Shown here: positions 1 to 64,000 of the stretch, in pieces
Numbering within the stretch: position 1 is the first letter of the stretch
Layout of the letters: every line of letters starts with the position of its first letter
Assembly: GCF_046105845.1 (NCBI RefSeq)
Contig: NZ_CP151004.1
Direction: 5' to 3' (one strand)
Length of the DNA stretch: 64,000 bases
DNA from: Escherichia coli
GTDB taxonomy: Bacteria > Pseudomonadota > Gammaproteobacteria > Enterobacterales > Enterobacteriaceae
Notes under the pieces: generated by a model
Database searches by the model: none
Told to the model about the DNA's origin: nothing
Seen by the model: the letters and a program-made list of their open reading frames with translations, nothing else
Program-made: the position numbers and the translations under genes

Positions 1-276
1 AAACAGGATTGCGCCGATCATCAGGCTCTTTTTGCGCCCGAGTTTAAAGGAGAGCCAGCCGCTGCCCACCGCACCGACTGCCGCACCGAACATCATGGAG
101 CTTACGACCCATTCTTGCGTGTGCGAAGTAATCTGGAATTCATCTGCAATAAACGGCAGTGCGCCAGCAATTACACCGATATCCAGGCCAAAGAGTAATC
201 CCGCCAGAGCGGCAAGGAAGCAGACGAAAAACGTCATTGCCTTGTTTGACCGCCCCTGTTTTTTAGCGTCAGGCAT
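1..276 (-). CDS. galP: Galactose:H+ symporter GalP, N-terminal 92 codons (gene continues beyond window start)
   Basis: Reverse-strand translation from ATG at 274-276 reads [32 protein letters not shown]..., the sugar-transporter N-terminus; in frame to position 1. Not in ORF track because it is truncated by the window edge. Confidence 0.9.
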
Positions 277-339
277 GATGCCCTCCAATATGGTTATTTT
301 TTATTGTGAATTAAGATAGGTGAGTACGACGTAAAAAGA

Positions 340-355
340 TGTGAAGCAAATCACA
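340..355. promoter_or_regulatory. CRP-binding site, perfect TGTGA-N6-TCACA core, upstream of galP
   Basis: Sequence tgtgaagcaaatcaca at 340-355, 64-79 nt upstream of the galP start codon. Confidence 0.55.
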
Positions 356-358
356 TCA

Positions 359-374
359 GTGTAATCGCTTACAC
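359..374. promoter_or_regulatory. GalR/GalS operator upstream of galP
   Basis: Sequence gtgtaatcgcttacac matches the 16-bp GalR/GalS operator consensus GTGnAAnCGnTTnCAC at every constrained position. Confidence 0.6.
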
Positions 375-622
375 TAACATTTATCTTGGTTATGATTTAA
401 GTGCATGAAAATAATTGAGTTATATCATCATAGATTAAACGCTGTTATCTGCAATTAAGACTTTACTGAAAAGAAATGTAACAACTGTGAAAGCTGAATA
501 ATAATATGAAAATATTACAAATATTTGGCTGGCGTGGTTGGTGTAATCGGTTTCAGTAGTGATGGTAATTTGCGGTAAAACGTGTTGAGGAAGAATGATG
601 TTATTGTGCGGGCGGTTTTTTT

Positions 623-645
623 GCCGGATGCGGCGTGAATGCCTG
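623..645. repeat. REP-like sequence (gccggatgcggcgtgaatgcc)
   Basis: Matches the first half of the REP consensus GCCGGATGCGGCGTGAACGCC; lies downstream of metK. Confidence 0.45.
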
Positions 646-660
646 TCCACCGCGGTGAGG

Positions 661-693
661 TAAAAGAAAAAGGCCAGCGCGAGGCTGGCCTTT
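661..693 (-). terminator. Intrinsic terminator of metK
   Basis: GC-rich hairpin ggccagc/gctggcc (672-690) followed on the minus strand by a T-run, immediately 3' of the metK stop. Confidence 0.7.
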
Positions 694-712
694 GAAAGCA
701 GGTGAAGAAAGA

Positions 713-1867
713 TTACTTCAGACCGGCAGCATCACGCAGCAGCTGCGCTTTGTCGGTTTTTTCCCACGGGAAATGTTCACGACCAAAGTGACCGTATGCT
801 GCGGTTTCTTTGTAGATCGGGTGCAGCAGATCCAGCATCTGAATCAGACCGTATGGGCGCAGGTCGAAGAATTCACGTACCAGCAGAGTCAGTTGTTCAG
901 AAGGCACTTTCTCAGTACCGAAAGTTTCTACCATGATGGAAGTCGGTTCAGCCACGCCGATTGCGTAGGAAACCTGAATTTCACAACGATCGGCCAGGCC
1001 AGCAGCAACGATGTTTTTCGCGACATAACGTGCTGCGTAGGCTGCGGAACGGTCCACTTTTGATGGATCTTTACCAGAGAATGCACCGCCACCGTGACGC
1101 GCCATGCCGCCGTAGGTATCAACGATAATTTTACGACCAGTCAGACCGCAGTCACCCATCGGGCCACCGATAACAAAACGACCGGTCGGGTTGATGAAGA
1201 ATTTGGTGGCAGAAGTCAGCCATTCAGCCGGCAGAATCGGCTTGATGATCTCTTCCATTACCGCTTCTTGCAGCGATTTCTGGTCGATTTCTTCAGAGTG
1301 CTGAGTGGAAAGCACGACAGCATCGATACCAACGATTTTGCCGTCGTCATACTGGAAAGTCACCTGGCTTTTCGCGTCCGGGCGCAGCCACGGCAGAGTG
1401 CCGTTTTTACGCACTTCAGCCTGACGCTGTACCAGACGGTGTGCATAGGTGATAGGCGCTGGCATCAGCACGTCGGTTTCATTGGTTGCGTAGCCAAACA
1501 TCAGACCCTGGTCACCCGCGCCCTGTTCCAGCGGATCGGCACGGTCAACGCCCTGGTTGATGTCAGGAGACTGTTTACCGATGGCGCTCAGAACCGCACA
1601 GGAGTTAGCGTCAAAGCCCATGTCGGAATGTACATAGCCAATTTCGCGAACGGTGTTACGGGTGATCTCTTCGATGTCTACCCAGGCGCTGGTGGTGATT
1701 TCGCCGCCAACTAAAACCATGCCGGTTTTTACGTAGGTTTCGCAAGCAACGCGTGCTTTCGGATCCTGTTCGAGGATCGCGTCTAAAACGGCATCAGAGA
1801 TTTGGTCAGCAATTTTGTCAGGATGCCCTTCAGAGACGGACTCGGACGTAAAAAGGTGTTTTGCCAT
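713..1867 (-). CDS. metK: S-adenosylmethionine synthetase
   Basis: ORF 713..1879; product recognised from [29 protein letters not shown]...; start trimmed to the Met giving 384 aa. Confidence 0.97.
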
Positions 1868-1907
1868 ATTTAATATCACCTAAAGAGAATTTGGTTAGCT
1901 CAAACTG

Positions 1908-2174
1908 TTGTGTGGATTTTCTGTGGTAGCGGATCCTACCACGACTCTGCAGGTTAAAAACACTGGCAGTCTGAGTGTTAATCGGTATGGATGGATTAAC
2001 ATCTGGATGGCTATTTTAGGTCAGTTCTTCACCCAATTTCCACTTTTTTTTGAATCGTGTCTCATTCTGTTAAAAACGTGGCTGGAAATTTTTCCTGACA
2101 ATGCTGGCATTCTGCGTATTTATCTTTTGCAATTTTCTGCCATTGTGGGGTATAAAACGCGGCGCGCGGCTTAA
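1908..2174 (+). CDS. Small hypothetical ORF in the metK-speA intergenic region (possibly yqgD-equivalent)
   Basis: ORF-track entry of 88 aa with no recognisable domain; position matches where small y-genes are annotated in K-12. Weak support. Confidence 0.25.
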
Positions 2175-2386
2175 ATAAAAAGCACACGACGTTTCTTTCG
2201 TGTTGCCACTTCCAGCCGGGTTGAAATCAGAGTTTTGGCTTGTGGGTTCGTCTTAACAGGCGGCCGTGGAGGTGATACGAAATAATGAACCGTTGTCTGC
2301 TGCTTAACCTGTCTCACCGTTCTGGTGAAGATTCGTTCCCCGCACTCTGCATCTCTGCTTTGCATACCTGCCGATGTTATACCCAT
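2171..2386 (-). CDS. Small hypothetical ORF (possibly yqgC-equivalent, 71 aa)
   Basis: ORF-track entry of 71 aa; length matches my recollection of yqgC but I cannot verify the sequence. Confidence 0.25.
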
Positions 2387-2521
2387 CTCGGCGCTTCTCA
2401 GGATTCAAGAGCTGGTTACAGTTACTGAGGACTGAACAAGGGCGCTCTTGTAAAAACAAGAGTTTTCTCGTGGTTTCGCCGAACTGTCACACTTACGTTC
2501 GGTTATGTGCTTAATAATGTT

Positions 2522-2653
2522 ATGAAAAAGAAACCGGTTGCGCAGTTGGAGCGTCAGCATTCACTGCTGGAAAATCCATGTGCTTATGGGTTGTTATCGC
2601 AGTTCCAGGCTGCGATAGTCGTTAACTGTTTTACACTTAATAAAATAATTTGA
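2522..2653 (+). CDS. yqgB: Small protein YqgB (43 aa), immediately upstream of speA
   Basis: ATG at 2522; translation [43 protein letters not shown]; stop TGA at 2651-2653 lies inside the speA ribosome-binding region. Confidence 0.7.
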
Positions 2654-2661
2654 GGTTCGCT

Positions 2662-4638
2662 ATGTCTGACGACATGTCTATGGGTTTGCCTTCGTCAGCG
2701 GGCGAACACGGTGTACTACGCTCCATGCAGGAGGTTGCAATGAGCTCCCAGGAAGCCAGCAAGATGCTGCGTACTTACAATATTGCCTGGTGGGGCAATA
2801 ACTACTATGACGTTAACGAGCTGGGCCACATTAGCGTGTGCCCGGACCCGGACGTCCCGGAAGCTCGCGTCGATCTCGCGCAGTTAGTGAAAACTCGTGA
2901 AGCACAGGGCCAGCGTCTGCCTGCACTGTTCTGTTTCCCACAGATCCTGCAGCATCGTTTGCGTTCTATTAACGCCGCGTTCAAACGTGCGCGGGAATCC
3001 TACGGCTATAACGGCGATTACTTCCTCGTTTATCCGATCAAAGTTAACCAGCACCGCCGCGTGATTGAGTCCCTGATTCATTCGGGCGAACCGCTAGGCC
3101 TGGAAGCCGGTTCCAAAGCGGAGTTGATGGCGGTGCTGGCACATGCTGGCATGACCCGTAGCGTCATCGTCTGCAACGGTTATAAGGACCGCGAATATAT
3201 CCGCCTGGCATTAATTGGCGAGAAGATGGGCCACAAGGTCTATCTGGTCATTGAGAAGATGTCAGAAATTGCCATTGTGCTGGATGAAGCAGAACGTCTG
3301 AATGTCGTTCCTCGTCTGGGCGTGCGTGCGCGTCTGGCTTCGCAGGGCTCCGGTAAATGGCAGTCCTCCGGCGGGGAAAAATCGAAGTTCGGCCTGGCGG
3401 CGACTCAGGTACTGCAACTGGTTGAAACCCTGCGTGAAGCCGGGCGTCTCGACAGCCTGCAACTGCTGCACTTCCACCTCGGTTCGCAGATGGCGAATAT
3501 TCGCGATATCGCGACAGGCGTTCGTGAATCCGCGCGTTTCTATGTTGAGCTGCACAAGCTGGGCGTCAATATTCAGTGCTTCGACGTCGGCGGTGGTCTG
3601 GGCGTGGACTATGAAGGCACCCGTTCGCAGTCCGACTGTTCGGTGAACTACGGCCTCAATGAATACGCCAACAACATCATCTGGGCGATTGGTGATGCGT
3701 GTGAAGAAAATGGTCTGCCACATCCGACAGTAATCACCGAGTCGGGTCGTGCGGTGACTGCACATCACACCGTGCTGGTGTCGAATATCATCGGCGTGGA
3801 ACGTAACGAATACACGGTGCCGACTGCGCCTGCAGAAGACGCACCGCGCGCCCTGCAAAGCATGTGGGAAACCTGGCAGGAGATGCACGAACCGGGAACT
3901 CGCCGTTCTCTGCGTGAGTGGTTGCATGACAGCCAGATGGATCTGCACGATATTCATATCGGCTACTCTTCCGGCACCTTTAGCCTGCAAGAACGCGCAT
4001 GGGCTGAGCAGCTTTATTTGAGCATGTGCCATGAAGTGCAAAAGCAGCTGGATCCGCAAAACCGTGCTCATCGTCCGATTATCGACGAGCTGCAGGAACG
4101 TATGGCGGACAAAATGTACGTCAACTTCTCGCTGTTCCAGTCGATGCCGGATGCGTGGGGGATCGACCAGTTGTTCCCGGTTCTGCCGCTGGAAGGGTTG
4201 GATCAAGTGCCGGAACGTCGCGCTGTGCTGCTGGATATTACCTGTGACTCTGACGGTGCTATCGACCACTATATTGATGGTGATGGTATTGCCACGACAA
4301 TGCCAATGCCGGAGTACGATCCAGAGAATCCGCCGATGCTCGGTTTCTTTATGGTCGGCGCATATCAGGAGATCCTCGGCAATATGCACAACCTGTTCGG
4401 TGATACCGAAGCGGTTGACGTGTTCGTGTTCCCTGACGGTAGCGTAGAAGTAGAACTGTCTGACGAAGGCGATACCGTGGCGGACATGCTGCAATATGTA
4501 CAGCTCGATCCGAAAACGCTGTTAACCCAGTTCCGCGATCAAGTGAAGAAAACCGATCTTGATGCTGAACTGCAACAACAGTTCCTTGAAGAGTTCGAGG
4601 CAGGTTTGTACGGTTATACCTATCTTGAAGATGAATAA
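2662..4638 (+). CDS. speA: Biosynthetic arginine decarboxylase
   Basis: ORF 2650..4638; sequence from [25 protein letters not shown]... recognised as SpeA; ATG at 2662 with a gagg SD gives 658 aa. Confidence 0.96.
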
Positions 4639-4654
4639 TTAAGATTATTCCGCT

Positions 4655-4697
4655 GGCGGGTCGATTTATTTACGTAAATCGGCCCGCTTTCTTTTTA
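4655..4697 (+). terminator. Putative intrinsic terminator after speA
   Basis: Imperfect hairpin gcgggtcgattta / taaatcggcccgc followed by tttcttttt. Confidence 0.55.
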
Positions 4698-4783
4698 TAT
4701 ATTCTTAAAAATAATTTAGCTGCTTTTCTTATTAAATAATCCCCCTACAATCGCTGCATTAATTAAATACAGAGGGAACGGTT

Positions 4784-5515
4784 ATGAAAAAAGGGAAAGT
4801 ACGTAGCGCGTTGATAGCATTAGCCGTGCTGCTGGCCGGTTGTTCCAGTAATGCGCAGTATAATAGCAGTGCATCGGGCAATGTCGGCACCGCCTGGGGT
4901 GGGGATGTGCACTCATCGGTTCAGGGCGTATCTGCTGAGCGAGCCTGGCGCGATCCGGCAGAGATGATCGTTATTAGTTATTCGACTAATGTTCCTTCCG
5001 GCTATGATCGCGTTTATAGCATTCGTATTAACGAACTGGAATATGCTATTCGCGATGGTAATTTTAATTCTCTACCTATTACGCGTGTTTATGATTCATC
5101 CAATAATGAACCACGCTATATTGTCCATGCCAGAGTCGGAATGAATTATCAATTATATGTCCGTAATTACAGTCGTAACACCAACTACGAGATCGTTGCT
5201 ACGGTTGATGGCCTGGATGTGCTGAACGGCAAGCAAGGTTCGCTGAATAACAACGGCTATATTGTGAATGCCGGAGATTCGTTAGCGATTAAAGGATTTC
5301 GCAAAGATAAACATACCGAAGCGGCTTTTCAGTTCGCCAACGTTGCTGATTCCTACGCAGCCAATTCGGCGCAAGGCGATGTGCGTAATACCGGGGTAAT
5401 CGGCTTTGCCGCCTTTGAATTACAAGGCTCGGCGCAAAACGCGATGCCGCCGTGCTCTGGACAAGCCTTTCCGGCAGATAACAATGGCTATGCGCCGCCA
5501 CCGTGTCGGAAATAG
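4784..5515 (+). CDS. Predicted lipoprotein of unknown function (243 aa)
   Basis: ATG at 4784 with SD gaggga 5 nt upstream; N-terminus MKKGKVRSALIALAVLLAG-C has a signal peptide and LAGC lipobox; Asn/Tyr/Ser-rich mature part; gene visibly AT-richer than speA/speB; own terminator downstream. Confidence 0.75.
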   Translation: MKKGKVRSALIALAVLLAGCSSNAQYNSSASGNVGTAWGGDVHSSVQGVSAERAWRDPAEMIVISYSTNVPSGYDRVYSIRINELEYAIRDGNFNSLPITRVYDSSNNEPRYIVHARVGMNYQLYVRNYSRNTNYEIVATVDGLDVLNGKQGSLNNNGYIVNAGDSLAIKGFRKDKHTEAAFQFANVADSYAANSAQGDVRNTGVIGFAAFELQGSAQNAMPPCSGQAFPADNNGYAPPPCRK

Positions 5516-5582
5516 CAACCTCGCTTGATGCCTCGTCCATTTAAGGCGATAATTAGCGCAAACTTGTGTTTCGCAAATCCAA

Positions 5583-5622
5583 CCCTTCCTCGTCGGGCCT
5601 AACGACGCGGAAGGGTTTTTTT
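5583..5622 (+). terminator. Intrinsic terminator after the lipoprotein gene
   Basis: Hairpin cccttcctcgtcg ... cgacgcggaaggg followed by a run of seven T. Confidence 0.65.
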
Positions 5623-5650
5623 ATATCGACTTTGTAATAGGAGTCCATCC

Positions 5651-6571
5651 ATGAGCACCTTAGGTCATCAATACGATAACTCACTGGTTTCCAACGCCTT
5701 TGGTTTTTTACGCCTGCCGATGAACTTCCAGCCGTATGACAGCGATGCAGACTGGGTGATTACTGGCGTGCCGTTCGATATGGCCACTTCTGGTCGTGCG
5801 GGTGGTCGTCACGGTCCGGCAGCTATTCGTCAGGTTTCGACGAATCTGGCCTGGGAACACAACCGCTTCCCGTGGAATTTCGACATGCGTGAGCGTCTGA
5901 ACGTGGTGGACTGCGGCGATCTGGTATATGCCTTCGGCGATGCCCGTGAGATGAGCGAAAAACTGCAGGCACACGCCGAGAAGCTGCTGGCTGCCGGTAA
6001 GCGTATGCTCTCCTTCGGTGGTGACCACTTTGTTACGTTGCCGCTGCTGCGTGCACATGCGAAGCATTTCGGCAAAATGGCGCTGGTACACTTTGATGCC
6101 CACACCGATACCTACGCTAACGGTTGTGAATTTGACCACGGCACCATGTTCTATACCGCGCCGAAAGAAGGTCTGATCGACCCGAATCATTCCGTGCAGA
6201 TTGGTATTCGTACTGAGTTCGATAAAGACAACGGCTTTACCGTGCTGGACGCCTGCCAGGTGAACGATCGCAGCGTGGATGACGTTATCGCTCAGGTGAA
6301 ACAGATTGTAGGTGATATGCCGGTTTACCTGACTTTTGATATCGACTGCCTGGATCCTGCTTTCGCGCCGGGAACTGGTACGCCGGTGATTGGCGGCCTG
6401 ACCTCCGATCGCGCCATTAAACTGGTACGCGGCCTGAAAGATCTCAACATCGTTGGGATGGACGTAGTGGAAGTGGCTCCGGCATACGATCAGTCGGAAA
6501 TCACCGCTCTGGCTGCGGCGACGCTGGCGCTGGAGATGCTGTATATCCAGGCGGCGAAAAAGGGCGAGTAA
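5651..6571 (+). CDS. speB: Agmatinase (agmatine ureohydrolase)
   Basis: 306-aa [26 protein letters not shown]... recognised as SpeB (arginase family). Confidence 0.96.
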
Positions 6572-6607
6572 GCGCCGGATAAGATGCGTTATGCGTCAAA
6601 TCCGGCG
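6572..6607. repeat. REP-like palindrome / bidirectional terminator between convergent speB and loiP
   Basis: gcgccggat...atccggcg inverted repeat in the 47-bp gap between the two stop codons. Confidence 0.5.
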
Positions 6608-6618
6608 TAATAAAATGC

Positions 6619-7377
6619 TTACTTAATTCCATCCGCGCTCATACGATCGCGAATATGCTGGGCGCGTTCGGCGGATGCAGGATGGTCGTCAAACATTGAG
6701 CTTTGGCGGCCTTCTTCCAGTTTCGCCAGTTTTTCAAAGCTGGTGGCAAGACCTGCCGGGCTGATGCCGCGTTGACGCAGAAGATCGTAAGAATAATCAT
6801 CGGCTTCTGCTTCCTGGCGCTGGGAGAATTGCGAATTAACTAATTTCTCGCCCAGATCACCGAGTTGTGATTGAGATAAACTGCCGACAATCCCGCCCGC
6901 AGAGGCCGCAGCTACTCGCACGGCATTTGTACCAAGTGCCACCTGCATCCCTTTTTTCACATGGCCTAACGCCACGTGCCCCATTTCGTGACCGATCACC
7001 GCTTCGACTTCGTTATCCGTCATCATATCCATCAGCCCGCTATAGACGCGGATACAGCCGTTAGCCATTGCAAAGGCGTTCACATCCTTCGCCATATACA
7101 CTTTGTAATTCACCGGCTGACCGTTGATATTGTTGCCTAGCGCATTGGCAATAGTTGTCAGACGTTTAGCGTATTCGCTATTGGCTGGCGCAATCGTCGC
7201 CTTGCTGTCCATCTCCTGACATGCCTGATCGCTCAGGGTTTTCACCTGCGCATCACTCAAACTGTAAGCCTGAAAAGCTTCCGCTCCTGATGAGAGCAGT
7301 CCGTTGGAGTCCATATTCTGGCAACCGGTCAGTACCGTTGCCACGCTCATTGCTACCAATAAGGCGCGAATTTTCAT
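6619..7377 (-). CDS. loiP: Outer-membrane metalloprotease LoiP (YggG), M48 family lipoprotein
   Basis: ORF 6619..7596 trimmed to MKIRALLVAMSVATVLTGC (lipobox) at 7377; HEMGH zinc-binding motif present; 252 aa. Confidence 0.93.
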   Translation of the reverse strand: MKIRALLVAMSVATVLTGCQNMDSNGLLSSGAEAFQAYSLSDAQVKTLSDQACQEMDSKATIAPANSEYAKRLTTIANALGNNINGQPVNYKVYMAKDVNAFAMANGCIRVYSGLMDMMTDNEVEAVIGHEMGHVALGHVKKGMQVALGTNAVRVAAASAGGIVGSLSQSQLGDLGEKLVNSQFSQRQEAEADDYSYDLLRQRGISPAGLATSFEKLAKLEEGRQSSMFDDHPASAERAQHIRDRMSADGIK

Positions 7378-7654
7378 GTTTTCTCTTCCGCACAAGGTCA
7401 GGATTATTCTAAAAATGCGCCGTTTGCAGGTGAATCGACGCTCAGTCTCAGTATAAGGAAAAGCGCAGCGGACGGGCGAGCAGATTGCGCAACATGCGAG
7501 CATGATCCAGAGATTTCTGAAGCGGCAAAAGGATGTTCCATGTACATGACGCGCGGCTTGCGGTAAATTGTTGGCAAATTTTCCGGCGTAGCCCAAAACG
7601 CGCTGTCGTCAAGTCGTTAAGGGCGTGCCCTTCATCATCCGATCTGGAGTCAAA

Positions 7655-9646
7655 ATGTCCTCACGTAAAGAGCTTGCCAATGCTATTCGTGCGCTGAGCA
7701 TGGACGCAGTACAGAAAGCCAAATCCGGTCACCCGGGTGCCCCTATGGGGATGGCTGACATTGCCGAAGTCCTGTGGCGTGATTTCCTGAAACACAACCC
7801 GCAGAATCCGTCCTGGGCTGACCGTGACCGCTTCGTGCTGTCCAACGGCCACGGCTCCATGCTGATCTACAGCCTGCTGCACCTCACCGGTTACGATCTG
7901 CCGATGGAAGAACTGAAAAACTTCCGTCAGCTGCATTCCAAAACGCCGGGCCACCCGGAAGTGGGCTACACCGCAGGTGTGGAAACCACTACTGGTCCGC
8001 TGGGTCAGGGTATTGCCAACGCAGTCGGTATGGCGATTGCAGAAAAAACGCTGGCGGCGCAGTTTAACCGTCCGGGCCACGACATTGTCGACCACTACAC
8101 CTACGCCTTCATGGGTGACGGCTGCATGATGGAAGGCATCTCCCACGAAGTTTGCTCTCTGGCGGGTACGCTGAAGCTGGGTAAACTGATTGCGTTCTAC
8201 GATGACAACGGTATCTCTATCGATGGTCACGTTGAAGGCTGGTTCACCGACGACACCGCAATGCGTTTCGAAGCTTACGGCTGGCACGTTATTCGCGGCA
8301 TCGACGGTCATGACGCGGCATCCATCAAACGCGCAGTAGAAGAAGCGCGCGCAGTGACTGACAAACCGTCCCTGCTGATGTGCAAAACCATTATCGGTTT
8401 CGGTTCACCGAACAAAGCCGGTACGCACGACTCCCACGGTGCGCCGCTGGGCGACGCTGAAATCGCCCTGACCCGCGAACAGCTGGGCTGGAAATATGCA
8501 CCGTTCGAAATCCCGTCTGAAATCTATGCTCAGTGGGATGCGAAAGAAGCAGGCCAGGCGAAAGAATCCGCATGGAACGAGAAATTCGCTGCTTACGCGA
8601 AAGCTTATCCGCAGGAAGCCGCTGAATTTACCCGCCGTATGAAAGGCGAAATGCCGTCTGACTTCGACGCCAAAGCGAAAGAGTTCATCGCTAAACTGCA
8701 GGCTAATCCGGCGAAAATCGCCAGCCGTAAAGCGTCTCAGAATGCGATTGAAGCGTTCGGTCCGCTGTTGCCGGAATTCCTCGGCGGCTCTGCTGACCTG
8801 GCACCGTCTAACCTGACCCTGTGGTCTGGTTCTAAAGCAATTAACGAAGATGCTGCGGGTAACTACATCCACTACGGTGTTCGCGAGTTCGGTATGACCG
8901 CGATTGCTAACGGTATCTCCCTGCACGGTGGTTTCCTGCCGTACACCTCCACCTTCCTGATGTTCGTGGAATACGCACGTAACGCCGTACGTATGGCTGC
9001 GCTGATGAAACAGCGTCAGGTGATGGTTTACACCCACGACTCCATCGGTCTGGGCGAAGATGGCCCGACTCACCAGCCGGTTGAGCAGGTCGCTTCACTG
9101 CGCGTGACCCCGAACATGTCCACATGGCGTCCGTGTGACCAGGTTGAATCCGCGGTCGCGTGGAAATACGGCGTTGAGCGTCAAGACGGCCCGACTGCGC
9201 TTATCCTCTCCCGTCAGAACCTGGCGCAGCAGGAGCGTACTGAAGAGCAGCTGGCAAACATCGCGCGCGGTGGTTATGTGCTGAAAGACTGTGCCGGTCA
9301 GCCGGAACTGATTTTCATCGCGACCGGTTCTGAAGTTGAACTGGCGGTTGCTGCCTACGAAAAACTGACTGCCGAAGGCGTGAAGGCGCGCGTGGTTTCC
9401 ATGCCGTCTACCGATGCATTCGACAAGCAGGATGCGGCTTACCGTGAATCCGTACTGCCGAAAGCGGTTACTGCACGCGTTGCGGTAGAAGCGGGTATTG
9501 CTGACTACTGGTACAAGTATGTTGGCCTGAACGGCGCTATCGTCGGCATGACCACCTTTGGTGAATCTGCTCCGGCAGAGCTGCTGTTTGAAGAGTTCGG
9601 TTTCACCGTTGATAACGTTGTTGCGAAAGCCAAAGCGCTGCTGTAA
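7655..9646 (+). CDS. tktA: Transketolase 1
   Basis: ORF 7625..9646 trimmed to [22 protein letters not shown]... at 7655; 663 aa. Confidence 0.97.
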
Positions 9647-9668
9647 TCGGTAAGATGCTTTGTGAGAA

Positions 9669-9692
9669 GGGCCGCGAAAGCGGCCCTTTTTT
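9669..9692 (+). terminator. Intrinsic terminator of tktA
   Basis: gggccgc gaaa gcggccc hairpin followed by tttttt. Confidence 0.8.
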
Positions 9693-10591
9693 ACTTGGTG
9701 GAGATAAACGGAACTGTGCTGCCGGGGATCATGGTATCGGGTAGCTTACCGTCCCAACGCTCTGCAGTGGTTAGGGCAACAAGTCCGGGATTATCCCGCA
9801 GAGCTTCACCGCGCAGGCGGATAGCTTCTGCTTCAGCCGCACTTTTTAAACGAATAGTTTCAGCCTCTGCCGCGCCTCTTACGCGAATAGTCTCAGCTTC
9901 TGCTTTGGCTGCCGCCAGTTTACTGTCTGCTTCAGCCTGGGCCTGAGTTACTGCTATTTGCGCCTGGATTTTCTCTGTTTCCAGATTTTGCTTACGTGTG
10001 GCAATGGCGACTTCTGCTTTCATTCGATCTTCAATCGATTTTTCATAAGCGTCAGAAAAATCAATATTTTCAATCTGGACACCATCAATCACCACCGGGC
10101 CAACAACGGCTTTACGCATTGCATTTTGCAGATCCTGAACCAGTTTTGTACGATCCTGTACCGCGCTGATGGCGGTATATTGGCCGAAAACGTTCTCCAG
10201 TTGAGTTGGCAGCTGGCGGACGATCAGACGCTCTTTTAAAGATTCAATGGTGTTGTAGGTTGTATAAACTGCGCCAGCTTCTGAAGGTTTAATGTGGAAG
10301 CTGACTGATACTGTCATTTGTGCCGGTTGCTGGTCGCGGCTGTAGGCCCTGATAAACCACAGCCTGATTACGCGTGGAAATTTTCTCCACGCTTTCCATA
10401 AAAGGGATCTTAAAACCCAGACCCGGCTCGGCAACTTTTACGATTTTTCCGTAGCGCAGCAAAATGCCGCGTTCACCTTCATTAACGGTGTAATACGAGA
10501 GAAATGGCAGCACAACCACGGCAAGCACGCCAATGACGATAGCAATAGATTTTTGTGGGCGAAATGAGGTTATTGAAACAGGTGCTTTCAT
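9691..10591 (-). pseudogene. SPFH/band-7 (stomatin/prohibitin/HflC-like) membrane protein gene with disrupted reading frame
   Basis: N-terminal part (ORF 10289..10627; real start likely MKAPVSITSF at 10591 with SD aaggaag) and C-terminal part (ORF 9691..10434) are offset by one frame; junction near 10342-10354. N-terminal TM helix; C-terminal AEAETIR coiled-coil repeats and ...ERWDGKLP motif. Confidence 0.6.
9815..9905. repeat. Three imperfect ~27-nt tandem repeats inside the SPFH coding sequence
   Basis: Units like gcggatagcttctgcttcagccgc / acgaatagtttcagcctctgccgcgcc / acgcgaatagtctcagcttctgc encode AEAETIR(V/L)... repeats on the minus strand. Confidence 0.6.
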
Positions 10592-10627
10592 ATGAATCTT
10601 CCTTGAGTAAAGTGGGGAATATGTCAC

Positions 10628-10967
10628 ATGAGGTGAGGAGAAAATAGCCGACAGGTGAGAATTCAGAATCTATAAAGGGGTATAGCGAAAAAACATTGCA
10701 TTAAAAAAGTATGTTTTCGGACATTCAATAAATAAATGGCGATATGCATCACAAATACAACAACAATCAAAATGTTGATTTTGTGACAAACATAACAAAT
10801 ACAAAATTGACTTTAAAAATATCAATTTCATGTTGTTGTTATTTAAAGTTTTATTATTTTTGTTCATGGGGTTTTTCTTCTCGCGTACCCAATTGCTTTC
10901 ATTAAACCGCACGAGTATTTTATTTTTACCGCCGGACGGTACCCTAAAAATAAAATAAGGATAATTT
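10628..10967. promoter_or_regulatory. Very AT-rich intergenic region carrying the divergent promoters of the SPFH gene and cmtBA
   Basis: About 340 bp with long A/T tracts and short repeats (caaatacaa twice); a partial CRP-like tgtgacaaacataaca motif. Confidence 0.4.
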
Positions 10968-11411
10968 ATGCGGCTTAGTGATTATTTTCCAGAGTCATCA
11001 ATCTCAGTTATACATTCAGCAAAAGATTGGCAGGAAGCTATTGATTTCTCGATGGCATCATTGCTGGATAAAAACTATATCAGCGAGAATTACATTCAGG
11101 CAATTAAAGATTCCACCATTAACAATGGCCCTTATTATATTCTCGCACCAGGTGTGGCAATGCCTCATGCGCGACCGGAATGTGGGGCGCTTAAAACCGG
11201 GATGTCTTTGACGTTACTTAAACAAGGCGTTTATTTTCCGGGGAATGACGAACCGATTAAATTACTCATCGGGCTTTCTGCTGCCGATGCCGATTCGCAC
11301 ATTGGCGCTATTCAGGCGTTAAGTGAATTACTAAGCGAAGAAGAAATACTCGAACAACTCTTAACAGCATCATCAGAAAAACAATTAGCGGACATTATCA
11401 GCCGCGGATAA
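10968..11411 (+). CDS. cmtB: PTS mannitol-type enzyme IIA component (cryptic)
   Basis: 147-aa ORF with PTS EIIA(Mtl/Fru) fold features (...APGVAMPHARPE...); AT-rich gene. Confidence 0.9.
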   Translation: MRLSDYFPESSISVIHSAKDWQEAIDFSMASLLDKNYISENYIQAIKDSTINNGPYYILAPGVAMPHARPECGALKTGMSLTLLKQGVYFPGNDEPIKLLIGLSAADADSHIGAIQALSELLSEEEILEQLLTASSEKQLADIISRG

Positions 11412-11438
11412 TTACTCTCTCCTCTACAGGATAATATT

Positions 11439-12827
11439 ATGGAAAACAAGTCTGCTCGTGCAAAGGTCCAAGCTTTTGGGGGTTTTTTGACGGCAATGGT
11501 CATCCCCAATATCGGTGCTTTTATTGCCTGGGGCTTTATAACTGCGTTATTTATTCCCACCGGTTGGCTGCCGAATGAACATTTCGCCAAAATTGTCGGC
11601 CCGATGATTACCTATTTATTGCCCGTGATGATTGGTTCTACTGGTGGTCATCTGATCGGCGGCAAACGCGGCGCGGTCATGGGCGGAATAGGTACTATTG
11701 GTGTGATCGTCGGCGCAGAGATCCCGATGTTCCTTGGCTCAATGATCATGGGACCGCTCGGTGGGCTGGTCATAAAATATGTCGATAAGGCACTGGAAAA
11801 ACGCATACCTGCCGGTTTTGAGATGGTTATCAATAACTTCTCATTAGGTATCGCGGGGATGCTCCTTTGTCTGCTGGGTTTTGAAGTGATCGGCCCTGCG
11901 GTGTTAATTGCCAATACTTTCGTCAAAGAGTGTATTGAGGCGCTGGTACATGCGGGTTATCTGCCTTTGCTGTCAGTCATCAATGAACCGGCGAAAGTGC
12001 TTTTCCTTAATAATGCGATCGATCAGGGCGTCTATTATCCGCTGGGAATGCAACAGGCATCAGTTAACGGCAAATCCATCTTCTTTATGGTGGCCTCTAA
12101 CCCAGGTCCGGGCCTGGGGCTGCTGCTGGCGTTTACCTTGTTTGGTAAAGGGATGAGTAAACGTTCTGCGCCAGGGGCGATGATTATTCACTTCCTCGGT
12201 GGGATCCACGAACTGTATTTCCCATATGTGCTGATGAAGCCGCTGACCATTATTGCCATGATTGCGGGCGGTATGTCTGGCACCTGGATGTTTAACTTAC
12301 TGGACGGTGGTCTGGTGGCTGGCCCAAGTCCGGGGTCTATCTTTGCTTACCTGGCACTGACGCCGAAAGGCTCGTTCCTGGCGACAATTGCCGGTGTTAC
12401 GGTAGGTACCCTGGTGTCCTTTGCTATCACTTCGCTGATACTGAAGATGGAAAAAACGGTGGAAACGGAGAGCGAAGATGAGTTTGCTCAGTCAGCCAAT
12501 GCGGTTAAGGCGATGAAACAAGAGGGTGCATTCTCGTTAAGCCGGGTTAAGCGTATCGCCTTTGTTTGCGATGCGGGGATGGGCTCCAGCGCGATGGGCG
12601 CAACCACCTTCCGTAAACGTCTGGAAAAAGCGGGGCTGGCAATTGAAGTAAAACATTACGCGATAGAAAACGTGCCTGCGGATGCGGATATCGTTGTTAC
12701 TCATGCCAGTCTGGAAGGGCGCGTGAAACGTGTGACGGATAAACCGCTGATACTGATTAATAACTATATTGGCGATCCAAAACTCGACACTTTATTTAAT
12801 CAATTAACCGCCGAACATAAAAACTGA
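11439..12827 (+). CDS. cmtA: PTS mannitol-type enzyme IICB component (cryptic)
   Basis: 462-aa polytopic membrane protein with C-terminal EIIB domain (CDAGMGSS). Confidence 0.92.
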   Translation: MENKSARAKVQAFGGFLTAMVIPNIGAFIAWGFITALFIPTGWLPNEHFAKIVGPMITYLLPVMIGSTGGHLIGGKRGAVMGGIGTIGVIVGAEIPMFLGSMIMGPLGGLVIKYVDKALEKRIPAGFEMVINNFSLGIAGMLLCLLGFEVIGPAVLIANTFVKECIEALVHAGYLPLLSVINEPAKVLFLNNAIDQGVYYPLGMQQASVNGKSIFFMVASNPGPGLGLLLAFTLFGKGMSKRSAPGAMIIHFLGGIHELYFPYVLMKPLTIIAMIAGGMSGTWMFNLLDGGLVAGPSPGSIFAYLALTPKGSFLATIAGVTVGTLVSFAITSLILKMEKTVETESEDEFAQSANAVKAMKQEGAFSLSRVKRIAFVCDAGMGSSAMGATTFRKRLEKAGLAIEVKHYAIENVPADADIVVTHASLEGRVKRVTDKPLILINNYIGDPKLDTLFNQLTAEHKN

Positions 12828-12841
12828 TTGCCGAGGTAAAA

Positions 12842-14119
12842 ATGAAAACCAAAGTTGCTGCTATTTATGGCAAGCGGGATGTCCGTCTGCGCGAATTTGA
12901 ACTGCCAGAAATTACCGATAATGAACTGTTAGTGAGTGTGATTTCTGACAGCGTCTGTTTATCGACCTGGAAAGCGGCGTTACTCGGTAGTGAACATAAA
13001 CGCGTACCCGACGATTTAGAAAATCATCCGGTCATTACCGGGCATGAATGTGCCGGGGTTATTGTTGAAGTGGGTAAAAATCTCACCGACAAATATAAAA
13101 AAGGCCAGCGTTTTGTATTGCAACCGGCGATGGGGTTACCAAGCGGATATTCAGCGGGCTACAGCTACGAATATTTTGGCGGTAACGCCACCTATATGAT
13201 TATTCCCGAAATCGCCATTAATTTGGGCTGCGTATTACCGTATCACGGCTCTTATTTTGCTGCGGCGTCGCTGGCAGAGCCTATGTGCTGCATTATTGGC
13301 GCTTATCATGCCAATTATCACACCACGCAATATGTTTATGAGCATCGCATGGGCGTTAAACCTGGCGGCAGTATTGCGCTGCTGGCATGTGCTGGTCCGA
13401 TGGGCATTGGCGCTATCGATTATGCTATTAACGGCGGCATACAACCGTCGCGGGTGGTGGTGGTCGATATCGACGACAAACGCCTGGCGCAGGTACAAAA
13501 GCTGCTGCCGGTGGAACTGGCGGCCAGTAAAGGCATTGAGCTGGTGTATATGAATACCAAAGGGATGAGCGATCCGGTCCAGACGCTGCGGGCGCTGACG
13601 GATGATGCCGGATTTGATGACGTATTTGTCTATGCAGCGGTGCCTTCAGTCGTCGAGATGGCTGATGAATTACTGGCGGAAGATGGCTGCCTGAACTTCT
13701 TTGCCGGGCCGACGGATAAAAACTTCAAAGTGCCGTTTAATTTCTACAACGTCCATTACAACAGCACGCATGTCGTCGGTACGTCCGGCGGTTCAACGGA
13801 CGACATGAAAGAGGCGATTGCGCTTAGCGCCACAGGGCAGTTGCAGCCGTCGTTTATGGTGACCCATATCGGTGGGCTGGATGCGGTGCCTGATACCGTG
13901 CTCAATCTGCCGGATATCCCCGGCGGTAAAAAACTCATTTATAACGGTGTGACCATGCCGCTCACTGCCATTGCCGATTTTGCCGAAAAAGGCAAAACCG
14001 ATCCGCTGTTTAAAGAGCTGGCGCGGCTGGTTGAGGAAACGCACGGCATCTGGAATGAGCAGGCCGAGAAATATCTGCTGGCGCAATTTGGCGTTGATAT
14101 CGGGGAGGCCGCGCAATGA
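12842..14119 (+). CDS. yggP: Zn-dependent polyol/alcohol dehydrogenase-like protein
   Basis: 425-aa ORF recognised as YggP (MDR superfamily). Confidence 0.88.
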   Translation: MKTKVAAIYGKRDVRLREFELPEITDNELLVSVISDSVCLSTWKAALLGSEHKRVPDDLENHPVITGHECAGVIVEVGKNLTDKYKKGQRFVLQPAMGLPSGYSAGYSYEYFGGNATYMIIPEIAINLGCVLPYHGSYFAAASLAEPMCCIIGAYHANYHTTQYVYEHRMGVKPGGSIALLACAGPMGIGAIDYAINGGIQPSRVVVVDIDDKRLAQVQKLLPVELAASKGIELVYMNTKGMSDPVQTLRALTDDAGFDDVFVYAAVPSVVEMADELLAEDGCLNFFAGPTDKNFKVPFNFYNVHYNSTHVVGTSGGSTDDMKEAIALSATGQLQPSFMVTHIGGLDAVPDTVLNLPDIPGGKKLIYNGVTMPLTAIADFAEKGKTDPLFKELARLVEETHGIWNEQAEKYLLAQFGVDIGEAAQ

Positions 14120-15081
14120 TGTCCCTGGCGTGGCCATTATTTCGCGTTACGGAACAGGCAGCGTTGGCTGCCTGGCCGCAAACCGGATGTGGCGACAAAA
14201 ATAAAATTGATGGCCTGGCGGTCACCGCGATGCGCCAGGCATTAAACGACGTCGCTTTTCGTGGGCGAGTGGTTATCGGCGAGGGAGAGATTGACCATGC
14301 GCCGATGCTGTGGATTGGCGAAGAGGTGGGCAAAGGCGATGGGCCAGAAGTCGATATCGCGGTTGATCCCATTGAAGGTACGCGGATGGTGGCGATGGGG
14401 CAGAGCAATGCGCTGGCGGTCATGGCTTTCGCCCCTCGAGATAGCCTGTTACACGCGCCCGATATGTATATGAAAAAACTGGTTGTTAATCGGCTGGCGG
14501 CGGGCGCGATTGATCTGTCCATGCCTCTGGCGGACAACTTGCGCAACGTGGCGAAAGCGTTAGGCAAACCGCTGGACAAGCTGCGTATGGTTACGCTGGA
14601 TAAACCGCGCCTGAGTGCCGCAATTGAGGAAGCAACACAGCTGGGCGTGAAGGTTTTTGCCCTGCCGGATGGCGATGTCGCCGCCAGCGTGCTGACCTGC
14701 TGGCAGGATAATCCTTACGATGTGATGTACACCATCGGCGGTGCGCCAGAAGGCGTGATTTCTGCCTGTGCCGTTAAAGCATTAGGCGGGGATATGCAGG
14801 CCGAGCTGATTGACTTTTGTCAGGCTAAAGGGGATTACACGGAAAATCGGCAGATTGCAGAGCAGGAGCGCAAGCGTTGCAAGGCAATGGGCGTTGACGT
14901 TAACCGTGTGTACTCGCTCGATGAACTGGTGAGGGGGAACGATATCCTCTTTAGTGCTACGGGCGTGACGGGCGGCGAGTTGGTGAACGGTATCCAACAG
15001 ACGGCGAATGGGGTGCGGACGCAGACATTACTGATCGGCGGCGCGGACCAAACGTGTAATATAATAGACTCCCTGCATTGA
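14116..15081 (+). CDS. yggF: Class II (GlpX-like) fructose-1,6-bisphosphatase
   Basis: 321-aa ORF with GlpX-family sequence; start overlaps the yggP stop (ATGA). Confidence 0.9.
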   Translation: MMSLAWPLFRVTEQAALAAWPQTGCGDKNKIDGLAVTAMRQALNDVAFRGRVVIGEGEIDHAPMLWIGEEVGKGDGPEVDIAVDPIEGTRMVAMGQSNALAVMAFAPRDSLLHAPDMYMKKLVVNRLAAGAIDLSMPLADNLRNVAKALGKPLDKLRMVTLDKPRLSAAIEEATQLGVKVFALPDGDVAASVLTCWQDNPYDVMYTIGGAPEGVISACAVKALGGDMQAELIDFCQAKGDYTENRQIAEQERKRCKAMGVDVNRVYSLDELVRGNDILFSATGVTGGELVNGIQQTANGVRTQTLLIGGADQTCNIIDSLH

Positions 15082-15102
15082 TGGTGATCTATCGGAAGAC
15101 CA

Positions 15103-15612
15103 ATGGCGACGCTGACAGAAGATGATGTGCTTGAGCAACTGGATGCACAGGACAATTTATTTTCATTTATGAAAACTGCGCATTCTATTTTGCTCCAGGG
15201 GATACGCCAGTTTCTGCCGTCGCTGTTTGTCGATAATGATGAAGAGATCGTCGAATATGCAGTGAAGCCGTTACTCGCCCAAAGCGGCCCGCTTGACGAT
15301 ATTGATGTTGCACTGCGTTTGATTTATGCGCTGGGAAAAATGGATAAATGGCTGTACGCCGATATCACCCATTTTTCCCAGTTCTGGCATTACCTGAACG
15401 AACAGGATGAAACGCCCGGATTTGCCGATGACATGACCTGGGATTTTATCAGCAACGTCAATAGCATAACCCGCAATGCGACTCTCTATGACGCGTTGAA
15501 AGCGATGAAGTTCGCCGATTTCGCCGTCTGGTCAGAGGCGCGTTTTAGCGGGATGGTCAAAACGGCGCTGACGCTGGCAGTAACGACAACCTTAAAGGAA
15601 TTAACGCCGTGA
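15103..15612 (+). CDS. yggD: MtlR-family protein YggD (reported as fumarase E)
   Basis: 169-aa ORF MATLTEDDVLEQLDAQDNLFSFMKTAHSILLQG... Confidence 0.88.
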   Translation: MATLTEDDVLEQLDAQDNLFSFMKTAHSILLQGIRQFLPSLFVDNDEEIVEYAVKPLLAQSGPLDDIDVALRLIYALGKMDKWLYADITHFSQFWHYLNEQDETPGFADDMTWDFISNVNSITRNATLYDALKAMKFADFAVWSEARFSGMVKTALTLAVTTTLKELTP

Positions 15613-16322
15613 AAATCGAACTGACGGTGAATGGACTAAAGGTACAGGCGCAGTACTCTGATGATGAAATTGAGAATGTTCATAAACCGCTACTGCGTAT
15701 GCTGGCGGCCTTACAGACGGTAAATCCGCAGCGGCGTACGGTGGTTTTTCTTTGCGCTCCGCCGGGGACGGGTAAATCTACCCTAACCACCTTCTGGGAA
15801 TATCTCGCGCAACAAGACCCGGAACTACCCGCTATTCAGACACTCCCGATGGATGGTTTTCACCATTACAATAGCTGGCTGGATGCGCATCAATTGCGCC
15901 CCTTCAAAGGCGCACCAGAGACATTTGACGTTGCGAAACTGGCGGAAAATCTGCGCCAGGTCGTGGAAGGGGATTGTACGTGGCCGCAGTACGATCGACA
16001 AAAGCATGATCCTGTTGAAGATGCGTTGCACGTTACCGCACCACTCGTCATCGTCGAAGGAAACTGGCTATTACTGGATGATGAAAAGTGGCAGGAGTTG
16101 GCATCTTTCTGCGATTTTTCTATTTTTATTCATGCACCTGCTCAAATTCTGCGGGAGCGCTTGATTAGTCGTAAAATTGCGGGAGGATTATCGCGGCAAG
16201 AAGCCGAAGCTTTTTATGCCCGAACCGATGGTCCCAATGTCGAGCGTGTGCTGGTGAATAGTCGTCAGGCCAATCTGATATTAGAGATGACCGAAGAAGG
16301 CAGATATCACTTCAAAAGCTGA
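15609..16322 (+). CDS. yggC: P-loop nucleoside/pantothenate-kinase-like protein
   Basis: 237-aa ORF with Walker A motif APPGTGKST; start overlaps the yggD stop. Confidence 0.88.
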   Translation: MKIELTVNGLKVQAQYSDDEIENVHKPLLRMLAALQTVNPQRRTVVFLCAPPGTGKSTLTTFWEYLAQQDPELPAIQTLPMDGFHHYNSWLDAHQLRPFKGAPETFDVAKLAENLRQVVEGDCTWPQYDRQKHDPVEDALHVTAPLVIVEGNWLLLDDEKWQELASFCDFSIFIHAPAQILRERLISRKIAGGLSRQEAEAFYARTDGPNVERVLVNSRQANLILEMTEEGRYHFKS

Positions 16323-16606
16323 CAATTTATTCCAGTTATTGCAGGGGGATTATTACGCCAGCCTGGAATAAAGCTCCCTACAAAAGGGGATAAAAGTGTG
16401 ATGTAAGTCAGATAAATGTCTTCTTCGGCTGGACAATCATTCCTTTTATTCCACGTTTCGCTTATCCTAGCTGAAGCGTTTCAGTCGATTAAATGTTCGA
16501 CAATTAACCAATCAGTCGCAGTTTGCGACAGGTAAGGTTTCCCCGAACGATTTGCTGGATTACTCTGTCAGGCAAATTTGCTCAGGGAAAACCTTGCAGG
16601 AGATCT

Positions 16607-17626
16607 ATGACCGTACGCGTAGCGATAAATGGCTTCGGTCGCATCGGGCGTAATGTGGTTCGTGCTTTGTATGAATCCGGACGTCGGGCGGAAATTACCG
16701 TGGTGGCAATCAACGAACTGGCGGATGCTGCGGGCATGGCGCATTTGTTGAAATATGACACCAGCCATGGCCGTTTTGCATGGGAAGTACGACAGGAACG
16801 CGATCAACTTTTTGTTGGTGATGACGCCATCCGCGTATTGCATGAACGTTCACTGCAATCGCTCCCCTGGCGTGAACTTGGCGTTGATGTAGTCCTCGAC
16901 TGCACCGGCGTATATGGCTCCCGCGAACATGGCGAAGCGCATATTGCCGCCGGGGCTAAAAAAGTGCTCTTTTCACATCCTGGCAGTAACGATCTCGATG
17001 CGACCGTTGTTTACGGCGTCAATCAGGATCAACTTCGTGCGGAACACCGCATCGTTTCTAACGCTTCCTGTACCACGAATTGCATAATTCCCGTCATCAA
17101 ATTGTTAGATGATGCGTACGGTATTGAGTCCGGCACTGTGACCACAATTCACTCCGCCATGCACGATCAACAGGTTATTGATGCATACCATCCTGACCTG
17201 CGTCGCACCCGGGCAGCCAGCCAGTCGATCATTCCGGTCGATACTAAACTGGCCGCCGGTATCACACGATTTTTTCCGCAATTTAACGATCGCTTTGAAG
17301 CGATTGCGGTACGTGTGCCAACCATAAATGTGACGGCAATCGATTTAAGCGTGACGGTGAAGAAACCTGTAAAAGCCAATGAAGTCAACCTGTTGCTGCA
17401 AAAAGCAGCACAAGGTGCATTTCATGGTATAGTTGACTATACGGAATTGCCGTTGGTCTCTGTAGATTTTAACCACGATCCGCACAGTGCCATTGTCGAT
17501 GGCACCCAAACCCGGGTCAGTGGCGCACACCTGATCAAAACGTTGGTCTGGTGCGATAACGAATGGGGCTTTGCTAACCGAATGCTCGACACGACGTTAG
17601 CTATGGCTACTGTTGCTTTCAGGTAA
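16607..17626 (+). CDS. epd: D-erythrose-4-phosphate dehydrogenase
   Basis: ORF 16523..17626 trimmed to [15 protein letters not shown] (NAD-binding motif) at 16607, SD gcaggag; 339 aa. Confidence 0.95.
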
Positions 17627-17675
17627 GACGCAAGCAGCGTCTGCAAAACTTTTAGAATCAACGAGAGGATTCACC

Positions 17676-18839
17676 ATGTCTGTAATTAAGATGACCGATC
17701 TGGATCTTGCTGGGAAACGTGTATTTATCCGTGCGGATCTGAACGTACCAGTAAAAGACGGGAAAGTAACCAGCGACGCGCGTATCCGTGCTTCTCTGCC
17801 GACCATCGAACTGGCCCTGAAACAAGGCGCAAAAGTGATGGTAACTTCCCACCTGGGTCGTCCTACCGAAGGCGAGTACAACGAAGAATTCTCTCTGCTG
17901 CCGGTTGTTAACTACCTGAAAGACAAACTGTCTAACCCGGTTCGTTTGGTTAAAGATTACCTCGACGGCGTTGACGTTGCTGAAGGTGAACTGGTTGTTC
18001 TGGAAAACGTTCGCTTCAACAAAGGCGAGAAGAAAGACGACGAAACTCTGTCCAAAAAATACGCTGCACTGTGTGACGTGTTCGTAATGGACGCATTCGG
18101 TACTGCTCACCGCGCGCAGGCTTCTACTCACGGTATCGGTAAATTTGCTGATGTTGCGTGCGCAGGCCCGCTGCTGGCAGCTGAACTGGACGCGCTGGGT
18201 AAAGCACTGAAAGAACCTGCTCGCCCGATGGTGGCTATCGTTGGTGGTTCTAAAGTATCTACCAAACTGACCGTTCTGGACTCCCTGTCTAAAATCGCTG
18301 ACCAGCTGATTGTTGGTGGTGGTATCGCTAACACCTTTATCGCGGCACAAGGCCACGATGTGGGTAAATCTCTGTACGAAGCTGACCTGGTTGACGAAGC
18401 TAAACGTCTGCTGACCACCTGCAACATCCCGGTTCCGTCTGATGTTCGCGTAGCAACCGAGTTCTCTGAAACTGCACCGGCTACCCTGAAATCTGTTAAC
18501 GATGTGAAAGCTGACGAGCAGATCCTGGATATCGGTGATGCTTCCGCTCAGGAACTGGCTGAAATCCTGAAGAATGCGAAAACCATTCTGTGGAACGGTC
18601 CGGTTGGCGTGTTCGAATTCCCGAACTTCCGCAAAGGTACTGAAATCGTGGCTAACGCTATCGCAGACAGCGAAGCGTTCTCCATCGCTGGCGGCGGCGA
18701 CACTCTGGCAGCAATCGACCTGTTCGGCATTGCTGACAAAATCTCCTACATCTCCACTGGCGGCGGCGCATTCCTCGAATTCGTGGAAGGTAAAGTACTG
18801 CCTGCAGTAGCGATGCTCGAAGAGCGCGCTAAGAAGTAA
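17676..18839 (+). CDS. pgk: Phosphoglycerate kinase
   Basis: ORF 17613..18839 trimmed to [25 protein letters not shown] at 17676; 387 aa. Confidence 0.97.
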
Positions 18840-18929
18840 AAAATCACAGGGCAGGGAAACCTGCCCTTGTTGCAGCGCGCTTTTAAAGCACGCACTTTTT
18901 CATACTCTAAATAATTCGAGTTGCAGGAA

Positions 18930-19030
18930 GGCGACAAGAGAGTGAATCCCATGAGCTTACATAAGTAAGTGACTGGGGTGAGCGAACGCAGACGCAGCAC
19001 ATGCAACTTGAAGTATGACGAGTATAAGGC
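18930..19030. repeat. ERIC/IRU intergenic repeat between pgk and fbaA
   Basis: 18963-18984 aagtaagtgactggggtgagcg equals the ERIC2 primer sequence; the preceding gtgaatcccatgagcttacat is the near-complement of ERIC1R. Outer boundaries approximate. Confidence 0.75.
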
Positions 19031-19052
19031 CCGACGATACAGGACAAGAGAC

Positions 19053-20132
19053 ATGTCTAAGATTTTTGATTTCGTAAAACCTGGCGTAATCACTGGTGAT
19101 GACGTACAGAAAGTTTTCCAGGTAGCAAAAGAAAACAACTTCGCACTGCCAGCAGTAAACTGCGTCGGTACTGACTCCATCAACGCCGTGCTGGAAACCG
19201 CTGCTAAAGTTAAAGCGCCGGTTATCGTTCAGTTCTCCAACGGTGGTGCTTCCTTTATCGCTGGTAAAGGCGTGAAATCTGACGTTCCGCAGGGTGCTGC
19301 TATCCTGGGCGCGATCTCTGGTGCGCATCACGTTCACCAGATGGCTGAACATTATGGTGTTCCGGTTATCCTGCACACCGACCACTGCGCGAAGAAACTG
19401 CTGCCGTGGATCGACGGTCTGCTGGACGCGGGTGAAAAACACTTCGCTGCTACCGGTAAGCCGCTGTTCTCTTCTCACATGATCGACCTGTCTGAAGAAT
19501 CTCTGCAAGAGAACATCGAAATCTGCTCTAAATACCTGGAGCGCATGTCCAAAATCGGCATGACTCTGGAAATCGAACTGGGTTGCACCGGTGGTGAAGA
19601 AGACGGCGTAGACAACAGCCACATGGACGCTTCTGCACTGTACACCCAGCCGGAAGACGTTGATTACGCATACACCGAGCTGAGCAAAATCAGCCCGCGT
19701 TTCACCATCGCAGCGTCCTTCGGTAACGTACACGGTGTTTACAAGCCGGGTAACGTGGTTCTGACTCCGACCATCCTGCGTGATTCTCAGGAATATGTTT
19801 CTAAGAAACACAACCTGCCGCACAACAGCCTGAACTTCGTATTCCACGGTGGTTCCGGTTCTACTGCTCAGGAAATCAAAGACTCCGTAAGCTACGGCGT
19901 AGTGAAAATGAACATCGATACCGATACCCAATGGGCAACCTGGGAAGGCGTTCTGAACTACTACAAAGCGAACGAAGCTTATCTGCAGGGTCAGCTGGGT
20001 AACCCGAAAGGCGAAGATCAGCCGAACAAGAAATACTACGATCCGCGCGTATGGCTGCGTGCCGGTCAGACTTCGATGATCGCTCGTCTGGAAAAAGCAT
20101 TCCAGGAACTGAACGCGATCGACGTTCTGTAA
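19053..20132 (+). CDS. fbaA: Fructose-bisphosphate aldolase class II
   Basis: ORF 18969..20132 trimmed to MSKIFDFVKPGVITGDDVQKVFQVAKENNFALPAVN at 19053; 359 aa. The ORF-track extension runs through the ERIC repeat. Confidence 0.97.
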   Translation: MSKIFDFVKPGVITGDDVQKVFQVAKENNFALPAVNCVGTDSINAVLETAAKVKAPVIVQFSNGGASFIAGKGVKSDVPQGAAILGAISGAHHVHQMAEHYGVPVILHTDHCAKKLLPWIDGLLDAGEKHFAATGKPLFSSHMIDLSEESLQENIEICSKYLERMSKIGMTLEIELGCTGGEEDGVDNSHMDASALYTQPEDVDYAYTELSKISPRFTIAASFGNVHGVYKPGNVVLTPTILRDSQEYVSKKHNLPHNSLNFVFHGGSGSTAQEIKDSVSYGVVKMNIDTDTQWATWEGVLNYYKANEAYLQGQLGNPKGEDQPNKKYYDPRVWLRAGQTSMIARLEKAFQELNAIDVL

Positions 20133-20154
20133 GTCATTCCTTTCTGCTTATCTC

Positions 20155-20180
20155 AAGGCCCGCTCTGCGGGTCTTTTTTT
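20155..20180 (+). terminator. Intrinsic terminator of fbaA
   Basis: aaggcccgc tct gcgggtc hairpin followed by ttttttt. Confidence 0.8.
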
Positions 20181-20322
20181 CGCCAAAAGCAAGGTGATAC
20201 AGATGAGAAATCTGTGATCTATTTGGCAAAATTATGCTTTATTGTTTACCCTTGTCAGACTGCCCGTCATAAGGCGGCGGAGTGTATTTCTCCATTTTGA
20301 GTCAGTTGAAAAGGAATATTGA

Positions 20323-21183
<861 letters not shown>

Positions 21184-21321
21184 TCAACGCTGAGGCCAGA
21201 TAATACTCTCTGGCCTCTCTCTTATTAGTTTTTCTGATTGCCAATTAATATTATCAATTTCCGCTAATAACAATCCCGCGATATAGTCTCTGCATCAGAT
21301 ACTTAATTCGGAATATCCAAC

Positions 21322-21957
21322 GTGTTTTCTTATTACTTTCAAGGCCTTGCTCTTGGGGCAGCTATGATTCTGCCGCTCGGCCCACAAAATGCTTTTGTGA
21401 TGAATCAGGGCATTCGTCGTCAGTACCACATTATGATTGCCTTACTTTGCGCTATCAGCGATTTGGTCCTGATTTGCGCCGGGATTTTTGGTGGCAGCGC
21501 GTTATTGATGCAGTCGCCGTGGTTGCTGGCGCTGGTCACCTGGGGCGGCGTAGCCTTCTTGCTGTGGTATGGTTTTGGCGCTTTTAAAACAGCGATGAGC
21601 AGTAATATTGAGTTAGCCAGTGCCGAAGTCCTGAAGCAAGGCAGATGGAAAATTATCGCCACCATGTTGGCAGTGACCTGGCTGAATCCGCATGTTTACC
21701 TGGATACTTTTGTTGTACTGGGCAGCCTTGGCGGGCAACTTGATGTGGAACCAAAACGTTGGTTTGCGCTCGGGACTATTAGCGCCTCTTTCCTGTGGTT
21801 CTTTGGTCTGGCTATTCTCGCAGCCTGGCTGGCACCGCGCCTGCGCACGGCAAAATCACAACGCATTATCAATCTGGTTGTGGGATGTGTTATGTGGTTT
21901 ATTGCCTTGCAGCTGGCGAGAGACGGTATTGCTCATGCACAAGCCTTGTTCAGTTAG
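21322..21957 (+). CDS. argO: Arginine exporter (LysE family)
   Basis: 211-aa ORF with GTG start; [30 protein letters not shown]... Confidence 0.94.
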
Positions 21958-22049
21958 GCGCTATCTGATGGAAAAATAAAACAGAGGCGCTAAGCTTGCC
22001 TCCAGAGGTCCTGAATTTTAGGCAAGTCAATTAACACGGAGAGACTAAC

Positions 22050-22790
22050 GTGAAGTTCAAAGTTATCGCCCTGGCGGCATTAATGGGTATTAGCGGGATG
22101 GCAGCGCAGGCTAACGAATTGCCGGATGGACCGCATATTGTCACCTCCGGTACGGCAAGCGTGGATGCGGTGCCAGACATTGCCACTCTTGCGATTGAAG
22201 TTAACGTGGCCGCGAAGGATGCCGCTACTGCCAAGAAACAGGCGGATGAGCGCGTCGCACAATACATTTCCTTCCTTGAACTCAATCAGATCGCGAAAAA
22301 AGATATCAGCTCAGCGAACTTACGCACCCAGCCAGATTATGATTATCAGGATGGTAAAAGTATCCTGAAAGGCTACCGCGCTGTGAGAACGGTGGAAGTC
22401 ACGCTCCGTCAGTTAGACAAACTGAATTCCTTGCTGGATGGCGCGCTGAAGGCGGGTCTTAACGAAATTCGTTCTGTGTCGCTGGGCGTGGCGCAGCCGG
22501 ATGCCTATAAAGACAAAGCGCGTAAGGCAGCGATTGATAACGCGATTCATCAGGCGCAGGAACTGGCGAACGGCTTTCATCGTAAACTAGGGCCGGTATA
22601 TAGCGTGCGCTACCATGTTTCCAACTATCAGCCCAGCCCAATGGTGCGGATGATGAAAGCCGATGCCGCGCCGGTGTCCGCCCAGGAAACTTACGAGCAG
22701 GCCGCTATTCAGTTTGATGATCAGGTCGATGTGGTCTTCCAGTTAGAACCTGTGGATCAACAACCCGCTAAAACACCTGCCGCACAATAA
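22050..22790 (+). CDS. yggE: Periplasmic DUF541/SIMPL-family oxidative-stress protein
   Basis: 246-aa ORF with signal peptide MKFKVIALAALMGISGMAAQA; GTG start. Confidence 0.93.
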   Translation: MKFKVIALAALMGISGMAAQANELPDGPHIVTSGTASVDAVPDIATLAIEVNVAAKDAATAKKQADERVAQYISFLELNQIAKKDISSANLRTQPDYDYQDGKSILKGYRAVRTVEVTLRQLDKLNSLLDGALKAGLNEIRSVSLGVAQPDAYKDKARKAAIDNAIHQAQELANGFHRKLGPVYSVRYHVSNYQPSPMVRMMKADAAPVSAQETYEQAAIQFDDQVDVVFQLEPVDQQPAKTPAAQ

Positions 22791-22956
22791 TACTTGTAGC
22801 CCGACGTATTGGTCGGGCTAATGCCTTTACCCGATATTGCCTCCTTTTTCTGTAATTTTCTGTAAAACCATGACGTAATCACCTATCTTTGCTCGCGGTT
22901 TCATCAAGGATAGGCTGACTGAAACGGTTAAGCGGACAAGGATGCGGGGAGCGGGG

Positions 22957-23853
22957 ATGGACATTTTTATTTCGAAAAAGATGCGCAATTTCATTTTATT
23001 AGCGCAAACCAATAATATTGCCCGGGCGGCAGAAAAAATCCATATGACGGCTTCGCCATTTGGCAAAAGCATTGCCGCGCTGGAAGAACAAATTGGCTAT
23101 ACGCTATTTACCCGCAAAGATAATAATATCAGCCTCAATAAAGCCGGACAGGAACTGTATCAAAAACTGTTCCCGGTTTATCAACGACTTTCTGCGATTG
23201 ATAATGAAATCCATAACTCAGGGCGTCGTTCACGAGAAATTGTGATTGGCATAGATAATACTTATCCGACAATTATTTTCGATCAGTTGATTAGTCTCGG
23301 AGATAAGTATGAAGGCGTGACCGCCCAGCCAGTTGAGTTCAGCGAAAACGGCGTTATCGATAATCTTTTTGACCGTCAGTTAGATTTTATTATCTCCCCA
23401 CAGCATGTATCTGCACGAGTTCAGGAACTGGAAAACCTGACTATCAGTGAACTACCACCGCTGCGATTGGGCTTTCTCGTTTCTCGCCGTTATGAAGAGC
23501 GACAAGAGCAAGAGCTGCTTCAGGAGCTACCCTGGCTACAAATGCGCTTTCAGAACCGGGCCAACTTCGAAGCAATGATTGATGCGAATATGCGACCTTG
23601 TGGGATCAATCCAACCATTATTTATCGTCCCTACAGTTTTATGGCCAAAATCAGCGCCGTGGAGCGCGGACATTTTCTGACGGTGATCCCGCATTTTGCC
23701 TGGCGACTGGTGAATCCGGCAACGCTGAAATATTTTGATGCGCCGCACAGGCCGATGTATATGCAGGAATATCTTTATTCAATCAGAAATCATCGTTATA
23801 CCGCCACGATGCTTCAGCATATTGCTGAAGATCGTGACGGGACGAGTCATTAA
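22957..23853 (+). CDS. ygfI: LysR-family transcriptional regulator
   Basis: ORF 22942..23853; N-terminal HTH (NIARAAEKIHMTASPFGKSIAALEEQIG); start at 22957 or 22942. Confidence 0.88.
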   Translation: MDIFISKKMRNFILLAQTNNIARAAEKIHMTASPFGKSIAALEEQIGYTLFTRKDNNISLNKAGQELYQKLFPVYQRLSAIDNEIHNSGRRSREIVIGIDNTYPTIIFDQLISLGDKYEGVTAQPVEFSENGVIDNLFDRQLDFIISPQHVSARVQELENLTISELPPLRLGFLVSRRYEERQEQELLQELPWLQMRFQNRANFEAMIDANMRPCGINPTIIYRPYSFMAKISAVERGHFLTVIPHFAWRLVNPATLKYFDAPHRPMYMQEYLYSIRNHRYTATMLQHIAEDRDGTSH

Positions 23854-25328
23854 CCCAGCATCGAGCCGGTTGCAATTAAATTACGGTGTAAATCGAAGAC
23901 GTGGCTAAGATCGTGGTGAATATGTCCGCCGGGCGCATTTTCCAGATAGCGATGCAGATAATCCCGATACATAGGATGTGCACAATTATCAATGATAGTG
24001 CGGGCGCGTTGAAGCGGGGAAAGACCACGCAGATCGGCGATGCCTTGTTCGGTGATGATCACTTTGACGCTGTGTTCGCTGTGATCAACATGGCTGCACA
24101 TTGGCACGACGGTTGAGATCTTGCCTTCTTTAGCAATCGACGGGGCCATAAAGATCGACAGATACGCGTTGCGTTCAAAATCACCGCTGCCACCGATGCC
24201 GTTCATCAGATCGACCCCGGCTACGTGCGTTGAGTTGGCATGCCCGTAAATATCAAACTCCAGGCCGACGTTCAGAGCGATGACGCCCAGACGACGGATG
24301 ATTTCCGGGTTATTGGAAATCTCCTGCGGACGCAACACAATGCGGCTGGCAAAGTAATCCATATTGTCGTAAATCTTGCGCAGGGAATCGGCCGAGATAG
24401 TCAGGCTGGAGGCGCTGGCCCCGCTGATTTTGCCCGTTTCCAGTAAATGCACCACCGATTCCTGTAGCACTTCCGAATACATCATGAACGGAGGAATTTC
24501 CGGGTTTTCCCCTAGTCGCGCCATGACTGCATTATTGATATTGCCCACGCCACTTTGCAGCGGCAGAAATTCCGGCGGAATACGCCCATGCGCCATTTCC
24601 TGCAACAAGAACGTGACCACGTTATCGGCAATCTGCTGGCACATGGGATTTTGCTTATCCAGCATATTACCGGCGTCGGGCAAGTTGGTTTCCACGACGG
24701 CGACAATCTTTTTCGGATCGATTTGCACATAGCGGGTACCGACGCGATCCATTGCATGGAAGATCGACACGCTATTGCGCCGCGGTGGCGCGCCAGGAAT
24801 CACAATATCTGCCAGTTCTGCAACGCGCGGATCGTGATAGTGATTGAGTTCAATGATCACTTTCTTCGCCCGCAGCAGCCAGGTCGGCGCATTACCGATC
24901 CCGCTGGTTAACCAGACTCGACCATCCGGTGCCAGTGCCGATGCTTCAATGACGGCAACATCAATTTCGCCGAAGAAACCGTAATTGACCATTTGCGCCA
25001 CTTCGCTCAAATGCAGGTCAACGAAACTCACCGCGCCCTGATTGATCTTTTTACGTAAACCGGACGATGTTTGATATGGCGCACGCCAGGAAACAGCATC
25101 GGCGTCAGAAAGTACATCGTCAGCGGCGGCGCTGATTGACGCCCCCGTCAGCAGGCGGATTTGATACGGCTTTTGGGCCTCATGCTGTTCGTTAGCTCTG
25201 CGGGCAATGGCGGTGGGAAGGGCTTTCGGCGAACCCGCCGGGGTAAAGCCGCTAAATGCCACCATGTCGTTATGCTGGATAATTTCTGCCGCTTCATCGG
25301 CGGTCATCCTTGTCCACTGAGTTTCCAT
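23850..25328 (-). CDS. scpC: Propionyl-CoA:succinate CoA transferase
   Basis: 492-aa ORF recognised as ScpC/YgfH; 3' end overlaps the ygfI stop by 4 nt (convergent). Confidence 0.94.
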   Translation of the reverse strand: METQWTRMTADEAAEIIQHNDMVAFSGFTPAGSPKALPTAIARRANEQHEAQKPYQIRLLTGASISAAADDVLSDADAVSWRAPYQTSSGLRKKINQGAVSFVDLHLSEVAQMVNYGFFGEIDVAVIEASALAPDGRVWLTSGIGNAPTWLLRAKKVIIELNHYHDPRVAELADIVIPGAPPRRNSVSIFHAMDRVGTRYVQIDPKKIVAVVETNLPDAGNMLDKQNPMCQQIADNVVTFLLQEMAHGRIPPEFLPLQSGVGNINNAVMARLGENPEIPPFMMYSEVLQESVVHLLETGKISGASASSLTISADSLRKIYDNMDYFASRIVLRPQEISNNPEIIRRLGVIALNVGLEFDIYGHANSTHVAGVDLMNGIGGSGDFERNAYLSIFMAPSIAKEGKISTVVPMCSHVDHSEHSVKVIITEQGIADLRGLSPLQRARTIIDNCAHPMYRDYLHRYLENAPGGHIHHDLSHVFDLHRNLIATGSMLG

Positions 25329-25351
25329 TTTTACTCCTTCGTTCGTAGGGA

Positions 25352-26137
25352 TTAATGACCAACGAAATTAGGTTTACGTTTTTCGAGGAAAGCGTTCATC
25401 CCTTCCTGGTAATCTTCGCTGTCATAAACCGCGCGGCGCATCCCCTGAATACGTTCAAATTCATCGGAGTTCATGGTGTGCGCTTCGCCCAGTACACGCA
25501 GCTCTTCTTTGATAACGGCAATGGCTAACGGCGCTTTCTCAGAGATGTGGTGCGCCATTTGTAAGGTGAAATCTTCCAGTTCTTCCACTTCCACAACATG
25601 GTTGAGGATGCCGACAGCCAGCGCGCGCTGGGCTGTGATTGGCGAAGCGGTAAAAATCAGCTCTTTGACAATGTGGAAGCCCGCGTCGCGGGTCAGGTTG
25701 TGAATGCCGACCAGGTTATACGGGACACCGAGGTTTACAGGTGTCATTGAGAAGGTTGAGGTACTGGCGGCGATAATCAGATCGGAACTCATGATCATTT
25801 CAAATGCGCCACCCCAAACACTACCTTCCACCATCGAAATGATCGGTTTCGGGAATTTTTGGATCATGCGGGTGATTTGACGCAATGGATCATCATAGGA
25901 GAGCGGATCGCGACCGCCAGACGGCAGTTCGTGAATATCGTGACCTGCGGAGAAGACTTTGGAACCACTCGGCGCGCGCAAAATGATACAGCGAATTTCC
26001 GGCCGGTTGAGATCGCTTAATGCCTGCATAAGATCATCAATAAAGACTTTACTTAAGGCATTAAGTTTGCGGCCATAGTTAAACTCAATGACCGCCACTT
26101 TGTTGATAGTGACAACGTTCACATACTGATAAGACAT
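25352..26137 (-). CDS. scpB: Methylmalonyl-CoA decarboxylase (crotonase fold)
   Basis: ORF 25352..26179 trimmed to MSYQYVNVVTINKVAVIEFNYGRKLNAL at 26137; 261 aa. Confidence 0.93.
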   Translation of the reverse strand: MSYQYVNVVTINKVAVIEFNYGRKLNALSKVFIDDLMQALSDLNRPEIRCIILRAPSGSKVFSAGHDIHELPSGGRDPLSYDDPLRQITRMIQKFPKPIISMVEGSVWGGAFEMIMSSDLIIAASTSTFSMTPVNLGVPYNLVGIHNLTRDAGFHIVKELIFTASPITAQRALAVGILNHVVEVEELEDFTLQMAHHISEKAPLAIAVIKEELRVLGEAHTMNSDEFERIQGMRRAVYDSEDYQEGMNAFLEKRKPNFVGH

Positions 26138-26147
26138 AAAAATTCCT

Positions 26148-27143
26148 TTAATCAAAATATTGCGTCTGGATAAATTCACTGAGCTGCCGCAGGCCGGTGC
26201 GCGGTGAGAGCGTATTGTTTTTGACCGCTAAAAGCGTCTGGCGGTAATAGCGATCGAAATCTTCATTCGCGAACAGGTGATTCAGTACTTCTTCTTCGGT
26301 TTGTTTACGCAGCCATTCCACCGATTGTTGTTGCCGCACTTGTTGCAAACGACCACTGGCAGTTAGCGCGGTTTTGAAGTCGATGATGGCGTGCCAGATC
26401 TCATCGATTCCACGTTTTTCCAGTGCGCTACAAGTCAGAACTCGTGGCTGCCATTCGTCGTATTTATGTCGCAGAATATGCAGGGCACTCTCGTACATAT
26501 GCCGGGCAATGGCGACATTGGTATGGTTATCGCCATCGTCTTTGTTGATAACGATCAGATCTGCCACTTCCATCAGCCCCTTTTTAATGCCCTGCAGATC
26601 ATCGCCACCACCGGCAATTTGCAACGAGATAAAACAGTCAACCATGCGGGCGACTTCCGTTTCCGACTGCCCGACGCCAACCGTTTCGACAATCACTACG
26701 TCATAACCCGCCGCTTCGCATAACAGCATTAATTCCCGCGCTCGCTGACTGGCACCGCCCAGATGGCCGGAGGATGGTACCGGGCGAATAAACGCCGCCT
26801 CGGCACGCGCCAGGTCATTCATGCGGGTTTTATCCCCGAGAATGCTACCGCCAGTGACCGGGCTACTGGGATCGACCGCAACAACCGCAACCTTTAGTCC
26901 CTCACGAATCAACAACATGCCAAAGGCTTCAAGAAAGGTACTTTTCCCCGCGCCGGGTGTGCCGGTAACGCCCAGTCGCAGGGCGTTACCACAGAACGGC
27001 ATAATGGCATCAAGCAGCTGCGTACTTAGCGCCTGATGACGCGGGTGACGGCTTTCTACCAGTGTCATGGCCTGGGCGAGCGTGGCACGCTCACCCTGAC
27101 GTAAGCGGCGAATACTTTCTGCCAGCGTGGCTTCATTAATCAT
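26148..27143 (-). CDS. argK: MeaB/ArgK-type GTPase (methylmalonyl-CoA mutase accessory protein)
   Basis: 331-aa ORF with P-loop [12 protein letters not shown]. Confidence 0.94.
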
Positions 27144-29280
27144 GATGCTGGCTTATCAGATTCAGTACGTCGCGCACGCTGTCGAGCATAGGCGTACCAG
27201 GACCATAAATCGCCGCCACGCCGCGCTCCTGCAGGAAGGCGTAATCCTGTGGCGGGATGACGCCACCCGCGACCACGCAGATATCTTCGCGTCCCCATTT
27301 TTTCAGCGCTTCGACCAGTTCCGGGATCAGCGTTTTATGACCGGCAGCCAGTGAAGATGCGCCCACTACGTGAACGTCGTTTTCTACTGCCAGGCGGGCG
27401 ATCTCTTCAGGTGTAGAGAACATCGGGCTTAAATCTACGTCGAAACCGAGATCGGAATAGGCGCTGGCGATCACTTTCGCGCCGCGATCGTGCCCATCCT
27501 GGCCCATTTTGGCGATCAGAATGCGCGGGCGACGACCATTGTCGGCAAGGAACTGCTCCGTTTGCGCAACAATGGCATCGAACTCGGAAGCCGATTTCTC
27601 AGACTGATGATAGCTTTGCGCAATCACGCCGGTAACACACTGGCTTGGCACCAGATAACGGTCAAATGCCGCTTCCAGCGCATCGGAAATTTCACCAAGC
27701 GTTGCGCGAACGCGAGCGGCATTAACAGCGGCAGCCAGCAGGTTTTCGTTATGCTGTGCGGCGTGAGTCAGGGCGTTCAACGTGGCGGTTACGGCGGCAT
27801 CATCACGGGTGGCGCGAATGCGTTCCAGTGAAGCAATCTGCTCGTTACGCACCATCACGTTGTCGATCTCAAGTACATCGGTTTCGTCTTCGTGATCCAG
27901 TTTGTACTTGTTGACACCAACGATGACACGCTTGCCCTGGTCGATCAGCGACTGTTCGCGCGCTGAGGCCTCTTCGATCATTCGTTTTGGCAGACCTGCT
28001 TCGATCGCTTTCGCCATACCACCGGCTTCGTCGATCTGTTGGATAATAGCTCTGGCTTGTTTGACGATTTGATCGGTCAGCGACTCAACGTAATAGGATC
28101 CGGCCAGTGGATCGACGGTGCGGCAGAGTTCTGATTCTTCCTGAATGATGATCTGGGTATTGCGGGCAATGCGTGCTGAGAAATCGGTAGGCAAACCAAG
28201 CGCTTCATCAAAGGCGTTGGTATGCAGTGACTGAGTACCGCCCAGCGTTGCAGCCAGTGCTTCAATGGTGGTGCGGATAACGTTGTTATACGGATCCTGT
28301 TCAGTCAGGCTCCAGCCTGAGGTCTGGCAGTGGGTACGCAGCGCCAGTGATTTCGGATCCTGTGCGCCAAATCCACTGACCGCTTCGCTCCATAAATAAC
28401 GTGCCGCACGCAACATGGCGACGTTCATAAACAGATCCATGCCAATGCCGAAGAAGAACGACAGGCGAGGAGCGAAGTCATCAATTTTCAGCCCGGCGGA
28501 GATTGCTGCTTTGATGTACTCAATCCCATCAGCGAGCGTAAATGCTACCTGCTGCACGCAGTTGGCACCCGCTTCACCCATATGGTAACCGCTGATACTG
28601 ATGGTATTAAATCGCGGCATGTTGCCGGAACACCAGGCGATGATGTCTGCGATAATACGCATTGACGGTTTTGGCGGGTAAATATAGGTGTTGCGGCAAA
28701 GATACTCTTTGAGGATATCGTTTTGAATGGTGCCGGTCAGTTTATCGGGTGTAACACCTTGCTCTTCTGCGGCGACAATATAAAACGCCAGTACTGGTAG
28801 TACTGCGCCATTCATGGTCATCGAAACCGACATTTTATCCAGCGGGATCTGGTCGAACAGGACTTTCATATCTTCCACGGTGTCGATAGCAACGCCCGCT
28901 TTGCCGACGTCGCCCGCCACGCGCGGGTTATCGGAGTCGTAGCCTCGGTGGGTGGCAAGGTCAAACGCAACGGAAAGACCTTTTTGCCCGGCGGCCAGGT
29001 TACGGCGATAAAAAGCGTTGGACTCTTTTGCTGTTGAAAAACCAGCATACTGACGGATGGTCCACGGTTGGGCGGTATACATAGTGGCACGCGGGCCACG
29101 AACGTAGGGAGGCAAACCAGGAAGGGTACCTGTCACCTCCAGATTATCGAGATCGGCTTCGGTATACAGCGGCTTGATGGCGATCCCTTCCGCGGTTTGC
29201 TGAACCAGCGAGTCGACAGTTTTCTCCCGACGGCTCAATTCCTTGTTGGCAAGCTGTTGCCACTCCTGCACCTTAGACAT
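27136..29280 (-). CDS. scpA: Methylmalonyl-CoA mutase (sleeping beauty mutase), B12-dependent
   Basis: ORF 27136..29301 trimmed to [15 protein letters not shown] at 29280; 714 aa; C-terminal B12-binding domain (DGHDRGAKV). Confidence 0.95.
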
Positions 29281-29483
29281 TATTTGCTCCGTAAAACGCA
29301 ATCAAAATGAGGGTATTTGCGCCTACGGTGAGCTTTTTACGTGGGTTTGTCGCCAGCAAAAAAAATGCATTCAGACGTCGTTTTTTGCCGCCTGAGATTT
29401 GTCTATTTTGTGATGTGATTCAAGGAATACAAAAAGAAGTGAGGATAACGCCTGATATGTGCTATCAGGCATTATTTGATGGA

Positions 29484-30377
29484 TTAATCCTGACGAAGGA
29501 CTTTGTGACCATAATCGAGCAACGCATCAGTGACTTTACGCATCATGCGGCTTTCAGGAGCAAAGCGGTGCCAGTAGAGCATCCGGCGTTGAAATAGCCC
29601 TGGCGTTAAGTCAATCAGTTCACCGCTGGCCAGTTCTTTCTCGATTTGCAGGTGCGGGATCATACAGCAGGTGGTGCCCTGGCGAGCAAGTTGCACGAAC
29701 GCTTCTGAAGAATTAACGATATGGCACGGTACGCTGCCTGGGGGCAGATCGAAGTTTTGCTGCAAAAAGGCCTGGTGCATATCGTCAAGATGGTCAAAGG
29801 CGACCACAGGTGCTTTCAATAATGCCGAACGCGTTACGCCGTTAGGGAAATATTTTTCGGCAAACGGTTTTGAGCTGACGAACAGATAGTCAAGCGCACC
29901 GAGCTTATCGACAAGACAACTCGGCAGCGCCTGATGTTGAATACTCACCGCGCCGACCACTTCGCCGCGGCGCAGACGTTCCTGAGTGCGGGTTTCATCT
30001 TCTACCTGCAAGTTGAGGCGGATAGGCGAATCAGCCAACACAGGAGCCAGCGCCGGAAGCAACCACGTCGCCAGACTGTCAGCGTTGACCGCCAGTGAAA
30101 GCAGCAGCGGAGTTGAACCGGTTTGTTCATCGCCCAGCCACTCTTCTTCCAGTAACTCCACCTGGCGCAGCAGTGCCAGCAGTTTTTGCCCTTGTTCTGT
30201 CGGGCGCGGTGGTACGGTACGCACCAACAGTGGCTGCCCGAACATATTTTCCAGTTGCTTAATGCGCTGTGAGACGGCTGATTGTGTAATGCACAGCTTT
30301 TGTGCCGCGCGCTCAAATCCTCGTTCACGTATCACCGCATCCAGTGCCTGTAATGTTCTGTAGTCCGGGCGTTTCAT
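29484..30377 (-). CDS. argP: LysR-family regulator ArgP (IciA)
   Basis: ORF 29484..30443 trimmed to [43 protein letters not shown] at 30377; 297 aa. Confidence 0.95.
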
Positions 30378-30416
30378 TGCTGTTGTCTGCTCCTGGTAAA
30401 TGCTTTTTCCTGCACT

Positions 30417-30749
30417 ATGACACAATTTTGTGTCAGGTTGCATATACCGAAGCCGTCGGCGGGTAACATTTGTATTCGTGGTAAAACGCGCAGCTTAAAA
30501 GATCAGGGATTTGCGCTAATGCATTTCGCTCAGCGAGTTCGCGCCCTGGTTGTGTTGAATGGCGTGGCGCTATTGCCTCAATTTGCCTGTAAACAGGGGC
30601 TTGCGAACGGTGAACTGGTGCGCCTGTTTGCACCGTGGAGCGGCATACCCAGATTGTTGTATGCCTTATTTGCGGGGCGAAAGGGGATGCCTGCCATTGC
30701 GCGATATTTTATGGATGAGTTAACCACGCGGCTTGCCAACGGGGTCTGA
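30417..30749 (+). pseudogene. yqfE: Remnant of a LysR-family regulator (C-terminal substrate-binding fragment; yqfE-like)
   Basis: Translation ...VVLNGVALLPQFACKQGLANGELVRLFAPWSGIPRLLYALFAGRKGMPAIARYFMDEL... resembles only the C-terminal end of LysR effector domains; no HTH, no credible start. Confidence 0.6.
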
Positions 30750-30804
30750 ATCGCTTTTTTTGTATATAATGCGTGTGAAATTTCATACCACAGGCGAAAC
30801 GATC

Positions 30805-31464
30805 ATGACGCAGGATGAATTGAAAAAAGCAGTAGGATGGGCGGCACTTCAGTATGTTCAGCCCGGCACCATTGTTGGTGTAGGTACAGGTTCCACCGCC
30901 GCACACTTTATTGACGCGCTCGGCACGATGAAAGGCCAGATTGAAGGGGCCGTTTCCAGTTCAGATGCTTCCACTGAAAAACTGAAAAGCCTCGGCATTC
31001 ACGTTTTTGATCTCAACGAAGTCGACAGCCTTGGCATCTACGTTGATGGCGCAGATGAAATCAACGGCCACATGCAAATGATCAAAGGCGGCGGCGCGGC
31101 GCTGACCCGTGAAAAAATCATTGCTTCGGTTGCGGAAAAATTTATCTGTATTGCCGACGCCTCCAAGCAGGTTGATATTCTGGGCAAATTCCCGCTGCCA
31201 GTAGAAGTTATCCCGATGGCACGTAGTGCAGTGGCGCGCCAGCTGGTGAAACTGGGCGGTCGTCCGGAATACCGCCAGGGCGTGGTGACCGATAACGGCA
31301 ACGTGATCCTCGACGTCCACGGCATGGAAATCCTTGACCCGATAGCGATGGAAAACGCCATAAATGCGATTCCTGGCGTGGTGACTGTTGGCTTGTTTGC
31401 TAACCGTGGCGCGGACGTTGCGCTGATTGGCACACCTGACGGTGTCAAAACCATTGTGAAATGA
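30805..31464 (+). CDS. rpiA: Ribose-5-phosphate isomerase A
   Basis: ORF 30733..31464 trimmed to [31 protein letters not shown] at 30805; 219 aa. Confidence 0.96.
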
Positions 31465-31719
31465 TCTGACGGGGGAACCTCCCCCGTTAAAAAAATTCTC
31501 TTCATTAAATTTGGTGACATGTGTCACGTTTTTACCTGGCTATTGTCGATTGCTCTAAATAAACCCTCTAAACCAGCATATTCATCCAAGAAATACCTTT
31601 GCGTGATATTTCCTCAACATTGCGACGCAAACGTTCATATTGCCGCAATATTATTTTTTGATATGTTGAAAGGCGGATGCAAATCCGCACACAACATTTC
31701 AAAAGACAGGATTGGGTAA

Positions 31720-32952
31720 ATGGCAAAGGTATCGCTGGAGAAAGACAAGATTAAGTTTCTGCTGGTAGAAGGCGTGCACCAAAAGGCGCTTGAAAGCCTT
31801 CGTGCAGCGGGTTACACCAACATCGAATTTCACAAAGGCGCGCTGGATGATGAACAATTAAAAGAATCCATCCGCGATGCCCACTTCATCGGCCTGCGAT
31901 CCCGTACCCATCTGACTGAAGACGTGATCAACGCCGCAGAAAAACTGGTCGCTATTGGCTGTTTCTGTATCGGAACAAACCAGGTTGATCTGGATGCGGC
32001 GGCAAAACGCGGGATCCCGGTATTTAACGCACCGTTCTCAAATACGCGCTCTGTTGCGGAGCTGGTGATTGGCGAACTGCTGCTGCTATTGCGCGGCGTG
32101 CCGGAAGCCAATGCTAAAGCGCACCGTGGCGTGTGGAACAAACTGGCGGCGGGTTCTTTTGAAGCGCGCGGCAAAAAGCTGGGTATCATCGGCTACGGTC
32201 ATATTGGTACGCAATTGGGCATTCTGGCTGAATCGCTGGGAATGTATGTTTACTTTTATGATATTGAAAACAAACTGCCGCTGGGCAACGCCACTCAGGT
32301 ACAGCATCTTTCTGACCTGCTGAATATGAGCGATGTGGTGAGTCTGCATGTACCAGAGAATCCGTCCACCAAAAATATGATGGGTGCGAAAGAGATTTCA
32401 CTAATGAAGCCCGGCTCGCTGCTGATTAATGCTTCGCGCGGTACTGTGGTGGATATTCCGGCGCTGTGTGACGCGCTGGCGAGCAAACATCTGGCGGGGG
32501 CGGCAATCGACGTATTCCCGACGGAACCGGCAACCAATAGCGATCCATTTACCTCTCCGCTGTGTGAATTCGACAACGTCCTTCTGACGCCACACATTGG
32601 CGGTTCGACTCAGGAAGCGCAGGAGAATATCGGCCTGGAAGTTGCGGGTAAATTGATCAAGTATTCTGACAATGGCTCAACGCTCTCTGCGGTGAACTTC
32701 CCGGAAGTCTCGCTGCCACTGCACGGTGGGCGTCGTCTGATGCACATCCACGAAAACCGTCCGGGCGTGCTAACTGCGCTGAACAAAATCTTCGCCGAGC
32801 AGGGCGTCAACATCGCCGCGCAATATCTGCAAACTTCCGCCCAGATGGGTTATGTGGTTATTGATATTGAAGCCGACGAAGACGTTGCCGAAAAAGCGCT
32901 GCAGGCAATGAAAGCTATTCCGGGTACCATTCGCGCCCGCCTGCTGTACTAA
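31720..32952 (+). CDS. serA: D-3-phosphoglycerate dehydrogenase
   Basis: 410-aa ORF MAKVSLEKDKIKFLLVEGVHQKALESL... with NAD-binding GIIGYGHIG and C-terminal ACT domain. Confidence 0.97.
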   Translation: MAKVSLEKDKIKFLLVEGVHQKALESLRAAGYTNIEFHKGALDDEQLKESIRDAHFIGLRSRTHLTEDVINAAEKLVAIGCFCIGTNQVDLDAAAKRGIPVFNAPFSNTRSVAELVIGELLLLLRGVPEANAKAHRGVWNKLAAGSFEARGKKLGIIGYGHIGTQLGILAESLGMYVYFYDIENKLPLGNATQVQHLSDLLNMSDVVSLHVPENPSTKNMMGAKEISLMKPGSLLINASRGTVVDIPALCDALASKHLAGAAIDVFPTEPATNSDPFTSPLCEFDNVLLTPHIGGSTQEAQENIGLEVAGKLIKYSDNGSTLSAVNFPEVSLPLHGGRRLMHIHENRPGVLTALNKIFAEQGVNIAAQYLQTSAQMGYVVIDIEADEDVAEKALQAMKAIPGTIRARLLY

Positions 32953-32971
32953 TTCCCCTTCTCTGAAAATC

Positions 32972-33004
32972 AACGGGCAGGTCACTGACTTGCCCGTTTT
33001 TTTA
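32972..33004 (+). terminator. Intrinsic terminator of serA
   Basis: acgggcaggtcactgacttgcccg hairpin followed by ttttttt. Confidence 0.85.
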
Positions 33005-33149
33005 TCGCTTCTCCCGCGCATGTCGCTGCCATTTGTAGTGCGCTGCAATTGCCTTTGCGAGTCTGCTCGAAGAAATAAATCAAAGTCAGATCAATGCGTT
33101 GTGTTTATTTAATGGGGATTTACGATGGCAGGGCAGCATGGGGCTGTAA

Positions 33150-33291
33150 CGGTAAAGCCCTCACCGAAGCGAGGGCTTGAAGGAGAAGGGTTATGATGCG
33201 ACTTGTCATCATACTGATTGTACTGTTACTCATAAGTTTCCCAGCTTATTAACAGTCAGTCTCAGGGGAGGAGTCATCCTCCCTTACCCTT
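33150..33291 (-). ncRNA. sibC: SibC antisense sRNA (antitoxin to ibsC); boundaries approximate
   Basis: Opposite strand of ibsC; putative sigma70 promoter (TTGACA, 17-nt spacer, TAATTT) at 33299-33327 and a minus-strand GC hairpin (33165-33188) with T-rich tail at the other end. Confidence 0.6.
33193..33252 (+). CDS. ibsC: Type I toxin IbsC (19-aa hydrophobic peptide)
   Basis: SD aggagaaggg then ATGATG...; translation MMRLVIILIVLLLISFPAY, one residue different from the IbsC sequence I recall; not in ORF track because it is too short. Confidence 0.85.
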   Translation: MMRLVIILIVLLLISFPAY

Positions 33292-33298
33292 ACTCACT

Positions 33299-33327
33299 AA
33301 ATTAGGTTAAAGAATCAACGATGTCAA
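33299..33327 (-). promoter_or_regulatory. Putative sigma70 promoter of sibC
   Basis: Minus-strand TTGACA (33322-33327) with 17-nt spacer to TAATTT (33299-33304). Confidence 0.45.
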
Positions 33328-33352
33328 TCAGGGCGATGCAGGTGTGTCGCCC

Positions 33353-33901
33353 TCACCACTCCCAGACTTTCGACGGTGTAACCACCGCAGGAAGTGGGAT
33401 ATCCCACTCTTCAACGGGGAGTTTTTCCACCAACTGACAATCATGCGCATAACCCACCGGTTGCATTTTATAGTGCTGCCAGTTTTGTAAGGTTCGATCA
33501 TAAAAACCACCGCCCATTCCCAGGCGCTGACCGTACTCATCAAAGGCGACCAGCGGTGTGATCAACACGTCTAATCGGGAAAGGGGTAGCACGTCACGCA
33601 CATCCAGTTTTGGCTCATGGATCTTCAACCTGTTCATCACCAGTTCGCTTTGCGGATGGTAATTCAGGAACAGCAAATTACCGGCACTAAAGGGATGCAA
33701 AACTGGAAGATATACGCGCTTACCGGCGCGCCAGAGTTGTTCTATGAGTGGCTGGGTGTCGAGTTCGCCATCAAAAGAGAGGAATACAGCGACCGTATGC
33801 GCCATCACCACTGGGGGATAAGTCATCATCCGGGTAGCAGCTTGTTGACCCATTTCCTGCTGTTGTTCCGGCGTTAACGCACGACGACGTTGCCGAATCA
33901 T
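33353..33901 (-). CDS. ygfA: 5-formyltetrahydrofolate cyclo-ligase
   Basis: ORF 33353..34099 trimmed to MIRQRRRALTPEQQQ... at 33901 (182 aa). The ORF-track 248-aa version runs through ssrS; an alternative start MTQLPEL at 33955 cannot be excluded. Confidence 0.88.
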   Translation of the reverse strand: MIRQRRRALTPEQQQEMGQQAATRMMTYPPVVMAHTVAVFLSFDGELDTQPLIEQLWRAGKRVYLPVLHPFSAGNLLFLNYHPQSELVMNRLKIHEPKLDVRDVLPLSRLDVLITPLVAFDEYGQRLGMGGGFYDRTLQNWQHYKMQPVGYAHDCQLVEKLPVEEWDIPLPAVVTPSKVWEW

Positions 33902-33973
33902 TTTGCGGATTTCTTGTCGGGATAATGTCAGTGGGAGTTCTGGTAGTTGCGTCATGGCTGGTGCCAGATAAGA

Positions 33974-34159
33974 AGGGAATCTCCGAGATGCCGCCGCAGG
34001 CTGTAACCCTTGAACCCTTGGTTCAAGGTGAATGTGTCGTCGCAGTTTTAAGGCTTCTCGGACGGACCGAGCATGCTCACCAACCGCGGAGCGCCACATT
34101 CTTGTGGTATGAAATATCGGCTCAGGGGACTGGCCCGCTTGCGAACATCTCAGAGAAAT
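33974..34159 (-). ncRNA. ssrS: 6S RNA (RNA polymerase sigma70-holoenzyme regulator)
   Basis: Minus-strand sequence AUUUCUCUGAGAUGUUCGCAAGCGGGCCAGUCCCCUGAGCCGAUAUUUCAUACC...GGAGAUUCCCU matches the E. coli 6S RNA as I recall it; located between zapA and ygfA. Exact 3' end uncertain by a few nt. Confidence 0.93.
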
Positions 34160-34200
34160 TTTGTCTTCACGGTTACTCTACCACAGTAAACCGAAAAGTG

Positions 34201-34596
<396 letters not shown>

Positions 34597-34697
34597 CTAT
34601 AGCTACCCTGATGAGAAGAGACAAGCCCTTTTCTGGTCCACCAGGGCCCAAAGTGGTAGCATATCATGAATATTCCTCCCTTTGACGACGAATGCTT

Positions 34698-35276
34698 ATG
34701 TCTATACAGAACGAAATGCCTGGTTACAACGAAATGAACCAGTATCTGAACCAACAAGGGACGGGTCTGACCCCAGCTGAGATGCATGGTTTAATCAGCG
34801 GGATGATATGTGGCGGTAACGATGACAGCTCATGGCTGCCGCTACTTCACGACCTGACGAACGAAGGCATGGCTTTCGGTCATGAGCTGGCACAGGCACT
34901 GCGTAAAATGCACTCTGCCACCAGCGATGCCCTCCAGGATGACGGCTTCCTTTTTCAGCTTTATCTGCCTGATGGCGATGATGTCAGCGTTTTCGATCGG
35001 GCTGATGCGCTGGCAGGTTGGGTCAATCACTTCCTGCTTGGTCTTGGCGTTACGCAACCGAAGCTGGACAAAGTGACCGGCGAAACCGGTGAAGCCATCG
35101 ACGATCTGCGTAACATCGCGCAGTTGGGCTACGACGAAGACGAAGATCAGGAAGAGCTTGAAATGTCGCTTGAAGAGATCATCGAATACGTTCGTGTTGC
35201 CGCGCTGTTATGCCACGACACCTTTACTCATCCGCAACCGACCGCGCCAGAAGTACAAAAACCGACTCTACACTAA
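34698..35276 (+). CDS. ygfB: UPF0149-family protein YgfB
   Basis: ORF 34692..35276 ([20 protein letters not shown]...); start at 34698 or 34692. Confidence 0.9.
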
Positions 35277-35301
35277 AAACAAAAAACGTAAGGAGAGTGT
35301 T

Positions 35302-36627
35302 ATGAGTGAGATATCCCGGCAAGAGTTTCAGCGTCGCCGTCAGGCCCTGGTGGAGCAAATGCAACCCGGCAGCGCCGCGCTGATTTTTGCTGCACCAGAA
35401 GTAACACGTAGCGCCGACAGCGAATACCCCTATCGTCAGAACAGTGACTTCTGGTACTTCACCGGCTTTAACGAACCGGAAGCGGTGCTGGTGCTGATTA
35501 AAAGCGATGACACTCATAACCACAGCGTTTTGTTTAACCGCGTTCGCGACCTGACGGCAGAGATCTGGTTTGGTCGTCGCTTAGGCCAGGATGCCGCGCC
35601 AGAGAAACTGGGCGTTGACCGCGCACTGGCATTCAGCGAAATCAATCAGCAACTTTATCAACTGCTTAATGGTCTGGATGTGGTTTATCACGCTCAGGGC
35701 GAATATACCTATGCTGATGAAATCGTGAACAGCGCGCTGGAAAAGCTGCGTAAAGGCTCGCGACAGAATCTCACTGCCCCGGCTACGATGATCGACTGGC
35801 GTCCCATTGTTCATGAAATGCGCCTGTTCAAATCGCCGGAAGAGATTGCCGTACTTCGCCGCGCGGGAGAAATCACCGCCCTGGCGCATACCCGGGCGAT
35901 GGAAAAATGCCGTCCGGGAATGTTCGAGTACCATCTGGAAGGCGAAATTCACCACGAATTTAACCGCCACGGTGCGCGTTATCCGTCCTACAACACCATC
36001 GTCGGCAGCGGTGAAAACGGCTGCATTCTGCATTACACCGAAAACGAGTGTGAACTGCGTGACGGTGACCTGGTGTTGATTGATGCGGGTTGCGAATACA
36101 AAGGTTACGCTGGCGATATTACCCGCACCTTCCCGGTCAACGGCAAATTCACTCAGGCCCAGCGTGAAATCTACGACATTGTGCTGGAGTCTCTTGAAAC
36201 CAGCCTGCGCCTGTATCGTCCGGGAACTTCCATGCAGGAAGTCACTGGTGAAGTGGTGCGCATCATGGTTAGCGGCCTGGTAAAACTCGGCATCCTGAAA
36301 GGTGATGTTGATGAACTGATCGCTCAGAACGCCCATCGTCCTTTCTTTATGCATGGCCTTAGCCACTGGTTAGGACTGGATGTCCATGACGTTGGCGTTT
36401 ATGGTCAGGATCGCTCGCGCATTCTGGAACCTGGCATGGTACTGACCGTAGAGCCAGGTCTGTATATCGCGCCGGATGCAGATGTGCCAGAACAATATCG
36501 CGGTATCGGCATTCGTATTGAAGACGACATTGTGATTACCGAAACCGGCAACGAAAACCTCACCGCCAGCGTGGTGAAAAAGCCGGAAGAAATCGAAGCG
36601 TTGATGGCAGCTGCGAGAAAGCAATGA
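35302..36627 (+). CDS. pepP: Xaa-Pro aminopeptidase (aminopeptidase P II)
   Basis: ORF 35089..36627 trimmed to MSEISRQEFQRRRQALVEQMQPGSAALIFAAPE at 35302 with SD aaggagag; 441 aa. Confidence 0.96.
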   Translation: MSEISRQEFQRRRQALVEQMQPGSAALIFAAPEVTRSADSEYPYRQNSDFWYFTGFNEPEAVLVLIKSDDTHNHSVLFNRVRDLTAEIWFGRRLGQDAAPEKLGVDRALAFSEINQQLYQLLNGLDVVYHAQGEYTYADEIVNSALEKLRKGSRQNLTAPATMIDWRPIVHEMRLFKSPEEIAVLRRAGEITALAHTRAMEKCRPGMFEYHLEGEIHHEFNRHGARYPSYNTIVGSGENGCILHYTENECELRDGDLVLIDAGCEYKGYAGDITRTFPVNGKFTQAQREIYDIVLESLETSLRLYRPGTSMQEVTGEVVRIMVSGLVKLGILKGDVDELIAQNAHRPFFMHGLSHWLGLDVHDVGVYGQDRSRILEPGMVLTVEPGLYIAPDADVPEQYRGIGIRIEDDIVITETGNENLTASVVKKPEEIEALMAAARKQ

Positions 36628-37802
36628 GCGTAATCATCGTCGGTGGCGGCATGGCGGGCGCGACGCTGGCGCTGGCTATTTCCCGGTTAAGTCACGGGGC
36701 GCTGCCGGTACATTTGATTGAAGCGACAGCGCCAGAGTCACATGCTCATCCGGGCTTTGATGGACGAGCTATTGCGCTGGCGGCGGGCACTTGTCAGCAA
36801 CTGGCGCGCATCGGCGTCTGGCAATCTTTGGCTGATTGCGCAACCGCCATCACCAGCGTGCATGTCAGCGATCGTGGTCATGCCGGATTCGTCACTCTCA
36901 CCGCAGAAGATTACCAACTGGCGGCGCTGGGGCAGGTTGTCGAATTGCATAATGTCGGGCAACGGCTGTTTGCATTGCTGCGCAAAGCACCTGGCGTAAC
37001 GCTGCATTGCCCTGATCGCGTGGCTAACGTTGCCCGTACTCAGAGTCACGTTGAAGTGACGCTGGAGAGTGGCGAGACGCTGACGGGCTGCGTGCTGGTA
37101 GCCGCTGATGGCACCCATTCAGCGTTAGCCACTGTGTGCGGCGTTGACTGGCAGCAGGAGCCTTACGAACAACTGGCAGTGATTGCCAACGTTGCGACTT
37201 CCGTTGCGCATGAAGGGCGCGCTTTTGAACGCTTTACGCAACATGGCCCGCTGGCGATGTTGCCGATGTCTGACGGACGCTGTTCGCTGGTCTGGTGTCA
37301 TCCACTGGAACGGCGCGAAGAGGTGCTGTCGTGGAGCGACGAGAAGTTTTGCCGTGAACTCCAGTCGGCCTTTGGTTGGCGACTTGGGAAAATTACCCAC
37401 GCTGGTAAACGCAGTGCTTACCCGCTGGCGTTAACCCGCGCCGCCAGACCTGTTACCCATCGTACCGTGCTGGTGGGCAATGCGGCGCAAACTCTGCACC
37501 CGATTGCCGGGCAAGGATTTAATCTCGGTATGCGGGATGTCATGAGCCTTGCGGAAACCCTGACTCAGGCGCAGGAGCGCGGAGAAGACATAGGTGATTA
37601 CGGCGTATTGTGCCGTTATCAGCAGCGTCGACAGAGCGATCGCGAAGCAACCATCGGTGTCACGGACAGCCTTGTACATCTTTTTGCCAACCATTGGACG
37701 CCGCTGGTTGTCGGGCGCAACATCGGGCTGATGACGATGGAATTATTTACCCCGGCACGCGATGTGCTGGCGCAGCGCACCCTCGGTTGGGTGGCGCGTT
37801 GA
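36624..37802 (+). CDS. ubiH: 2-octaprenyl-6-methoxyphenol hydroxylase (FAD monooxygenase)
   Basis: 392-aa ORF MSVIIVGGGMAGATLALAI...; start overlaps the pepP stop. Confidence 0.95.
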   Translation: MSVIIVGGGMAGATLALAISRLSHGALPVHLIEATAPESHAHPGFDGRAIALAAGTCQQLARIGVWQSLADCATAITSVHVSDRGHAGFVTLTAEDYQLAALGQVVELHNVGQRLFALLRKAPGVTLHCPDRVANVARTQSHVEVTLESGETLTGCVLVAADGTHSALATVCGVDWQQEPYEQLAVIANVATSVAHEGRAFERFTQHGPLAMLPMSDGRCSLVWCHPLERREEVLSWSDEKFCRELQSAFGWRLGKITHAGKRSAYPLALTRAARPVTHRTVLVGNAAQTLHPIAGQGFNLGMRDVMSLAETLTQAQERGEDIGDYGVLCRYQQRRQSDREATIGVTDSLVHLFANHWTPLVVGRNIGLMTMELFTPARDVLAQRTLGWVAR

Positions 37803-37824
37803 AGGCGGTTTTAAGGAATAAACA

Positions 37825-39027
37825 ATGCAAAGTGTTGATGTAGCCATTGTTGGCGGCGGCATGGTGGGGCTGGCGGTTGCCTGTGGCTTACAGGGGAGCG
37901 GCTTACGCGTTGCCGTACTGGAGCAGCGCGTACCGGAACCTCTGGCGGCGAATGCACCACCACAACTGCGCGTTTCGGCTATCAATGCCGCCAGCGAAAA
38001 ATTACTCACCCGTCTTGGCGTCTGGCAGGACATTCTCTCTCGTAGGGCCAGCTGTTATCACGGTATGGAAGTGTGGGACAAAGACAGCTTTGGTCACATT
38101 TCGTTTGACGATCAAAGCATGGGCTATAGCCATCTTGGGCATATCGTTGAAAATTCAGTGATTCACTACGCGCTGTGGAACAAAGCGCATCAGTCGTCAG
38201 ATATCACTCTGTTAGCCCCCGCAGAATTACAGCAGGTCGCCTGGGGAGAAAATGAAACCTTCCTGACGCTGAAAGACGGCAGTATGTTAACGGCGCGTCT
38301 GGTGATTGGCGCGGACGGCGCTAATTCCTGGTTGCGCAACAAAGCCGATATTCCGCTGACCTTCTGGGATTATCAGCATCACGCGCTGGTAGCGACCATT
38401 CGCACTGAAGAACCGCATGATGCGGTGGCGCGGCAGGTTTTCCATGGCGAAGGCATTCTGGCCTTTTTACCGCTTAGCGATCCGCATCTTTGCTCGATTG
38501 TCTGGTCACTGTCGCCAGAGGAAGCGCAGCGGATGCAGCAGGCAGGTGAAGACGAATTTAATCGCGCGTTAAATATCGCTTTTGATAATCGCCTGGGCTT
38601 ATGCAAGGTTGAGAGCGAGCGTCAGGTGTTCCCGCTGACGGGGCGTTATGCCCGCCAGTTTGCCGCACACCGTCTGGCGTTGGTGGGCGACGCCGCGCAT
38701 ACTATTCACCCGCTCGCGGGGCAGGGCGTTAATCTCGGCTTTATGGATGCCGCAGAGCTGATTGCCGAACTGAAACGGTTGCATCGTCAGGGTAAAGACA
38801 TCGGGCAGTACATTTACCTGCGTCGCTATGAGCGTAGCCGTAAGCACAGTGCGGCGCTGATGCTGGCTGGTATGCAGGGATTTCGCGATCTGTTTTCCGG
38901 TACCAATCCGGCGAAAAAACTGCTGCGTGATATTGGTCTGAAACTGGCCGACACGCTTCCTGGCGTTAAACCACAACTTATCCGCCAGGCAATGGGATTA
39001 AACGATTTGCCTGAATGGCTGCGTTAA
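37825..39027 (+). CDS. ubiI: 2-octaprenylphenol hydroxylase (VisC/UbiI, FAD monooxygenase)
   Basis: 400-aa ORF MQSVDVAIVGGGMVGLAVACGLQGSGLRVAVLEQ... Confidence 0.95.
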   Translation: MQSVDVAIVGGGMVGLAVACGLQGSGLRVAVLEQRVPEPLAANAPPQLRVSAINAASEKLLTRLGVWQDILSRRASCYHGMEVWDKDSFGHISFDDQSMGYSHLGHIVENSVIHYALWNKAHQSSDITLLAPAELQQVAWGENETFLTLKDGSMLTARLVIGADGANSWLRNKADIPLTFWDYQHHALVATIRTEEPHDAVARQVFHGEGILAFLPLSDPHLCSIVWSLSPEEAQRMQQAGEDEFNRALNIAFDNRLGLCKVESERQVFPLTGRYARQFAAHRLALVGDAAHTIHPLAGQGVNLGFMDAAELIAELKRLHRQGKDIGQYIYLRRYERSRKHSAALMLAGMQGFRDLFSGTNPAKKLLRDIGLKLADTLPGVKPQLIRQAMGLNDLPEWLR

Positions 39028-39474
39028 AAATTTCTCATCTGTTGTTTATTTGATACCCATCACACTTTCATCTCCCGGTTTTTTCGCCGGGAGATTTTCC
39101 TCATTTGAAATAAACTAATTTCACCTCCGTTTTCGCATTATATTTTCTAATGTCATGATTTTTTGATTTAGTGTTTTTTGACAATTTTTTAGTTCTTAAT
39201 ATTGCATTAATCAAATTAACTTTCTCATCTGTTTATCTTTATATAGAGATTTGTTCATTTTTTGGTTTTTTATTCTGTTGTGATTTTGGCGTTTTTTAAC
39301 CATAAGCTAATGTGATGATCAATTTTACCTTATGGTTAACAGTCTGTTTCGGTGGTAAGTTCAGGCAAAAGAGAACGATTGCGTTGGGGACCGGGAGTGG
39401 CTCCGATGCTGGGTTTCGTGGTGATAATTTCGCCATGGAAAAGTTGTCAGCCCCGCTTATTCAATGAGGACAAG
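39028..39474. promoter_or_regulatory. Long AT-rich regulatory region upstream of the gcvTHP operon
   Basis: 447-bp non-coding stretch with multiple A/T tracts; the gcv operon is known to be controlled by GcvA/GcvR, Lrp, PurR and CRP. Individual sites not mapped here. Confidence 0.5.
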
Positions 39475-40569
39475 ATGGCACAACAGACTCCTTTGTACGA
39501 ACAACATACGCTTTGCGGCGCTCGCATGGTGGATTTCCACGGCTGGATGATGCCGCTGCATTACGGTTCGCAAATCGACGAACATCATGCGGTACGTACC
39601 GATGCCGGAATGTTTGATGTGTCACATATGACCATCGTCGATCTTCGCGGCAGCCGCACTCGGGAGTTTCTGCGTTATCTGCTGGCGAACGATGTGGCGA
39701 AACTCACCAAAAGCGGCAAAGCCCTTTACTCGGGGATGTTGAATGCCTCTGGCGGTGTGATAGATGACCTCATCGTCTACTACTTTACTGAAGATTTCTT
39801 CCGCCTCGTTGTTAACTCCGCCACCCGCGAAAAAGACCTCTCCTGGATTACCCAACACGCTGAACCTTTCGGCATCGAAATTACCGTTCGTGATGACCTT
39901 TCCATGATCGCCGTACAAGGGCCGAATGCGCAGGCAAAAGCTGCCACACTGTTTAATGACGCCCAGCGTCAGGCGGTGGAAGGGATGAAACCGTTCTTTG
40001 GCGTGCAGGCGGGCGATCTGTTTATTGCCACCACTGGTTATACCGGTGAAGCGGGCTATGAAATTGCGCTGCCCAATGAAAAAGCGGCCGATTTCTGGCG
40101 TGCGCTGGTGGAAGCGGGCGTTAAGCCATGCGGCCTGGGCGCGCGTGACACGCTGCGTCTGGAAGCGGGTATGAATCTTTATAGTCAGGAGATGGACGAA
40201 ACCATCTCTCCTTTAGCCGCCAATATGGGCTGGACTATCGCCTGGGAACCGGCAGATCGTGACTTCATCGGTCGTGAAGCCCTGGAAGTGCAGCGTGAGC
40301 ATGGCACAGAAAAACTGGTTGGTCTGGTGATGACCGAAAAAGGCGTGCTGCGTAATGAACTGCCGGTACGTTTTACCGATGCGCAGGGCAACCAGCATGA
40401 AGGCATTATCACCAGCGGGACTTTCTCCCCGACGCTGGGTTACAGCATTGCGCTGGCGCGCGTGCCGGAAGGTATTGGTGAAACAGCGATTGTGCAAATT
40501 CGCAACCGTGAAATGCCGGTTAAAGTGACGAAACCTGTTTTTGTGCGTAACGGTAAAGCCGTCGCGTGA
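39475..40569 (+). CDS. gcvT: Glycine cleavage system T protein (aminomethyltransferase)
   Basis: ORF 39352..40569 trimmed to [39 protein letters not shown] at 39475 with SD tgagga; 364 aa. Confidence 0.96.
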
Positions 40570-40592
40570 TTTACTTTTTTGGAGATTGATTG

Positions 40593-40982
40593 ATGAGCAA
40601 CGTACCAGCAGAACTCAAATACAGCAAAGAACACGAATGGCTGCGTAAAGAAGCCGACGGCACTTACACCGTTGGTATCACCGAACATGCCCAGGAGCTG
40701 TTAGGCGATATGGTGTTTGTTGACCTGCCGGAAGTGGGCGCAACGGTTAGCGCGGGCGATGACTGCGCGGTTGCCGAATCAGTAAAAGCGGCGTCAGACA
40801 TTTATGCGCCAGTAAGCGGTGAAATCGTGGCGGTAAACGACGCACTGAGCGATTCCCCGGAACTGGTGAACAGCGAACCGTATGCAGGCGGCTGGATCTT
40901 TAAAATCAAAGCCAGCGATGAAAGCGAACTGGAATCACTGCTGGATGCGACCGCATACGAAGCATTGTTAGAAGACGAGTAA
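40593..40982 (+). CDS. gcvH: Glycine cleavage system H protein (lipoyl carrier)
   Basis: 129-aa protein [34 protein letters not shown]... Confidence 0.96.
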
Positions 40983-40990
40983 CGGCTTTA

Positions 40991-41065
40991 TTCCTCTTCT
41001 GCGGGAGAGGATCAGGGTGAGGAACTTTTACGCCTCACCCTCACTCTCTTCGCAAGGAGAGAGGT
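40991..41065. repeat. GC-rich palindromic intergenic element between gcvH and gcvP
   Basis: cctcttctgcgggagagg...gggtgagg...cctcaccc...ctctcttcgcaaggagagagg; nested inverted repeats sharing motifs with the element at 44054-44156. Confidence 0.5.
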
Positions 41066-41100
41066 TCACAATTCACTGCACGTTTCAGGAACCATCGCTC

Positions 41101-43974
41101 ATGACACAGACGTTAAGCCAGCTTGAAAACAGCGGCGCTTTTATTGAACGCCATATCGGACCGGACGCCGCGCAACAGCAAGAAATGCTGAATGCCGTTG
41201 GCGCACAATCGTTAAACGCGCTGACCGGCCAGATTGTGCCGAAAGATATTCAGCTTGCGACCCCGCCGCAGGTTGGCGCACCGGCGACCGAATACGCCGC
41301 GCTGGCGGAACTCAAGGCTATTGCCAGTCGCAATAAACGCTTCACGTCTTACATCGGCATGGGTTACACCGCCGTGCAGCTACCGCCGGTTATTCTGCGT
41401 AACATGCTGGAAAATCCGGGCTGGTATACCGCGTATACTCCGTATCAACCTGAAGTCTCCCAGGGCCGCCTTGAAGCACTGCTCAACTTCCAGCAGGTAA
41501 CGTTGGATTTAACCGGGCTGGATATGGCCTCTGCTTCTCTTCTGGACGAAGCCACCGCTGCCGCCGAAGCAATGGCGATGGCTAAACGCGTCAGCAAACT
41601 GAAAAATGCCAACCGCTTCTTCGTGGCTTCCGATGTGCATCCGCAAACGCTGGATGTGGTCCGTACTCGTGCCGAAACCTTTGGTTTTGAAGTGATTGTC
41701 GATGACGCGCAAAAAGTGCTCGACCATCAGGACGTCTTCGGCGTGCTGTTTCAGCAGGTCGGCACTACCGGTGAAATTCATGACTACACTGCGCTTATCA
41801 GCGAACTGAAATCACGCAAAATTGTGGTCAGCGTCGCCGCCGATATTATGGCGCTGGTGCTGTTAACTGCGCCGGGTAAACAGGGCGCGGATATTGTCTT
41901 TGGTTCGGCGCAACGCTTTGGCGTACCGATGGGCTACGGTGGCCCACATGCGGCATTCTTTGCGGCGAAAGATGAATACAAACGCTCAATGCCGGGCCGT
42001 ATTATCGGTGTATCGAAAGATGCAGCTGGCAATACCGCTCTGCGCATGGCGATGCAGACTCGCGAGCAACATATTCGCCGTGAGAAAGCGAACTCCAACA
42101 TTTGTACTTCCCAGGTACTGCTGGCAAACATCGCCAGCCTGTATGCCGTTTATCACGGCCCGGTTGGCCTGAAACGTATCGCTAACCGCATCCACCGTCT
42201 GACCGATATCCTGGCGGCGGGCCTGCAACAAAAAGGTCTGAAGCTGCGTCATGCGCACTATTTCGACACCTTGTGTGTGGAAGTGGCCGACAAAGCGGGC
42301 GTACTGACGCGTGCCGAAGCGGCTGAAATCAACCTGCGTAGCGATATCCTGAACGCGGTTGGGATCACCCTTGATGAAACCACCACGCGTGAAAACGTGA
42401 TGCAGCTTTTCAGCGTGCTGCTGGGCGATAACCACGGGCTGGAGATCGACACGCTGGATAAAGACGTGGCTCACGACAGCCGCTCTATTCAGCCTGCGAT
42501 GCTGCGCGACGACGAAATCCTCACCCATCCGGTGTTTAATCGCTACCACAGCGAAACCGAAATGATGCGCTATATGCACTCGCTGGAGCGTAAAGATCTG
42601 GCGCTGAATCAGGCGATGATCCCGCTGGGTTCCTGCACCATGAAACTGAACGCCGCCGCCGAGATGATCCCAATCACCTGGCCGGAATTTGCTGAACTGC
42701 ACCCGTTCTGCCCGCCAGAACAGGCCGAAGGTTATCAGCAGATGATTGCGCAGCTGGCTGACTGGCTGGTGAAACTGACCGGTTACGACGCCGTTTGTAT
42801 GCAGCCGAACTCTGGCGCACAGGGCGAATACGCGGGCCTGCTGGCGATTCGTCATTATCATGAAAGCCGCAACGAAGGGCATCGTGATATCTGCCTGATC
42901 CCGGCATCTGCCCACGGCACTAACCCCGCTTCCGCGCATATGGCGGGGATGCAGGTGGTGGTTGTGGCGTGTGATAAAAACGGCAATATCGATTTGACTG
43001 ATCTGCGCGCGAAAGCGGAACAGGCGGGCGATAACCTCTCCTGTATCATGGTGACCTATCCTTCCACCCACGGCGTGTATGAAGAAACGATCCGTGAGGT
43101 GTGTGAAGTCGTGCATCAGTTCGGTGGTCAGGTTTACCTTGATGGCGCGAACATGAACGCTCAGGTTGGCATCACCTCGCCGGGCTTTATTGGTGCGGAC
43201 GTCTCGCACCTTAACCTGCATAAAACTTTCTGCATTCCGCACGGTGGTGGTGGTCCGGGTATGGGACCGATCGGCGTGAAAGCGCATCTGGCACCGTTTG
43301 TACCGGGTCATAGCGTGGTGCAAATCGAAGGCATGTTAACCCGTCAGGGCGCGGTTTCTGCGGCACCGTTCGGTAGCGCATCTATTCTGCCAATCAGCTG
43401 GATGTACATCCGCATGATGGGCGCAGAAGGGCTGAAAAAAGCAAGCCAGGTGGCAATTCTTAACGCCAACTATATTGCCAGCCGCCTGCAGGATGCTTTC
43501 CCGGTGCTGTATACCGGTCGCGACGGTCGCGTGGCGCACGAATGTATTCTTGATATTCGTCCGCTGAAAGAAGAAACCGGCATCAGCGAACTGGATATTG
43601 CCAAGCGTCTGATCGACTACGGTTTCCACGCGCCGACCATGTCATTCCCGGTGGCGGGTACGCTGATGGTTGAACCGACCGAATCCGAAAGCAAAGTGGA
43701 ACTGGATCGCTTTATCGACGCGATGCTGGCTATCCGCGCAGAAATTGACCAGGTGAAAGCCGGTGTCTGGCCGCTGGAAGATAACCCGCTGGTGAACGCG
43801 CCACACATTCAGAGCGAACTGGTCGCCGAGTGGGCGCATCCGTACAGCCGCGAAGTTGCAGTATTCCCGGCAGGCGTGGCAGACAAATACTGGCCAACAG
43901 TGAAACGTCTGGATGATGTTTACGGCGACCGTAACCTGTTCTGCTCCTGCGTACCGATTAGCGAATACCAGTAA
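41101..43974 (+). CDS. gcvP: Glycine dehydrogenase (decarboxylating), glycine cleavage system P protein
   Basis: ORF 41017..43974 trimmed to [22 protein letters not shown] at 41101; 957 aa. Confidence 0.97.
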
Positions 43975-43996
43975 TTTACTGATTCGACTATCTTCT

Positions 43997-44018
43997 AAAG
44001 GCGCTTCGGCGCCTTTTT
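43997..44018 (+). terminator. Intrinsic terminator of gcvP
   Basis: aaaggcgc ttcg gcgccttttt: perfect 8-bp GC stem, tetraloop, T-run. Confidence 0.88.
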
Positions 44019-44053
44019 AGTCAGATGACAAAGTACAAAAGTGCTCAGACAGT

Positions 44054-44156
44054 CCCCTCGCCCCTTTGGGGAGAGGGTTAGGGTGAGGGGAACAGGCCGG
44101 CACTGGCGCGAATATTTACCCTCACCCCGGCCCTCTCCCTGAAAGGGCGAGGGGGA
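44054..44156. repeat. GC-rich imperfect palindromic repeat element (boxC-like; family assignment uncertain)
   Basis: cccctcgcccctttggggagagggttagggtgagggg ... ccctcaccccggccctctccctgaaagggcgaggggg: the two halves are near reverse complements around a ~28-nt centre. Confidence 0.6.
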
Positions 44157-44240
44157 AAAGCGTGCCAACATTGAAGATTGAGCCAGTTTGTTAGCAATCT
44201 AAAAGATACGTCAACGAATTAATTTTTCCAGGAAAAACAA

Positions 44241-44984
44241 TTGGCTATAGCACTTGTGACCGGTGGCAGTCGCGGCATCGGGCGGGCAACTGCATTACTG
44301 TTGGCGCAAGAAGGGTATACGGTGGCGGTTAATTATCAGCAAAACCTCCACGCGGCGCAGGAAGTGGTGAACTTAATCACGCAAGCCGGTGGCAAGGCAT
44401 TCGTGCTCCAGGCGGATATCAGCGACGAAAATCAGGTCGTCGAGATGTTTACCGCAATCGATCTGCACGATGAACCGCTAGCTGCACTGGTCAATAACGC
44501 CGGGATCTTGTTTACCCAGTGCACCGTAGAAAACCTTACCGCAGAGCGAATCAACCGGGTACTTTCCACCAATGTGACGGGACATTTTCTCTGTTGCCGC
44601 GAGGCGGTAAAACGCATGGCGCTGAAAAATGGCGGTAATGGCGGTGCTATCGTCAACGTCTCTTCAGTGGCCTCACGGCTGGGATCTCCGGGGGAATACG
44701 TTGATTATGCGGCATCGAAAGGGGCGATTGATACGTTAACCACAGGGCTGTCGCTGGAAGTCGCTGCGCAAGGAATTCGCGTTAATGGCGTGCGGCCCGG
44801 TTTTATCTATACCGGAATGCACGCCAGCGGTGGCGAACCTGGACGCGTTGATCGCGTTAAGTCGAACATCCCCATGCAGCGCGGTGGGCAGGCGGAAGAG
44901 GTCGCGCAGGCCATCGTCTGGCTGTTAAGTGATAAAGCCTCTTATGTCACGGGAAGTTTTATCGATTTGGCGGGCGGAAAATAA
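44241..44984 (+). CDS. ygfF: Short-chain dehydrogenase/reductase
   Basis: 247-aa ORF with SDR Rossmann motif TGGSRGIGRA and catalytic Y-x3-K. Confidence 0.92.
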   Translation: MAIALVTGGSRGIGRATALLLAQEGYTVAVNYQQNLHAAQEVVNLITQAGGKAFVLQADISDENQVVEMFTAIDLHDEPLAALVNNAGILFTQCTVENLTAERINRVLSTNVTGHFLCCREAVKRMALKNGGNGGAIVNVSSVASRLGSPGEYVDYAASKGAIDTLTTGLSLEVAAQGIRVNGVRPGFIYTGMHASGGEPGRVDRVKSNIPMQRGGQAEEVAQAIVWLLSDKASYVTGSFIDLAGGK

Positions 44985-45045
44985 GATGGGAAAGTTATCT
45001 GACCGGATGCAACACAATTGGCGTTGCATCCGGCACATCAGATAA

Positions 45046-46506
<1,461 letters not shown>

Positions 46507-46523
46507 TTACAGGAAATAGTACC

Positions 46524-46835
46524 ATGCAGCCAAACGACATCACTTTTTTTCAACGTTTCCAGGATGACATTCTGGCTGGGCGTAAAACCATCACCATCCG
46601 CGACGAGTCTGAATCGCACTTCAAAACGGGTGATGTGCTTCGTGTCGGGCGTTTTGAAGATGACGGTTATTTTTGCACGATTGAAGTCACCGCAACCTCA
46701 ACCGTAACGCTGGATACACTGACGGAAAAACATGCAGAGCAGGAAAATATGACCCTGCCTGAACTGAAAAAGGTCATTGCCGACATCTATCCCGGCCAGA
46801 CACAGTTTTATGTGATTGAATTTAAATGCCTTTAA
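46524..46835 (+). CDS. yqfB: ASCH-domain protein YqfB
   Basis: 103-aa [33 protein letters not shown]... Confidence 0.9.
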
Positions 46836-46995
46836 ATTGAACTTACGCCTGTTAGTTGAAATTTTGCATTTAATTTCATGATTTTTAGGAGATTAGTCCC
46901 AAATCAGAATTTATTTTAGCTAACAGGTGTTCACTGGAACTATTCTCAGTTACGCTGGAGAGGTATACATGTGCGTGTACGTTTCTCCGGAGTAA

Positions 46996-47658
<663 letters not shown>

Positions 47659-47695
47659 TGGGTGTGCCTTTGTAGGCCTGAAAAGACACACCCTT

Positions 47696-47726
47696 GTCGC
47701 ATCAGGCGATAAATGCATGATGCGAC
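47696..47726. repeat. REP-like palindrome between convergent yqfA and ygfZ
   Basis: gtcgcatcaggcg...tgatgcgac; contains the REP motif GCCTGATGCG on the complement. Confidence 0.5.
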
Positions 47727-47734
47727 ACAGAGAT

Positions 47735-48715
47735 TTACTCTTCGAGTGAATACGGCAGCGGCTCGATACGCAATGTATTCGCATCGTCACGCACGCGGAA
47801 GATGCTGTCCGGTTCCATATCGTTATTCATGACAACCTGTACCACGACCTGACCATCTTCCAGTTTTACCGCAGCCAGCACGGTTCCGGTACGACGCCAG
47901 TTCTCGCCCATTTTCAGCTCTAAGTCTTCACCGGCTTCCGGCAGTCGGCTGGCGCTACCCGTCAGCAACCAGAGCGCGCGTTTGTTGGCACCACGGAATT
48001 TAGCTCGCGCCACCATCTCTTGTCCGGTATAGCAGCCTTTTTTAAAGCTAATGCCGCCCAGCGCCTGGAGGTTGGTCGCCTGTGGGATAAACTGCCCGCT
48101 GTTGGCGGCATCAATCACCGGGAAACCCGCTTCAATGTTTAATGCCAGCCACTGTTGGCTATTGTTCAGTTCCGCTTCACCGCGCAGTTTATCGGTCAGC
48201 ATATTGGCAGTGGCTTCATCGGTTACGATCAGGAAACGTTCTGCCGGGTGTTCAAACCATAGCAAAGCGGTCGCGCCTTCTTTAACTACCTGTTTTTCTT
48301 TCGAAGGCAGTTCACTAAAGAGATTTGCCAGCGCGGCGCGCGCCTGAAAACCGGCAACACCAAGCAGCACACGCTCGTCGTCTGGCGCGATGGTCACTTT
48401 AGAGAACACCGCATATTTTTTCAGTTCAGTCAGCTGCGGTTCACGCACGCTGCGCCGTTCAATCCATGCAAAGCCATCGCCGTCGCGGAACAGACGTAAA
48501 TTGCTCCACATTTTACCTTTGGCGTCGCAATGGGCGGCGAGCAGGTGCTGATCTTCAGTCATCTGGCTGACATCTGCTGTCACCTGGCCTTGCATATATT
48601 TTTCGCTGTCCGCGCCAGTAATAGTGGCAAGCGCCCAGTCATCAAGCGTCATCAGCGTCAGCGGTAAACGGGCAGAAGCCGTAGGCTGACGGGGAGGAAA
48701 AGGTGTAAAAGCCAT
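47735..48715 (-). CDS. ygfZ: Folate-binding Fe-S cluster repair protein YgfZ
   Basis: 326-aa [52 protein letters not shown]... Confidence 0.94.
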
Positions 48716-48945
48716 AATAGAGTCCTGAGTTGCTTAACGGCGTATTAATAACTAATGGTAAAAGAGCTATGAGGCAATGCAAGTGCTTTCACTACGCGAT
48801 CTGTGCCTTCTGCGAGGCGACTTCCAAAAAAATGAAGCCCTTGAATTGTTGTGAATTAATTTCGCGATCGTGATGGTGTTTACTGATATTCCCGTAAAAG
48901 AAGTCGAAAAACACGTTACAATAGCGGGGTACTGGATTTTCGTGA

Positions 48946-49612
<667 letters not shown>

Positions 49613-49651
49613 AGATGACGGCAAAGCATATGCGCTAAGCCGTCAGTGACA

Positions 49652-50173
49652 TCAGGCGTAATGCTCTGCCATTTCGTTGAGGATTTGCTCGCACCAGTTC
49701 TGAATACGCTCGTCGCTAAGGTCATACTGATTGGTTTCGTCCAGCGCCAGGCCCACGAACAGTTGCCCGTCAGCTATCACCGGTTTCGGGCTGGTAAACT
49801 CATATCCTTCCGTTGGCCAGTAGCCGACGAACTTCACGCCTTTGGTCGAGAGCTTGTCATGCAGCATACCGAGCGCATCGAGGAACCACTCGCCGTATCC
49901 CAGTTGATCGCCAAGCCCATACAGCGCAACAATTTTACCTTCGAGGTTCAGGTCGTCGAGCTGATCCCAGATGGCTTCCCAGTCTTCCTGGATTTCACCA
50001 AAATCCCAGGTCGGGATACCCAGAATGAGCACATCGTACTGCTCCATTAATTTCGGGGAGTCGTCCTTGAGGTTATGTAAGGTCACCAGTTCTGGGCCGA
50101 TAATATCGCGGATTTTTTCTGCCGCCATTTCGGTGTAACAGGTGCTGGAACCGTAAAAAAGACCCATATTCAT
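49652..50173 (-). CDS. fldB: Flavodoxin 2
   Basis: 173-aa [26 protein letters not shown]... Confidence 0.95.
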
Positions 50174-50284
50174 AACGTAAGCTTCTCGATTCTGCTGTGG
50201 CTTTTGTGGCTAGTGTATCAGAATCGCTTTAGTCACGGCACAATAAGGCATAATGGATCAAATGAGTGACCATAAGGGGCGCAA

Positions 50285-51181
50285 GTGAAACAGGATCTGG
50301 CACGCATCGAGCAGTTTCTTGATGCTCTGTGGCTGGAAAAAAATCTGGCTGAAAATACGTTGAACGCTTACCGTCGCGATCTGTCAATGATGGTGGAGTG
50401 GTTGCATCACCGCGGGTTGACGCTGGCGACGGCGCAAAGTGACGATTTGCAGGCATTACTGGCAGAAAGGCTGGAGGGCGGGTATAAAGCCACCAGCTCA
50501 GCGCGTTTGCTGAGTGCAGTGCGCCGATTGTTCCAGTATCTTTATCGCGAAAAGTTTCGTGAAGACGATCCCAGTGCGCATCTCGCTTCACCGAAATTGC
50601 CACAGCGTTTGCCAAAAGATTTAAGCGAAGCGCAGGTCGAACGTTTATTACAGGCACCATTAATTGATCAGCCACTGGAGCTACGCGATAAAGCCATGCT
50701 TGAAGTGTTGTATGCTACAGGGCTGCGTGTCTCTGAACTGGTCGGGCTGACAATGAGTGATATCAGTCTGCGTCAGGGCGTAGTGCGGGTCATTGGTAAA
50801 GGCAACAAAGAGCGCCTGGTGCCGTTAGGTGAAGAGGCGGTTTACTGGCTGGAAACGTATCTCGAGCATGGGCGACCTTGGTTGTTGAACGGTGTCTCTA
50901 TTGATGTGTTGTTCCCCAGCCAGCGTGCGCAGCAGATGACGCGACAGACCTTCTGGCACCGCATTAAACATTATGCCGTGCTGGCGGGTATCGACAGCGA
51001 AAAGCTGTCACCGCATGTGTTGCGTCACGCTTTTGCCACTCATTTATTAAATCATGGTGCGGATTTACGCGTGGTGCAGATGCTACTGGGCCACAGCGAT
51101 CTCTCCACCACGCAAATTTATACGCATGTCGCTACCGAGCGTCTGCGGCAACTTCATCAACAGCATCACCCGCGGGCGTGA
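50285..51181 (+). CDS. xerD: Site-specific tyrosine recombinase XerD
   Basis: 298-aa ORF with GTG start; catalytic RHxxR...Y residues (LRHAFATHLL, IYTHV). Confidence 0.96.
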   Translation: MKQDLARIEQFLDALWLEKNLAENTLNAYRRDLSMMVEWLHHRGLTLATAQSDDLQALLAERLEGGYKATSSARLLSAVRRLFQYLYREKFREDDPSAHLASPKLPQRLPKDLSEAQVERLLQAPLIDQPLELRDKAMLEVLYATGLRVSELVGLTMSDISLRQGVVRVIGKGNKERLVPLGEEAVYWLETYLEHGRPWLLNGVSIDVLFPSQRAQQMTRQTFWHRIKHYAVLAGIDSEKLSPHVLRHAFATHLLNHGADLRVVQMLLGHSDLSTTQIYTHVATERLRQLHQQHHPRA

Positions 51182-51205
51182 TGTCTGAAAAGAACGGGAA
51201 GATTT

Positions 51206-51916
51206 ATGAAGAAAGGTTTTATGTTGTTTACTTTGTTAGCGGCGTTTTCAGGCTTTGCTCAGGCTGATGACGCGGCAATTCAACAAACGTTAGCCAAAAT
51301 GGGCATCAAAAGCAGCGATATTCAGCCTGCGCCCGTAGCGGGCATGAAGACAGTTCTGACTAACAGCGGTGTGTTGTACATCACCGATGATGGTAAACAT
51401 ATCATTCAGGGGCCAATGTATGACGTTAGTGGCACGGCTCCGGTCAATGTCACCAATAAGATGCTGTTAAAGCAGTTGAATGCGCTTGAAAAAGAGATGA
51501 TCGTTTATAAAGCGCCGCAGGAAAAACACGTCATCACCGTGTTTACTGATATTACCTGTGGTTACTGCCACAAACTGCATGAGCAAATGGCAGACTATAA
51601 CGCGCTGGGGATCACCGTGCGTTATCTTGCTTTCCCGCGCCAGGGGCTGGATAGCGATGCAGAGAAAGAAATGAAAGCTATCTGGTGTGCGAAAGATAAA
51701 AACAAAGCGTTTGATGATGTGATGGCAGGTAAAAGCGTCGCACCAGCCAGCTGCGACGTGGATATTGCCGACCATTACGCACTTGGCGTCCAGCTTGGCG
51801 TTAGCGGTACTCCGGCAGTTGTGCTGAGCAATGGCACACTTGTTCCGGGTTACCAGCCGCCGAAAGAGATGAAAGAATTCCTCGACGAACACCAAAAAAT
51901 GACCAGCGGTAAATAA
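51206..51916 (+). CDS. dsbC: Periplasmic disulfide isomerase DsbC
   Basis: 236-aa ORF with signal peptide and CGYC active site. Confidence 0.96.
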   Translation: MKKGFMLFTLLAAFSGFAQADDAAIQQTLAKMGIKSSDIQPAPVAGMKTVLTNSGVLYITDDGKHIIQGPMYDVSGTAPVNVTNKMLLKQLNALEKEMIVYKAPQEKHVITVFTDITCGYCHKLHEQMADYNALGITVRYLAFPRQGLDSDAEKEMKAIWCAKDKNKAFDDVMAGKSVAPASCDVDIADHYALGVQLGVSGTPAVVLSNGTLVPGYQPPKEMKEFLDEHQKMTSGK

Positions 51917-51921
51917 TTCGC

Positions 51922-53655
51922 GTGAAACAACAGATACAACTTCGTCGCCGTGAAGTCGATGAAACGGCCGACTTGCCCGCTGAATTGCCTCCCTTGCTGC
52001 GCCGTTTATATGCCAGCCGGGGTGTGCGTAGCGCGCAGGAACTGGAACGCAGTGTTAAAGGCATGCTGCCCTGGCAGCAACTGAGCGGCGTCGAAAAGGC
52101 CGTTGAGATCCTTTACAACGCTTTTCGCGAAGGAACGCGGATTATTGTGGTCGGTGATTTCGACGCCGACGGTGCCACCAGCACGGCTCTAAGCGTGCTG
52201 GCGATGCGCTCGCTTGGTTGCAGCAATATCGACTACCTGGTTCCAAACCGTTTCGAAGACGGTTACGGCTTAAGCCCGGAAGTGGTCGATCAGGCCCATG
52301 CCCGTGGCGCGCAGTTAATTGTTACCGTGGATAACGGTATTTCCTCCCATGTGGGGGTTGAACACGCTCGTTCGTTGGGCATTCCGGTTATTGTTACCGA
52401 TCACCATTTGCCGGGCGACACATTACCCGCAGCGGAAGCGATCATTAACCCTAACTTGCGCGACTGTAATTTCCCGTCGAAATCACTGGCAGGCGTGGGT
52501 GTGGCGTTTTATCTGATGCTGGCGCTGCGCACCTTTTTGCGCGATCAGGGCTGGTTTGATGAGCGCGGCATCGCAATTCCTAATCTGGCAGAACTGCTGG
52601 ATCTGGTAGCGTTGGGGACAGTGGCGGACGTCGTGCCGCTGGACGCTAATAATCGCATTCTGACCTGGCAGGGGATGAGTCGCATCCGTGCCGGAAAGTG
52701 CCGTCCAGGGATTAAAGCGCTGCTGGAAGTGGCAAACCGTGATGCACAAAAACTCGCCGCCAGCGATTTAGGTTTTGCGCTGGGGCCACGTCTCAATGCT
52801 GCCGGGCGACTGGACGATATGTCCGTCGGTGTGGCGCTGTTGCTGTGCGACAACATCGGCGAAGCGCGCGTGCTGGCAAATGAACTCGATGCGCTAAACC
52901 AGACGCGAAAAGAGATCGAACAAGGAATGCAAGTTGAAGCCCTGACCCTGTGCGAGAAACTGGAGCGCAGCCGTGACACGCTACCCGGCGGGCTGGCAAT
53001 GTATCACCCCGAATGGCATCAGGGCGTTGTCGGCATTCTGGCTTCGCGCATCAAAGAGCGTTTTCACCGTCCGGTTATCGCGTTTGCGCCAGCAGGTGAC
53101 GGTACGCTGAAAGGTTCCGGTCGCTCCATTCAGGGGCTGCATATGCGTGATGCGCTGGAGCGATTAGACACACTCTACCCCGGCATGATGCTCAAGTTTG
53201 GCGGTCATGCGATGGCGGCGGGTTTGTCGCTGGAAGAGGATAAATTCGAACTCTTTCAACAACGGTTTGGCGAACTGGTTACTGAGTGGCTGGACCCTTC
53301 GCTATTGCAAGGCGAAGTGGTGTCAGACGGTCCGTTAAGTCCAGCCGAAATGACCATGGAAGTGGCGCAGCTGCTGCGCGATGCTGGCCCGTGGGGGCAG
53401 ATGTTCCCGGAGCCGCTGTTTGACGGTCATTTCCGCCTTCTGCAACAACGACTGGTAGGCGAACGCCATTTGAAGGTCATGGTTGAACCGGTCGGCGGCG
53501 GCCCGCTGCTGGACGGCATTGCCTTTAACGTTGATACCGCCCTTTGGCCGGATAACGGCGTGCGCGAAGTGCAACTGGCTTATAAGCTTGATATCAACGA
53601 GTTTCGCGGCAATCGCAGCCTGCAAATTATCATCGACAATATCTGGCCAATTTAG
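51922..53655 (+). CDS. recJ: Single-stranded-DNA-specific 5'-3' exonuclease RecJ
   Basis: 577-aa ORF with GTG start; DHH motifs (DFDADGATS, DHH). Confidence 0.96.
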   Translation: MKQQIQLRRREVDETADLPAELPPLLRRLYASRGVRSAQELERSVKGMLPWQQLSGVEKAVEILYNAFREGTRIIVVGDFDADGATSTALSVLAMRSLGCSNIDYLVPNRFEDGYGLSPEVVDQAHARGAQLIVTVDNGISSHVGVEHARSLGIPVIVTDHHLPGDTLPAAEAIINPNLRDCNFPSKSLAGVGVAFYLMLALRTFLRDQGWFDERGIAIPNLAELLDLVALGTVADVVPLDANNRILTWQGMSRIRAGKCRPGIKALLEVANRDAQKLAASDLGFALGPRLNAAGRLDDMSVGVALLLCDNIGEARVLANELDALNQTRKEIEQGMQVEALTLCEKLERSRDTLPGGLAMYHPEWHQGVVGILASRIKERFHRPVIAFAPAGDGTLKGSGRSIQGLHMRDALERLDTLYPGMMLKFGGHAMAAGLSLEEDKFELFQQRFGELVTEWLDPSLLQGEVVSDGPLSPAEMTMEVAQLLRDAGPWGQMFPEPLFDGHFRLLQQRLVGERHLKVMVEPVGGGPLLDGIAFNVDTALWPDNGVREVQLAYKLDINEFRGNRSLQIIIDNIWPI

Positions 53656-53745
53656 CGTCATCTTCTCTATAAAAAAGAGCGTGGATTGGGTACAATCCCG
53701 CTCTTATCACCGCATTTTGACTAGCTCAAGAAAAGAAATCAGACC

Positions 53746-54844
53746 ATGTTTGAAATTAATCCGGTAAATAATCGCATTCAGGACCTCACGGAACGCTCCG
53801 ACGTTCTTAGGGGGTATCTTTGACTATGACGCCAAGAAAGAGCGTCTGGAAGAAGTAAACGCCGAGCTGGAACAGCCGGATGTCTGGAACGAACCCGAAC
53901 GCGCACAGGCGCTGGGTAAAGAGCGTTCCTCCCTCGAAGCCGTTGTCGACACCCTTGACCAAATGAAACAGGGGCTGGAAGATGTTTCTGGTCTGCTGGA
54001 ACTGGCTGTAGAAGCTGACGACGAAGAAACCTTTAACGAAGCCGTTGCTGAACTCGACGCTCTGGAAGAAAAACTGGCGCAGCTTGAGTTCCGCCGTATG
54101 TTCTCTGGCGAATATGACAGCGCCGACTGCTACCTCGATATTCAGGCGGGGTCTGGTGGTACGGAAGCACAGGACTGGGCGAGCATGCTTGAGCGTATGT
54201 ATCTGCGCTGGGCAGAATCGCGTGGTTTCAAAACTGAAATCATCGAAGAGTCGGAAGGTGAAGTGGCGGGTATTAAATCCGTGACGATCAAAATCTCCGG
54301 CGATTACGCTTACGGCTGGCTGCGTACAGAAACTGGCGTTCACCGCCTGGTGCGTAAGAGCCCGTTTGACTCCGGCGGTCGTCGCCACACGTCGTTCAGC
54401 TCCGCGTTTGTTTACCCGGAAGTTGATGACGATATTGATATCGAAATCAACCCGGCGGATCTGCGCATCGACGTTTATCGCGCGTCCGGCGCGGGCGGTC
54501 AGCACGTTAACCGTACCGAATCTGCGGTGCGTATTACCCACATCCCGACCGGGATCGTGACCCAGTGCCAGAACGACCGTTCCCAGCACAAGAACAAAGA
54601 CCAGGCCATGAAGCAGATGAAAGCGAAGCTTTATGAACTGGAGATGCAGAAGAAAAATGCCGAGAAACAGGCGATGGAAGATAATAAATCTGATATCGGC
54701 TGGGGCAGCCAGATTCGTTCTTATGTCCTTGATGACTCCCGCATTAAAGATCTGCGTACCGGGGTAGAAACCCGCAACACGCAGGCCGTGCTGGACGGCA
54801 GCCTGGATCAATTTATCGAAGCAAGTTTGAAAGCAGGGTTATGA
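53746..54844 (+). CDS. prfB: Peptide chain release factor 2, expressed through a programmed +1 frameshift
   Basis: Frame 0: ATG 53746 to codon 25 CUU (53818-53820) then in-frame UGA (53821-53823), giving [25 protein letters not shown]; +1 frame from GAC at 53822 continues [22 protein letters not shown]... to 54844 (ORF track 53963..54844). Total 365 aa; GGQ motif present. Confidence 0.95.
53806..53824 (+). promoter_or_regulatory. prfB autoregulatory frameshift site (internal SD + CUU UGA C)
   Basis: cttagggggtatctttgac: SD-like AGGGGG three nt upstream of the slippery CUU-UGA-C. Confidence 0.9.
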
Positions 54845-54853
54845 GGAACCAAC

Positions 54854-56371
54854 ATGTCTGAACAACACGCACAGGGCGCTGACGCGGTAGTCGATCTTAA
54901 CAATGAACTGAAAACGCGTCGTGAGAAGCTGGCGAACCTGCGCGAGCAGGGGATTGCCTTCCCGAACGATTTCCGTCGCGATCATACCTCTGACCAATTG
55001 CACGCAGAATTCGACGGTAAAGAGAACGAAGAACTGGAAGCGCTGAACATCGAAGTTGCCGTTGCTGGCCGCATGATGACCCGTCGTATTATGGGTAAAG
55101 CGTCTTTCGTTACCCTGCAGGACGTGGGGGGCCGCATTCAGCTGTACGTTGCCCGTGACGATCTGCCGGAAGGCATTTACAACGAGCAGTTCAAAAAATG
55201 GGACCTCGGCGACATCCTCGGCGCGAAAGGTAAACTGTTCAAAACCAAAACTGGCGAACTGTCTATCCACTGCACCGAGCTGCGTCTGCTGACCAAAGCA
55301 CTGCGTCCGCTGCCGGACAAATTCCACGGCTTGCAGGATCAGGAAGCGCGCTATCGTCAGCGTTATTTGGATCTCATCTCTAACGATGAATCCCGCAACA
55401 CCTTTAAAGTGCGCTCGCAGATCCTCTCTGGTATTCGCCAGTTCATGGTGAACCGCGGCTTTATGGAAGTTGAAACGCCGATGATGCAGGTGATCCCAGG
55501 CGGTGCCGCTGCGCGTCCGTTTATCACCCACCATAATGCGCTGGATCTCGACATGTACCTGCGTATCGCGCCGGAACTGTACCTCAAGCGTCTGGTGGTC
55601 GGTGGCTTCGAGCGTGTATTCGAAATCAACCGTAACTTCCGTAACGAAGGTATCTCCGTACGTCATAACCCAGAGTTCACCATGATGGAACTCTATATGG
55701 CTTACGCGGATTACAAAGATCTGATCGAGCTGACCGAATCGCTGTTCCGTACTCTGGCACAGGATATTCTCGGTAAGACGGAAGTGACCTACGGCGACGT
55801 GACGCTGGACTTCGGTAAACCGTTCGAAAAACTGACCATGCGTGAAGCGATCAAGAAATATCGCCCGGAAACCGACATGGCAGATCTGGACAACTTCGAC
55901 TCTGCGAAAGCGATTGCTGAATCTATCGGTATCCACGTTGAGAAGAGCTGGGGTCTGGGCCGTATCGTTACCGAGATCTTCGAAGAAGTGGCAGAAGCAC
56001 ATCTGATTCAGCCGACCTTCATTACTGAATATCCGGCAGAAGTTTCTCCGCTGGCGCGTCGTAACGACGTTAACCCGGAAATCACAGACCGCTTTGAGTT
56101 CTTCATTGGTGGTCGTGAAATCGGTAACGGCTTTAGCGAGCTGAATGACGCGGAAGATCAGGCGCAGCGCTTCCTGGATCAGGTTGCCGCGAAAGACGCA
56201 GGCGACGACGAAGCGATGTTCTACGACGAAGATTATGTCACCGCACTGGAACATGGCTTACCGCCGACAGCAGGTCTGGGAATTGGTATCGACCGTATGG
56301 TAATGCTGTTCACCAACAGCCATACCATCCGCGACGTTATTCTGTTCCCGGCGATGCGTCCGGTGAAATAA
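54854..56371 (+). CDS. lysS: Lysyl-tRNA synthetase, constitutive
   Basis: 505-aa [36 protein letters not shown]...; class II aaRS motifs. Confidence 0.97.
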
Positions 56372-56389
56372 GCATTACGTTATGCTCAC

Positions 56390-56415
56390 AACCCCGGCAA
56401 ATGTCGGGGTTTTTT
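56390..56415 (+). terminator. Terminator between convergent lysS and idi
   Basis: aaccccggcaaatgtcggggtttttt hairpin plus T-run; overlaps the idi stop codon. Confidence 0.7.
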
Positions 56416-56962
56416 AATTGTGCTGCGCGAAAGCAGACAACAATTTTCTTGCTTCACTATTGGCTGCCTGCATCACCATCCACGGACTGAACGCCCACGG
56501 TGTGGCATCAATACCGTGTAATACATCTGCTAAATCACACCATTGATAATCCATCACTTCATCATCGTTGATCTGTAATGCACTGGTCGTGCGTGCGGCA
56601 AATACCGGACACACTTCATTTTCCACAATGCCATTCGGATCGGTGGCGCGATAGCGAAAGTCAGGATAGATAGATTCAGGAGGCGTAATTTCCACGCCAA
56701 GCTCATAACGGCAACGGCGGATCACCGCGTCTTCGTTGCTTTCGCCCAGTTGTGGGTGCCCACAAACCGAGTTAGTCCACACGCCCGGCCACGCTTTTTT
56801 GCTAAGGGCGCGGCGAGTAACTAATAATTGCCCTTTGGCATTAAACAGCCAACTGGAGAACGCGAGATGTAAGAGAGTGTCTGCCGTGTGTGCGGCATAC
56901 TTTTCCAGCGTACCCGTGGGAACTCCCTGTGCATTCAATAAAATGACGTGTTCCGTTTGCAT
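56414..56962 (-). CDS. idi: Isopentenyl-diphosphate delta-isomerase (type 1, Nudix fold)
   Basis: 182-aa [44 protein letters not shown]... Confidence 0.95.
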
Positions 56963-57211
56963 AATTTCTCACATGTAATTCTGATCACTCATCATTATAG
57001 ATAATTGAAGAGTGAAATGATTAACCAAGTGAGCGTTTATCGACAACCGCCCGTTTTGAGCGGATGCCGACAGGTAAAAACCATTTAAAAAAGTAGCATC
57101 ATATATTTGAAGCGACTTTCAATGGCCATTGCAACACAGTCAGAAATGACAGGAATAGAGAGAGTAAAAAGCAACAACAGACTGAATATAGCGCGCATTA
57201 AAAGATTCATA

Positions 57212-58660
57212 TTATTCTCCATGCTCATTTTTCTTCAGCTTGCGCATCAGAAGCCACATACGTACTGTCCTGACTTTTAAATCTTTATCAGAGACGGATT
57301 CCTTCACCAGATCAGCATGATGCTGATAGCCATTAAAGAAGACGTTCAGCACAACGGCGCTAAGGGTTGCGAGCATAATGCCGCTATGCAGCAACGGTTG
57401 CAGTACGGCCGGTAACTTAGAAAAGAAATCGTGAGAGAGCGTCGGAGTCATGCCAACGCCGAGACTGATCGCCACAATATAGAGGTTGTAACGGTTAGTG
57501 GTGTAGTTACAGCGCGACAGAATTCGAATCCCTGTCGCCAGTACCATGCCGAACATCACCAGCCCAGCACCGCCCAGCACAAATTGCGGAATGGAGGCGA
57601 CCAGCACCGCCATTTTTGGCACCATGCCAAACAGGATTAATATAATTCCCGAAGAAATACACACCCAGCGGCTATGAACGCGCGTCACGCTAACCAGGCC
57701 AACGTTTTGTGAAAATGACGTGTGGGGGAAGCTGTTAAACGTTCCGCCTATCATTGTCCCTATGCCATCGACACGCAGCCCGCGAATAATATCGTGTGAA
57801 GAGAGTTTACGACCGACTATTTCACCCAGTGCCAGGAACATCCCCATCGACTCGATAAACACGATGATTAACACGGCAGTCATGGTCAGAATGGAAACGG
57901 GATCGAAAATCGGCATACCAAATGACATCGGCGTGACAATCGCAAACCATGAAGCATCATGTAGCCCGGATAAATTGACTTCATTCATCATCCACGAAAG
58001 TAAAAAGCCAAATACAATCCCCAGTAATACGGCGACGTTGGACATAAATCCTTTCGCATAGCGAGTAATGAGCAAGATAAAAATTAAGACGGCAAAGGAG
58101 ATCCCCAAATAAACGGGATTACCATATTGCGGATTCCCTTTACCTCCGGCGGCCCAGTCAATACCCACCTGAATGATGCTAAGTCCGATAGAAGTAATAA
58201 CCACACCGGTAACCAGTGGCGGGAATAAAGGCATCAAGCGACCGATAAGTGGCGCTAATAATGTGGTGATAAAACCCGCGGCGATAGTGGCACCAAATAT
58301 CCCCAGCAGGCCGATATCCGGGTTCATCCCAATGGCTATCATTGGTGTTACAGCGGCGAAGGTCACCGACATAATCACCGGCAGGCGGATCCCCATAAAG
58401 CGGCCGATACCGATACATTGCAATAATGTGACGATCCCGCAGCAAAAGAGATCCGAGCTAATGAGCATCGCAATAGCTTCTTTTGAGAGGCCCAGTCGGT
58501 CACCAATCATAAGTGGAACAGCGACTGCACCTGCGTACATGACAAGGACGTGTTGCAGACCGAGTATGATCAGCTTTCCTGGTGATAATATGCGGTCAAC
58601 CTCATCAGTTGGGCGGTCTTGCCCTGAAGATGAGGAAAGTTGGGAATCTATGGCGCTCAT
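57212..58660 (-). CDS. uacT: Nucleobase:cation symporter (NCS2) uric acid/xanthine permease
   Basis: ORF 57212..58789 trimmed to MSAIDSQLSSSSGQDRPTDEVDRILSPGKLIILGLQHVLVMYAGAV at 58660 with SD aaggag; 482 aa. Confidence 0.92.
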   Translation of the reverse strand: MSAIDSQLSSSSGQDRPTDEVDRILSPGKLIILGLQHVLVMYAGAVAVPLMIGDRLGLSKEAIAMLISSDLFCCGIVTLLQCIGIGRFMGIRLPVIMSVTFAAVTPMIAIGMNPDIGLLGIFGATIAAGFITTLLAPLIGRLMPLFPPLVTGVVITSIGLSIIQVGIDWAAGGKGNPQYGNPVYLGISFAVLIFILLITRYAKGFMSNVAVLLGIVFGFLLSWMMNEVNLSGLHDASWFAIVTPMSFGMPIFDPVSILTMTAVLIIVFIESMGMFLALGEIVGRKLSSHDIIRGLRVDGIGTMIGGTFNSFPHTSFSQNVGLVSVTRVHSRWVCISSGIILILFGMVPKMAVLVASIPQFVLGGAGLVMFGMVLATGIRILSRCNYTTNRYNLYIVAISLGVGMTPTLSHDFFSKLPAVLQPLLHSGIMLATLSAVVLNVFFNGYQHHADLVKESVSDKDLKVRTVRMWLLMRKLKKNEHGE

Positions 58661-59095
58661 CAGTGTTTCTCCTTTCGCCCGCCAGAGTAAAAAGCAACCG
58701 TTTACGTTAATGAAACTGTCTAAACACATGCTCGTGGAGTGCCAGTTTTTGCGAGGAAGGGGAGTTAGAGACAGGAATTGCGGAGGCAATCACATAATCG
58801 TGGTTAAACCACGAAAATGAGAAGAGAACCTGACAATGGAATTATCTGTAATTTTCTCATATTGATATTTCATTAATCATTCTGGCATGTCGCACTCTCG
58901 CTTTTAATCGTTTTTATCTGGATAGCGCTCTTTTGGTCGGCAATGTTGAAATAATGAAAGCGGCACAGATTGAGGGGCAATAATTTGAACTCAGTCGCAA
59001 AATTATAATTAAAACGGTCATGCTACCTAATATATGCCCGTTTATTGCATCGCGAAATTTGAGAAGACATAACTCATTAAATGAAAGGGATGCAA

Positions 59096-61015
59096 ATGAA
59101 TAAGTTTATCGCTGCTGAAGCTGCGGAATGTATAGGCTGTCATGCTTGTGAAATTGCCTGTGCGGTGGCACATAATCAAGAAAACTGGCCGCTGAGTCAC
59201 AGTGACTTTCGACCGCGTATCCACGTTGTAGGGAAAGGCCAGGCTGCGAATCCGGTGGCCTGCCATCACTGCAACAATGCTCCTTGCGTTACGGTTTGTC
59301 CGGTTAATGCTCTGACTTTCCAGCCCGATAGCGTACAACTGGACGAGCAAAAATGTATTGGTTGTAAAAGATGCGCAATCGCTTGCCCCTTTGGCGTCGT
59401 TGAGATGGTCGATACGATTGCGCAGAAATGCGACCTTTGTAACCAGCGCAGTTCCGGCACGCAAGCCTGTATTGAAGTCTGCCCAACACAGGCGTTACGG
59501 CTGATGGACGATAAAGTGTTGCAGCAGATAAAGGTGGCCCGCCAGCGCAAAACGGCAGCAGGAAAAGCGTCATCAGACGCTCAGCCATCTCGCAGTGCAG
59601 CGTTGCTCCCCGTTAACTCGCGTAAAGGCGCAGATAAAATTTCAGCGAGTGAACGGAAAACCCACTTTGGCGAAATCTATTGCGGGTTGGATCCACAACA
59701 AGCGACTTATGAGAGTGACCGCTGTGTTTATTGTGCCGAAAAAGCTAACTGCAACTGGCATTGCCCGCTGCATAACGCTATTCCGGATTACATCCGTCTG
59801 GTGCAGGAAGGAAAGATTATTGAAGCGGCAGAACTTTGCCACCAGACCAGTTCCTTACCAGAAATTTGCGGCAGAGTTTGCCCACAGGACCGTCTTTGTG
59901 AAGGCGCATGTACTTTGAAAGATCACTCTGGCGCAGTCACTATCGGTAATCTGGAACGCTACATCACCGATACCGCGCTGGCGATGGGCTGGCGTCCCGA
60001 TGTCAGCAAAGTTGTTCCCCGTAGCGAAAAAGTGGCGGTGATTGGCGCTGGGCCAGCAGGGTTAGGGTGTGCTGATATTCTGGCGCGCGCAGGAGTTCAG
60101 GTTGATGTCTTTGATCGCCATCCAGAAATTGGCGGTATGCTGACTTTTGGCATTCCTCCTTTCAAACTCGATAAAACGGTATTAAGCCAGCGGCGAGAGA
60201 TATTCACCGCAATGGGAATCGACTTTCATCTCAACTGTGAAATTGGCCGCGATATTACCTTTAGCGATTTAACTTCTGAATATGATGCAGTTTTCATCGG
60301 CGTGGGGACTTACGGGATGATGCGAGCAGATCTGCCGCATGAAGATGCGCCCGGTGTCATTCAGGCTCTACCGTTCCTGACTGCCCATACCCGCCAGCTC
60401 ATGGGATTGCCGGAGTCTGAAGAGTATCCGCTGACGGACGTGGAAGGTAAGCGAGTCGTGGTATTGGGCGGTGGCGATACGACAATGGATTGTTTGCGGA
60501 CTTCCATCCGCCTCAATGCCGCCAGCGTGACCTGCGCGTATCGTCGTGATGAAGTCAGTATGCCGGGCTCGCGCAAAGAGGTGGTTAATGCGCGCGAGGA
60601 AGGTGTCGAGTTTCAGTTCAATGTTCAACCGCAATATATCGCTTGTGACGAAGATGGGCGTTTAACTGCGGTGGGCCTGATTCGTACCGCCATGGGTGAG
60701 CCGGGGCCGGATGGTCGCCGTCGTCCTCGTCCGGTAGCGGGTTCAGAGTTTGAATTGCCCGCCGATGTTCTCATTATGGCCTTTGGTTTCCAGGCGCATG
60801 CCATGCCGTGGTTGCAGGGCAGCGGAATTAAACTCGATAAATGGGGCCTGATTCAAACCGGCGACGTTGGGTATTTACCTACCCAGACGCATCTGAAAAA
60901 AGTCTTTGCTGGTGGTGATGCAGTTCATGGCGCGGATCTGGTTGTCACTGCAATGGCCGCAGGAAGGCAGGCGGCGCGCGATATGTTAACTCTGTTTGAT
61001 ACGAAGGCATCGTGA
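59096..61015 (+). CDS. ygfT: Fused 4Fe-4S ferredoxin / FAD-NAD(P) oxidoreductase (glutamate synthase small-subunit-like)
   Basis: ORF 59081..61015 trimmed to [26 protein letters not shown] at 59096; Cys clusters N-terminally, [11 protein letters not shown] dinucleotide motif; 639 aa. Confidence 0.92.
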
Positions 61016-61503
61016 TGAAATCGTTAATTATCGTTAATCCGGCTGACTGTATTGGCTGCCGTACTTGTGAAGTAGCCTGTGTGGTCGCTCACCCTTCAGA
61101 ACAGGAGTTGAATGCCGATGTCTTTTTACCCCGGCTGAAGGTACAGCGACTGGACAGCATCAGTGCGCCGGTGATGTGCCATCAGTGTGAAAACGCCCCT
61201 TGTGTTGGCGCTTGCCCCGTGGGGGCGCTGACGATGGGCGAGCAGGTGGTGCAGACCAATTCTGCCCGTTGTATTGGCTGTCAGAGTTGCGTCAGTGCGT
61301 GCCCGTTTGGAATGATCACCATTCAGTCGTTGCCGGGGGATACCCGGCAACAAATCGTGAAATGCGATCTCTGTGAACAGCGGGAAGAGGGGCCAGCCTG
61401 CGTTGAATCTTGCCCGACACAGGCGCTGCAGTTGCTTACTGAAAGAGAACTCAGGCGAGTCCGCCAGCAGCGTATTGTTGCCAGCGGTGAGAATCCTCTG
61501 TGA
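61015..61503 (+). CDS. ygfS: 4Fe-4S ferredoxin-like protein
   Basis: ORF 61012..61503; ATG at 61015 overlaps the ygfT TGA; four CxxCxxCxxxCP-type clusters. Confidence 0.9.
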
Positions 61504-61538
61504 AAGAAATCTCCGCGCTGAAAGGCGCGGAGAATCTA

Positions 61539-62906
61539 TTAGATTGCCCAACCACCCGCGTAAAATGCGACCAGTGCGGCAGTAATGATCACCGTACCAA
61601 TATTCAACTTTTGCCATTCGCGAGCAAAGACACGGCCTACGACCAGTGTCACAAAGCCCAGCATAATACCGGTAACGATATTACAAGTCAGAACGATGAA
61701 CACGGCACACACCAGGCCAGCCATTGCGTCAATAAAATCGTTGAAATCCAGCTTCGAGACGTTACTTAACATCAGCAAACCCACGTACATCAGAGCGGGT
61801 GCAGTGGCGTAACCAGGGATCAAAAATGACAGCGGTGATAAGAACAGAATCAGCAGGAATAACGCCCCCACTACGGTTGCGGTCAACCCTGTTTTACCCC
61901 CGGCGGCGGTTCCTGCCGCTGATTCGATATAAACCGCTGCGGGCGCTGCGCCCACCAGGCCGGAGAATATTGAACTTACTGAGTCACTGGTCAGGGCTTT
62001 GCCGCCGTTGATGATCTGGTTGTCTTTATCCAACAAATTCGCCTGACCGGCGACGGCACGGATGGTGCCAGTGGCGTCGAACACTGCGGTCATCACCAAT
62101 GCCAGTACACTCGGAAGTACAGTTGGCTGGAGTGCGCCCATAATATCGAGGCTGAAAATCAGAGACTTACCATCTTCGCCAGTCAGGCTTGGCATCGCCA
62201 CCAGACCGTGGTACTTCACCGCTGGGTCAAAGATTAAGCCGATGATCGAAATTGCGATAATTACCAACAAGATCCCGCCTGGTACGCGGCACTTTTCCAG
62301 ACCGAAGATGACCGCCAGGCCCAGTAAGCTCATCATCACCGGGAAGGAGGTAAACGCACCGAGCGCCACCGGCAAGCCTTCAATCGGGTTTTTGATAACC
62401 ATTCCCACACCGTTAGCAGCAATCAGCAGCAGAAACAGGCCGATACCGATACCAGTACCGTGAGCGATACCCATCGGCAAATTACGTAAGATCCAGGTAC
62501 GCACACCGGTTACGGAAATGGCGGTGAAGATGACGCCCATCAGAAAGACCGCGCCCAGTGCGACAGGAACGCTAATTTGTTGCCCGAGTACCAGACTGAA
62601 TGCGGTAAACGCCGTCAAGGAAATCGCGCAACCAATCGCCATTGGCAAATTGGCCCACAACCCCATCAGCAACGAGCCGAAGCCCGCGACCAGACAGGTG
62701 GCAACAAACACAGCTGCGGGAGGAAAACCTGCTTTGCCCAGCATTCCCGGAACGACGATAACGGAATAAACCATGGCCAGAAAGGTCGTTAAGCCAGCCA
62801 GTACTTCCTGACGAACGGTACTGCCACGAGCGGTAATTTTAAAATAATTATCCAGCGCGCCCTGTGGCTTTGGTGCGTCCGGTGTTTGTAGGATGTCTCC
62901 AGACAT
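61539..62906 (-). CDS. ghxQ: Guanine/hypoxanthine permease (AzgA-like NCS2)
   Basis: 455-aa [51 protein letters not shown]... Confidence 0.92.
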
Positions 62907-62941
62907 AATGATGTCCTCACGAGGATGTTAAAGTTTTATTA

Positions 62942-64000
62942 TTAGTTGCGTTCGTACACCAGACGACCATCAACGTAGGTGCGGTAGATCGAACGGTCAT
63001 CGCCCAACGTCATCATCACGAACAATTTGTCGACTAAAGAAACAGAGTTGTCATAGCGCAGCTGCTGTAGCGGAGTGGCGGTGGGTTCCATCACCACGAA
63101 ATCAGCCTCTTTGCCAGGTAAAAAGTTGCCAATCAAATCGTCAAGGCCCAGAGATTTCGCTCCGCCGAGCGTGGCCAGGTAAAACGCTTCATATGCCGAG
63201 AGGCGATAGCCTTGTAATTGCAATACTTTGTAGGCTTCGTTCAGCGTTTGCAGCATGTTGAAAGTGGTTCCGGCACCGATATCCGTTCCCATGCCCACTT
63301 TAACTTTCTTCTGCCATGCTTTTTTCAAGTTGAATAAGCCGCTGCCGAGGTAAAGGTTGGAGGTCGGACAGAAAGCAATGCTGGATTTGGTTTCGCTGAG
63401 ACGATCCCACTCTTTTTCTTCGAGATGGACGCAGTGAGCAAAGACACAGTTTTTACCGGTCAGGCCGTACTGATGGTAAACATCCAGATAACCATCATGG
63501 TCAGGATAAAGCGATTTCACCCAGGCAATTTCATCTTTGTTTTCACAGAGATGGGTATGTACCCACGTATCCGGATATTCTTCTTTCAGGCGTTGCGCCA
63601 TCGCCATCTGTTCAGGAGATGAGGTAGGGGCGAAGCGTGGCGTAATCGCATACAACAGACGACCATTTTTGTGCCAGCGTTCGATCAGTTCTTTGCTTTG
63701 GTGATAGCTGCTTTCGGCAGTGTCTAGCAGATAATCCGGTGCGTTGCGGTCCATCATCACCTTACCGGCAATCATACGCATATTGATATGACTGGCGGCT
63801 TCAAACAGCGCATCAACGGATTGCGGATGAACAGTGCCAAACACCAGAGCCGTGGTGGTTCCGTTACGTAAAAGCTGCTTGATGAAGAACGCCGACATTT
63901 CGCGGGCGTACTCTAAATCCTCATAACGACGTTCAGTAGGGAAGGTGTGTTTATTCAACCACTCCAGCAATTGTTCACCATAGGCCCCCACCATTTCACT
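62942..64000 (-). CDS. guaD: Guanine deaminase, C-terminal part (N-terminus beyond window end)
   Basis: Minus-strand frame open to the window edge; amidohydrolase-fold sequence ending ...YRTYVDGRLVYERN; the ORF-track Met at 63994 is internal. Confidence 0.88.
   Translation of the reverse strand, partial: SEMVGAYGEQLLEWLNKHTFPTERRYEDLEYAREMSAFFIKQLLRNGTTTALVFGTVHPQSVDALFEAASHINMRMIAGKVMMDRNAPDYLLDTAESSYHQSKELIERWHKNGRLLYAITPRFAPTSSPEQMAMAQRLKEEYPDTWVHTHLCENKDEIAWVKSLYPDHDGYLDVYHQYGLTGKNCVFAHCVHLEEKEWDRLSETKSSIAFCPTSNLYLGSGLFNLKKAWQKKVKVGMGTDIGAGTTFNMLQTLNEAYKVLQLQGYRLSAYEAFYLATLGGAKSLGLDDLIGNFLPGKEADFVVMEPTATPLQQLRYDNSVSLVDKLFVMMTLGDDRSIYRTYVDGRLVYERN

Follow-up and report, generated by a model that had tools for sequence, protein, structure and literature searches.

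Introduction

The repeats of the BoxC family have been described under several names. BoxC, PIT and TMECO denote the same elements (Holder et al. 2015, PMC4666352), which are also the HPG1/HPG2 putative G-quadruplex motifs (Kaplan 2016, PMC5100583), and the name PIT element is, in the account given by Holder et al. (PMC4666352), credited to Hoyne/Maher et al. 2000. The consensus unit of approx. 34-37 nt consists of a C-rich block, a 3-4-nt loop, the complementary G-rich block GGGGAGAGGG, a 3-nt TTA/CCG loop and the mirror G-rich block GGGTGAGGGG. The family has been studied almost wholly for its unusual DNA structures, namely triplex, G-quadruplex and instability, and no role in gene expression has been accepted for it. 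A triplex requires three matched blocks of approx. 10 nt with at most one mismatch, and a G-quadruplex four G3+ tracts. In earlier studies, credited to Maher et al. in the summary of Holder 2015 (PMC4666352), PIT/BoxC elements displayed no terminator activity.

For a different family of palindromic repeats, REP/BIME, a function at the RNA level has been described, as these sequences act as intercistronic stabilisers or attenuators at mRNA 3' ends (Newbury et al. 1987 and Espeli et al. 2001, as cited in Dar & Sorek 2018). Stem-loops that are poor in U set steady-state 3' ends in Escherichia coli by resisting PNPase and RNase II (Dar & Sorek 2018). For the gcvTHP operon of Dickeya dadantii a "strong internal TTS" after gcvH with approx. 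71% termination was reported (PMC9239193), and the same paper cites long-read studies of E. coli by SMRT-Cappable-seq and SEnd-seq for a termination site after gcvH.

Here we present an analysis of the spacer between gcvH and gcvP in a stretch of 64,000 nucleotides from the E. coli chromosome, referred to as the window. In the literature that we searched we found nothing on BoxC in connection with gcvH or gcvP, and no work that connects the gcvH-gcvP spacer with an sRNA, RNase E or ProQ.

Results

The gcvH-gcvP spacer and its element

In the window gcvT was located at 39352-40569 and gcvH at 40590-40982 on the + strand, with the gcvH stop codon at 40980-40982. The translation of gcvH was identical to E. 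coli GcvH, and the gene was assigned from the list of open reading frames and the K-12 annotation. The downstream cistron gcvP (41101-43974, + strand) starts at the annotated ATG at 41101 and encodes 957 amino acids, and ygfF follows from 44241. Between the gcvH stop codon and the gcvP ATG lies an intercistronic spacer of 118 nt (40983-41100, + strand; K-12 coordinates 3049042-3049159), which contains the element, in agreement with the K-12 annotation. As had been predicted, the element thus lies within the gcvTHP transcription unit, which is supported by the K-12 annotation and by the Dickeya paper (PMC9239193). The spacer was found in 5425/5426 complete E. coli genomes at an identity of at least 94%; in the same number of genomes the region 40900-41200 was matched and the annotation there read "gcvH | gcvP". 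No repeat feature is annotated in the gcvH-gcvP spacer of the K-12 RefSeq record.

The last part of the spacer, at 41064-41100 on the + strand, is a conserved gcvP leader (containing ttcactgcacgtttcaggaaccatcgc) with an AGGA Shine-Dalgarno sequence at 41087-41090, and lies outside the repeat. This leader was nearly identical in the spacers of Escherichia, Salmonella, Citrobacter, Enterobacter and Kluyvera, and invariant in 8 E. coli alleles.

All the motifs expected within 40991-41065 were found in place. They are arranged as two three-block units on opposite strands, separated by a centre of 10 nt (aacttttacg). The first unit, a degenerate BoxC unit at 40993-41022 on the + strand, reads CCTCTTC (40993-40999), tgc, GGGAGAGG (41003-41010), atca and GGGTGAGG (41015-41022). 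The second degenerate unit, at 41033-41064 on the - strand, reads on the + strand CCTCACCC (41033-41040), tca, CTCTCTTC (41044-41051), gcaa and GGAGAGAG (41056-41063). The 8+4+8 register of the first unit is that of canonical BoxC units. GGGTGAGG occurred 5 times in the window where 1.2 occurrences were expected, and 4/5 of these lay within the spacer element and the element at 44054-44156 downstream of gcvP.

The element had also been held responsible for an N-terminal over-extension of the gcvP open reading frame. This effect is real but trivial. Since no in-frame stop codon occurs after 40969-40971, the mechanical call begins at the first start codon there, a GTG at 41017-41019 (+ strand) inside GGGTGAGG, and the resulting frame of 41017-43974 comprises 985 amino acids with 28 extra codons.

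Relationship to the BoxC family

The original prediction described the sequence at 40991-41065 as a second, shorter copy of the element at 44054-44156. The latter is a canonical BoxC inverted pair that lies 35 nt past the gcvP terminator, with TMECO 11 on the + strand and TMECO 10 on the - strand. It corresponds to the gcvP-ygfF pair, units 10 and 11, at K-12 3045989-3046024 and 3046087-3046052 (Holder et al. 2015 Table 1, PMC4666352), and its RNA folded at -78.4 kcal/mol. That both elements belong to the long-known BoxC/PIT/TMECO repeat had been overlooked in the prediction. The spacer copy is missing from the catalogue of 23 units in Holder 2015 (PMC4666352) and from the main-text list in Kaplan 2016 (PMC5100583).

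An nhmmer profile was built from the 23 published K-12 TMECO units and run on the 64-kb window. The top matches, with 43 and 35 bits, were the two canonical units at 44055-44090 (E 2e-12) and 44153-44119 (E 8e-10). The third-best match in the window was unit 1 of the spacer element (41001-41022, + strand, 12.3 bits, E 0.012), and the fourth-best was unit 2 (41064-41034, - strand, 4.2 bits, E 4.1), which is significant only together with unit 1. Among 150 Markov-simulated windows of 64 kb we counted 1 match of at least 12.3 bits and 31 matches of at least 4.2 bits; an opposite-strand pair within 120 nt was found in none of the 150.

The spacer element and 44054-44156 are both inverted pairs and share the order of their blocks (C, G, G / spacer / C, C, G) as well as the 8+4+8 nt register. 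Local alignment of the spacer element with the gcvP-ygfF pair gave a score of 44 with 58/96 identical positions, while 2000 shuffles scored 16.7+/-3.2 with a maximum of 34, so that the similarity goes beyond a shared GC-rich vocabulary. The best paralogue in K-12 was the hrpB-mrcB pair (score 69, 65/94 identical), and alignment with the gcvH-gcvP spacer of Enterobacter cloacae gave a score of 68 with 69/100 identical positions (null 17.2+/-3.3, maximum 33, z approx. 15). Chance similarity to BoxC was rejected by the alignments against shuffles together with the simulated windows. From the profile ranks, the simulations and the alignment scores we concluded that the spacer element is indeed a second copy from the family of 44054-44156, shorter than the first and degenerate.

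When the 85-nt spacer was used in a BLAST search (E<=10) of 28 Gb of E. coli genomes, it found only itself and no paralogue, and the kinship is therefore visible only by profile or direct alignment. The copy is single and was found at the gcvH-gcvP locus only; with the canonical pair as query, the median number of places found in an E. coli genome was 17, and 23 units are catalogued in K-12. With respect to the Rfam covariance models, none besides 6S RNA and a Sib RNA reached its gathering score in the window. The best sub-threshold match in 40850-41250 was whalefall-1 with 19.8 bits against a cut-off of 37, and nothing meaningful was obtained at E<=10. The "RU-3" of Delihas, with 103 bp, was considered as a name for the 103-bp element and rejected, as its printed sequence is a REP/BIME pair and thus belongs to a different family.

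Compared with a canonical unit, the order, the orientation and the 8+4+8 register are kept and two of the core octamers match exactly, but the blocks have become shorter and carry substitutions, giving 12.3 and 4.2 bits versus 43 and 35. The layout is that of the K-12 inverted pairs 1+2, 7+8, 10+11 and 12+13, with the G-blocks pointing towards a short centre. As in a dispersed, multi-copy, intergenic family of enterobacteria, canonical units also sit in this spacer in 7 further genera or genomes. By its sequence the spacer element is best called a degenerate BoxC derivative, and not a consensus member of the family.

By inspection each spacer unit contains two GGG tracts, where a canonical unit has four of G3-4, the duplex of block 1 and block 2 is 7 bp long with a T.G mismatch, and block 2 and block 3 match as mirrors at 6/7 positions. 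The sequence thus falls short of what a triplex or a G-quadruplex requires. This bears on the proposal that the element acts at the DNA level, in that an intrastrand triplex or a switch between G-quadruplex and hairpin would perturb replication or transcription or promote rearrangement. In vitro, canonical units do adopt triplex or G-quadruplex structures, rearrangements between strains are more frequent at loci that carry triplex motifs, and a breakpoint coincides with the canonical pair downstream of gcvP. However, with its presence in 5425/5426 genomes the spacer locus is the opposite of unstable, and in vivo footprinting saw no triplex even for a canonical unit (Holder 2015, PMC4666352). 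Together with the reduced G-tracts and the mismatched duplex this makes an action at the DNA level extremely improbable.

Predicted RNA structure

Folding of the spacer, as called for by the prediction, gave -44.3 kcal/mol for the whole-spacer RNA (z -4.3) with three hairpins. HP1 (40992-41010, + strand; RNAfold -10.0 kcal/mol, z -2.9) is formed by block 1 and block 2 of unit 1. The central hairpin HP2 (41014-41041, + strand; -15.1 kcal/mol, z -4.9) joins the inner G-blocks of both units and consists of AGGGUGAGG, a 10-nt loop and CCUCACCCU. HP3 (41044-41063, + strand; RNAfold -10.6 kcal/mol) is formed by block 2 and block 1 of unit 2 and would exist in read-through RNA only. In an alternative fold HP2 was lengthened by GAGAG/CUCUC pairs, reaching -24 kcal/mol.

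The tail that follows HP2 (CACUCUCU / CACTCTCT) contains 3 U in 8 nt. Compared with an intrinsic terminator, a GC-rich hairpin is present, but its tail has no more than 3 T among 8 nt, and its loop measures 10 nt. A consensus scan for promoters and terminators of 39200-44400 returned no promoter and did not call HP2. The same scan also missed the real gcvP terminator and therefore carries little weight.

The predicted hairpins are also relevant to translation, which could be tuned either for gcvP, through structure close to the ribosome-binding site, or for gcvH, through terminating ribosomes that stall against HP1. HP1 begins 10-11 nt after the gcvH stop codon, and REP elements close to stop codons reportedly stall terminating ribosomes, as Liang, Rudd and Deutscher are said to have found in 2015. 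Moreover the 118-nt gap excludes translational coupling, so that gcvP needs independent initiation. On the other hand HP1 is weak with -10 kcal/mol, HP3 stops 24 nt short of the Shine-Dalgarno sequence, and the RNA of 41046-41110 had a z of -0.08 against shuffles. The position of the last hairpin and the fold of 41046-41110 speak against the predicted modulation of gcvP translation, and we consider any tuning of translation by the element very unlikely.

A dominant RNA 3' end next to the central hairpin

In published Term-seq data an RNA 3' end was mapped at K-12 3049097 on the minus strand, with 412,219 reads in LB at OD 0.4 and 171,112 reads in LB at OD 2.0 (Adams 2021 Supp. file 1, PMC7815308). 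It is listed three times in this file of three condition sheets, and was classed as "orphan", the class for ends at a distance of over 50 nt from gene ends (Adams 2021, PMC7815308). We transferred the position to the window via the spacer alignment and the printed flank, which placed this dominant 3' end at 41045 on the + strand, nucleotide 63 of the spacer, with the RNA ending in ...CCUCACCCUCACU-3'. The end lies 4 nt past HP2 and within the 5' arm of HP3. The RNA truncated at this position folded as HP1 and HP2 with -28.3 kcal/mol (z -4.3).

In the same sheet (LB OD 0.4) the gcvP terminator end at 3046123, corresponding to 44019 in the window, received 36,065 reads and the 6S RNA end 392,534 reads (Adams 2021, PMC7815308). 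The count at 3049097 was thus more than 10 times that of the gcvP terminator, where Term-seq counts are to be read as semi-quantitative and biased toward stable structured ends. The position 3049097 is absent from the Rho-termination table of Adams 2021 (PMC7815308). Three other transcribed BoxC copies (K-12 847200, 3781065 and 3959467) also had Term-seq ends, 3-5 nt beyond their hairpins. The spacer element therefore has the structure of a REP-like stabiliser, a transcribed, U-poor and stable stem-loop with a steady-state 3' end directly downstream. The proposal in the original prediction of an RNA stabiliser or processing site fits these data. Within the literature searched, the link between the "orphan" peak at 3049097 and a BoxC remnant appears to be undescribed.

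We lean towards the explanation that a decayed BoxC inverted pair has become fixed in the Escherichia spacer and that HP2 defines or protects the 3' end of the gcvTH message, uncoupling it from gcvP, and we give this explanation somewhat more credence than doubt. The BoxC pair is transcribed within gcvTHP and folds into its three hairpins, of which the central one (AGGGUGAGG / CCUCACCCU, approx. -15 kcal/mol, without a U-tract) would set the main steady-state 3' end of the gcvT-gcvH message 4 nt past its base. The polycistronic RNA would be cut, or would end, further downstream, and HP2 would then stop 3'->5' exonucleases; inefficient termination at HP2 possibly contributes. By such an exonuclease block gcvTH mRNA could build up independently of gcvP mRNA and exceed its level, which would shift the ratio of H to P expression.

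The main rival explanation for the same 3' end is that HP2 is a real but inefficient hairpin-dependent terminator, poor in U, i.e. an attenuator at which RNA polymerase releases some transcripts a few nucleotides past the hairpin. HP2 is GC-rich with 9 bp, its tail UCACUCUCUUC is pyrimidine-rich, and the termination in Dickeya and the E. coli long-read studies cited with it (PMC9239193) concern the same site after gcvH. A hairpin with a T-run also occupies this position in Yersinia nurmii, Photorhabdus, Pectobacterium, Dickeya and some Pantoea, with a weaker T-tail in Serratia and Providencia. However, only 3 U are found in the 8 nt after the stem, the loop has 10 nt, and HP2 was not called by the consensus scan. 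The 3' end lies 4 nt from the stem, nearer than the usual 7-9 nt, and looks trimmed. The U-poor tail, the negative PIT assays summarised in Holder 2015 (PMC4666352), the ends at other BoxC copies and the finding that exonucleases as a rule define the 3' ends at U-poor hairpins of E. coli (Dar & Sorek 2018) all favour a barrier to 3' exonucleases, and we consider termination as the main origin of the 3' end unlikely. Our searches of the literature found no deletion, no mapping in exonuclease mutants and no in vitro transcription of HP2. As a sequence design only, CCCACTCC is an example of a variant of GGGTGAGG (41015-41022) that disrupts the stem of HP2.

Variation within E. coli

Among 8 alleles, the loop of HP2 differed from the window at three positions and by a 1-nt indel, and the linker differed at one position. 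The loop of HP3 was polymorphic at one position (GCAA or GUAA). In one allele (E21) the wobble pair G41005.U40998 of HP1 was changed to an A-U pair, and one strain carried a 6-nt tandem duplication in the 3' arm of HP2 with pairing still possible. None of the allele changes sampled broke a pair, a pattern that is suggestive only, given the small sample of 8 alleles. The region of the canonical pair, 3 kb away, was intact in 3027/5426 genomes, and matches often stopped right after the gcvP terminator.

Comparison across genera

We collected 80 gcvH loci from species-representative genomes, supplemented with Salmonella and a cryptic-clade Escherichia, and extracted the spacers. The degenerate pair was present in all Escherichia alleles, and a divergent Escherichia allele (L003) had retained the canonical TTA loops and an 18-bp inner hairpin. 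Canonical BoxC units of 24-34 bits were found at the same site in Enterobacter cloacae, E. asburiae, a Pseudocitrobacter MAG, Buttiauxella and Pluralibacter gergoviae. The junctions of the Escherichia element match those of the Enterobacter and Pseudocitrobacter pairs, lying 8-10 nt past the gcvH stop codon and 8 nt before the conserved leader ttcactgcacgtttcaggaacc (ttcactgcacg block). The Escherichia element probably shares descent from an insertion that survives as a canonical BoxC pair in Enterobacter and relatives.

In other genera the site was occupied differently. REP/BIME sequences were found in the gcvH-gcvP spacer of Citrobacter, Lelliottia and some Enterobacter, and ERIC-like elements together with REP in Salmonella, C. 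koseri and Kluyvera. Several of the more distant genera, namely Yersinia nurmii, Photorhabdus, Pectobacterium, Dickeya, several Pantoea and some Shewanella, had a plain hairpin with a T-run behind it, while a hairpin with a weaker T-tail was seen in Serratia and Providencia. The spacers of Erwinia and Rosenbergiella measured 8-23 nt only. All fetched loci with a spacer above 50 nt contained a stable hairpin (-11 kcal/mol or better), except for two (L018 and L063), and these hairpins mostly began within approx. 35 nt of the gcvH stop codon. BoxC units of at least 15 bits numbered 10 in the 9.4 kb of spacers and 5 in the other 712 kb fetched, corresponding to a density approx. 150-fold higher in the spacers.

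These observations have to be weighed against the view that the element is a neutral relic, an old BoxC insertion in decay whose 3' end is the by-product of any stable hairpin, without a selected effect on gcv expression. Such a view would account for the similar 3' ends at other transcribed BoxC copies and for the clear decay of the blocks (12.3 and 4.2 bits versus 35-43 in canonical units). It also agrees with earlier work, which saw no tie between where BoxC copies lie and the function of genes or the arrangement of operons, and the unrelated repeats in Salmonella and Citrobacter could reflect a hot spot for insertion. What argues against neutrality is the fixation in 5425/5426 genomes, compared with 3027/5426 for the intact region of the canonical pair, the sampled substitutions that avoid or preserve stems, the stable hairpin in nearly every spacer above 50 nt and the high density of clear BoxC units in these spacers relative to the flanking 712 kb. 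We regard a purely neutral relic as distinctly unlikely. Nevertheless, fixation in E. coli could result from simple linkage to two genes of essential function 118 nt apart, and small repeats may gather at this site because hairpins and terminators are preferred insertion targets, without selection for the hairpin.

A broader scenario would be that a hairpin after gcvH has itself been selected, as an attenuator or stabiliser setting the ratio of T and H to P. An ancestral terminator with hairpin and T-run would then have been replaced repeatedly by mobile palindromic repeats, BoxC in Escherichia and Enterobacter and ERIC/REP in Salmonella and Citrobacter, and the Escherichia BoxC would have been domesticated, losing the G-runs for triplex or G4 and the instability while keeping the RNA hairpins. 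We put this scenario forward tentatively, as possible though doubtful.

Discussion

In this study we verified by profile searches, alignments and simulations that the gcvH-gcvP spacer of E. coli contains a degenerate BoxC pair. At this locus, in a well-known operon, a hairpin derived from BoxC is tied to an RNA 3' end that ranks among the strongest "orphan" ends mapped in E. coli. If the preferred explanation, with HP2 as the barrier that defines the gcvTH 3' end, were confirmed, the "orphan" Term-seq peak at K-12 3049097 would be explained, and the locus would provide a simple example of a dispersed repeat co-opted for the stoichiometry of enzyme subunits. The practical value is modest and concerns the annotation of operons and terminators as well as the engineering of gcvTHP in strains for the reductive glycine pathway, in which the H:P ratio matters. 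As a case of a repeat serving as RNA end-point or stabiliser it is clear but fairly ordinary.

Among the known systems the element shares with BoxC/PIT/TMECO the unit of three blocks (C-rich, G-rich complement and G-rich mirror) in the 8+4+8 register, and the arrangement of units on opposite strands with inward G-blocks, as at 5 K-12 loci. Like BoxC it is intergenic, and some BoxC copies are located inside operons as well (pstA-pstB, yihS-yihR). It differs in that the blocks are cut to 7-8 nt with substitutions, in the loops ATCA/TGA instead of TTA/CCG, and in a centre of 10 nt, compared with 16-27 nt in 4/5 canonical inverted pairs (approx. 59 nt in lldD-trmL). Most of the G-tract and triplex potential is lost in the spacer copy, and it is fixed, without polymorphic presence.

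With REP/BIME the element has in common that it is a transcribed, U-poor palindromic repeat between cistrons, with a hairpin that marks a steady-state 3' end. By analogy, a protection of the upstream message by the spacer hairpin would be expected. REP/BIME even occupy the same spacer in Citrobacter, Salmonella, Lelliottia and some Enterobacter. The spacer element, however, belongs to an unrelated sequence family and lacks the REP consensus (GCCGGATG...). Unlike for REP, we know of no link to a RAYT-type transposase for the spacer element.

The third system for comparison is the intrinsic terminator downstream of gcvH in Dickeya dadantii (PMC9239193), Yersinia, Photorhabdus, Pectobacterium and some Pantoea, which has the same position in the operon. 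In Dickeya the outcome is also the same, a gcvTH transcript and a read-through gcvTHP transcript (PMC9239193), and the energies of the hairpins are comparable (-15 to -23 kcal/mol). In contrast to these terminators, the E. coli hairpin has no T-run (3/8 versus 6-8/8) and originates from a dispersed repeat, not from a dedicated terminator. Taken across the genera, the data suggest that one and the same RNA hairpin can be provided by true terminators or by repeats of unrelated families, which would be interchangeable in this respect.

Repeat families in the gcvH-gcvP spacer of related genera

The 118-nt spacer between gcvH and gcvP (40983-41100), which carries the degenerate BoxC inverted pair in E. 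coli, was found to be occupied by other small repeats in related genera. In the five Salmonella enterica loci the spacers measured 152-288 nt and contained ERIC-like and REP elements, and in the Citrobacter loci REP/BIME or ERIC-like elements were present. One intercistronic site hosts three unrelated small-repeat families, BoxC included, across the Enterobacteriaceae.

Unlike the remainder of the spacer, which was swapped for differing repeats across these genera, a block of about 37 nt directly 5' of the gcvP ATG (41064-41100, containing gattcactgcacgtttcaggaaccatcgc) was near-invariant from Escherichia to Salmonella, Citrobacter, Enterobacter and Kluyvera. Such conservation exceeds the need of a Shine-Dalgarno sequence alone. 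It may reflect ribosome binding in this region, or a site for an RNase or an sRNA.

Among the sampled alleles the only change in stem length was detected in E. coli TW10590, where a 6-nt tandem duplication of CCTCAC (corresponding to 41033-41038) lies within the 3' arm of the spacer's central hairpin (41014-41041); pairing remains possible in this allele.

RNA 3' ends at other BoxC copies and along the gcv operon

At further BoxC copies, located outside the window at K-12 coordinates taken from the literature, Term-seq 3' ends were observed 3-5 nt beyond the C-block/G-block hairpin: 847200 (minus strand), 3781065 (plus strand) and 3959467 (minus strand). The copy at 847200 (GGGGAGAGGATTAGGGTGAGGGG) is another degenerate unit and is absent from the published list of 23 K-12 units (Holder et al. 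2015, PMC4666352).

Strong 3' ends, with 80,000-105,000 reads, have also been mapped at the start of the gcv operon (Adams et al. 2021, PMC7815308), at K-12 3050723 in the gcvT leader (5' UTR) and at 3050602, 65 nt into gcvT. Placed by their offset from the spacer, these ends correspond to window positions of about 39419 and 39540, and they hint that transcripts are terminated prematurely or processed at the operon's 5' end. At the other end of the operon, the 3' end reported in the same study at K-12 3046123 corresponds to 44019, at the gcvP terminator hairpin (43999-44019, ggcgcttcggcgcc followed by ttttt). This hairpin was not called by a simple terminator scan.

In the whole 64-kb window the only matches at Rfam gathering score were a Sib antitoxin RNA (33177-33327, minus strand, 136.5 bits) and 6S RNA/ssrS (33976-34159, minus strand, 139.8 bits), which confirm the genomic neighbourhood.

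The canonical BoxC pair between gcvP and ygfF

Of the 5426 E. coli genomes, only 3027 had an intact gcvP-ygfF intergenic region (query 43940-44280), defined as a match covering at least 80% of the query. Many genomes gave a match that ended at query nt 79 (window position ~44018), directly past the gcvP terminator and ahead of the canonical BoxC pair (44054-44156). From these alignments, this position looks like a rearrangement breakpoint adjoining the pair. The degenerate copy in the gcvH-gcvP spacer, by contrast, is fixed in E. coli.

Follow-up and report, generated by a model that had tools for sequence, protein, structure and literature searches.

A convergent BoxC type A and type B doublet between gcvP and ygfF in Escherichia coli

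First described in 1992, BoxC still has neither a function nor a propagation mechanism attached to it. Holder et al. 2015 (PMC4666352) equate BoxC (Bergler 1992) with PIT (Hoyne & Maher 2000, 2002) and TMECO, and an independent survey also recovered BoxC as an E. coli stem-loop family (PMC2267715). The K-12 genome holds 23 units, and five of its loci carry inverted doublets that always combine a type A with a type B unit, units 10 and 11 among them (PMC4666352). Neither promoter nor terminator activity was found and RNA polymerase is unaffected (Hoyne & Maher 2002, as summarised in PMC4666352), while DNA polymerase is blocked by the element in vitro but not in vivo (PMC4666352). Type A and type B oligonucleotides form a stable intrastrand purine-motif triplex on the G-rich strand, as judged by CD and NMR; when the complementary strand is added only duplex is seen, and in vivo DMS footprinting gave no triplex protection (PMC4666352). 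The same work found TMECO loci to be more variable than control loci, described deletions that leave a simple hairpin as a 'palindrome effect', and stated that the motif is unassociated with phages (PMC4666352).

Other dispersed repeats share some of these traits. REP/BIME and ERIC (IRU) elements are also GC-rich or palindromic intergenic repeats of E. coli, often found after genes, but have no sequence similarity to BoxC (in comparisons made here with a weak REP query and with an ERIC core that matches at 18963). The REP consensus is a palindrome of the GCCGGATG...CATCCGGC type. MITEs resemble BoxC in being small (<200 bp), non-coding and dispersed, with terminal inverted repeats, and the presence/absence polymorphism with sharp junctions described below for fepB-entC adds to the likeness; they differ in that BoxC has no convincing target-site duplication. 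We know of no parent IS element with ends matching BoxC, nor of a RAYT, another Y1 transposase or any other mobilising enzyme for it. REPINs, that is, REP doublets mobilised by RAYT transposases, are likewise inverted repeats around a spacer that fold into one long hairpin (Bertels & Rainey 2011; PMC3116915, PMC3337134). As with REPINs, the BoxC doublet appears to be copied whole, with singlets alongside, and it is intergenic and vertically persistent. In contrast to REPINs, BoxC is by direct reading unrelated in sequence to REP, has a low copy number (~23 units in K-12), and joins halves of two different subtypes, A and B, whose 5' extensions also differ.

In this context, we analyse a palindrome downstream of gcvP in a 64-kb window (the whole stretch of 64,000 nucleotides of E. 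coli DNA studied here, to which all coordinates refer unless another accession is given). For this window, the main value of the analysis is a correct label, so that a repeat that is catalogued but left unannotated in RefSeq is not flagged as new. The BoxC literature examined takes the ~36-nt unit as the element, whereas here a ~140-bp doublet composite is paralogous at three loci. What we add is this composite unit at three K-12 loci, its place at the edge of a ygfF polymorphism, the recurrence of deletions between its 9-mers, and the doublet geometry in Methylomirabilota. Doublets as composites, the ygfF edge and the geometry in a distant phylum make the spread of BoxC a testable question of comparative genomics.

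The palindrome downstream of gcvP is a BoxC doublet

The element is intergenic: gcvP ends upstream of it, with its stop at 43974, and ygfF starts downstream, at 44241. The original prediction, made by reading the sequence, placed a large GC-rich palindrome of ~100 bp at 44054-44156, and a repeat search recovered it there. Its arms, 44054-44092 and 44116-44154, are 39 nt each and 82% complementary, with 23 nt between them, and a further outer arm pair lies at 44053-44067 and 44142-44156. The strand as read is cagt CCCCTCGCCCCTTTGGGGAGAGGGTTAGGGTGAGGGG aacaggccggcactggcgcgaatattt ACCCTCACCCCGGCCCTCTCCCTGAAAGGGCGAGGGGG aaaag. All of the sub-motifs first listed for the arms are present, with the exception that one of them, ggggcgagggg, had been read one G out of register:

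44054-44064: cccctcgcccc, opposite gggcgaggggg at 44146-44156
44070-44077: ggagaggg, opposite ccctctcc at 44130-44137
44081-44090: gggtgagggg, opposite ccctcaccc at 44119-44127

The fold of this sequence is far stronger than its composition would give. As RNA, the palindrome has a predicted folding energy of -76.6 kcal/mol against -46.7 +/- 3.4 kcal/mol for shuffles (z = -8.8), and as DNA one of -37.5 kcal/mol (z = -6.6); in both cases 0 of 200 shuffles were as good. When single-stranded, the whole palindrome forms one long hairpin, and either arm by itself reaches only -18 to -24 kcal/mol. A chance palindrome is rejected, as the structure is far beyond chance, and the folding energies proposed as a check on the prediction bear it out. 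A larger palindrome with outer arms at 44015-44032 and 44187-44204 (72% complementary) was considered and left out of the element, since the centroid fold does not use these arms. A mechanically called ORF of 58 aa on the - strand (43995-44171) covers the whole element; no gene is annotated there in the RefSeq genomes sampled, and the ORF is almost certainly an artefact of a stop-poor, GC-rich palindrome.

The palindrome is real, but it is not the single element first described. It consists of two ~36-nt inverted units and a spacer, that is, a convergent, tail-to-tail doublet of BoxC type A (+) and type B (-) separated by 27 nt. The published consensus, CCCTCNCCC-N3-6-GGGNGAGGG-N3-GGGNGAGGG (PMC4666352), is matched exactly twice in the 64-kb window, at 44055-44089 (+) and 44119-44153 (-), where shuffles give 0.00 expected matches. 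The guess of a boxC-type family, made without database searches, was therefore correct: both arms are exact consensus matches. The features of the locus are as follows:

43997-44020, + strand: intrinsic terminator of gcvP (context), hairpin AAAGGCGC-TTCG-GCGCCTTT followed by T5, 23 nt after the stop codon
44021-45025, + strand: variable segment of the long allele, with the doublet, ygfF (44241-44984) and part of a REP-like palindrome
44024-44054, + strand: left outer flank, gATGACAAAgt..aaaGtGCtCagaCaGTC, which includes the type A 5' extension and aligns with the fepB-entC and alx-sstT flanks
44055-44090, + strand: BoxC unit of type A 'mm', CCCTCGCCC-CTTTG-GGGAGAGGG-TTA-GGGTGAGGG-G, identical to MG1655 TMECO #11
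44091-44117, no strand: spacer between the units, aacaggccggcactggcgcgaatattt, the loop of the long hairpin, invariant in the six long-allele strains aligned
44118-44153, - strand: BoxC unit of type B 'mm', CCCTCGCCC-TTTCA-GGGAGAGGG-CCG-GGGTGAGGG-T, identical to MG1655 TMECO #10
44154-44165, + strand: right outer flank, ggaaaagcgtgc, the reverse complement of the GCACCGTTTTCT-like type B extension, common to the sampled K-12 copies of type B

One 9-mer (CCCTCNCCC / GGGNGAGGG) occurs three times in each unit and six times in the doublet. In the window as a whole, six of the seven GGGNGAGGG 9-mers lie within the palindrome, where 1.0 would be expected. In the type A unit, block 1 can form a hairpin with block 2, and block 3 nearly copies block 2. 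The loop is TTA in the left unit and CCG in the right one, which fits the rule that inverted doublets pair A with B. Both 36-mers equal, letter for letter, TMECO #11 and #10 (Table 1, PMC4666352), and were re-extracted from NC_000913.3 (3,045,989-3,046,087); over a region of 111 nt the window is 100% identical to K-12. The control oligonucleotide of the published triplex experiments is a G-to-C mutant of exactly the left-arm sequence at gcvP-ygfF (PMC4666352).

The doublet is thus an already published element, catalogued in K-12 as TMECO #11 and #10; it is real, well structured and ordinary. Its likeness to BoxC/PIT/TMECO lies in the exact units, the intergenic position, the multiple copies and the inverted A+B arrangement found at five K-12 loci. 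RefSeq carries no annotation at the gcvP-ygfF doublet or at the other K-12 doublets. An Rfam scan of 43500-44700 (E <= 10) returned eukaryotic miRNA hairpin models only, at no more than 33.5 bits against thresholds of 70-105; we regard these sub-threshold matches as generic hairpin noise and reject an Rfam RNA family.

Two alleles at the gcvP-ygfF locus

The original prediction held that a canonical gcvP terminator lies upstream of the element, which would not be needed for termination. The terminator is real (hairpin GGCGC-UUCG-GCGCC and U5), with an RNA fold of -15.7 kcal/mol for 43985-44025. It is conserved in O157:H7 and Nissle, both of which are without the repeat, and is the last sequence common to the long and short alleles of the locus. 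The second half of the statement fits both this complete upstream terminator and the published lack of terminator activity (PMC4666352). A scan with promoter and terminator consensus patterns flagged nothing, not even the evident gcvP terminator, and is uninformative; the terminator was probably missed because the flanking A/U runs pair, leaving too few T after the stem.

The element is covered in 3,025 of 5,426 complete E. coli genomes, and the others, as sampled from the ranking, match only up to 44018-44020 (megablast). In O157:H7, Nissle 1917 and ETEC TW10598, ygfF is absent and bglA comes immediately after gcvP. In this short allele, the place of 44021 to ~45025 is taken by ~110 bp of unrelated sequence with a different REP at its end. 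That is, ygfF is an accessory gene, and the segment holding the doublet and ygfF (~1 kb) is replaced in about 44% of the 5,426 genomes. A distance of 3-4 nt separates the left breakpoint of the replaced segment from the left end of the composite delimited below, and homology between the alleles resumes near 45026, inside REP-like palindromes. Because the segment is exchanged as a whole, gcvP-ygfF offers no clean empty site that would show a target-site duplication.

Within the long allele, the element is nearly invariant in six sequences (the window and five strains), the exceptions being a G-to-A change at 44060 and the deletion of one G in the run 44151-44155. Two long-allele strains carry a 6-nt AGGGTT deletion (44074-44079), which removes one block of unit A. 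Around the element, the window is 97.5% identical to K-12-like strains over 601 nt, and its best matches reach 99.2-99.5%. The ygfF start at 44241 is TTG in the window and ATG in the five other long-allele strains aligned.

Some minor features of the two alleles may be recorded here. A REP-like palindrome at 45003-45033 (CCGGATGCAAC...GTTGCATCCGG) lies between the convergent stop codons of ygfF and bglA, and the short allele has a different REP type at this site (GCCTGATG...CATCAGGC). Right after the gcvP terminator, the short allele begins with 25 nt (TTTTAGATTGTTAATAAAGTGCGCT) that agree at 21 of 25 positions with the reverse complement of 44181-44204, a score reached by 0 of 300 shuffles. 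In addition, TTTTAG (44015-44020) and CTAAAA (44199-44204) form 6-nt inverted repeats that bracket the composite. The inverted match and the bracketing repeats may have been left by an inversion that took in the entire element.

The composite unit in E. coli and beyond

As had been proposed with the prediction, copies were counted genome-wide. Of 5,426 complete E. coli genomes, 5,408 match the 111-nt query, at a median of 17 places each; nearly all of these places are chromosomal, and one MG1655 assembly has 21. The element is hence both multi-copy and strongly folded, rather than a unique sequence without stable structure. Long matches on E. coli plasmid records were rejected as plasmid carriage: they come from the chromosome (fepB-entC and alx-sstT), although the records are labelled non-mobilizable or 'ecc' plasmids. 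A phage search gave three partial and negligible matches with at most 36% coverage. Two K-12 units, TMECO #3 and #4 (in NC_000913.3 281800-289600), lie within the region annotated as cryptic prophage CP4-6, an observation to be set beside the published statement on phages (PMC4666352).

We extracted 18 K-12 units with their flanks (NC_000913.3) for comparison. All 10 type A copies sampled have a common 5' extension (~GnGCnCrAtCGGTC), and the sampled type B units all have a different one (~GCACCGTTTTCT). The convergent doublets at gcvP-ygfF, fepB-entC and alx-sstT have homologous spacers, which align along their length:

gcvP-ygfF: GAACAGGCCGGCACTGGCGCGAATATTTA
fepB-entC: GAACAGCCAGCACTGGTGCGAACATTAA
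alx-sstT: GAACAGGCCAGCATCGGTGCGAAAAATTA

The three doublets also share ~30 nt of left flank (from GATGACAA) and ~12 nt of right flank, and BLAST matches to the paralogues set the limits of the shared sequence at 44024/25 and 44155/65. The doublet, its spacer and its short flanks (about 44024-44165) are therefore one composite of ~140 bp, with two more copies in K-12, at fepB-entC and alx-sstT. Since both spacers and flanks are homologous at the three loci, the doublet was copied whole and not built by two independent insertions. Of the remaining doublets, that at hrpB-mrcB has another B subtype and a shorter spacer, and that at lldD-trmL is divergent, not convergent. The left flank in the window contains a near-tandem duplication at 44028-44042 (ACAAAGT ACAAAAGT), absent from the fepB-entC and alx-sstT paralogues.

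Single units occur as well. Two nominally single K-12 units, yjdP-phnP and #3, have a decayed head-to-head partner ~30-40 nt away (in front of #3 lies a degenerate type A remnant in inverted orientation), so that some singlets may have arisen by erosion of doublets. Of eight single K-12 copies sampled, five are flanked by convergent genes.

The paralogous loci vary too. At fepB-entC, a block of 186 nt with the doublet at its centre is missing from about half of the genomes; its junctions are sharp and show TAA microhomology only, which fits deletion no less well than insertion. In one allele of alx-sstT, 75 nt between direct CCCTCTCCC repeats are deleted and a simple hairpin is left, and in another the whole segment is replaced. 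At hrpB-mrcB, a 64-nt deletion between GGGAGAGGG repeats likewise leaves a simple hairpin in one allele, and the 'empty' allele retains a diverged flank and hence is not a clean empty site. Deletions between the element's own 9-mers thus recur at gcvP-ygfF and at paralogous loci. The single unit at zntA-tusA is stable, being present in 5,148 of 5,425 genomes.

Outside E. coli, a consensus scan with one genome per species found at least 120 loci, mostly from one Roseateles (Mitsuaria) genome, so that it speaks to breadth and is not a taxonomic census. The betaproteobacterium Roseateles (Mitsuaria) chitosanitabidus carries at least 145 copies, with 27 divergent and 0 convergent doublets among the matches listed; one ORF between its copies was inspected for a RAYT or other transposase between inverted copies, and by eye it looked like an ordinary membrane protein. 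A Methylomirabilota MAG has 13 copies among the matches listed, including three convergent doublets whose units lie 29-31 nt apart; measured in this way, the distance is 29 nt in the E. coli gcvP-ygfF doublet. The copies in this MAG have conserved flanks of their own, and their spacers have no evident similarity to those of E. coli. Candidatus Contendobacter has copies with TTA and with CCG loops, and plasmids of Klebsiella, Sinorhizobium, Azospirillum and others carry short matches to the core motif. Altogether, the 9-mer blocks are conserved in Betaproteobacteria, Methylomirabilota and Gammaproteobacteria.

Explanations for the doublet

The reading that we favour, with a probability of about 0.7, is that the locus carries a BoxC A+B doublet which is a selfish or neutral, REPIN- or MITE-like repeat and promotes local rearrangement. 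Such a dispersed repeat would be propagated as a whole doublet, and at gcvP-ygfF it would have no required role in gcvP termination or in gene regulation. Its effect would be structural (slippage and rearrangement) rather than on the regulation of gcvP or ygfF. As each doublet holds six 9-mers, single strands exposed by replication could misalign or fold into hairpins, a long cruciform arm or, in vitro, a triplex. Either event would promote deletion by slippage between 9-mers, as well as larger rearrangements at the edge of the element, and the ~1-kb ygfF segment, starting so close to the left end of the composite, may be one such edge rearrangement.

Some observations sit less easily with this reading. 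The stable zntA-tusA copy argues against high current mobility or strong instability. Moreover, the association of the element with variable loci is correlative, and repeats may simply accumulate in unconstrained intergenic DNA. Finally, the 9-mer blocks and the doublet spacing found in distant phyla hint at selection for specific recognition or structure, which a purely neutral reading leaves unexplained.

This last point is where a more specific, and rather doubtful, version of the favoured explanation would help. It proposes a non-autonomous mobile element, akin to REPINs, that replicates as the ~140-bp doublet (A unit, spacer and B unit) and not as the 36-nt unit. If this were true, the CCCTCNCCC / GGGNGAGGG blocks shared across phyla and the 29-31-nt spacing would have one explanation, namely that a widespread protein recognises a particular fold of the single strand (a hairpin together with a third strand). 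Singlets would be decay products.

Alternatively, the element could act as RNA. In transcripts that run on beyond the gcvP terminator, or in a ygfF 5' leader, the hairpin might shield mRNA 3' ends from exonucleases, back up the terminator or modulate ygfF translation. Some REP/BIME elements act at the RNA level in this way. The hairpin is indeed extremely stable on either strand, the element lies just after gcvP and 85 nt upstream of the ygfF start, and the share of single K-12 copies sampled between convergent genes (5/8) resembles the 3'-end distribution of REP, although such sites are also those that best tolerate neutral insertions. We nevertheless consider an RNA role improbable. A complete intrinsic terminator already precedes the element, no U-run follows the big hairpin on the + strand, Rfam matches stay within noise, and about 44% of E. 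coli genomes express gcvP without the element. The published assays, which found neither promoter or terminator activity nor an effect on RNA polymerase (PMC4666352), point the same way.

A selected non-B DNA device is a further explanation to which we would give little credit. Following the speculation of Holder et al. (PMC4666352), a triplex, G-quadruplex or cruciform would stall forks or recruit repair and so yield adaptive local variation. A G-quadruplex is possible because each arm is a canonical (G3N2-3)x4 motif, and the G-tracts are visible in the sequence itself at 44068-44090 and, on the - strand, at 44119-44139. The stable triplexes of type A and type B oligonucleotides in CD and NMR and the raised variability of TMECO loci over controls (PMC4666352) favour such a device, as does the conservation of the 9-mer blocks in the three bacterial groups named above. 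On the other hand, these oligonucleotides give duplex only with their complementary strand, and DMS footprinting found no triplex in vivo (PMC4666352). Second-order selection for instability is also hard to sustain, and the variability is equally explained as a by-product of repeats.

The remaining proposal, raised as an alternative in the original prediction, is a protein-binding site in which the 9-mers are operators of a dimeric protein for ygfF regulation or nucleoid organisation; the palindrome of repeated 9-mers, its position upstream of ygfF and the conservation of the motif across phyla would suit it, but it is highly improbable given that ~20 dispersed copies adjoin functionally unrelated genes, that many lie between convergent 3' ends with nothing there to regulate, that single units are not themselves dyad-symmetric operators, and that a literature search gave no report of a binding protein.

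With the preferred reading of a BoxC repeat, it remains to place the element against the common E. coli repeat families. The early remark that it is unlike REP or ERIC holds: the ERIC core is not in 44000-44200, and by direct reading the 9-mers are unrelated to REP. The REP consensus itself had no match in the window at up to 3 mismatches, a weak result in that the query also misses the REP-like palindrome at 45003-45033. The ERIC2 primer sequence, with 3 mismatches allowed, had no match in 44000-44200 and matched only at 18963-18984. The match there is exact (AAGTAAGTGACTGGGGTGAGCG), and this site is probably an ERIC/IRU element unrelated to the doublet.

Follow-up and report, generated by a model that had tools for sequence, protein, structure and literature searches.

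prfB with the canonical +1 programmed frameshift site in an Escherichia coli-type genome

Introduction

The gene at positions 53746 to 54844 (plus strand) of the DNA analysed here raises a plain question: its first 25 codons run into an in-frame stop and the coding sequence continues in another frame, so is it damaged, is it wrongly delimited, or is it prfB, the gene for release factor 2 (RF2), with a working arrangement for changing frame? The stretch that contains it, referred to throughout as the window, is 64 kb long. prfB is the classic case of translational autoregulation via programmed frameshifting, known from E. coli since 1985-86. The +1 frameshift of the E. coli K-12 gene was reportedly described by Craigen et al. 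in 1985 and by Craigen and Caskey in 1986, and prfB frameshift sites across Bacteria are said to have been treated by Baranov et al. in 2002. An initial annotation of the window had called the site intact. We followed it up and consider it almost certain that 53746-54844 is prfB of an Escherichia coli-type genome and that, at codons 25/26, it has the canonical +1 programmed ribosomal frameshift through which the gene is autoregulated.

Results

Two reading frames join into one full-length RF2

Frame 0 opens with ATG at 53746 and comprises 25 codons (53746-53820, plus strand); read in codons, the letters from 53746 to 53824 begin ATG TTT GAA ATT AAT CCG and end CTT AGG GGG TAT CTT TGA C. Codon 26 of this frame is a premature in-frame TGA (53821-53823, plus strand), a stop specific to RF2. 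In the +1 frame, 340 codons are open from GAC at 53822, and this second segment (53822-54844, plus strand) encodes Asp26 to Leu365 and ends with TGA at 54842-54844. Joined, the two segments give a product of 25 + 340 = 365 residues, which aligned from residue 1 to residue 365 with solved E. coli RF2 chains (E about 1e-240). Against 1gqe (E = 8e-241), the sole difference was at residue 298, which is Leu in the window and Val in the structure; against 1ml5, it was at residue 246, Ala in the window and Thr in the structure. The junction itself, RGYL followed by DYDAKK (Leu25-Asp26), is reproduced in the solved RF2 sequences.

Family models and annotation of related genomes gave the same identity. 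The joined product scored 525.9 bits with the NCBIfam model TIGR00020 (prfB; cut-off, 370) and fell below the cut-offs of the models for RF1, and the motifs of a class-I release factor 2 were located at residues 205-207 (SPF) and 250-252 (GGQ). The 1,301 bp from 53600 to 54900 have 100% identity with the DNA of several strains, E. coli SMS-3-5 among them. In the RefSeq record of SMS-3-5, prfB is a two-piece coding sequence noted as "programmed frameshift," its pieces corresponding to the two segments above and its ends mapping to window positions 53746 and 54844; the RefSeq record of K-12 MG1655 likewise has a two-piece prfB with the same note.

A mechanical list of open reading frames divides the gene differently, into a 25-aa ORF (53746-53823) and a 293-aa ORF (53963-54844, plus strand) that starts at the internal Met73. 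The +1 frame is open from 53768 onward and has its first ATG, GTG, or TTG only at 53963; because no start precedes that position, a plain ORF caller yields 293 of the 365 residues and misses the first 72. Neither the ORF list nor translation of the frames contained a continuous single-frame prfB ORF.

The signals of the shift site are all present

An internal Shine-Dalgarno (SD)-like AGGGGG, formed by the codons for Arg22 and Gly23, occupies 53809-53814 (plus strand) and is an element of the published consensus (PMC12421855). It is followed by the 3-nt spacer TAT (Tyr24; 53815-53817, plus strand), which would be the E-site codon when the shift occurs. The distance from AGGGGG to CTT is thus exactly 3 nt, and that to the stop is 6 nt. 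The slippery CTT T (53818-53821, plus strand) consists of the Leu25 codon CTT (53818-53820) and the T of the stop, and the base directly 3' of TGA is C (53824, plus strand), giving the weak UGAC termination context that is also an element in PMC12421855. Every element on the list in that study (AGGGGG, 3-nt spacer, CTTT, TGA, and C) is therefore found by direct reading. The AGGGGG is part of a motif, AGGGGGNNNCTTTGAC, that with at most one mismatch had a single match on both strands of the 64 kb, where 0.04 matches were expected and 4 of 100 shuffled sequences contained any; this lone match is the exact frame junction of the RF2 gene.

An Rfam scan of 53400-54200 at an E value of up to 1 found no family, so that the site lacks a curated RNA model. 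Folding of 53790-53890 gave no detectable downstream stimulatory structure (z = -1.3). The unremarkable fold and the lack of an Rfam match are both expected, since a site of the prfB type needs no downstream RNA structure.

These results bear out what the initial annotation had said of the site: that the first 25 codons end at CUU followed by an in-frame UGA and then C, that AGGGGG lies three nucleotides upstream of the shift site, that the rest of RF2 lies in the +1 frame, and that a naive ORF caller reports a 293-aa piece and drops the 72 N-terminal residues (365 - 293 = 72). The checks that it had proposed, translating both frames for alignment to RF2 and reading the CUU UGA C context, returned residues 1-365 with one substitution per structure and the context as described. 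The two findings that it had named as refuting were absent: the 25 N-terminal codons do align to RF2, and the gene has no continuous single frame. Its word "intact" holds at the level of the sequence, in which all of the signals are present; the efficiency of frameshifting and the autoregulation in this strain may be expected to resemble those in the literature on E. coli K-12 and B.

Neighbourhood of prfB and the rest of the window

prfB lies between recJ (51922-53655, plus strand) and lysS, the gene for lysine-tRNA ligase (54854-56371, plus strand), both identified from their ORFs and from the RefSeq annotation of identical DNA. From the TGA of prfB to the ATG of lysS there are only 9 nt (54842-54856, TGAGGAACCAACATG), and the likely SD of lysS, GAGGA, overlaps the prfB stop. 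This spacing is consistent with co-transcription of the two genes and possibly with coupled translation. The spacer between recJ and prfB contains a hairpin at 53675-53705 (plus strand; AAGAGCG-GGAUUG...CAAUCC-CGCUCUU) with a 13-bp stem, an A-run before it, and a weak U tract after it; the 96-nt fold has a z of -2.95, and a terminator scan flagged the inner stem on the minus strand. The hairpin may be the recJ terminator or a bidirectional element. In a consensus scan for sigma-70 promoters, the recJ-prfB spacer gave nothing convincing, and the one match, inside prfB, was within chance expectation.

Elsewhere in the window, the Rfam gathering scan identified 6S RNA (ssrS; 33976-34159, minus strand; 139.8 bits) and a SIB antitoxin RNA (33177-33327, minus strand; 136.5 bits). 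The counterpart of this region in SMS-3-5 is annotated as zapA-ssrS-fau and the type I toxin gene ibsC. Despite the identity around prfB, the window as a whole is not strain SMS-3-5: the blocks that align with that genome (NC_010498.1) are about 96.4 to 98.8% identical, and colinearity is lost in the first 31 kb, which appear as shifted, rearranged, or indel blocks. None of the complete RefSeq genomes of E. coli, 5,426 in number, is the source of the window: for 40000-64000, the best of them was 98.4% identical over the 24 kb. Such comparisons of sequence suggest that the window comes from a lineage poorly represented among complete genomes and that its prfB region may be mosaic.

The site is conserved within E. 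coli

Among 5,426 complete genomes of E. coli, 5,425 matched the region 53600-54900 at an identity of at least 95%, with one match each. The remaining genome lacked a match, and another carried it on a record labelled as a plasmid; both are probably oddities of assembly or labelling. The 52 bp from 53775 to 53826, which include the whole cassette, fell in the band of at least 99% identity in 5,412 of the 5,426 genomes, a count that may miss changes in the three final bases because BLAST trims mismatches at the ends.

Compared with K-12 MG1655, prfB of the window has 15 single-base differences, 14 of them synonymous and none within 53809-53824. The only amino acid difference is at codon 246 (54481-54483), which is GCG (Ala246) in the window and ACG (Thr246) in K-12; Ala246 is the canonical and more active form of RF2, and Thr246 is a peculiarity of K-12 (PMC5373646). 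The difference nearest the site, 3 nt past the context C, is at 53827, a common T/C polymorphism at which the window has T (TAT, Tyr27) and K-12 has C (TAC), a synonymous change in the RF2 frame. In frame 0, the T creates a second stop, so that the window reads UGA CUA UGA where K-12 reads UGA CUA CGA. The 81 bp from 53780 to 53860, which include 53827, were identical to the window in 997 of the 5,425 matching genomes (roughly 18%).

We know of no functional consequence of T at 53827, a position beyond the known stop-context hexanucleotide. It is conceivable that this T slightly alters the downstream context of the recoding site and that, together with the more active Ala246 RF2, it shifts the RF2 set point in this lineage and the genomes that share the allele, or changes what becomes of readthrough ribosomes. 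We consider this very unlikely.

Occurrence of the site across species

An exact-pattern scan for AGGGGGNNTCTTTGAC in contigs of one genome per species returned at least 120 loci. For 109 of the 120 matches listed, BLAST aligned the two-frame product with the RF2 of the window, and the alignment crossed the junction in every locus that was long enough. At two more (L041 and L092), prfB was cut by the end of the locus and was recognised by the peptide before the stop, LRGYL or FRGSL, bringing the prfB total to 111 of the 120 listed. These prfB loci span Gamma-, Beta-, and Alphaproteobacteria, Bacillota, Bacteroidota, Myxococcota, Gemmatimonadota, Fusobacteriota, and others. Counted from the first ATG, frame 0 was 21 to 27 codons long in 89 of the 109 listed loci that have one.

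Among the 111 prfB loci listed, the spacer codon was TAT in 63, TCT in 29, TTT in 9, CAT in 7, and another codon in 3, its third base, T, being fixed by the search pattern. The codon preceding AGG varied freely among codons for Leu, Phe, and Ile in these loci, and the sequence of the frame-0 peptide was kept across phyla (for example, LRGYL and FRGSL). The other nine of the 120 listed matches lie outside prfB (L004, L011, L014, L051, L058, L061, L075, L105, and L118), one of them in a contig of the archaeon Nitrosarchaeum, and are taken as chance occurrences because the downstream frame is not RF2-like.

Having been picked by the motif, this sample speaks to the specificity of the motif for prfB and to its breadth of occurrence, and not to independent conservation of each base. 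For the same reason, the claim of base-by-base conservation rests on the survey of Prince et al. (2025), who found the prfB frameshift in 64% of 12,753 genomes and described a consensus of AGGGGG, CTTT three nucleotides downstream, a stop that is almost always TGA and never TAG, and a conserved C next to it (PMC12421855). In the same survey, prfB of the Actinomycetota was without the frameshift.

Discussion

How a ribosome would cross the stop in this gene can be described from the published work on E. coli, as summarised in PMC12421855 (citing Craigen et al. 1985, Craigen & Caskey 1986, Weiss et al., and Marquez et al.). A ribosome in frame 0 would reach a point at which CUU (Leu25) fills the P site and the A site holds UGA. 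With C as the next base, UGA is a weak stop, read by RF2 only, and here termination by RF2 and frameshifting would compete. With RF2 plentiful, termination would release a peptide of 25 residues; with RF2 scarce, the ribosome would pause. Pairing of AGGGGG with the 16S rRNA anti-SD, at this spacing, would then destabilise the E-site tRNA, and the P-site peptidyl-tRNA-Leu would slip from CUU to UUU, after which GAC (Asp26) would be decoded and the full 365-aa RF2 made. The outcome would be negative feedback on RF2 synthesis.

Slippage, SD:anti-SD pairing, and negative feedback are thus what the literature leads us to expect of this gene; the present analysis itself shows how the site is built, that its two-frame product is RF2, and that the cassette is conserved. 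The anti-SD of E. coli is 3'-UCCUCC-5', and from it we infer the pairing of the internal SD; the Rfam gathering scan of the window found no rRNA gene, the 6S and SIB RNAs being its only results. At the native E. coli locus, ribosome profiling has put frameshifting at about 28% in K-12, with Thr246 RF2, and at about 21% with the Ala246 (B-type) RF2 (PMC5373646).

Three other explanations of the broken frame were weighed. A stop followed by continuation in the +1 frame is formally what insertion of a single nucleotide would produce, and the break could on that ground have arisen by mistake in sequencing or assembly, or through an inactivating mutation that makes prfB a pseudogene. This would have to reconcile an accident with a 52-bp segment that lies in the band of at least 99% identity in 5,412 of 5,426 complete E. 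coli genomes, with the same break and signals in prfB of the 111 listed loci from many phyla, and with RefSeq records that label it as programmed. Moreover, UGA is read by RF2 alone, and no second copy of prfB was seen, the gene matching at one place per E. coli genome. The chance that prfB is broken here is, in our judgement, negligible. We give equally little credence to an independent start at ATG 53963, with a truncated RF2 of 293 aa as the true product and the 25-codon ORF as an unrelated upstream frame. That ATG is indeed the first start-type codon of the +1 frame and the choice of the ORF caller, but residues 1-72 of the joined product align without a gap to solved full-length RF2, and the open +1 frame resembles RF2 from as early as 53822, 141 nt upstream of the ATG. 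In addition, the 20 nt upstream of 53963 (TTGTCGACACCCTTGACCAA) contain no purine-rich SD, and the frame-0 peptide that this reading would dismiss is the one conserved across phyla as LRGYL or FRGSL.

The stop might also be bypassed by recoding of another kind, UGA readthrough or a -2 shift, in place of +1 slippage. Nothing specific speaks for either beyond the leakiness of the UGA-C context (PMC12421855). Readthrough would lead into a frame that is not RF2-like beyond the UGA and that stops again two codons on (UGA CUA UGA), and a -2 shift would add a Phe, giving RGYLFDYD where RF2 sequences have RGYLDYD; the probability that either operates here is tiny. The data examined contained no evidence against a +1 programmed frameshift.

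With the +1 programmed frameshift as the preferred explanation, the closest comparison is with E. coli K-12 prfB, which the window resembles in its recJ-prfB-lysS neighbours, in the position of the shift at codons 25/26, in the cassette CTT AGG GGG TAT CTT TGA C, and in the 365-aa product. It differs from the K-12 gene in the 15 base differences, which include Thr246 in place of the window's Ala246 and C in place of the window's T at 53827. Measured against prfB sites across Bacteria, the window fits the consensus (AGGGGG, 3 nt, CTTT, GA, C) exactly and has the commonest spacer codon, TAT, found in 63 of the 111 loci listed; there is no difference in kind, other lineages carrying TCT, TTT, or CAT as the spacer codon. 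A more distant relative is the frameshift of E. coli dnaX, at which, as at prfB, an internal SD-like element is established to stimulate frameshifting. The dnaX shift is in the -1 direction, at an A AAA AAG heptamer with a longer SD spacing and a downstream stem-loop. Unlike dnaX, the prfB site of the window is without these features, having no significant structure and no Rfam match.

In sum, the site in this window is the very recoding site of E. coli prfB, a known one that standard annotation (PGAP) deals with. Its intact presence in a further E. coli-type genome brings nothing new to a frameshift surveyed in more than 12,000 genomes in 2025. The finding matters for annotation only: a pipeline that ignores recoding would give a truncated RF2 of 293 aa, or a pseudogene, in place of an essential gene.

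Follow-up and report, generated by a model that had tools for sequence, protein, structure and literature searches.

The window analysed here, 64,000 nucleotides of Escherichia coli DNA, ends in the well-known E. coli uacT-ygfT-ygfS-ghxQ-guaD locus (table 1), which sequence matching recovers (57212-64000) in 5372 of 5426 complete E. coli genomes. Open reading frames, Pfam and matching records place all five genes where a preliminary description of the sequence had put them, and the names uacT and guaD follow the annotation in the matching E. coli records. Gene by gene, DNA identity to K-12 is 97.8-99.3%, and at the protein level the four genes that are complete reach 99.4-100% identity (UacT 99.6%, GhxQ 100%); guaD is cut by the window end, with only its C-terminal ~350 codons inside, and xanQ lies just beyond, near ghxQ and guaD. 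The divergent region between uacT and ygfT (58661-59095) has the 435 bp given earlier, and the overlap of ygfT and ygfS is likewise real: in GTGATG one base is common to the TGA stop and the ATG start; a ygfS start at the upstream GTG would make the overlap 4 nt. Translation of ygfS is probably coupled to that of ygfT, and the hairpin that follows ygfS is a probable terminator.

Table 1. Features of the locus, with positions in the 64,000-nt window.
Feature	Position	Strand	Remarks
uacT (ygfU), urate:H+ symporter, NCS2 family	57212-58660	minus	482 aa; Xan_ur_permease E=4e-124
PurR-like box AAGCAACCGTTTACGT in uacT leader	58692-58707		32-47 nt upstream of uacT start codon
Candidate sigma-54-type promoter TGGCACTCCACGAGCA toward uacT	58729-58744	minus	-24 GG, -12 GC
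Operator-like motif TTCTCATATTGATAT, consensus TTMTCA-N3-TGAKAA	58854-58868		recurs across cluster
Conserved element ATGCCCGTTTATTGCA (TnGCmC-N5-TTGCA)	59034-59049	plus	47-62 nt upstream of ygfT ATG
ygfT (also uacF)	59096-61015	plus	639 aa; ferredoxin and GltD-like modules
PurR motif GGGCAAGCGATTGCGC inside ygfT coding region	59373-59388	minus	exact match to published ChIP-chip motif
ygfS, four-[4Fe-4S] HycB/HydN-type ferredoxin	61015-61503	plus	162 aa; Pfam Fer4 families
GC-rich hairpin between convergent ygfS and ghxQ	61510-61533		9 pairs, 7 G-C; T-run after, on minus strand
ghxQ (ygfQ), guanine/hypoxanthine NCS2 permease	61539-62906	minus	455 aa; Xan_ur_permease E=1e-80
guaD (ygfP), guanine deaminase	62942-64000 (window end)	minus	Amidohydro_1 E=2e-69

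Besides ferredoxin and GltD-like modules, Pfam recognizes no catalytic domain in YgfT: residues ~1-140 form a 4Fe-4S dicluster region, followed by Fer4_20 (188-298) and Pyr_redox_2 (312-623). Judged by sequence, the N-terminal part (aa 1-~140) is a four-cluster ferredoxin module of the HycB/HydN type, with HycB as its best solved chain (7z0s_B, E=1e-30). YgfS, whose 16 Cys are arranged as four CxxCxxCxxxC(P) motifs, also finds HycB of formate hydrogenlyase first (7z0s_B, E=8e-32) and then HycB3/HycB4; its sequence identity with the YgfT N-terminus is 49%, with HycB 46% and with HydN 44%. In the GltD-like module (aa ~176-631), residue-level alignment with 6s6s_G (E=2e-109) indicates that YgfT keeps both motifs for [4Fe-4S] clusters as well as those for FAD and NADPH; the NADPH motif GGGDTxMD...YRRD (...AYRRD in YgfT) also occurs in the NADPH-dependent glutamate synthase small subunit and in NfnB. 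Together, the two proteins are predicted to hold ten [4Fe-4S] clusters (four in YgfS, four in the YgfT N-terminus and two in the GltD-like part), one FAD and one NADPH site.

The preliminary description had proposed a search for FNR and purine-regulator sites between uacT and ygfT; no FNR box was found in that region (58661-59095), and the purine-regulator part holds, with PurR boxes and PurR ChIP-chip data. The PurR-like box in the uacT leader is the sole match to ACGCAAACGTTTGCGT at up to three mismatches in the window, where 0.5 would be expected by chance, and is kept in Escherichia and Citrobacter, not in Klebsiella aerogenes; some 90 nt separate it from the PurR interval published from ChIP, so that PurR may, rather than does, bind there. 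The motif reported for "ygfT-ygfS" from PurR ChIP-chip (Cho et al. 2011) falls on YgfT codons C93-A-I-A-C97-P98 of an Fe-S motif and may thus owe something to coding constraint. In the putative sigma-54 promoter of uacT, neither the -24 GG and -12 GC nor the distance between them varies between E. coli and K. aerogenes, and this site scores highest in each of the orthologous divergent regions; its counterpart in Mixta, Erwinia, Serratia and Buttiauxella appears to point at an xdh-like gene. The operator-like 15-mer, a candidate upstream activating site for YgeV, recurs exactly in the ygeV/ygeW intergenic region, and a perfect palindrome, TTATCATTATGATAA, is present between mocA and ygfK; in seven genera, related sites are found at 170-340 nt upstream of ygfT, and several genera also have them upstream of ygeW and ygfK. 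The element closest to ygfT holds its place in 9 of 11 orthologous loci, with a correctly spaced sigma-54-like -12 element, although the -24 GG is absent each time; alternatively, it may combine a sigma-70 -35 hexamer with a factor site.

At the outset, the locus had been proposed to have an anaerobic redox function on purines or urate, biochemically undefined, and the literature bears out both parts. [quoted passage not shown] Urate strongly induces ygfT, and aegA modestly; ygfT belongs to a YgeV co-expression group with uacT, xdhABC, ygeWXY, hyuA, ygfK, ssnA, ygfM and xdhD, and its expression is lower in a ygeV mutant. NCBI already names YgfT "formate-dependent uric acid utilization protein". 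In neither of the two reconstitutions of the 2,8-dioxopurine pathway published in 2025 is YgfT or YgfS assigned a reaction. That pathway requires a net four-electron input, and its two reductive steps are assigned to XdhD-YgfM (urate to 2,8-dioxopurine) and YgfK (dearomatisation). Purified XdhD-YgfM, in which XdhD co-purifies with YgfM, its own FAD subunit, reduces urate with NADH; YgfK is active in vitro, requires NADPH and is unable to use NADH. On the formate side, FDH-H is thought to serve several ferredoxin partners, and YgfS, YgfT, AegA, HydN, YsaA and HycB have been described as a paralogous group. In two-hybrid assays HycB, HydN and YsaA interact with FdhF, and AegA interacts with HycB, HyfA, HydN and YsaA; AegA-FdhF signals were weak only, and deletion of aegA left dye-linked FDH-H activity unchanged. 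For AegA, the authors concluded that no interaction with FDH-H takes place.

Gene context across genera ties the pair both to purine genes and to formate dehydrogenase. Co-occurrence with xanthine-dehydrogenase-family and purine-catabolic genes, for which the preliminary description had proposed phylogenetic profiling, is strong across genera. In ten genera the pair is a neighbour of pathway genes, and no more than 10 kb separate it from genes of the 2,8-dioxopurine pathway or the XDH family in Escherichia, Citrobacter, Klebsiella, Salmonella, Mixta, Erwinia, Pantoea, Serratia and Buttiauxella. Because this linkage exists alongside purine-regulator sites, the purine assignment stands. In Mixta, Erwinia, Pantoea, Serratia and Buttiauxella the pair is divergent from an xdh-like gene, with a control region common to both; in K. 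aerogenes and S. enterica subsp. diarizonae it adjoins ssnA-ygfK instead. In these last two, a selenocysteine-type fdhF, whose product is 92-93% identical to E. coli FdhF, adjoins uacT and ygfT-ygfS. In Erwinia oleae and Pantoea sp., ygfS is followed in the same orientation by a Cys-type fdhF paralogue (61% identical), with either 14 nt between the two genes or an 8-nt overlap, and ygfT-ygfS-fdhF form an operon in Erwinia and Pantoea.

Several known systems share parts of this architecture. AegA of E. coli, 54.8% identical to YgfT, likewise fuses a four-cluster ferredoxin to a GltD-like module and has the same published phenotype and proposed role; yet aegA stands alone beside narQ, with neither a ferredoxin partner nor purine genes nearby, whereas ygfT lies within the purine cluster and has ygfS as its probably coupled partner. 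YgfS and the YgfT N-terminus, both of them four-cluster ferredoxins, share 44-46% identity with HycB of HycB-FdhF in formate hydrogenlyase (7z0s) and with HydN, and YsaA belongs to the same paralogous group; HycB passes electrons to membrane hydrogenase 3, whereas the YgfS/YgfT chain appears to end in a soluble FAD/NADPH module. HycB3/HycB4 of hydrogen-dependent CO2 reductase (7qv7), of the same ferredoxin family as YgfS (E=1e-28 to 6e-28), link an FdhF-type enzyme with another redox enzyme, an [FeFe] hydrogenase, and form filaments, but no hydrogenase genes occur at the ygfT-ygfS locus. Residues 176-631 of YgfT can be aligned over their whole length with GltD (6s6s_G, 2vdc_G), NfnB (4ylf_B, 5jca_L) and the N-terminal portion of dihydropyrimidine dehydrogenase (1gt8_A); unlike them, YgfT has no GltB, NfnA or FMN/pyrimidine partner and carries a fused HycB-like ferredoxin instead. 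YgfK (DOPOR), of the same co-expression group, shares Fer4_20 and Pyr_redox_2 with YgfT, but is itself an NADPH:2,8-dioxopurine oxidoreductase of 1032 aa with large additional N- and C-terminal domains that YgfT lacks; it is in these domains of YgfK that the authors' structural model predicts an FMN site.

Overall, we favour, with moderate confidence, a model in which YgfT-YgfS is an electron-transfer module with FdhF as formate-side donor, and not a purine-converting enzyme. The published genetics and expression, the fdhF linkage, the HycB-like ferredoxins, the retained NADPH and FAD sites and the NADPH need of YgfK all argue for it, and HycB and HycB3/HycB4 bind FdhF in formate hydrogenlyase and CO2 reductase complexes. 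FdhF would dock on a HycB/HydN-like ferredoxin module, most plausibly YgfS, and formate electrons would travel the cluster chain to the YgfT FAD and on to NADP+ (or the pathway reductases). The identity of the genes, their linkage, the cofactor motifs and the published expression and genetic data are shown; from these we infer an FdhF-YgfS-YgfT complex, electron flow away from formate and NADP+ as acceptor, in effect a soluble formate:NADP+ oxidoreductase. Against this stand the weak signals of AegA with FdhF, a pathway that runs in vitro without either protein, the absence of ygfS in Citrobacter sp. R56 and Arsenophonus, the 1.27 Mb that separate E. coli fdhF from the locus and, among Escherichia species, a divergence of YgfT and YgfS that is faster than that of the adjacent genes, in keeping with an accessory role.

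The pair might instead be a dedicated low-potential donor wired directly to a molybdenum enzyme (XdhD or a fused xdh-like protein), in which electrons that enter from formate through FdhF, from NADPH through the YgfT FAD, or by both routes, would reach the [2Fe-2S] clusters of the dehydroxylase and bypass free NAD(P)H. The pairing with an xdh-like gene in five genera would suit such wiring, as would the Clostridium sporogenes enzyme, which takes neither NADH nor NADPH; and with the xanthine/urate couple near -360 mV, formate would be thermodynamically a better donor than NADH. Nonetheless, E. coli XdhD has YgfM and works with NADH, the pair adjoins ssnA-ygfK and no xdh-like gene in K. aerogenes and S. 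diarizonae, and the intact NADPH site of YgfT would be useless in a pure formate-to-molybdenum wire, so that we regard this arrangement as rather improbable. The proximity of the GltD-like module to NfnB chains (4ylf_B, E=2e-86; 5jca_L, E=8e-86), its occurrence in solved ~1170-residue chains (8oh5_C, 9bov_A) deposited as formate dehydrogenase or molybdopterin oxidoreductase, and a review that raised the possibility for AegA could point to an NfnB-type bifurcating or confurcating flavoenzyme joining NADPH, a low-potential cluster chain on the formate/FdhF side and a third partner. Yet no NfnA-like [2Fe-2S]/FAD partner gene lies beside ygfT in any locus examined, and YgfT is nearer to the non-bifurcating glutamate synthase small subunit than to NfnB; such a mechanism is unlikely.

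Electrons might also run the other way, the module serving as an outlet for purine oxidation, from NADPH or from XdhABC/XdhD acting on hypoxanthine and xanthine, to FdhF (CO2 reduction) or hydrogenase-linked ferredoxins. The flanking ghxQ, guaD and xanQ do serve oxidative purine entry, and the two-hybrid partners of AegA are compatible with this direction; but formate stimulates urate consumption and is not its product, the ygfT inducer is the substrate of the reductive branch and the pathway consumes electrons, all of which leave reverse flow very unlikely. Direct reduction of urate or another purine intermediate by YgfT, allowed for in the 2019 proposal and in line with the domains common to YgfT and YgfK, is more doubtful still and indeed highly improbable: YgfT has no substrate-binding catalytic domain, the modelled FMN site for substrate reduction is a feature of YgfK, and both reductive steps already belong to XdhD and YgfK. 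GltD-like modules of glutamate synthase, dihydropyrimidine dehydrogenase and Nfn, moreover, deliver their electrons to a catalytic site that lies outside the module.

The genetic link of the YgfT-YgfS pair to anaerobic, formate-dependent urate breakdown is already published; to this, our analysis adds comparative gene context and the mapping of cofactor and regulatory sites. Under the formate:NADP+ model, urate would be imported by the uacT product, ghxQ and guaD would bring guanine and hypoxanthine into the same purine pool, and the locus would be co-regulated with the rest of the cluster via sigma-54 and YgeV, with PurR binding nearby. The module would then feed both reductive steps of the pathway, XdhD-YgfM on urate and the NADPH-dependent dearomatisation by YgfK.

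The uacT–guaD locus is an ordinary one, already annotated and with its functional context published, and the preliminary description had read it correctly. The two NCS2 permeases and the guanine deaminase that it placed around ygfT-ygfS are borne out by ORFs, Pfam and matching annotations, the uacT/ygfT divergent region indeed spans 435 bp, and the overlap of the ygfT stop with the ygfS start is found in GTGATG, with one base common to both. The stretch 57212-64000 is matched in 5372 of 5426 complete E. coli genomes, with the same gene names annotated (megablast), and ygfT is there called "formate-dependent uric acid utilization protein YgfT". Identity to K-12 is 97.8-99.3% for the DNA, taken gene by gene, and 99.4-100% for the four complete proteins. 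Past the window end, the matching E. coli chromosome record (L001) continues with xanQ, xdhD, ygfM, ssnA, ygfK, mocA, yqeC, yqeB, yqeA (arcC), hyuA, ygeY, ygeX (dpaL), and ygeW. Rfam gave no match in window 53000-64000 at E up to 0.1. On the other side of uacT, idi departs from its K-12 counterpart more than any other gene of the neighbourhood does (DNA identity 93.8% and protein identity 95.6%, vs. 98-99% DNA identity for its neighbours), and the 249-bp idi–uacT gap holds, by coordinate transfer from L001, two micro-ORFs, yqfH (24 codons including stop) and yqfG (42 codons including stop), the end of the latter lying one base from the uacT stop. Farther off, prfB contains a programmed +1 frameshift; only the frame that follows the shift (53963-54844) is in the ORF list, and in the matching genome the CDS is annotated as two pieces.

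Coordinates of the features discussed (window positions unless a comparison locus is named)
Feature	Position	Strand or direction	Description
prfB	~53746-54844		programmed +1 frameshift
idi	56414-56962		
yqfH, yqfG	~57017-57210		micro-ORFs in the idi–uacT gap
uacT	57212-58660	minus	ORF; NCS2 permease by Pfam
uacT/ygfT divergent region	58661-59095		
PurR-like box	58692-58707		uacT leader; 3 mismatches to consensus
Sigma-54-type promoter TGGCACTCCACGAGCA	58744-58729	towards uacT	-24 GG, -12 GC, spacing as TGGCAC-N5-TTGCW
Operator-like motif TTCTCATATTGATAT (TTMTCA-N3-TGAKAA)	58854-58868		about 115 bp upstream of the uacT sigma-54-type promoter
TnGCmC-N5-TTGCA element	59034-59049		upstream of ygfT; sigma-54-like -12 element and spacing
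ygfT	59096-61015	plus	ORF; Pfam 4Fe-4S dicluster region, Fer4_20, and Pyr_redox_2
PurR ChIP-chip motif GGGCAAGCGATTGCGC	59373-59388		exact match, inside ygfT
ygfS	61015-61503	plus	ORF; all-ferredoxin protein by Pfam
ghxQ	61539-62906	minus	ORF; NCS2 permease by Pfam
guaD	62942 to window end, 3' part only	minus	ORF; amidohydrolase by Pfam
Operator-like motif in yqeC, E. coli	L001 38403-38417		yqeC 3' end
Operator-like motif in yqeC, K. aerogenes	L017 18475		yqeC 3' end
Operator-like motif in yqeC, S. diarizonae	L023 15352		yqeC 3' end
ygfT–ghxQ gap, Citrobacter sp. R56	L004 11911-11975		63 nt
Cys-type fdhF paralogue, Erwinia oleae	L020 12456-14606	same as ygfT-ygfS	3' of ygfT-ygfS
Cys-type fdhF paralogue, Pantoea sp.	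L024 12452-14602	same as ygfT-ygfS	3' of ygfT-ygfS

An anaerobic purine or urate redox function, as the preliminary description proposed from gene context, is correct and already in the literature, so that the link of ygfT to formate-dependent urate breakdown is not new. According to papers that cite it, the study of Iwadate & Kato (2019) found ygfT, aegA, and ygeV to be involved in anaerobic urate consumption dependent on formate and FDH-H, and proposed that AegA and YgfT carry formate dehydrogenase electrons to NADP+ or urate. In addition, urate strongly induces ygfT, a ygeV mutant shows lower ygfT expression, and the YgeV co-expression group (iModulon) comprises ygfT, uacT, xdhABC, ygeWXY, hyuA, ygfK, ssnA, ygfM, and xdhD. 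The pathway itself has been reconstituted in two 2025 preprints: XdhD-YgfM carries out the reduction of urate to 2,8-dioxopurine, YgfK together with SsnA removes the aromaticity of the ring and opens it, and HyuA, YgeW/YqeA, YgeY, and YgeX complete the route to pyruvate. Neither preprint gives YgfT or YgfS a reaction, and one of them terms AegA and "UacF" (YgfT) "uncharacterized oxidoreductases"; the pair thus remains, as first stated, not biochemically defined. A search with the name uacF returned almost only unrelated acronyms. As a finding of a genome scan, the locus holds nothing beyond annotation and literature; the residual question, that of the reaction and the partners of YgfT-YgfS, is sharpened by four comparative results given below: that fdhF is linked to the pair, that the NADPH site is intact, that a sigma-54 promoter is conserved, and that an operator motif is present.

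Both proteins are built from modules with well-studied relatives. Read from their translations, YgfS and residues 1-140 of YgfT each have 16 Cys arranged as four CxxCxxCxxxC(P) cluster motifs, the pattern by which the HycB/HydN-type four-cluster ferredoxins of ~160-200 aa, small subunits of FDH-H, are recognised, and Pfam gives Fer4_11, Fer4_7, and Fer4_9 matches. The two share 49% identity with each other and 44-46% with HydN and HycB, and identities within the set YgfS, YgfT-N, AegA-N, HydN, and HycB range over 44-51%. Their best solved matches are HycB of formate hydrogenlyase (7z0s_B) and HycB3/HycB4 of the hydrogen-dependent CO2 reductase. A published tree groups YgfS, YgfT, AegA, HydN, YsaA, HycB, and HyfA as paralogues; the same study found that FdhF interacts with HycB, HydN, and YsaA, and argued that FDH-H serves several redox partners. 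Over its full length, the remainder of YgfT (residues ~176-631) can be aligned both to the glutamate synthase small subunit (6s6s_G, E=2e-109) and to NfnB. It includes Fer4_20 (E=6e-37), and alignment shows two Cys motifs for two [4Fe-4S] clusters that match those of 6s6s_G, the FAD-binding Rossmann motif GxGxxG aligned with its GltD counterpart, and a second Rossmann fold with the GGGDTxMD...YRRD signature of NADPH-using members, from which we infer that the nicotinamide site is specific for NADPH. In these cluster, FAD, and NAD(P)H motifs YgfT resembles the glutamate synthase small subunit, NfnB, and the DPD N-terminus, yet these work with a separate catalytic partner (GltB, NfnA, or an FMN domain, respectively), whereas no gene for such a partner adjoins ygfT in any locus examined; where the relatives have it, the GltD-like module has the fused HycB-like ferredoxin and YgfS. 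Taken together, these motifs predict ten [4Fe-4S] clusters, one FAD, and one NADPH site, and the pair has no substrate-binding catalytic domain. Judged from its sequences, YgfT-YgfS appears to be an electron wire with a nicotinamide port.

Homologues of ygfT at 60-70% identity are spread across Enterobacterales, and in the representative library the full two-module architecture falls almost entirely within a single 50%-identity cluster, the other matches being GltD-like proteins of other architectures. A genome-collection scan with exact peptide words of YgfT returned at least 12 loci, and the wider context was obtained from protein matches and contig look-ups. Except in Arsenophonus, ygfT-ygfS is linked to the pathway genes xdhD, ygfK, ssnA, hyuA, and ygeWXY (L001 annotation, tblastn maps, Pfam neighbourhoods), so the co-occurrence with xanthine dehydrogenase-family and purine-catabolic genes that the preliminary description proposed to check is strong across the genera mapped. 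Other Escherichia species and Citrobacter sp. MGH106 retain the E. coli order around the pair. In K. aerogenes and S. enterica subsp. diarizonae, fdhF and uacT precede the divergent ygfT-ygfS, followed by ssnA-ygfK-mocA-yqeC-yqeB-yqeA-hyuA; this fdhF adjoins uacT, encodes a protein with 92-93% identity to E. coli FdhF, and retains the UGA selenocysteine codon. In Mixta, Serratia, and Buttiauxella the pair diverges from a fused Mo+FAD xdh-like gene, with a [2Fe-2S] subunit gene (Pfam-confirmed for Mixta and Serratia), mocA, and ygeWXY nearby, and ygeV also present in Mixta and Serratia. Erwinia oleae and Pantoea sp. share this xdh-like arrangement, and in both the third place in a ygfT-ygfS-fdhF operon is taken by an fdhF paralogue of the Cys type (61% identity to FdhF, Cys replacing Sec140), separated from ygfS by a 14-nt gap or overlapping it by 8 nt. 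In four genera, therefore, fdhF adjoins ygfT-ygfS or shares its operon, and this recurrent linkage provides independent comparative support for an FDH-H connection of YgfT-YgfS. Loci of the AegA type have no purine genes nearby.

The pair is not uniformly kept. In Citrobacter sp. R56, where ygfT is 80% identical, ygfS is absent, since only 63 nt separate ygfT from ghxQ; Arsenophonus (L019) has ygfT and a permease only, likewise without ygfS. Among Escherichia and Citrobacter species (comparison loci L002, L003, and L005, 10001-12405), YgfT is conserved at 90-93% and YgfS at 83-92%, vs. 96-99% for the flanking UacT, GhxQ, GuaD, XanQ, and XdhD, which suggests weaker constraint on the pair than on its neighbours. 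Escherichia sp. MOD1-EC7003 (L007 10001-16200) presents a separate case: ygfT ends after about codon 292, beyond it lie a LysM/M23 peptidase, a Trp_Tyr_perm-family transporter, a thiolase fragment, and a sugar transporter, and none of ghxQ, guaD, xanQ, and xdhD is found within 10 kb. The arrangement resembles the outcome of a large deletion that removed the purine cluster entirely and had one of its ends within ygfT.

What, then, might the pair do? The best-supported reading is that FdhF would dock on a HycB-like module, most plausibly YgfS, and that formate electrons would run along the cluster chain to the FAD of YgfT and there reduce NADP+. It is favoured because YgfK needs NADPH and cannot use NADH, because the pathway consumes four electrons per urate, because formate and FDH-H are required in vivo (according to the papers citing the 2019 study), because the NADPH-type site of YgfT is retained, and because fdhF is linked to ygfT-ygfS in four genera. 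Against it, the reconstituted pathway runs without YgfT-YgfS, the published two-hybrid tests of AegA gave only weak signals with FdhF, and ygfS is dispensable in some lineages. In rival schemes, YgfT-YgfS could be wired directly to the molybdenum enzyme, whose xdh-like gene is the divergent neighbour of the pair in several genera; YgfT could perform an Nfn-like bifurcation, its GltD-like module being alignable with NfnB over its whole length but without an adjoining NfnA gene; or the pair could run in reverse, as an electron outlet. That YgfT is the reductase itself is unlikely, since it lacks a catalytic domain.

The preliminary description had proposed a search of the divergent region for FNR and purine-regulator sites. 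The FNR box TTGAT-N4-ATCAA has no match there at up to 2 mismatches, and its 38 matches window-wide equal the chance expectation, so FNR control was rejected as a sequence-supported idea. For PurR, published ChIP-chip data include two intervals, one at ygfK-ssnA and a strong one labelled "ygfT-ygfS", whose motif falls on codons C93-AIA-C97-P98 of ygfT, an Fe-S cluster motif. The divergent region holds a candidate 16-bp PurR box that fits the consensus better, is the only one in the 64-kb window, and is conserved in Escherichia and Citrobacter; its distance from the "ygfT-ygfS" interval is about 90 nt.

Window-wide, the numbers of sigma-54 and sigma-70 consensus matches do not exceed chance, so only position and cross-species conservation carry weight. 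For the sigma-54-type promoter of uacT, the GG, the GC, and their spacing are invariant from E. coli to Klebsiella, and a near-consensus counterpart precedes the xdh-like gene in other genera; we predict that a sigma-54 promoter drives uacT and, in those genera, the xdh-like gene. A literature search for a link of ygfU with rpoN found nothing. On the ygfT side, the TTGCA element recurs 38-51 nt 5' of the ATG in 9 of 11 loci and is correctly spaced, but the -24 GG is never present in nine genera, and a sigma-54 promoter for ygfT was not accepted. As for the operator-like motif, the ygeV/ygeW intergenic region holds an identical 15-mer, the mocA/ygfK intergenic region a perfect palindrome (TTATCATTATGATAA), and other genera have related sites upstream of ygfT, ygeW, and ygfK. 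It is probably a common operator of the purine cluster, with YgeV, a sigma-54 activator, as the candidate binder. Within the 3' end of yqeC, just before yqeB, E. coli, K. aerogenes, and S. diarizonae also carry the motif as TTCTCAATGTGAGAA or TTCTCAAAATGAGAA, and it may there mark an internal promoter for yqeB. One-mismatch matches at window 22343, 26118, and 27596 bring the count, with 58854, to four vs. 0.38 expected; all three lie inside long ORFs and were set aside as probably due to chance.

Overall, we tentatively suggest, at somewhat less than even confidence, that enterobacteria possess a third FDH-H complex beside the two formate hydrogenlyases: a soluble FdhF-YgfS-YgfT formate:NADP+ oxidoreductase devoted to powering reductive urate degradation, which may hand electrons to the molybdenum dehydroxylase directly or by confurcation and would be switched on with the whole cluster by YgeV via TTMTCA-N3-TGAKAA and sigma-54 promoters. 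Host urate levels and gout are influenced by gut bacteria that break down urate anaerobically, and E. coli strains are being engineered to make use of this. The enzymes of the pathway are now defined, but not the source of its reducing power in vivo or the basis of its formate requirement. If YgfT-YgfS with FdhF does supply formate-driven NADPH or low-potential electrons, the pair would be an obvious co-overexpression target for uricolytic probiotics, and would also fill one remaining gap among the FDH-H partner proteins.
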